DNA of 10,646 nt from a virus (taxonomy: Duplodnaviria; Heunggongvirae; Uroviricota; Caudoviricetes). Positions within the stretch are counted from its first letter, which is position 1. The number at the start of each line of letters is the position of its first letter. Position numbers and translations under genes: made by a program. The DNA lies in IMG/VR virus record IMGVR_UViG_2681813271_000004; one strand, written 5' to 3'. Shown piece by piece: positions 1-10,646 of the stretch. The notes below the pieces were generated by a model that was not told the origin of the DNA, ran no database searches, and saw nothing but the letters and a program-made list of their open reading frames with translations.

Positions 1-54
1 CCAGTCAGTTGCTTAACTGACTGGCATTACTCAACTGAGGGGCTATTTTTTTGA
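1..54. other. Region downstream of ogr: perfect 10-bp inverted repeat (1-10 ccagtcagtt / 15-24 aactgactgg, 4-nt loop), then a GC-rich stretch and T7 run (45-51) on the plus strand, which is an A7 run on the ogr strand. Possible terminator and/or prophage end (attR-proximal).
   Basis: Inverted repeat and homopolymer tract read directly from the sequence. In P2 the att site lies immediately beyond ogr. Any T-tract that would follow the hairpin on the minus strand lies outside the window. Confidence 0.3.
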
Positions 55-273
55 TCACATCCACATAATTTGCTGCCCTGACGGCAACGGGTGCGGCCTT
101 ACGGCGTGGACTTCTCCCGGCTTCACGATGTATCGCTGTACCGACTCATAAGTGATGAACGTGGCGCTGCAATTCACGTTCTGGCACTGGTGATAACGCT
201 CTTTTGTCGTGTCAGTGATATAGCGACTTGTACGCGCATGTGCGGCATGCTGGCATAAAGGACAATGAAACAT
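55..273 (-). CDS. ogr: Late-gene transcriptional activator Ogr (72 aa, Cys4 zinc finger)
   Basis: Translation from the internal ATG (plus 271-273) gives MFHCPLCQHAAHARTSRYITDTTKERYHQCQNVNC..., with the C-x2-C-x22-C-x4-C arrangement typical of P2 Ogr / 186 B. A GAGG RBS sits 8 nt upstream of this ATG. The six-frame ORF runs further to 336 (GTG-type start, 93 aa); an in-frame ATG at 307-309 would give 84 aa. Stop is TGA at 55-57. Confidence 0.88.
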   Translation of the reverse strand: MFHCPLCQHAAHARTSRYITDTTKERYHQCQNVNCSATFITYESVQRYIVKPGEVHAVRPHPLPSGQQIMWM

Positions 274-354
274 CGCGAGCACCTCTTCCGGTTTTGTTGA
301 TGGTGCCATTTTAGTTAATTTATCCTTATAAAACAAACAGATAAATAAACCACG

Positions 355-1518
355 TCACTCATCATCTTCTGTTTCGTACTCCACATCAGAAAGCCTTACC
401 TCAAGCTCCAAGGACGTCGTGAAGCCGCTATTATTGAGACAATGTGTCACCTTAGTGATGGTCCAGTCCTGCTCGTCTATGACGCGCTTAAAGCCTGACA
501 CTTTAACCGGTGTTTCCGTGTAAATATCTGCACGACCGGTAGCCAGGCTGATGGAGAACTCCGCTACACCCCGTTGCAGTTTATCCCACTTCGCCTGAGC
601 GGCGCGCATGGCCTGCGCTTTTGTGGCATATACCGTGGTCAGGGCAAAAACGTTGTCAGCTTCACCGGCCATGTATTCACCTTCGCGCGCTTCCGGTACT
701 TTTGGCGCTTTCTTCTGCGTGACCGGTTTCGCTTTCGGGTGCTCCAGTGCGCGCAGGTGTTTTTCTTTCTTTTTGCGTTTCAGTTTTACCTTCTGCTTTT
801 GCGGCTTCGGGTCTTTGGTGTGTAACCACTTTGCCGTTACGCCGGTGTAAGCTCCACGGTCAGCAATCGCAAAATGATGACGGTCGCCGTCGCTGCGGGT
901 GATGGTAATCTGCGGGATTTTTTTACCGCTGGCCGTCACCCCCTGCCCCGCTTTGAGAAACAGCAGTTTTCCCATTTTTACCGACACCTCGCCGCCGTTG
1001 CGTTCAGCAAGACGGGTCAGGAATTTCGCATCAGACTCCTGCGACTGGTCGATGTGTGGAATTTTTATTCCGGCCAGTGACGGAGCGACACTGGCTTCCA
1101 GCCTGTTACGGGAGGCTATCGCCTCAACAATCGCACCGAGCGTAATGTCATGCCATGAGCCTTCACGGCGGGAATTGAGCGTCCCGCGAAAATCTGCACT
1201 CCGGGCGCGGATGGTGACCACATCCGGCGCGCCCCGGTGTTCAACCTCATCAACGGTAAATTTCCCTTTGCATACCAGGGCAAAACCTTTCCAGCCGATA
1301 TACACCGTCAGGACAGCGCCACGAACCGGCAGCCCGACCTGCCCGTCGGCATCGTTCAGTTCAATATCAAGCTGGTCAGCCTCAAAGCCCCGGTTATCCG
1401 TCAGGGTCATGCTCATCAGACGGTCGCTGATATTGCCGGTAATATCCCTGCTGTCGAGCATCAGCATGTAATCCGGCGTCAGCGTACTGCCTGCATCAAA
1501 TGTCAGCGCATCCAGCAT
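355..1518 (-). CDS. D: P2 gpD-like tail protein (late control gene D family), 387 aa
   Basis: 387-aa ORF at the expected position between U and ogr in the P2 FI-FII-E-T-U-D order. Its ATG overlaps the U stop codon (TAATG), indicating translational coupling. Contains an internal Lys-rich segment. Confidence 0.88.
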   Translation of the reverse strand: MLDALTFDAGSTLTPDYMLMLDSRDITGNISDRLMSMTLTDNRGFEADQLDIELNDADGQVGLPVRGAVLTVYIGWKGFALVCKGKFTVDEVEHRGAPDVVTIRARSADFRGTLNSRREGSWHDITLGAIVEAIASRNRLEASVAPSLAGIKIPHIDQSQESDAKFLTRLAERNGGEVSVKMGKLLFLKAGQGVTASGKKIPQITITRSDGDRHHFAIADRGAYTGVTAKWLHTKDPKPQKQKVKLKRKKKEKHLRALEHPKAKPVTQKKAPKVPEAREGEYMAGEADNVFALTTVYATKAQAMRAAQAKWDKLQRGVAEFSISLATGRADIYTETPVKVSGFKRVIDEQDWTITKVTHCLNNSGFTTSLELEVRLSDVEYETEDDE

Positions 1519-1997
1519 TATCCCGCCCCCGTCATACCCGTGAATTTAGTCGCCATACTGCCAGCCTTACCGATGAGCGATTCCGCCTGTTTACCGATAT
1601 CGCCATAAAGCGCGGCCAGTGACTCATCAACGCGGGTGAGCGACAGCGTAAAATCAATTTTCCGTGGTGTGCCGTCTGCAAAGAAAATACTCCCTGTTTC
1701 ACTCACCTTGCTGATGACATACATGCCGTAAATCATGCCGGTGCCATCCAGCAACGGCCACGCCCGGCCTTCCTCTGCCATCAGTCTGAGCGTGGTCATC
1801 GTCAGCTTTCCGCCAGTCAGTTCGGGATAAAGCACACCGGCAAGTGTGATGTTCTCCTCACCTACACCGAGAAACTGATAGGCATCCCGTTTACCGATAC
1901 GGGAATTTGACGGCCAGCGATAATCTGATTCACGCTGCATGGTCTGGTGTGGCAGCGTCTGGCGCATAAAAACAAACATACCTAACGCGAGCATCAT
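1518..1997 (-). CDS. U: P2 gpU-like tail protein, 159 aa
   Basis: 159-aa ORF immediately downstream of the tape measure gene (14-nt gap) and overlapping the D start. Size and position match P2 gpU. Confidence 0.85.
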   Translation of the reverse strand: MMLALGMFVFMRQTLPHQTMQRESDYRWPSNSRIGKRDAYQFLGVGEENITLAGVLYPELTGGKLTMTTLRLMAEEGRAWPLLDGTGMIYGMYVISKVSETGSIFFADGTPRKIDFTLSLTRVDESLAALYGDIGKQAESLIGKAGSMATKFTGMTGAG

Positions 1998-2011
1998 TTT
2001 TCGTCACCTCC

Positions 2012-4459
2012 TTAACCGTCATGCATCATGCTGGCACGGGCGCGCGCACGTTTATCCCGCTCGTATTTTTCGAGCGCATCCTGTAACTGGCGGTCAAGCT
2101 GTGTCCCCGGTGCAGTACCACCCGTCAGGCTGATGTGATATTCGTTTTTACTCTGGTCCACATAAGAGCGGCCAGCCGGTGCCGTGACCGGCTGATAAGC
2201 CTGATAGCCTGCATAAGAGCTGGTCGCCGGAATATAACCACCGGTGCCATACGTGGCGGCATGAGTTCTGGCGGCGGTCTGGTCAAGTGTGTCTGACTCT
2301 TTGTTGATGACCCCGAGCTTTTCCAGTACCCAGTCAATGCCGCTGCGCAATTTGTTGAACGCATTAAGCGGCAGCATCAGCGCGTCAGCCAGTGCCTGCC
2401 CGAACATGACGCCCGTGTCACGGCAACGGTTCAGGGTGTCCTGGGTGGCTTTGACCGGGGCAATCAGGTTTTTAAACCACTGCCACGCAGCCTGTAACTT
2501 TTCGCCCAGCCAGTCAAACACCGGTTTCAGTGGCGTGAACAGCTCCCCCACCGGCGCAAATGCCGCTTTCAGCCCTTCAACCACACCGCCAAAGAATGCG
2601 CTGACAGGCTCCCAGTATTTACGGATAAGCAACGCCCCGGCGACAATGGCGGCCACCACAGCCACAACCGGCCAGCTAATCGCCCCGATGGCCGTCATAA
2701 CGGCACTACCAACCGTCGTGAAGATTGCCCCCATTGCGCCTGCTGCCGCGATGATGGCATTGATGCCGGTGATAACCGGCCAGGCTACAAGACCAATTGC
2801 ACCGATGATGCCAGTCAGCGCCAGCGCGCCACCGGCAATGAGGCCAATGGTTGACGCCAGTGATTTGTTTTTCTGTACCCAGCCGTCGAGTTTTAACACA
2901 TACTTTGTGGCCGTCTGCGTGAGCTTACGTAGCGCGCCTTCCTGCTGGTCAAACAGGTCTGTCCCCACCGCCTCATAAGCGGACTGAAACTCCTTAAAGT
3001 CACCGCCGAGGTTGTCCTGCATGATATTTACCAGCTCTGCGGTCTTCCCGTCTGAGGCTTTAAACGCAGCGGTCAGTTTGTCCAGCTTTCCGGTTGACGC
3101 GGCAGTCATCAGCACAGCGGCGGCTGAGCTGGCCTCCTCCCCGAAAATGGTTTTCATGTATTCGGCCTGCTGGGCAGTACCGAGCCGGTTTTTCTCAAAG
3201 CTGGCCTGCATTTCTTTCAGAATGGTAAATACTGGTCGGGTGTTTCCCTTACTGTCTGAGGTTTTCACGCCAAGCTCTTTGAGTGCATCCCATGCTTTTC
3301 CAGTCGGTGCCTGCAGGCGACTTAACACGGCACGGCTTCCCGTCCCCGCCATTGAGCCTGTGATTTTTGCATCATGCAGCGCCCCGACCATTGCGGCGGT
3401 TTCTTCAATGCTGACACCGGCATTTTTTGCCACTGGTGCGGCATAGGTCAGCGCATCGCTCATGCCGTCAAAATCAGCGGCGGTTTTGTTCATCGTCATG
3501 GAGAGAACATCCCCGATATGAGCGACCTTATCGTTTGAAAGCTGAAAGGCGGATTTCATCCCCATCAGCAGGGCGGCGTTTTCTTCCATTGTGCGGCGGT
3601 TCGCCAGCGCCATATTCAGCGTGACCGGCGTTGCCGCCTGAATGGCATCAACATCCCCACCCGCTTTCGCAATGATAATCTGTGCACCGGCCGCATCATC
3701 CGCTGAGGCGGCGGTGTTGTCACCGAGCTGGCGCGCCTGCTTGCGGAGTGCAGCCATTTCGGCGGAGTCTTTTGCCACACCGAGCACAGCCTGCAATTCT
3801 GAGTTTTTCTGCGCAAACTCATAACCTGGCATCAGCAGCTTAACTCCGGCTATCGTTCCCGCAGCAGCAATCCCCACACCGGCAGCGCCCACTGAGGCCA
3901 TATTTCCGGCCAGTTCCTTTCCGGCCTGATAACGCTGTTTGACTGCGTTAAGTTTTGCCTGTTGCGCACTGACACGCGCCAGCGCGTCACGCTGCCGGTT
4001 AAGCTGGGCGGTGGTTTCACTGATACGGTTTTTCAGTCCCTGCTCATCATGTGCAAGATTGCGGGTATTAATTCCCACAGCGGCCAGTTCCCGCTGCTGG
4101 CGTTTAACGGAATCTGTCAGGCGGTTATATTTCGCCTGTAAGTCCTCCGCCGCACGCTTTGCGGATTCCAGCACTTTCGCCTGAGCACGGGTCGGGCGTT
4201 CGGTGTTTTTAAACTGTGTGGCAAGGGCTTCGGCCTCCTGCCGTGCCTTTTCAAGTGCATGACCAGTCACGGCGAGCTGTGCACTGGTCTTGCGGAATCC
4301 CTCAATACGGGATGCGTGACCGTTCAGCTCGCGCAGTGATTTTTGTGTTTCCCGGATATCCCCCGACAGCAACTTACTCGCTCTGCGGATGGATTTAAAC
4401 GGGCGGGACGCCTGGTCAACAGCCCTGAGCAATACCTGTAATTTTACATTGTTACTCAT
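2012..4459 (-). CDS. T: Tail tape measure protein (P2 gpT-like), 815 aa
   Basis: 815-aa ORF with an N-terminal coiled-coil-like, Ala/Gln/Arg-rich region followed by Gly/Ala-rich hydrophobic segments (IAGGALALTGIIGAIGLVAWPVITG...), typical of tape measure proteins. Start ATG at 4457-4459 overlaps the end of the E+E' frame. Confidence 0.9.
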   Translation of the reverse strand: MSNNVKLQVLLRAVDQASRPFKSIRRASKLLSGDIRETQKSLRELNGHASRIEGFRKTSAQLAVTGHALEKARQEAEALATQFKNTERPTRAQAKVLESAKRAAEDLQAKYNRLTDSVKRQQRELAAVGINTRNLAHDEQGLKNRISETTAQLNRQRDALARVSAQQAKLNAVKQRYQAGKELAGNMASVGAAGVGIAAAGTIAGVKLLMPGYEFAQKNSELQAVLGVAKDSAEMAALRKQARQLGDNTAASADDAAGAQIIIAKAGGDVDAIQAATPVTLNMALANRRTMEENAALLMGMKSAFQLSNDKVAHIGDVLSMTMNKTAADFDGMSDALTYAAPVAKNAGVSIEETAAMVGALHDAKITGSMAGTGSRAVLSRLQAPTGKAWDALKELGVKTSDSKGNTRPVFTILKEMQASFEKNRLGTAQQAEYMKTIFGEEASSAAAVLMTAASTGKLDKLTAAFKASDGKTAELVNIMQDNLGGDFKEFQSAYEAVGTDLFDQQEGALRKLTQTATKYVLKLDGWVQKNKSLASTIGLIAGGALALTGIIGAIGLVAWPVITGINAIIAAAGAMGAIFTTVGSAVMTAIGAISWPVVAVVAAIVAGALLIRKYWEPVSAFFGGVVEGLKAAFAPVGELFTPLKPVFDWLGEKLQAAWQWFKNLIAPVKATQDTLNRCRDTGVMFGQALADALMLPLNAFNKLRSGIDWVLEKLGVINKESDTLDQTAARTHAATYGTGGYIPATSSYAGYQAYQPVTAPAGRSYVDQSKNEYHISLTGGTAPGTQLDRQLQDALEKYERDKRARARASMMHDG

Positions 4460-4879
4460 TCGTGTTTCCGCTTCGCCTGAGCGCCTTTTCGCGCCATGTG
4501 ATGAGTTCGGTCAGGCTCATGGGATACAGTTCTGATGGCGGCCAGTGAAATATCACTGCCACATCCGCCATCAGGTCATCGACCGACAGATTTTTCGGAA
4601 GCGTCACTGCACCGAGTTCGGCGACAAAAAACCGACCACCTTACCGGCCAGCGCCACAAGGTCAGGCAGTTCCAGCGCGGCGACTTCCTGCTCGGTCAGC
4701 ATCGGTGCCGTCATGCGCGGCAGCACCTTAATCAGTGCATCGACTTCTGAGTTTGCGACCGCAGCCAGACTGACACCGCGCAGCGTCCCCGCACTGGGTT
4801 TCATCAGCGTGACCTGTTCGATAACCTGCTCACCACGCTTGACCGGATTGTCCAGGGTAATCACATTTTCTTTGTTCAT
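4452..4879 (-). CDS. E+E': Tail assembly chaperone E+E' fusion made by a programmed -1 ribosomal frameshift (predicted 142 aa)
   Basis: Slippery site T TTT TTG on the minus strand (plus 4625-4631). Hand translation of the -1 frame from that point gives VAELGAVTLPKNLSVDDLMADVAVIFHWPPSELYPMSLTELITWREKALRRSGNTNE, then TAA at plus 4452-4454. Total is 85 + 57 = 142 aa, and the end overlaps the T start, as in P2 E/E+E'. Confidence 0.72.
4604..4879 (-). CDS. E: Tail assembly chaperone gpE (91 aa, unshifted product)
   Basis: 91-aa ORF between FII and T ending ...VVGFLSPNSVQ. The GGT TTT TTG codons near its 3' end form the slippery heptamer T TTT TTG. Confidence 0.85.
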   Translation of the reverse strand: MNKENVITLDNPVKRGEQVIEQVTLMKPSAGTLRGVSLAAVANSEVDALIKVLPRMTAPMLTEQEVAALELPDLVALAGKVVGFLSPNSVQ

Positions 4880-4935
4880 GGTTTTCTCACTTCTGAATCG
4901 GGGTTAACCGGTCAGCCAGGCTGACCGGATGAAAA

Positions 4936-5454
4936 TTACAGGCCGATATTGCGGCGGTGTTGCTCCAGCCGGTCGACGCCGTTCACCTTCTCAATCATGT
5001 TGATGGTGTCGATTTCGACCAGCTCCTTACCGTCCATCGTCAGCCGGAAATAGGTGCAGACCACGGAGATTTTCGACTCGGTGTCTTCTCCCTGTTTACC
5101 CTCGCCGGTGTCGATTTCTTTCTGACGGCCACGCATGACCACCTCTACGGCCACCGTTTCGCCGGTATCGTCACGCTGGTAAGAGCCTGCAAAACGAATC
5201 GGCACGGCATCCACACCGGTTGCGGCGTAAAGCTCCCAGATAACCGAATCCGGGAAGCCCCCGAGCGACCACTCCATTGACAGCGCATCGTCATCAAGGC
5301 CGAGGTCTACCGGTGCGCTTCCGTTCATCCCCGCACCGCGATAGTTTTCGAGTTTACGGGTCAGTTTTGGCAGCGTGACGGACTTTGCAACGCCCTGATA
5401 GCTGTAGCCGTTCAGAAAGACGTTCATTAACTTGAGTTTGCGCGGCATTGCCAT
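4936..5454 (-). CDS. FII: Major tail tube protein (P2 gpFII-like), 172 aa
   Basis: 172-aa ORF directly downstream of the sheath gene. Length and position match P2 FII. Stop TAA at 4936-4938. Confidence 0.9.
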   Translation of the reverse strand: MAMPRKLKLMNVFLNGYSYQGVAKSVTLPKLTRKLENYRGAGMNGSAPVDLGLDDDALSMEWSLGGFPDSVIWELYAATGVDAVPIRFAGSYQRDDTGETVAVEVVMRGRQKEIDTGEGKQGEDTESKISVVCTYFRLTMDGKELVEIDTINMIEKVNGVDRLEQHRRNIGL

Positions 5455-5466
5455 CGGTCAGGCTCC

Positions 5467-6657
5467 TTAATTGCTGTTAACCGAGGTGACCAGATTTGCC
5501 AGGTATTTATCGGTAATACGCTGGCGCAGGGTCAGGTTTTCAAGAGGAGGCACCGGGGTATAGTCGTAGTCGATATACAGTTTTCCGGCCTTGAGGGTTT
5601 CCGCATCGTTGGATTCTTCGCTGAACCAGCAGGTCGCATCCACGATATAGCCGTTTGTTTTCAGCTCACGGAATTTGGCATTGATGCCGTCAACGATGTC
5701 GCGAATCAGCGTTGCGGTGATGGGCTTGTCCACCGCCCACATGTGCGCCTCAGCCATCGTGTCGGCCAGCACCTGCGCGGTGCGGGTGTAGTTTTCAAAG
5801 AGGAACAGCGGGTCATCAGAGCAGGTACGGTTACCCCAGAAGCGGAAACCGTCACGGCGAATCAGCGTTGTGACGCCTGACTCGTTAAGCAGGTCAGCAT
5901 CGGTGCCGGACTCCTGCAAATCCCAGAATACGGACGCGCTGATGCCGGTAACACCGTTCACCCCGACGTTGGACAGCGTTTTATGCCAGCCCTGCTCCTG
6001 GTCGATTTTAGCGCGCAGACCCAGCGCACGGGCGGTGGCATACGCGGTGGCGGTGGTACTGGCGACCGTATCCCATGCGAGGAAATCCGGCCAGATGACC
6101 ATCAGCTCACGCTGGCTGAAATTCTGACGGTAGGCTTTCACCTCGGAAACGGTCTTACAGCCCCATGCGCTGATATACCCGAAAGCGCGCAGCTTCTGAC
6201 AGACTGATGCCAGTGCAACAGCCACCTCTTTGGTGTCCAGTCCCGGCACGCCGAGAATACGCGGTTTAACACCGGTTACCGACTCCGCCGCCAGCAGGGC
6301 TTTCAGTCCGGTGTACTGACCGTTTTCGTCGGTGGTGCCGATGATATTGGAAACGGTCTGCGCGAGTTTCGTTTCCTCGTCGTCGCCGGTGCCGTCTTCC
6401 ACACGCACGACAACGGTGACCGGTTTTGACTGGTCGGCGATGGCCTGCAACGATGCCGCCAGCGTGCCTTTTTTACCGGCCTTTGCAATTGCGCTCTGCA
6501 CATTGGTAATCAGCACCGGTTTATTGAGGGGGAAGGTTTCCGCATCCGCATCGCTGGCCGTGCAGACCATGCCGACAATGGCAGTGGATACGGTGGAAAT
6601 GACGCGGGTGCCGTCGTTAATCTCCAGCACCTGCACGCCGTGATGATAGTCACTCAT
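5467..6657 (-). CDS. FI: Major tail sheath protein (P2 gpFI-like), 396 aa
   Basis: 396-aa ORF and first gene of the F operon. GGAG RBS 8 nt upstream of ATG (plus 6655-6657). Length and position match P2 FI. Confidence 0.9.
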   Translation of the reverse strand: MSDYHHGVQVLEINDGTRVISTVSTAIVGMVCTASDADAETFPLNKPVLITNVQSAIAKAGKKGTLAASLQAIADQSKPVTVVVRVEDGTGDDEETKLAQTVSNIIGTTDENGQYTGLKALLAAESVTGVKPRILGVPGLDTKEVAVALASVCQKLRAFGYISAWGCKTVSEVKAYRQNFSQRELMVIWPDFLAWDTVASTTATAYATARALGLRAKIDQEQGWHKTLSNVGVNGVTGISASVFWDLQESGTDADLLNESGVTTLIRRDGFRFWGNRTCSDDPLFLFENYTRTAQVLADTMAEAHMWAVDKPITATLIRDIVDGINAKFRELKTNGYIVDATCWFSEESNDAETLKAGKLYIDYDYTPVPPLENLTLRQRITDKYLANLVTSVNSN

Positions 6658-6752
6658 CCGTTTAACTCCGTGGTTAATGGGTGCAACTATTTTCTGTTGG
6701 GCAGTGCATGAGACGCTATTTGACCTGGCTGGTCAGTGGATGAAACAACAGA

Positions 6753-6781
6753 TAAAGAAAATGCGGGCAATTCGCCCGCAT
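6753..6781 (-). terminator. Rho-independent terminator-like hairpin on the minus strand (8-bp GC-rich stem, 5-nt loop, then TTTTCTTT)
   Basis: Plus 6761-6768 atgcgggc and 6774-6781 gcccgcat are perfect reverse complements. On the minus strand the hairpin is followed by TTTTCTTTATC (plus 6750-6760). Confidence 0.5.
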
Positions 6782-6798
6782 GTCCTGATTTGTACACA
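6781..6798 (-). promoter_or_regulatory. TGT-N12-ACA dyad, candidate Ogr-dependent late promoter element for the F operon (P_F)
   Basis: tgtcctgatttgtacaca matches the TGT-N12-ACA consensus of P2/186/P4 late promoters (dyad centred near -55). It is the only such match in the FI upstream region. The implied TSS near 6734 would give a roughly 77-nt leader. Confidence 0.4.
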
Positions 6799-6996
6799 CT
6801 CATTTTCCGACTGACAGTTTACATAGCCCAAACGCTATCAAATCTGACAGCCTGCTATGAGCGAAAAGCGTTAAATCTCACGATATCTGCTACCGGGAAA
6901 AATTTCGATTATCTTCGATGGGAACTTTGATAATGTAGTAAATGCCATTTTCAGCGATCACTTTTCAAGCGTGTGTAAATGATTAATGTTAAAAAA

Positions 6997-7026
6997 TTGA
7001 CTTCACTGAAATAAGGTTGCTAGTAT
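6997..7026 (+). promoter_or_regulatory. Candidate sigma70 promoter for the cargo gene (TTGACT - 18 nt - TAGTAT)
   Basis: -35-like TTGACT at 6997-7002 and -10-like TAGTAT at 7021-7026, in AT-rich DNA about 40 nt upstream of the cargo ATG. AAGGAA RBS at 7058-7063. Confidence 0.3.
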
Positions 7027-7067
7027 TTTTGGAGCAACCATTAATGTTTTTTATTTAAGGAATGTAA

Positions 7068-8328
7068 ATGACATACGCACTGATTGATAATTCAACTCTA
7101 ACTGCAGTCCAAAGAATCGAGGGGAAAGTAAAAACAAGATCGAAGGACTCAGTAGATACAGACATAATAGCATTTGAGAACTATATACAGTCTATTTTGT
7201 TCTATGATCACGTTATCGCGGTTGATGATTATATTCCAGAGTACCGTGGGAGTAGGATTTCAAGTTTCAGAGAGATATTATTTCTTGATAAAGCACAATA
7301 TGGGTTGGATGAAATTGAAAGTGAAGCAAAAAAAATATCTGATGCATTGAAACCTAAAATTCGTGGTGGAACATTTGTTAATGACGATTTTAAAAAACTA
7401 ATTGAACTTCTTCAGACACATATCATATGTACATGGGACATTAGTTCAAGTGTTTATCATCTAACACTGAAGAACTTATCTGATGGAGGTAAGGAGTTTG
7501 AAAAATATGGTAACATTGCTGCTGCCATTTTTTCAGAACTGCGTGATGCTGCTGAGTCTGGTAATAGAACAAATGGCGATGTTGAACTTCTCGATCGATT
7601 TGGCAACCCTATTCGCAAGGGGTACAAAGTTCCCGGAGCAAAATGGGGGGATGGCACATCTGCTGGTGAAGCATCAGATGCAATCAAAGCATTCGTGGCT
7701 TCGCTTGTATGGCTGGCTAATCGGGCAGTATTTTATTCTCTCACAGCTAAGTACCTTCAAGCAGATACTTTTTTATATCCATTACGTCAGGCGTATCAAC
7801 AGACATATTTAAGCCAAAACTGTCAGTATGGTTTTGACTATGCTAAACATATTGTAGAAAACTTTTCCACTTCGTTAAGTCATGATCTCATTGATATTCA
7901 TTCTGGTGGTAAAGCTGTAGCAACAGCAACTTCGCTTCCTTTATTTTCGGCATGGCTCGCAAAAGAAACTGGTGATCCAAGTTGTATTGTTGAAGCTGCT
8001 TATAACATAAGGGACAACAACGAATTTGTAAGGGCCCGTGAGAAAATGCGAGAAATAAAGCGCTTGTTTGATGAAAATGAATTGCCTCAAGCTAATAAGT
8101 CAGTAAGAGCATTGCTTACTGAAGTATCGAAAGAATCAGATTATATTCGAACTAAGTATGGGCTCAAGACTAGACAAGGTGTACCTGTAACTAAGCTTGT
8201 ACATGTATACAATACTGTTGCGGCTATTAATTCCCTTCCGAAACTACCGACCTTTAATTTTAAAGTTAAAGTTCCTGATTTCTTATATGATCTTAAAAAA
8301 CCCAAGGGGTTTCGTGCTCTCTATCGAA
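7068..8328 (+). CDS. Hypothetical protein, at least 420 aa, 3' end lost in the N-gap. Cargo gene at the P2 Z/fun-equivalent hotspot and candidate anti-phage defense / superinfection-exclusion protein of unrecognised family.
   Basis: Long uninterrupted ORF on the strand opposite all phage late genes, in DNA visibly more AT-rich than the flanking tail genes. ATG at 7068 with an upstream AAGGAA. I see no Walker A, HEPN or other canonical motif. The ORF-track extension to 8630 is an artefact of translating N as X. Confidence 0.65.
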
Positions 8329-8585
8329 NNNNNNNNNNNNNNNNNNNNNNNNNNNNNNNNNNNNNNNNNNNNNNNNNNNNNNNNNNNNNNNNNNNNNNNN
8401 NNNNNNNNNNNNNNNNNNNNNNNNNNNNNNNNNNNNNNNNNNNNNNNNNNNNNNNNNNNNNNNNNNNNNNNNNNNNNNNNNNNNNNNNNNNNNNNNNNNN
8501 NNNNNNNNNNNNNNNNNNNNNNNNNNNNNNNNNNNNNNNNNNNNNNNNNNNNNNNNNNNNNNNNNNNNNNNNNNNNNNNNNNNNN
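8329..8585. other. Run of 257 N (assembly gap or masked sequence) inside the cargo island
   Basis: Contiguous n characters from 8329 to 8585. Confidence 0.99.
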
Positions 8586-8627
8586 TGGCACAGAGCGGAC
8601 TCTCAGATTAGGCTTTACTCTGTGCCA
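8586..8627. terminator. 10-bp perfect inverted repeat (tggcacagag / ctctgtgcca, 22-nt loop) between the convergent cargo gene and tfa. Possible terminator for the H-G transcript or a boundary element.
   Basis: Plus 8586-8595 and 8618-8627 are exact reverse complements. The flank that would carry a T-tract on the minus strand is inside the N-gap. No T-tract follows on the plus strand. Confidence 0.25.
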
Positions 8628-8661
8628 TAGATATGTAAGCTCACACCAGAGCTCATACAAC

Positions 8662-9189
8662 TTATTGCGGCATTTCCGGCCATTCAGGATTTGCAGGATC
8701 CACACGACTGACCAGAACACTGTAGCGTTCCCATGCCTCCAGTCGACTGCGCTCCTCATCTGTTGCCATATTCAGCCTGACAGCGCGCTCCAGCGGCAAA
8801 ATCACGGATTCAGCATCTGCAAGAAGTCTGGCTTTCCGATTTTCTGCCTGCTGCTGCAATTCCTCTGCCGTATAAATTCGTTTAATCACTGTACAGTCCT
8901 TAAACATCCAGTTCCCTGAAATGTCCGCCCGTCGGTTAGCAGTAATATCCGGCACTTCAACAACACTTAATCCATCCGGTCTGATAGCTGTCACATCCTT
9001 TTCCACATAGCGGATAATATTATCTTTGTCGTACGCTATTTTTATCGTGTCATCAGCAAAATACTTTTGTTCTTCGTACCAGTTCTTACCATCTTCTGAA
9101 AAAAACCAGACAACATCAAAGTCCTTTGTCAATTGATATTGTTCAACCGTTTTTGGATTACCTGCCGTTATATTTATCAAATGCTGCAT
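8662..9189 (-). CDS. tfa: Tail fiber assembly protein (Tfa / P2 gpG-equivalent chaperone), 175 aa
   Basis: 175-aa ORF starting 3 nt after the tail fiber stop. The C-terminal segment ...[45 protein letters not shown] is characteristic of the lambda/Mu/e14-type tail fiber assembly chaperone family. Confidence 0.88.
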
Positions 9190-9192
9190 AAA

Positions 9193-10646
9193 TTATACCT
9201 GTGCCACGTTATACCAAGTCCCGTTAATGTATTTCTGCACCGGTCTGTAATATACGCCACCAATGTTATCGGCAGAGTTTGAGCCGGTATCCTGAACAAT
9301 AATGCCGGAATATACACACCCGGACGGTGCCTGATGTGTCCATGTCATACCATTGTTCGCAGGTTTGTATGTGGCAGCACCACCAAGCCGGATATCCCGG
9401 ACATAGCGTGAATCAAAGTTGCCATAGTTAGATGGTGATACCTGCCCGTTAACAGCAAAAGTGATGCTGTTATCTGTATTTCTCTGACTGTAAAAATGCC
9501 AGCCTGCATCATCACCTAATTCAGCCACCACAGGACGACTTGAGTTTCCCCACAAATTGAATGCGGCTTCCTTCGTGGATGTATTGCTGCTGCTGACCGT
9601 GAACTTTTTCCCGCTACCGGCACGTACTTTGGTACTTGAGACAATATCACCTGTAACACTCAGGCCATGCCCCATTGACACTCCGCCATTGGCGTTATTG
9701 ATAGTCAGCGGTCTTAAGCCGTTCCATGTCCCAAATTTATCGCCAGAGGCCGTCAGCATTAAATATGTGCTGCCGCCATCATTCCTGATAAAGAATCCAT
9801 AATTGCCATAAGCAATGCGCAGACCATTAGCACTGAGTGATGTAATTTCACCTCTTGAACGGAGACCATAAGCGGAGCTGAGTGATAATTCTTCCTGAGC
9901 GTCATTGTTTCCTGTCGCCCAGCGAATTACCCCGCCCTGAACTGTTTCATGCCAGATAGTATCTCCTTCTCCACCACGAAACTTTCTGAGATATTTTTTG
10001 CCGCCTCTGGTGCCTGAACATAAGGCCGTAGACATATAGGCATTCTGGCTTCCGCCATCCTGATTAATCGTTCCGGTCATTGAGTCGCCCTGACGATTCC
10101 AGTCACGACGCCAGCCGGGGGAGTAGCCGTCCCCATGATTTATGTAAGTGAATTGCGCGCTGGTTGTACCGCCACCGCTTGATGTTGTTGGCGTGGTCAC
10201 TCGGATAGTGATTGCAGATTTAGTTCCCATGACCTCGACGACACAACCAGCCAGGTGGATATCACCACATCCGGTATCCGTAATGATTTTGTTATTTGCA
10301 TATGACCAGGAGCCTTTGCACATCCAGTACGGATGATTAAATGCACCACGGGAATCCAGCCATTCAATAAACTGAGCGGTTGTCCAGTTTCCGGCTTCAG
10401 TGCTCAAAGCGCCGCTATAAGCACGACAGGCACCGATATTTTTCGTGAAGGTATCCTTTCCCGGAATATCCGCACCGTTCTGATCTTTCTGAAGACGTTT
10501 TTCAGCATTGTCATAGGCAGACTTCACTGCTTTTGGCGTTGCGGCCAGCGTTTCAGAATCGCTGTTGATGGCACTACTTAGCTGGACAAGACCTTTTCGC
10601 GCTGTGGTGGCATCCTGTGCAGTGTATTTCCCGTTAGCAAGGTCAT
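9193..10646 (-). CDS. H: Tail fiber protein (P2 gpH-like), C-terminal about 484 codons; N-terminus lies beyond the right window edge
   Basis: The reading frame stays open from 10646 down to TAA at 9193-9195; the ORF-track start at 10527 is an internal GTG. Hand translation of 10528-10646 gives ...DLANGKYTAQDATTARKGLVQLSSAINSDSETLAATPKAVK, matching the conserved N-proximal region of P2-type tail fibers. It is followed by a Gly/Ser/Thr/Asn-rich distal domain typical of receptor-binding regions. Confidence 0.88.
   Translation of the reverse strand, partial: DLANGKYTAQDATTARKGLVQLSSAINSDSETLAATPKAVKSAYDNAEKRLQKDQNGADIPGKDTFTKNIGACRAYSGALSTEAGNWTTAQFIEWLDSRGAFNHPYWMCKGSWSYANNKIITDTGCGDIHLAGCVVEVMGTKSAITIRVTTPTTSSGGGTTSAQFTYINHGDGYSPGWRRDWNRQGDSMTGTINQDGGSQNAYMSTALCSGTRGGKKYLRKFRGGEGDTIWHETVQGGVIRWATGNNDAQEELSLSSAYGLRSRGEITSLSANGLRIAYGNYGFFIRNDGGSTYLMLTASGDKFGTWNGLRPLTINNANGGVSMGHGLSVTGDIVSSTKVRAGSGKKFTVSSSNTSTKEAAFNLWGNSSRPVVAELGDDAGWHFYSQRNTDNSITFAVNGQVSPSNYGNFDSRYVRDIRLGGAATYKPANNGMTWTHQAPSGCVYSGIIVQDTGSNSADNIGGVYYRPVQKYINGTWYNVAQV

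What the first reader, a model, noticed from the sequence alone, without database searches (positions are those of the whole stretch)
6900..8661. Unrecognised large cargo gene at the P2 Z/fun-equivalent hotspot between tail fiber assembly gene and tail sheath gene
Every other gene in the window is a syntenic P2 tail gene on the minus strand. Between tfa and FI lies an AT-rich island with one large plus-strand ORF (7068 to at least 8328, at least 420 aa) and its own sigma70-like promoter. In P2 this position holds the non-essential Z/fun gene (T5 exclusion), and in P2-like prophages it is a known variable hotspot for anti-phage defense cargo. I see no ATPase, nuclease, HEPN, TIR or reverse-transcriptase signature in the protein, so it may be an uncharacterised defense or exclusion protein. 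Opposite-strand orientation with its own promoter suggests expression from the lysogen, independent of Ogr.
Basis: partly seen in the sequence, partly recalled or inferred. Interest (0 to 1): 0.85.

Follow-up and report, generated by a model that had tools for sequence, protein, structure and literature searches.

The report
Unknown lone gene in P2 hotspot
A P2-like prophage carries, at its known variable Z/fun slot, one strongly conserved 472-residue gene of a mobile family that matches no known protein family or solved structure; it is a good but untested candidate for a new anti-phage protein.

Summary
Between the tail-fibre-assembly gene (8662-9189, minus) and the sheath gene (5467-6657, minus) lies an AT-rich insert (about 6871-8585) with one plus-strand gene starting at 7068. 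Relatives 99.7-100% identical over 6900-8328 show it is 472 aa (WP_000220361.1), ends about 158 nt into the N run, and has no partner gene.

It occupies the same slot and antisense orientation as P2 fun(Z) but is unrelated to it. The slot is variable: 1692 of 5426 complete E. coli genomes have the P2-type FI junction, 7 have this gene, and six sampled intervals all hold different cargo.

The family (PHROG 13435, unknown function) is sporadic across many phyla, nearly constant in length, under purifying selection (dN/dS 0.02-0.17), low in GC in every host checked, and always solitary. It often sits on mobile elements or beside known defence genes.

Best reading: a stand-alone, lysogen-expressed defence or exclusion protein (about 0.5), possibly a metal-dependent enzyme. 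Neither function nor mechanism is shown.

The parts
6871..8585 (.). Variable cargo insert (AT-rich) replacing the fun(Z) segment of P2. The right part is masked by N.
   Evidence: Alignment with P2 AF063097: backbone homology ends at about 6870 on the FI side and resumes at 8586 on the G side. GC is 0.32-0.44.
6997..7026 (+). Sigma-70-like promoter match: TTGACT, 18-nt spacer, (TGc) TAGTAT.
   Evidence: L001 8098-8127, which is window minus 1101. The number of such sites is not above the shuffled expectation. The sequence is kept in the Pantoea and Lonsdalea copies of the cassette.
7057..7061 (+). Shine-Dalgarno-like AAGGA, 6 nt before the ATG.
   Evidence: Read from the sequence.
7068..8328 (+). 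Visible part (codons 1-420) of the 472-aa cargo gene (WP_000220361.1 family, PHROG 13435).
8329..8585 (+). N run (257 N). In relatives 99.7-100% identical over 6900-8328 the matching 196 nt hold the last 52 codons plus the stop (158 nt) and a 38-nt spacer with a small hairpin and T run. That hairpin would be the late-operon terminator on the minus strand.
8586..8629 (.). Ten-base-pair-stem hairpin TGGCACAGAG...CTCTGTGCCA between the convergent cargo and tfa genes. It is P2 backbone, present directly after G in P2.
   Evidence: free energy -18.8 / -19.3 kcal/mol, z -2.5 / -3.3.
8662..9189 (-). Tail fibre assembly gene (P2 G), right border of the hotspot.
   Evidence: PF02413.
5467..6657 (-). 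Tail sheath gene (P2 FI), left border of the hotspot.
6725..6753 (-). Position homologous to the annotated Ogr/activator-binding site of the P2 pF late promoter.
   Evidence: P2 annotation transferred through alignment A2. Inferred by homology only.
6761..6781 (-). GC-rich hairpin followed by a T run on the late-gene strand, conserved in P2 just upstream of pF.

Best explanation
The gene is a stand-alone accessory ('moron') gene carried in the Z/fun hotspot of a P2-like prophage. It is most likely expressed in the lysogen from its own promoter, antisense to the silent late tail operons. It most likely protects the lysogen against other phages (exclusion or abortive infection), as fun(Z) and other cargo at this slot do.

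The 472-aa cytoplasmic protein acts alone, with no conserved partner. I propose it has an N-terminal alpha/beta domain (about residues 1-137) bearing a family-wide acidic cluster (D7, D32, E37, D47, D53, D54) plus R16 and R63. This is best read as a divalent-metal-dependent catalytic site acting on a nucleic acid or nucleotide. The larger helical and alpha/beta remainder (about 140-472; invariant R219/K, R240, R324, P238, P291, G433 and a conserved C-terminal K-x-P-M end) would then sense infection or restrain the enzyme.

Shown: gene, position, hotspot variability, solitary mobile family, strong purifying selection, no known homologue.
Inferred: lysogenic expression, anti-phage role, enzymatic nature.
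For: - Same slot and orientation as P2 fun(Z), annotated as a T5-blocking lysogenic-conversion gene.
- The slot is hypervariable. The FI junction is in 1692 of 5426 E. coli genomes, this gene in 7, and six sampled intervals all hold different cargo.
- The literature names this locus a defence-enriched hotspot.
- The family is sporadic across phyla: 282 hits, nearly all exactly 472 aa; 21 loci in 185,579 species genomes, including Nitrospira, Cyanobium, Verrucomicrobia and Leptospirales.
- dN/dS is 0.02-0.17 and gene GC is 37-43% in every host checked.
- Contexts include: next to Wadjet MksBEF in Desulfotalea; between IS elements in Tenderia; on an integrase/relaxase element beside an OLD-like ATPase-TOPRIM gene in Pantoea; beside a HEPN-Toprim gene, CTD1-MComp1-SMC and CcdAB in Pectobacterium; followed by a 1490-aa TIR...TPR protein in Cyanobium.
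- Among 140 neighbour ORFs, PADLOC hits include mad3, mad8, AriA, NsnA, PD-T4-2 A and B, PD-T7-5, REase_II and WYL.
- No neighbour family recurs across 19 loci, so it is a single-gene unit.
- The acidic and arginine residues are conserved down to 21% identity.
Against: - No phenotype data exist, and no paper mentions the accessions.
- PADLOC v2 has no model matching any of 67 family members.
- Many neighbours are housekeeping genes. In Acinetobacter the gene is a lone insertion among core genes.
- The neighbour analysis had no matched control, and some PADLOC hits were false (a Lon protease scored as BrxL/DolB).
- The catalytic-site idea rests on conservation only. I could not inspect model coordinates.
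- The candidate third and fourth PIN acids are not conserved: position 107 is D or E in 39 of 67 members, and D124 is kept in 48 of 67.
- The promoter match is no better than chance expectation.
Confidence: 0.5

Rival explanations
1. It is a lysogenic-conversion or fitness gene unrelated to phage defence, for example a metabolic, stress, virulence or interbacterial-competition function. It would ride in the hotspot simply because the slot tolerates cargo.
For: The Z/fun hotspot is mixed-purpose. Sampled intervals hold an acetyltransferase with an HTH protein, a 'lysogenic conversion protein', and invertible fibre segments. Many neighbours of homologues are housekeeping genes. No defence model matches.
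Against: The family is cytoplasmic, solitary and low in GC in all hosts checked. It recurs beside Wadjet, OLD-like, HEPN, TIR, PD-T4-2 and MADS genes and on mobile elements. It has no metabolic or transport domain.
Confidence: 0.2
2. It is a counter-defence or inter-element competition factor that serves the prophage or mobile element itself, for example by inhibiting a host defence or a satellite such as P4, rather than protecting the host.
For: It is carried by a phage and by other mobile elements. PHROGs contains the family, so phage genomes carry it.
Against: Orientation and an own-promoter match suggest lysogenic rather than early lytic expression, though this is inference. At 472 aa it is large for a known anti-defence protein (general knowledge). 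It also occurs as lone chromosomal insertions outside any phage. It has no match in 50,697 deposited phage genomes.
Confidence: 0.1
3. It is a selfish toxin or addiction-type element, or a mobility or maintenance function of the cassette itself.
For: The roughly 1.7-kb cassette moves between unrelated contexts together with short P2-type flanks. It lies next to TA genes in Pectobacterium.
Against: There is no cognate antitoxin or any recurrent neighbour. There is no recombinase, transposase or integrase domain. The gene is stably present on 1000 or more E. coli/Shigella contigs.
Confidence: 0.08
4. It is a phage structural or morphogenetic gene (a tail accessory), or a decaying non-functional ORF.
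For: It lies among tail genes.
Against: It is on the opposite strand. It is absent from more than 99% of P2-type FI junctions in E. coli. It is present in non-phage contexts. dN/dS of 0.02-0.17 and a constant length of 472 aa exclude decay.
Confidence: 0.02

Closest known systems
P2 Fun(Z) (AAD03288.1), the T5-exclusion / FUdR-sensitivity lysogenic-conversion gene
   Same: Exactly the same slot (between G and FI) and the same antisense orientation. Both are a single large ORF (528 vs 472 aa) in a low-GC insert bounded by the same backbone sequences.
   Different: No sequence relationship: BLASTP E 0.12, hhalign probability 1%.
PD-T4 / PD-lambda systems found at the second P2 hotspot (Vassallo et al. 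2022, PMC9519451)
   Same: Same class of locus: cargo of P2-like prophages at the fun locus, mostly 'hypothetical' proteins that were validated as defence.
   Different: None of the PADLOC v2 models, which include the PD systems, matches this protein or 66 relatives. This protein is untested.
DS-3 (WP_022645725.1), the single-protein PIN-nuclease defence system from DefensePredictor (PMC13092281)
   Same: Both are single proteins without an antitoxin. Both have an N-terminus with the pattern hhhD followed by a polar residue and N (IIDTN vs ALIDN). In DS-3 the catalytic acidic residues are required for defence.
   Different: DS-3 is 340 aa and is recognised as PIN by HHpred. hhalign of this family against DS-3 and DS-5 finds nothing, with probability 0.3%.
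VapC / PIN-domain ribonucleases (PF01850; e.g. 1w8i, 2fe1, 7by2, 3tnd)
PHROG 13435
   Same: Full-length match, E 3.4e-259, profile length 472. The gene is a member.
   Different: The PHROG has no annotated function, so membership adds no mechanism.

Membership tests
P2 Z/fun hotspot cargo | Lies between tail fibre assembly gene G and sheath gene FI, inside otherwise conserved backbone. | tested here: met
P2 Z/fun hotspot cargo | The interval varies in content among related prophages. | tested here: met
   1692 genomes have the junction and 7 have this gene. Six sampled intervals plus P2 all differ.
Fun(Z) protein family | Sequence homology to AAD03288.1. | tested here: not met
   BLASTP E 0.12; hhalign probability 1%.
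PHROG 13435 | Full-length HMM match. | tested here: met
   E 3.4e-259, residues 1-420 of the 472-position profile on the visible part.
PIN-domain nucleases (Pfam PIN clan / VapC) | Match to a PIN-clan sequence profile. | tested here: not met
   No PIN family at E <= 1 for 67 members. No Pfam hit of any kind at E <= 10 for the consensus N-terminal domain. hhalign against the VapC profile gives probability 0.3%.
PIN-domain nucleases (Pfam PIN clan / VapC) | PIN fold (three-layer alpha/beta/alpha with a parallel sheet). | tested here: inconclusive
PIN-domain nucleases (Pfam PIN clan / VapC) | Four conserved acidic residues forming the metal site. | tested here: inconclusive
   D7 and E37 are invariant or nearly so. 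Position 107 is D or E in 39 of 67 members and D124 is kept in 48 of 67. Other acids (D32, D47, D53, D54) are conserved instead. Spatial clustering could not be checked.
Known anti-phage defence systems (PADLOC-DB v2.0.0) | Match to any model. | tested here: not met
DS-3 / DS-5 PIN defence proteins | Sequence or profile similarity. | tested here: not met
   hhalign probability 0.3%. Only single DS sequences were used.
Anti-phage defence genes in general | Frequent co-location with known defence genes or mobile elements. | tested here: inconclusive
   Defence genes are adjacent in 3 of 5 non-E. coli Pfam-annotated contexts, and a fourth lies among IS elements. Roughly a dozen of 140 neighbour ORFs hit PADLOC. 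There was no matched control, there are some false hits, and many neighbours are housekeeping genes.
Anti-phage defence genes in general | Confers resistance to phage when expressed. | not testable with these tools
   Needs plaque or infection assays.

The most novel reading that the evidence does not exclude
The 472-aa family is a new single-protein anti-phage system with a fold that has no solved relative. Its N-terminal acidic-cluster domain would be a new, highly divergent PIN-like or Rossmann-like metal-dependent nuclease or nucleotide-processing effector. It would be held inactive by the C-terminal two-thirds of the same chain and released by a phage cue. The roughly 1.7-kb cassette would spread between P2 prophages and other mobile elements of distant phyla, carrying short P2-type flanks with it.
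Probability: 0.3. Interest if true: 0.75.

Novelty: new variant of a known kind. Interest (0 to 1): 0.55.

Why it matters
P2-like prophages are in about a third of complete E. coli genomes. Their hotspots are a proven source of new immune systems. This cargo is a clean single-gene candidate that is easy to clone. It is present on at least 1000 E. coli/Shigella contigs and in many phyla, is strongly constrained, and is invisible to Pfam, NCBIfam, PADLOC and structure searches. If it defends, it adds a new protein family, and probably a new fold or active site, to bacterial immunity. It would also give an unrelated functional counterpart to the poorly understood fun(Z). If it does not defend, it shows how far guilt by hotspot can be trusted at a mixed-purpose locus.

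Tried and rejected
1. Domain searches of the visible 420 aa, 67 family members and the family consensus against Pfam, NCBIfam and PADLOC gave nothing consistent. Only the function-less PHROG 13435 matched.
2. PDB sequence search with two family profiles gave nothing.
4. PIN sequence tests failed: hhalign against Shigella VapC (sequence recalled from memory, then verified identical to 3tnd_A) and against a 26-sequence VapC profile. That VapC profile was shallow (at least 73% identity), so the test is weak.
5. DS-3 and DS-5 of DefensePredictor were considered because DS-3 is a lone PIN protein. No similarity was found.
6. Homology to Fun(Z) is rejected.
8. Distant relatives that match mainly through the C-terminal half were scanned for a swapped N-terminal effector. 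None was found, and they keep the same N-terminal motif.
9. A search for a conserved partner gene found none.
10. Literature and supplement searches for the accessions and the peptide found nothing.

Full report
**1. What is in the sequence**

The window is the tail region of a P2-like prophage. All long ORFs are on the minus strand:
- D 355-1518
- U 1518-1997
- T 2012-4459
- E/E' about 4452-4879
- FII 4936-5454
- FI 5467-6657
- tail fibre assembly (G) 8662-9189
- H from 9193

These come, with annotation of a closely matching E. coli prophage and Pfam labels. Between FI and G the GC content drops from 0.50-0.61 to 0.32-0.44. One plus-strand ORF starts at ATG 7068 and is open up to 8328, where a run of 257 N (8329-8585) begins. 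The listed ORF 7068-8630 of 520 aa simply reads through the N run and is an artefact.

**2. Filling the gap**

The stretch 6900-8328 is 99.7-100% identical in seven complete E. coli genomes, always in the same prophage position. In NZ_CP027366.1 the gene is 1419 nt, 472 aa, WP_000220361.1, 'hypothetical protein'. It ends 158 nt beyond window position 8328. After it come 38 nt of spacer and then the hairpin that the window shows at 8586-8629. The relatives have 196 nt where the window has 257 N, so the length of the N run is not faithful or the window carries about 61 extra bases. Either way there is no room for a partner gene.

**3. Anatomy of the insert**

Alignment with phage P2 (AF063097) shows two boundaries. 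Backbone homology on the FI side runs up to about window 6870. This region includes the position homologous to the annotated pF activator site (about 6725-6753) and a conserved hairpin with a T run at 6761-6781. Homology resumes on the G side at the hairpin 8586-8629. The cargo insert is therefore about 6871-8585.

In P2 the same interval holds fun(Z) (528 aa), also antisense to the tail genes, annotated as blocking T5 and as lysogenic conversion.

Upstream of the ORF there is a TTGACT-18-TAGTAT match with a TG extension (6997-7026) and an AAGGA 6 nt before the ATG. The count of promoter-like sites in this AT-rich DNA is not above the shuffled expectation (4 found, 5.9 expected). I treat the promoter as plausible, not shown.

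Downstream, the cargo gene and G converge on tandem hairpins. On the minus strand the second hairpin is followed by UUUUUCUU, a likely late-operon terminator that lies inside the masked stretch.

**4. Is the slot a hotspot?**

- The FI/pF junction (6400-6870) is found in 1692 of 5426 complete E. coli genomes. The cargo gene is in 7.
- Six sampled G-FI intervals each held different content:
  - a 197-aa 'lysogenic conversion protein'
  - a 299-aa hypothetical protein
  - an acetyltransferase plus an HTH protein
  - a 175-aa hypothetical protein
  - DUF3800 plus a 461-aa hypothetical protein
  - a recombinase with alternative fibre genes
- Vassallo et al. 2022 (PMC9519451) describe this as a second defence-enriched P2 locus, holding three of their validated systems and fun. 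Two later papers also name the Z/fun hotspot, one stressing that it is mixed-purpose.

**5. The protein family**

A search of 5.8 billion proteins returned 282 hits. The top 120 were nearly all exactly 472 aa and 51-100% identical. They came from Pantoea, Serratia, Pectobacterium, Acinetobacter, Halomonas, Vibrio, Psychrobacter, Desulfotalea, Citrifermentans and others. All were 'hypothetical' and none had a Pfam domain.

A full HMMER scan of 1.84 billion cluster representatives found 327 hits at E <= 0.001. The 150 listed are either about 440-485 aa or shorter partial matches. A pattern scan of one genome per species (185,579 species) found 21 loci, including Nitrospira, Cyanobium, Verrucomicrobia, Leptospirales and Desulfogranum.

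Plasmid copies exist in Clostridium kluyveri (38% identity) and on Pseudomonas aeruginosa megaplasmids. No deposited phage genome has it, although PHROG 13435, of unknown function, matches at E 3e-259. The exact protein is on at least 1000 E. coli/Shigella contigs.

Pairwise dN/dS is 0.02-0.17. The gene keeps 37-43% GC in every host checked. It is therefore a real, strongly constrained, horizontally mobile gene.

**6. Context elsewhere**

The gene is always solitary. No neighbour family recurs in 19 loci. The individual contexts were:
- next to MksB/E/F (Wadjet) in Desulfotalea
- among IS elements in Tenderia
- on an integrase/relaxase element beside an OLD-like AAA-TOPRIM gene in Pantoea
- beside a HEPN-Toprim gene, CTD1-MComp1-SMC and CcdAB in Pectobacterium
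- as a lone insertion among core genes in Acinetobacter
- followed by a 1490-aa TIR...TPR protein in a Cyanobium MAG

Of 140 ORFs within 5 kb in 19 other loci, roughly a dozen hit PADLOC models at E < 1e-5. These were mad3 x2, mad8 x2, AriA x2, NsnA, PDC-S35, PD-T4-2 A and B, PD-T7-5, REase_II, WYL and TIR. Many others are housekeeping genes or integrases and transposases. At least one apparent defence hit is a Lon protease.

This is suggestive association with defence islands and mobile elements. I ran no matched control.

**7. What the protein looks like**

Pfam, NCBIfam and PADLOC give nothing for the window protein, for 67 diverse members, or for the family consensus split into three parts. 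PDB sequence searches with two profiles give nothing.

The following residues are conserved down to 21% identity:

| Residue(s) | Conservation in 67 members |
|---|---|
| D7, in the motif hhhD-N-[SA]-T-L-T | 66 of 66 (one member has a gap here) |
| R16, R63 | 66 of 67 each |
| G19, D32, L132 | 67 of 67 |
| E37 | 64 E, 3 D |
| D47, D53, D54 | 61, 61 and 64 of 67 |
| Y55, F67, S128, W215, Y223 | 64 of 67 each |
| W123 | 66 of 67 |
| R219 | 60 R, 7 K |
| P238, R240, P291, R324 | 67 of 67 |
| G433 | 64 of 67 |

The N-terminus and the C-terminal K-x-P-M end are also conserved.

- an N-terminal alpha/beta domain (about 1-137)
- long helices (142-163, 204-230, 318-364)
- further strands in the C-terminal third

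Profile comparisons all give probability of 1% or less. I compared against Shigella VapC (recalled sequence verified as 3tnd_A), a VapC profile, DS-3, DS-5 and Fun(Z).

The PIN idea is therefore a weak lead. D7 and E37 sit where the first two PIN acids would. The putative third and fourth acids (position 107, D124) are poorly conserved. Other acids (D32, D47, D53, D54) are conserved instead. The family has no detectable solved or annotated relative.

**8. Most likely function**

Four lines of evidence fit a stand-alone accessory gene whose most probable role is protection of the lysogen against other phages, as for fun(Z) and the PD systems at this locus:
- position in a defence-enriched hotspot, antisense to late genes, with its own promoter-like site
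- a solitary, mobile, low-GC, sporadic but strongly conserved family
- repeated location in defence islands and on mobile elements
- large size and no structural or metabolic signature

I put this at about 0.5.

The invariant acidic cluster plus several invariant arginines in a cytoplasmic protein suggests a metal-dependent enzyme acting on nucleic acid or nucleotides, controlled by the rest of the chain. I put that sub-claim at about 0.25-0.3. It is inference from conservation only.

Rivals:

| Reading | Confidence |
|---|---|
| Non-defence lysogenic-conversion gene | 0.2 |
| Counter-defence or inter-element factor | 0.1 |
| Selfish toxin or maintenance function | 0.08 |
| Structural gene or decaying ORF | 0.02 (effectively excluded) |

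**9. Novelty and verdict**

The kind of feature, unknown cargo at the P2 Z/fun hotspot, is known. This particular family is not described in any paper I could search and is absent from defence databases as of PADLOC v2.

It is a well-defined, testable candidate. It is not yet a finding about mechanism.
- Interest: 0.55.
- Most novel reading not excluded: a new single-protein defence system with a new fold or a highly divergent PIN-like effector (probability about 0.3; interest if true about 0.75).

Noticed in passing
window 6837-6870 and 8586-8629; L005 7769-9515; L022 7784-9468: The Pantoea and Lonsdalea copies of the gene sit in non-P2 contexts. They share about 1.7 kb of DNA with the E. coli cassette at 86-90% identity. 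This includes the promoter region, a short left-boundary motif (TATGAGCGAAAAGCG here, TTTGAGCGAGAAGCGG in P2) and, fully in Pantoea, the hairpin that in P2 follows gene G. The cassette seems to travel with short P2-type flanks, as expected for exchange by recombination at conserved borders.
   Followed up: partly
window 8329-8585: The N run is 257 nt. Relatives that are 99.7-100% identical over 6900-8328 have 196 nt between the same flanks. The masked length is therefore not faithful, or the source has about 61 extra bases.
   Followed up: yes
L001 9588-9669 (window about 8548-8629, partly masked): On the minus strand two adjacent hairpins are followed by UUUUUCUU directly after gene G (free energy -41 kcal/mol for the 121-nt region, z -2.5). 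This is a likely terminator of the late V-to-G operon, facing the end of the cargo gene.
   Followed up: partly
window 6761-6781, minus strand: A GC-rich hairpin (ATGCGGGCGAATTGCCCGCAT) followed by a T run is conserved in P2 just upstream of the pF activator site. It may insulate the F operon from transcription coming out of the hotspot.
   Followed up: no
protein residues 1-19 and 465-472 (window 7068-7124; C-terminus masked): Both extreme ends of the protein are unusually conserved: MxYALIDN[SA]TLTAVQR at the start and HSxFKSPM-stop at the end in the close family, with K-x-P-M kept in most distant members. This may mean the termini pack together or are recognised by a partner.
   Followed up: partly
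L032 9595-14064: In a Cyanobium MAG the homologue is followed, 179 nt downstream on the same strand, by a 1490-aa protein with an N-terminal TIR domain and C-terminal TPR repeats. This is a likely NLR-like defence gene.
   Followed up: partly
L021 (NZ_CP117672.1) 4818-6974: In some E. coli P2-like prophages the same G-FI interval carries a recombinase and alternative tail-fibre / fibre-assembly genes in inverted orientation (a host-range switch). The hotspot is therefore mixed-purpose.
   Followed up: no
L001 8169-9584 and homologues in L005, L006, L007, L022, L023, L025: The gene keeps 37-43% GC in the seven hosts checked (E. coli, Pantoea, Lonsdalea, Pectobacterium, Acinetobacter, a Nitrospira MAG and Zobellella). 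Synonymous sites are saturated between distant copies while the proteins stay about 70% or more identical.
   Followed up: yes

Follow-up and report, generated by a model that had tools for sequence, protein, structure and literature searches.

The sequence analysed here (the window, 10,646 nt) is a segment of a P2-like (Peduovirus) prophage of E. coli. Its minus strand carries, at positions 355-6657, the tail genes D, U, T, E/E', FII and FI; the start of the tail fibre gene H is at 9193. Between the tail sheath gene FI (5467-6657, minus strand; annotation and a Phage_sheath_1 match) and the tail fibre assembly gene G (8662-9189, minus strand; annotation and a Caudo_TAP match) lies an accessory gene, referred to below as the cargo gene, which is read from the plus strand, opposite to the orientation of the late tail genes. 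Its visible part covers positions 7068-8328 and is interrupted by the only run of N in the window, 257 bases at 8329-8585, which is read as an assembly or scaffold gap. The gap is followed by a hairpin at 8586-8627, for which the initial annotation proved accurate: the stem, formed by 8586-8595 and 8618-8627 (4866-4875 and 4898-4907 in the gap-free locus L001), consists of 10 perfect base pairs and encloses a 22-nt loop.

The interval between G and FI is the Z/fun accessory-gene hotspot of P2-like phages. Its status as a hotspot, for accessory as well as defence genes, is described in two sources (10.1101/2024.10.15.618418; PMC13586616), and in GenBank records AJ512682 and AJ512683 it is annotated as 'Z-region' with flanking inverted repeats. 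The limits of the insert are apparent from the loss of homology on its two sides. Other P2-like phages match only bases 1-205/211 of the query 6660-8328, i.e., the FI-proximal flank, and in 971 other E. coli genomes and 65 phage records the match is likewise limited to this flank of ~205 nt; the left junction between cassette and P2 backbone is located at ~6865-6870. On the right, homology to phage P2 resumes 5-8 nt before the edge of the sequence that corresponds to the gap (L001 ~4856-4863). Consequently, the cassette extends from ~6866 to the end of the gap (6866-8585, plus strand), with a true length of ~1.65 kb. The GC content is 37.7% in the cargo versus 55.6% in the tail genes. The likeness to the Z/fun hotspot thus comprises the same position, the same conserved backbone flanks (the hairpin downstream of G and the ~205 nt by FI) and a foreign, AT-rich insert of the kind that differs between phages. 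The difference lies in the cargo itself, here a 472-aa protein, for which DNA searches, i.e., a comparison at the DNA level, gave no match to the P2 cargo or to the other phage records of the collection. In one of the seven closed carrier genomes, that of E. coli OkiPb01685, the tail fibre assembly gene beside the cargo is annotated as frameshifted (L005 4942-5459), which suggests that this prophage copy is decaying with its cargo gene intact.

From the ATG at 7068 the cargo ORF runs for 1261 nt, i.e., 420 codons and one additional base, without encountering a stop codon before 8329, and it is therefore open at the left edge of the gap, as had been proposed. In the ORF listing the same frame is given as 7068..8630 with 520 aa. 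This length arises because the 257 N keep the frame, (1261+257) mod 3 being 0, and the apparent extension as far as 8630 is spurious, an effect of N being translated as X, in agreement with the initial annotation. With the 196 nt that occupy the place of the gap in related assemblies, described below, (1261+196) mod 3 equals 2, and the TAG at 8628-8630 is therefore not the stop codon of the cargo gene.

The content of the gap is readily apparent from a comparison with 14 independent gap-free assemblies that carry both flanks, namely seven closed E. coli genomes, four further contigs, which are those encoding an identical cargo protein, and three IMG/VR viral contigs, which were found by an exact 31-nt pattern from the left flank, a pattern without a match in the genome_contigs collection. 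The 1669 bases to the left of the gap are 99.5-100% identical to the seven closed chromosomes, and in all seven the 60-nt left and 60-nt right flanks of the gap are separated by 196 nt rather than 257. The same 196 nt stand in place of the gap in 14/14 assemblies, with flanks collinear with the window; twelve copies are identical, and the remaining two have one substitution in common. Furthermore, no mismatch to the window occurs in the contigs IMGVR_UViG_2558860170_000011 and IMGVR_UViG_2671180814_000019 over the 8274+2061 = 10,335 bases that can be compared; both represent the same prophage assembled without a gap. The replacement sequence, ATTTGACTAATG...GCGTCTACTTC, begins with 158 coding nt, including a TAG stop, and ends with 38 non-coding nt. 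It adds 52 codons to the visible ORF, corresponding to residues 421-472 (NLTNDLSTVWSLGEARDILGSKVVIDNHARIYSPKHEEPRFKNSHSPYKSPM), and the TAG, which falls 158 nt into the interval in 14/14 assemblies, would come to lie at 8484-8486 if the count begins at the left gap edge. The true stop codon thus lies within the gap, as anticipated, and the complete gene occupies positions 3409-4827 in L001. The 38 nt that follow the stop, CTTAAGAAAAAGACACGCCCACCTTGTGCGTCTACTTC, lead directly into the TGGCACAGAG...CTCTGTGCCA hairpin at 8586-8627.

These data show that the N run is an ordinary assembly gap, whose flanks are collinear with those of gap-free assemblies and whose length differs from that of the real sequence. 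Its content is most likely the same 196 nt found in the other assemblies of the locus, and the best reading of the additional 61 nt in the N run is a size estimate made by the scaffolder. An alternative is that the gap is truly 257 nt long in this strain and holds the common 196 nt together with a strain-specific insertion of 61 nt, such as a small duplication or a miniature repeat, which could affect the 3'-terminal part of the gene or its 3' UTR. The length of the N run is compatible with such an event, since 257 does not follow a round convention such as 100 and exceeds by 61 the 196 nt seen elsewhere. However, paired-read scaffolders often misjudge gap sizes by tens of bases, the two assemblies that agree with the window at each of the 10,335 comparable bases carry 196 nt, as do all the other members of the comparison set, and an insertion in the coding part would frameshift a family of strongly conserved length and C-terminus. 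A genuine 61-nt insertion is accordingly regarded as improbable. No feature explaining why the assembler broke at this point was found in the 196 nt, which have a GC content of 41% and contain no repeat.

The initial annotation had further envisaged that the gap conceals a second component, in the form of a small partner gene, an IS element or a collapsed repeat. Such an arrangement would have parallels, as many defence systems are built from more than one gene and repeats are a frequent cause of assembly breaks. Once the 158 coding nt are accounted for, however, the interval offers only the 38 non-coding nt between the stop and the 8586-8627 hairpin in 14/14 assemblies, the very arrangement that the initial annotation had named as refuting its proposal, and even if all 61 extra nt were located after the stop, the available space would be ~99 nt (<33 codons). 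Six-frame translation of the 196 nt reveals no ORF other than the tail of the cargo gene itself. The sequence occurs once per genome in seven E. coli genomes and is absent from the other 5,419; being single copy, it is neither an IS element nor a collapsed repeat, and no IS element is annotated in the equivalent interval. The absence of a conserved neighbour gene in eight distant contexts of homologues, discussed below, also argues against a missing partner. The presence of a hidden second component is thus extremely unlikely.

Collectively, these findings are best explained by a draft-assembly gap in an E. coli P2-like prophage that conceals nothing unusual and interrupts a one-gene accessory cassette (moron), a reading to which a probability of roughly 0.9 is assigned. 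Since the content of the gap is already public, the size of the island (~1.65 kb) and its gene content (one gene), both of which had been given as unknown, are known without resequencing. The gap itself, as an assembly artefact whose hidden content is available in public databases, matters little; there is nothing novel in the N run, and the locus adds a further instance of cargo to a hotspot that is already well described.

As regards transcription, a sigma-70-like promoter motif is found on the plus strand at 6997-7026 (L001 3338-3367), composed of TTGACT, an 18-nt spacer and TAGTAT preceded by TG, and thus provided with an extended -10 element. It is located 41 nt upstream of the ATG and constitutes a consensus match only, of a kind that is no commoner in this region than expected from shuffled sequence. 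A ribosome-binding site, AAGGA, is read directly at 7057-7061 on the same strand, 6 nt before the ATG. The sigma-70-like motif would allow expression of the cargo gene in the lysogen.

Concerning termination, the initial annotation had remarked that any T-tract would be invisible. The only T-tract in the gap, TTTTTCTT, is on the minus strand, where it follows a small imperfect hairpin, GACACGCCCACCTTGTGCGTC, of the 38 nt; downstream of the cargo gene, in its own direction of reading, there is none. The position of the T-tract on the minus strand makes the in-gap hairpin terminator-like for transcripts arriving from G and not for the cargo gene. This small hairpin was not called in a pattern scan for terminators. 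Together with TTTTTCTT, it resembles a terminator of the converging H-G tail-fibre transcript. The point at which the P2 backbone resumes likewise falls within these 38 nt, directly ahead of the 8586-8627 hairpin. The latter hairpin is a conserved element of the P2 backbone downstream of G and is not part of the cargo; its counterpart in phage P2 differs only in the loop. A further terminator-like hairpin is located on the minus strand at 6761-6781 (L001 3122-3102), where ATGCGGGCGAATTGCCCGCAT is followed by TTTCTTT and the 9-bp stem includes 6 G-C pairs. Its site is conserved backbone, in the stretch that separates the cassette from FI. As this strong terminator-like hairpin stands beyond the cassette, late transcription from H-G would cross the entire cargo gene in antisense before arriving at the hairpin.

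The region between G and the cargo gene (L001 4815-4945, corresponding in the window to the last ~50 nt of the gap up to 8665) is predicted to fold into two hairpins enclosed by a long-range stem, in which the last cargo codons pair with the sequence just downstream of the G stop codon. This fold is more stable than shuffled sequence, with z-scores of -3.8 for the minus strand and -3.5 for the plus strand. A search of the gap-filled locus for Rfam families and tRNA genes gave no match.

The complete cargo protein comprises 472 aa, with a mass of 53.3 kDa and a pI of 8.6, and is identical to WP_000220361.1, a RefSeq 'hypothetical protein'. Neither a transmembrane helix nor a signal peptide is predicted. 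Its sole profile match is the unannotated phrog_13435, and scans against Pfam, NCBIfam and PADLOC (PADLOC-DB v2) gave no match. When 50 close and 51 divergent relatives were scanned, only scattered sub-threshold matches were obtained, with nothing consistent among them, and the PADLOC matches of the 51 divergent relatives were isolated chance events. One such match, to 2OG-FeII_Oxy_6, covers a 42-residue piece in 13 members; its best E-value of 0.008 is below the cut-off. All of these scattered matches were rejected as chance. A sequence search of the PDB with the family profile returned coiled-coil noise only, Foldseek comparison of the cargo protein with the PDB and BFVD gave nothing at an E-value <=0.001, and no paper was found in a literature search with the cargo accession numbers, locus tags or PHROG number. 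The family is a compact orphan group, without annotation anywhere.

Its members are nevertheless numerous. A word-indexed search retrieves 282 homologues, and most of the 120 matches listed, which range from 100% to 51% identity, are exactly 472 aa long. An exhaustive profile search of 1.84 billion cluster representatives (clusters at 50% identity) yields 326 members, the full-length ones measuring 454-485 aa, and reveals no longer relatives or domain fusions that would hint at a function. At the C-terminus, the final four residues, K-S-P-M, do not vary in 50 relatives with identities of 51-89%, distant members retain K-x-PM, and among relatives with identities as low as 22% the conservation of P471 is still 90% or higher. 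The conserved length and the conserved C-terminal end indicate that the stop inside the gap is ancestral and no peculiarity of a few strains. The part of the protein that is hidden by the gap also includes a tail, Y-x-P-K-x-E...H-S-x-x-K-S-P-M (residues 452-472), that is almost invariant at 51-89% identity, and these residues are predicted to be disordered, with pLDDT values of 31-54. Such a tail could be a conserved peptide motif, for example a degron, a docking site or an autoinhibitory tail.

The family is distributed over Enterobacterales, Vibrio, Acinetobacter, Halomonas, Psychrobacter, Desulfotalea and Citrifermentans at 50-90% identity, a wide spread that suggests frequent horizontal transfer under strong constraint. 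The neighbourhoods of homologues were compared in eight other organisms, including Desulfotalea, Acinetobacter, Citrifermentans, Tenderia, Pectobacterium, Vibrio vulnificus and Serratia, and no neighbour gene is conserved across these eight distant contexts. Since the neighbours have nothing in common, the cargo gene travels alone. In Desulfotalea the homologue adjoins MksBEF genes, and in Pectobacterium (L022-L023) its neighbours are a HEPN-Toprim protein, toxin-antitoxin genes and an SMC/MComp module. In Vibrio vulnificus (L024-L026) it is embedded in a series of small genes on one strand whose arrangement resembles a superintegron cassette array, in Serratia (L028-L029) it is inserted between tra genes of a conjugative element, and one further homologue sits between IS elements. 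These are typical locations of defence cargo, and they point to a defence-type role. In this respect the family behaves as do the single-gene systems of prophages and satellites, which are likewise found in other mobile elements and in defence islands.

Regarding the N-terminal part of the protein, a weak PIN-like fold is suggested by a start that resembles that of PIN domains, with a strand at residues 3-6 ('YALI') followed by the invariant D7 and by N8. In an alignment that includes relatives with as little as 22% identity, D7 and D32 never vary, the conservation of E37, D53 and D54 reaches 90% or more, and that of D124 is restricted to the closer relatives. PIN-domain (VapC-like) ribonucleases, among the closest known systems, carry a quartet of acidic residues clustered at the C-terminal edge of a five-stranded parallel sheet, to which these positions may correspond. 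Neither the cargo protein nor 100 relatives match the Pfam PIN families. Also against such a reading, in hhalign the family and Shigella VapC (its sequence verified as 3TND) are aligned with a probability of 0.3%, i.e., without a match.

Taking into account the hotspot, the contexts of the homologues and the N-terminal residues, the best guess is that the cargo acts on its own in anti-phage defence or superinfection exclusion, through a nuclease effector of divergent PIN-like type, a proposal that is held tentatively, at somewhat under even odds; a single-gene anti-phage role as such is plausible. According to this proposal, the N-terminal alpha/beta PIN-like domain, with D7, D32, E37, D53 and D54, would act as a metal-dependent nuclease effector, and the remaining part, with the conserved KSPM tail at the C-terminus, would sense or regulate. 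A parallel is offered by Rst_DUF4238, a DUF4238 protein from the old/tin hotspot of P2 (PMC9122126), which is alike in being a single gene at a variable P2 locus. It differs in belonging to another family and another hotspot; the present cargo has no PADLOC match, and its anti-phage role is putative.

Not far short of an even chance is given to the different view that the cargo serves a purpose other than defence, i.e., another lysogenic-conversion or selfish function, such as host fitness, virulence, anti-defence, cassette mobility or addiction. Non-defence cargo is known from the hotspots of P2 as well, with cytolethal distending toxin and partition systems as examples (PMC9122126), many kinds of cargo are held by integron arrays and ICE hotspots, and no defence model matches the cargo protein, all of which is consistent with a non-defence function. 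It is more difficult to reconcile with the recurrence of the gene beside MksBEF, HEPN-Toprim, toxin-antitoxin and SMC/MComp genes. Furthermore, Z/fun, the archetype of the hotspot, blocks phage T5. The lack of a signal peptide and of transmembrane segments argues, within the same group of functions, against a secreted virulence factor. In 10.1101/2024.10.15.618418, Z/fun is described together with the defence loci of P2.

Returning to the anti-phage proposal, WP_000220361.1/phrog_13435 may found an undescribed single-gene anti-phage family, present as a solo cassette across P2 prophages, ICEs, integron arrays and defence islands of Gamma- and Deltaproteobacteria, in which a highly divergent PIN-like nuclease would be placed under a novel C-terminal module and the tail hidden by the gap would have a regulatory or sensing role; in this full form the idea is a speculative one, with the odds leaning against it. 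An orphan 472-aa family that is located in a classic anti-phage hotspot and recurs alone in mobile elements is nonetheless a reasonable and cheap candidate for a phage-challenge screen, and as a candidate single-gene defence system it is a lead worth passing on.

A minor observation concerns the left end of the window. Positions 1-29 have no match in the E. coli genomes that carry the prophage, and the IMG/VR contig L021 starts at window position 55. Positions 1-54 hold a perfect 10-bp hairpin, CCAGTCAGTT-GCTT-AACTGACTGG, together with the run GGGGCTATTTTTTT, and this segment may be the prophage end or an att-proximal terminator.
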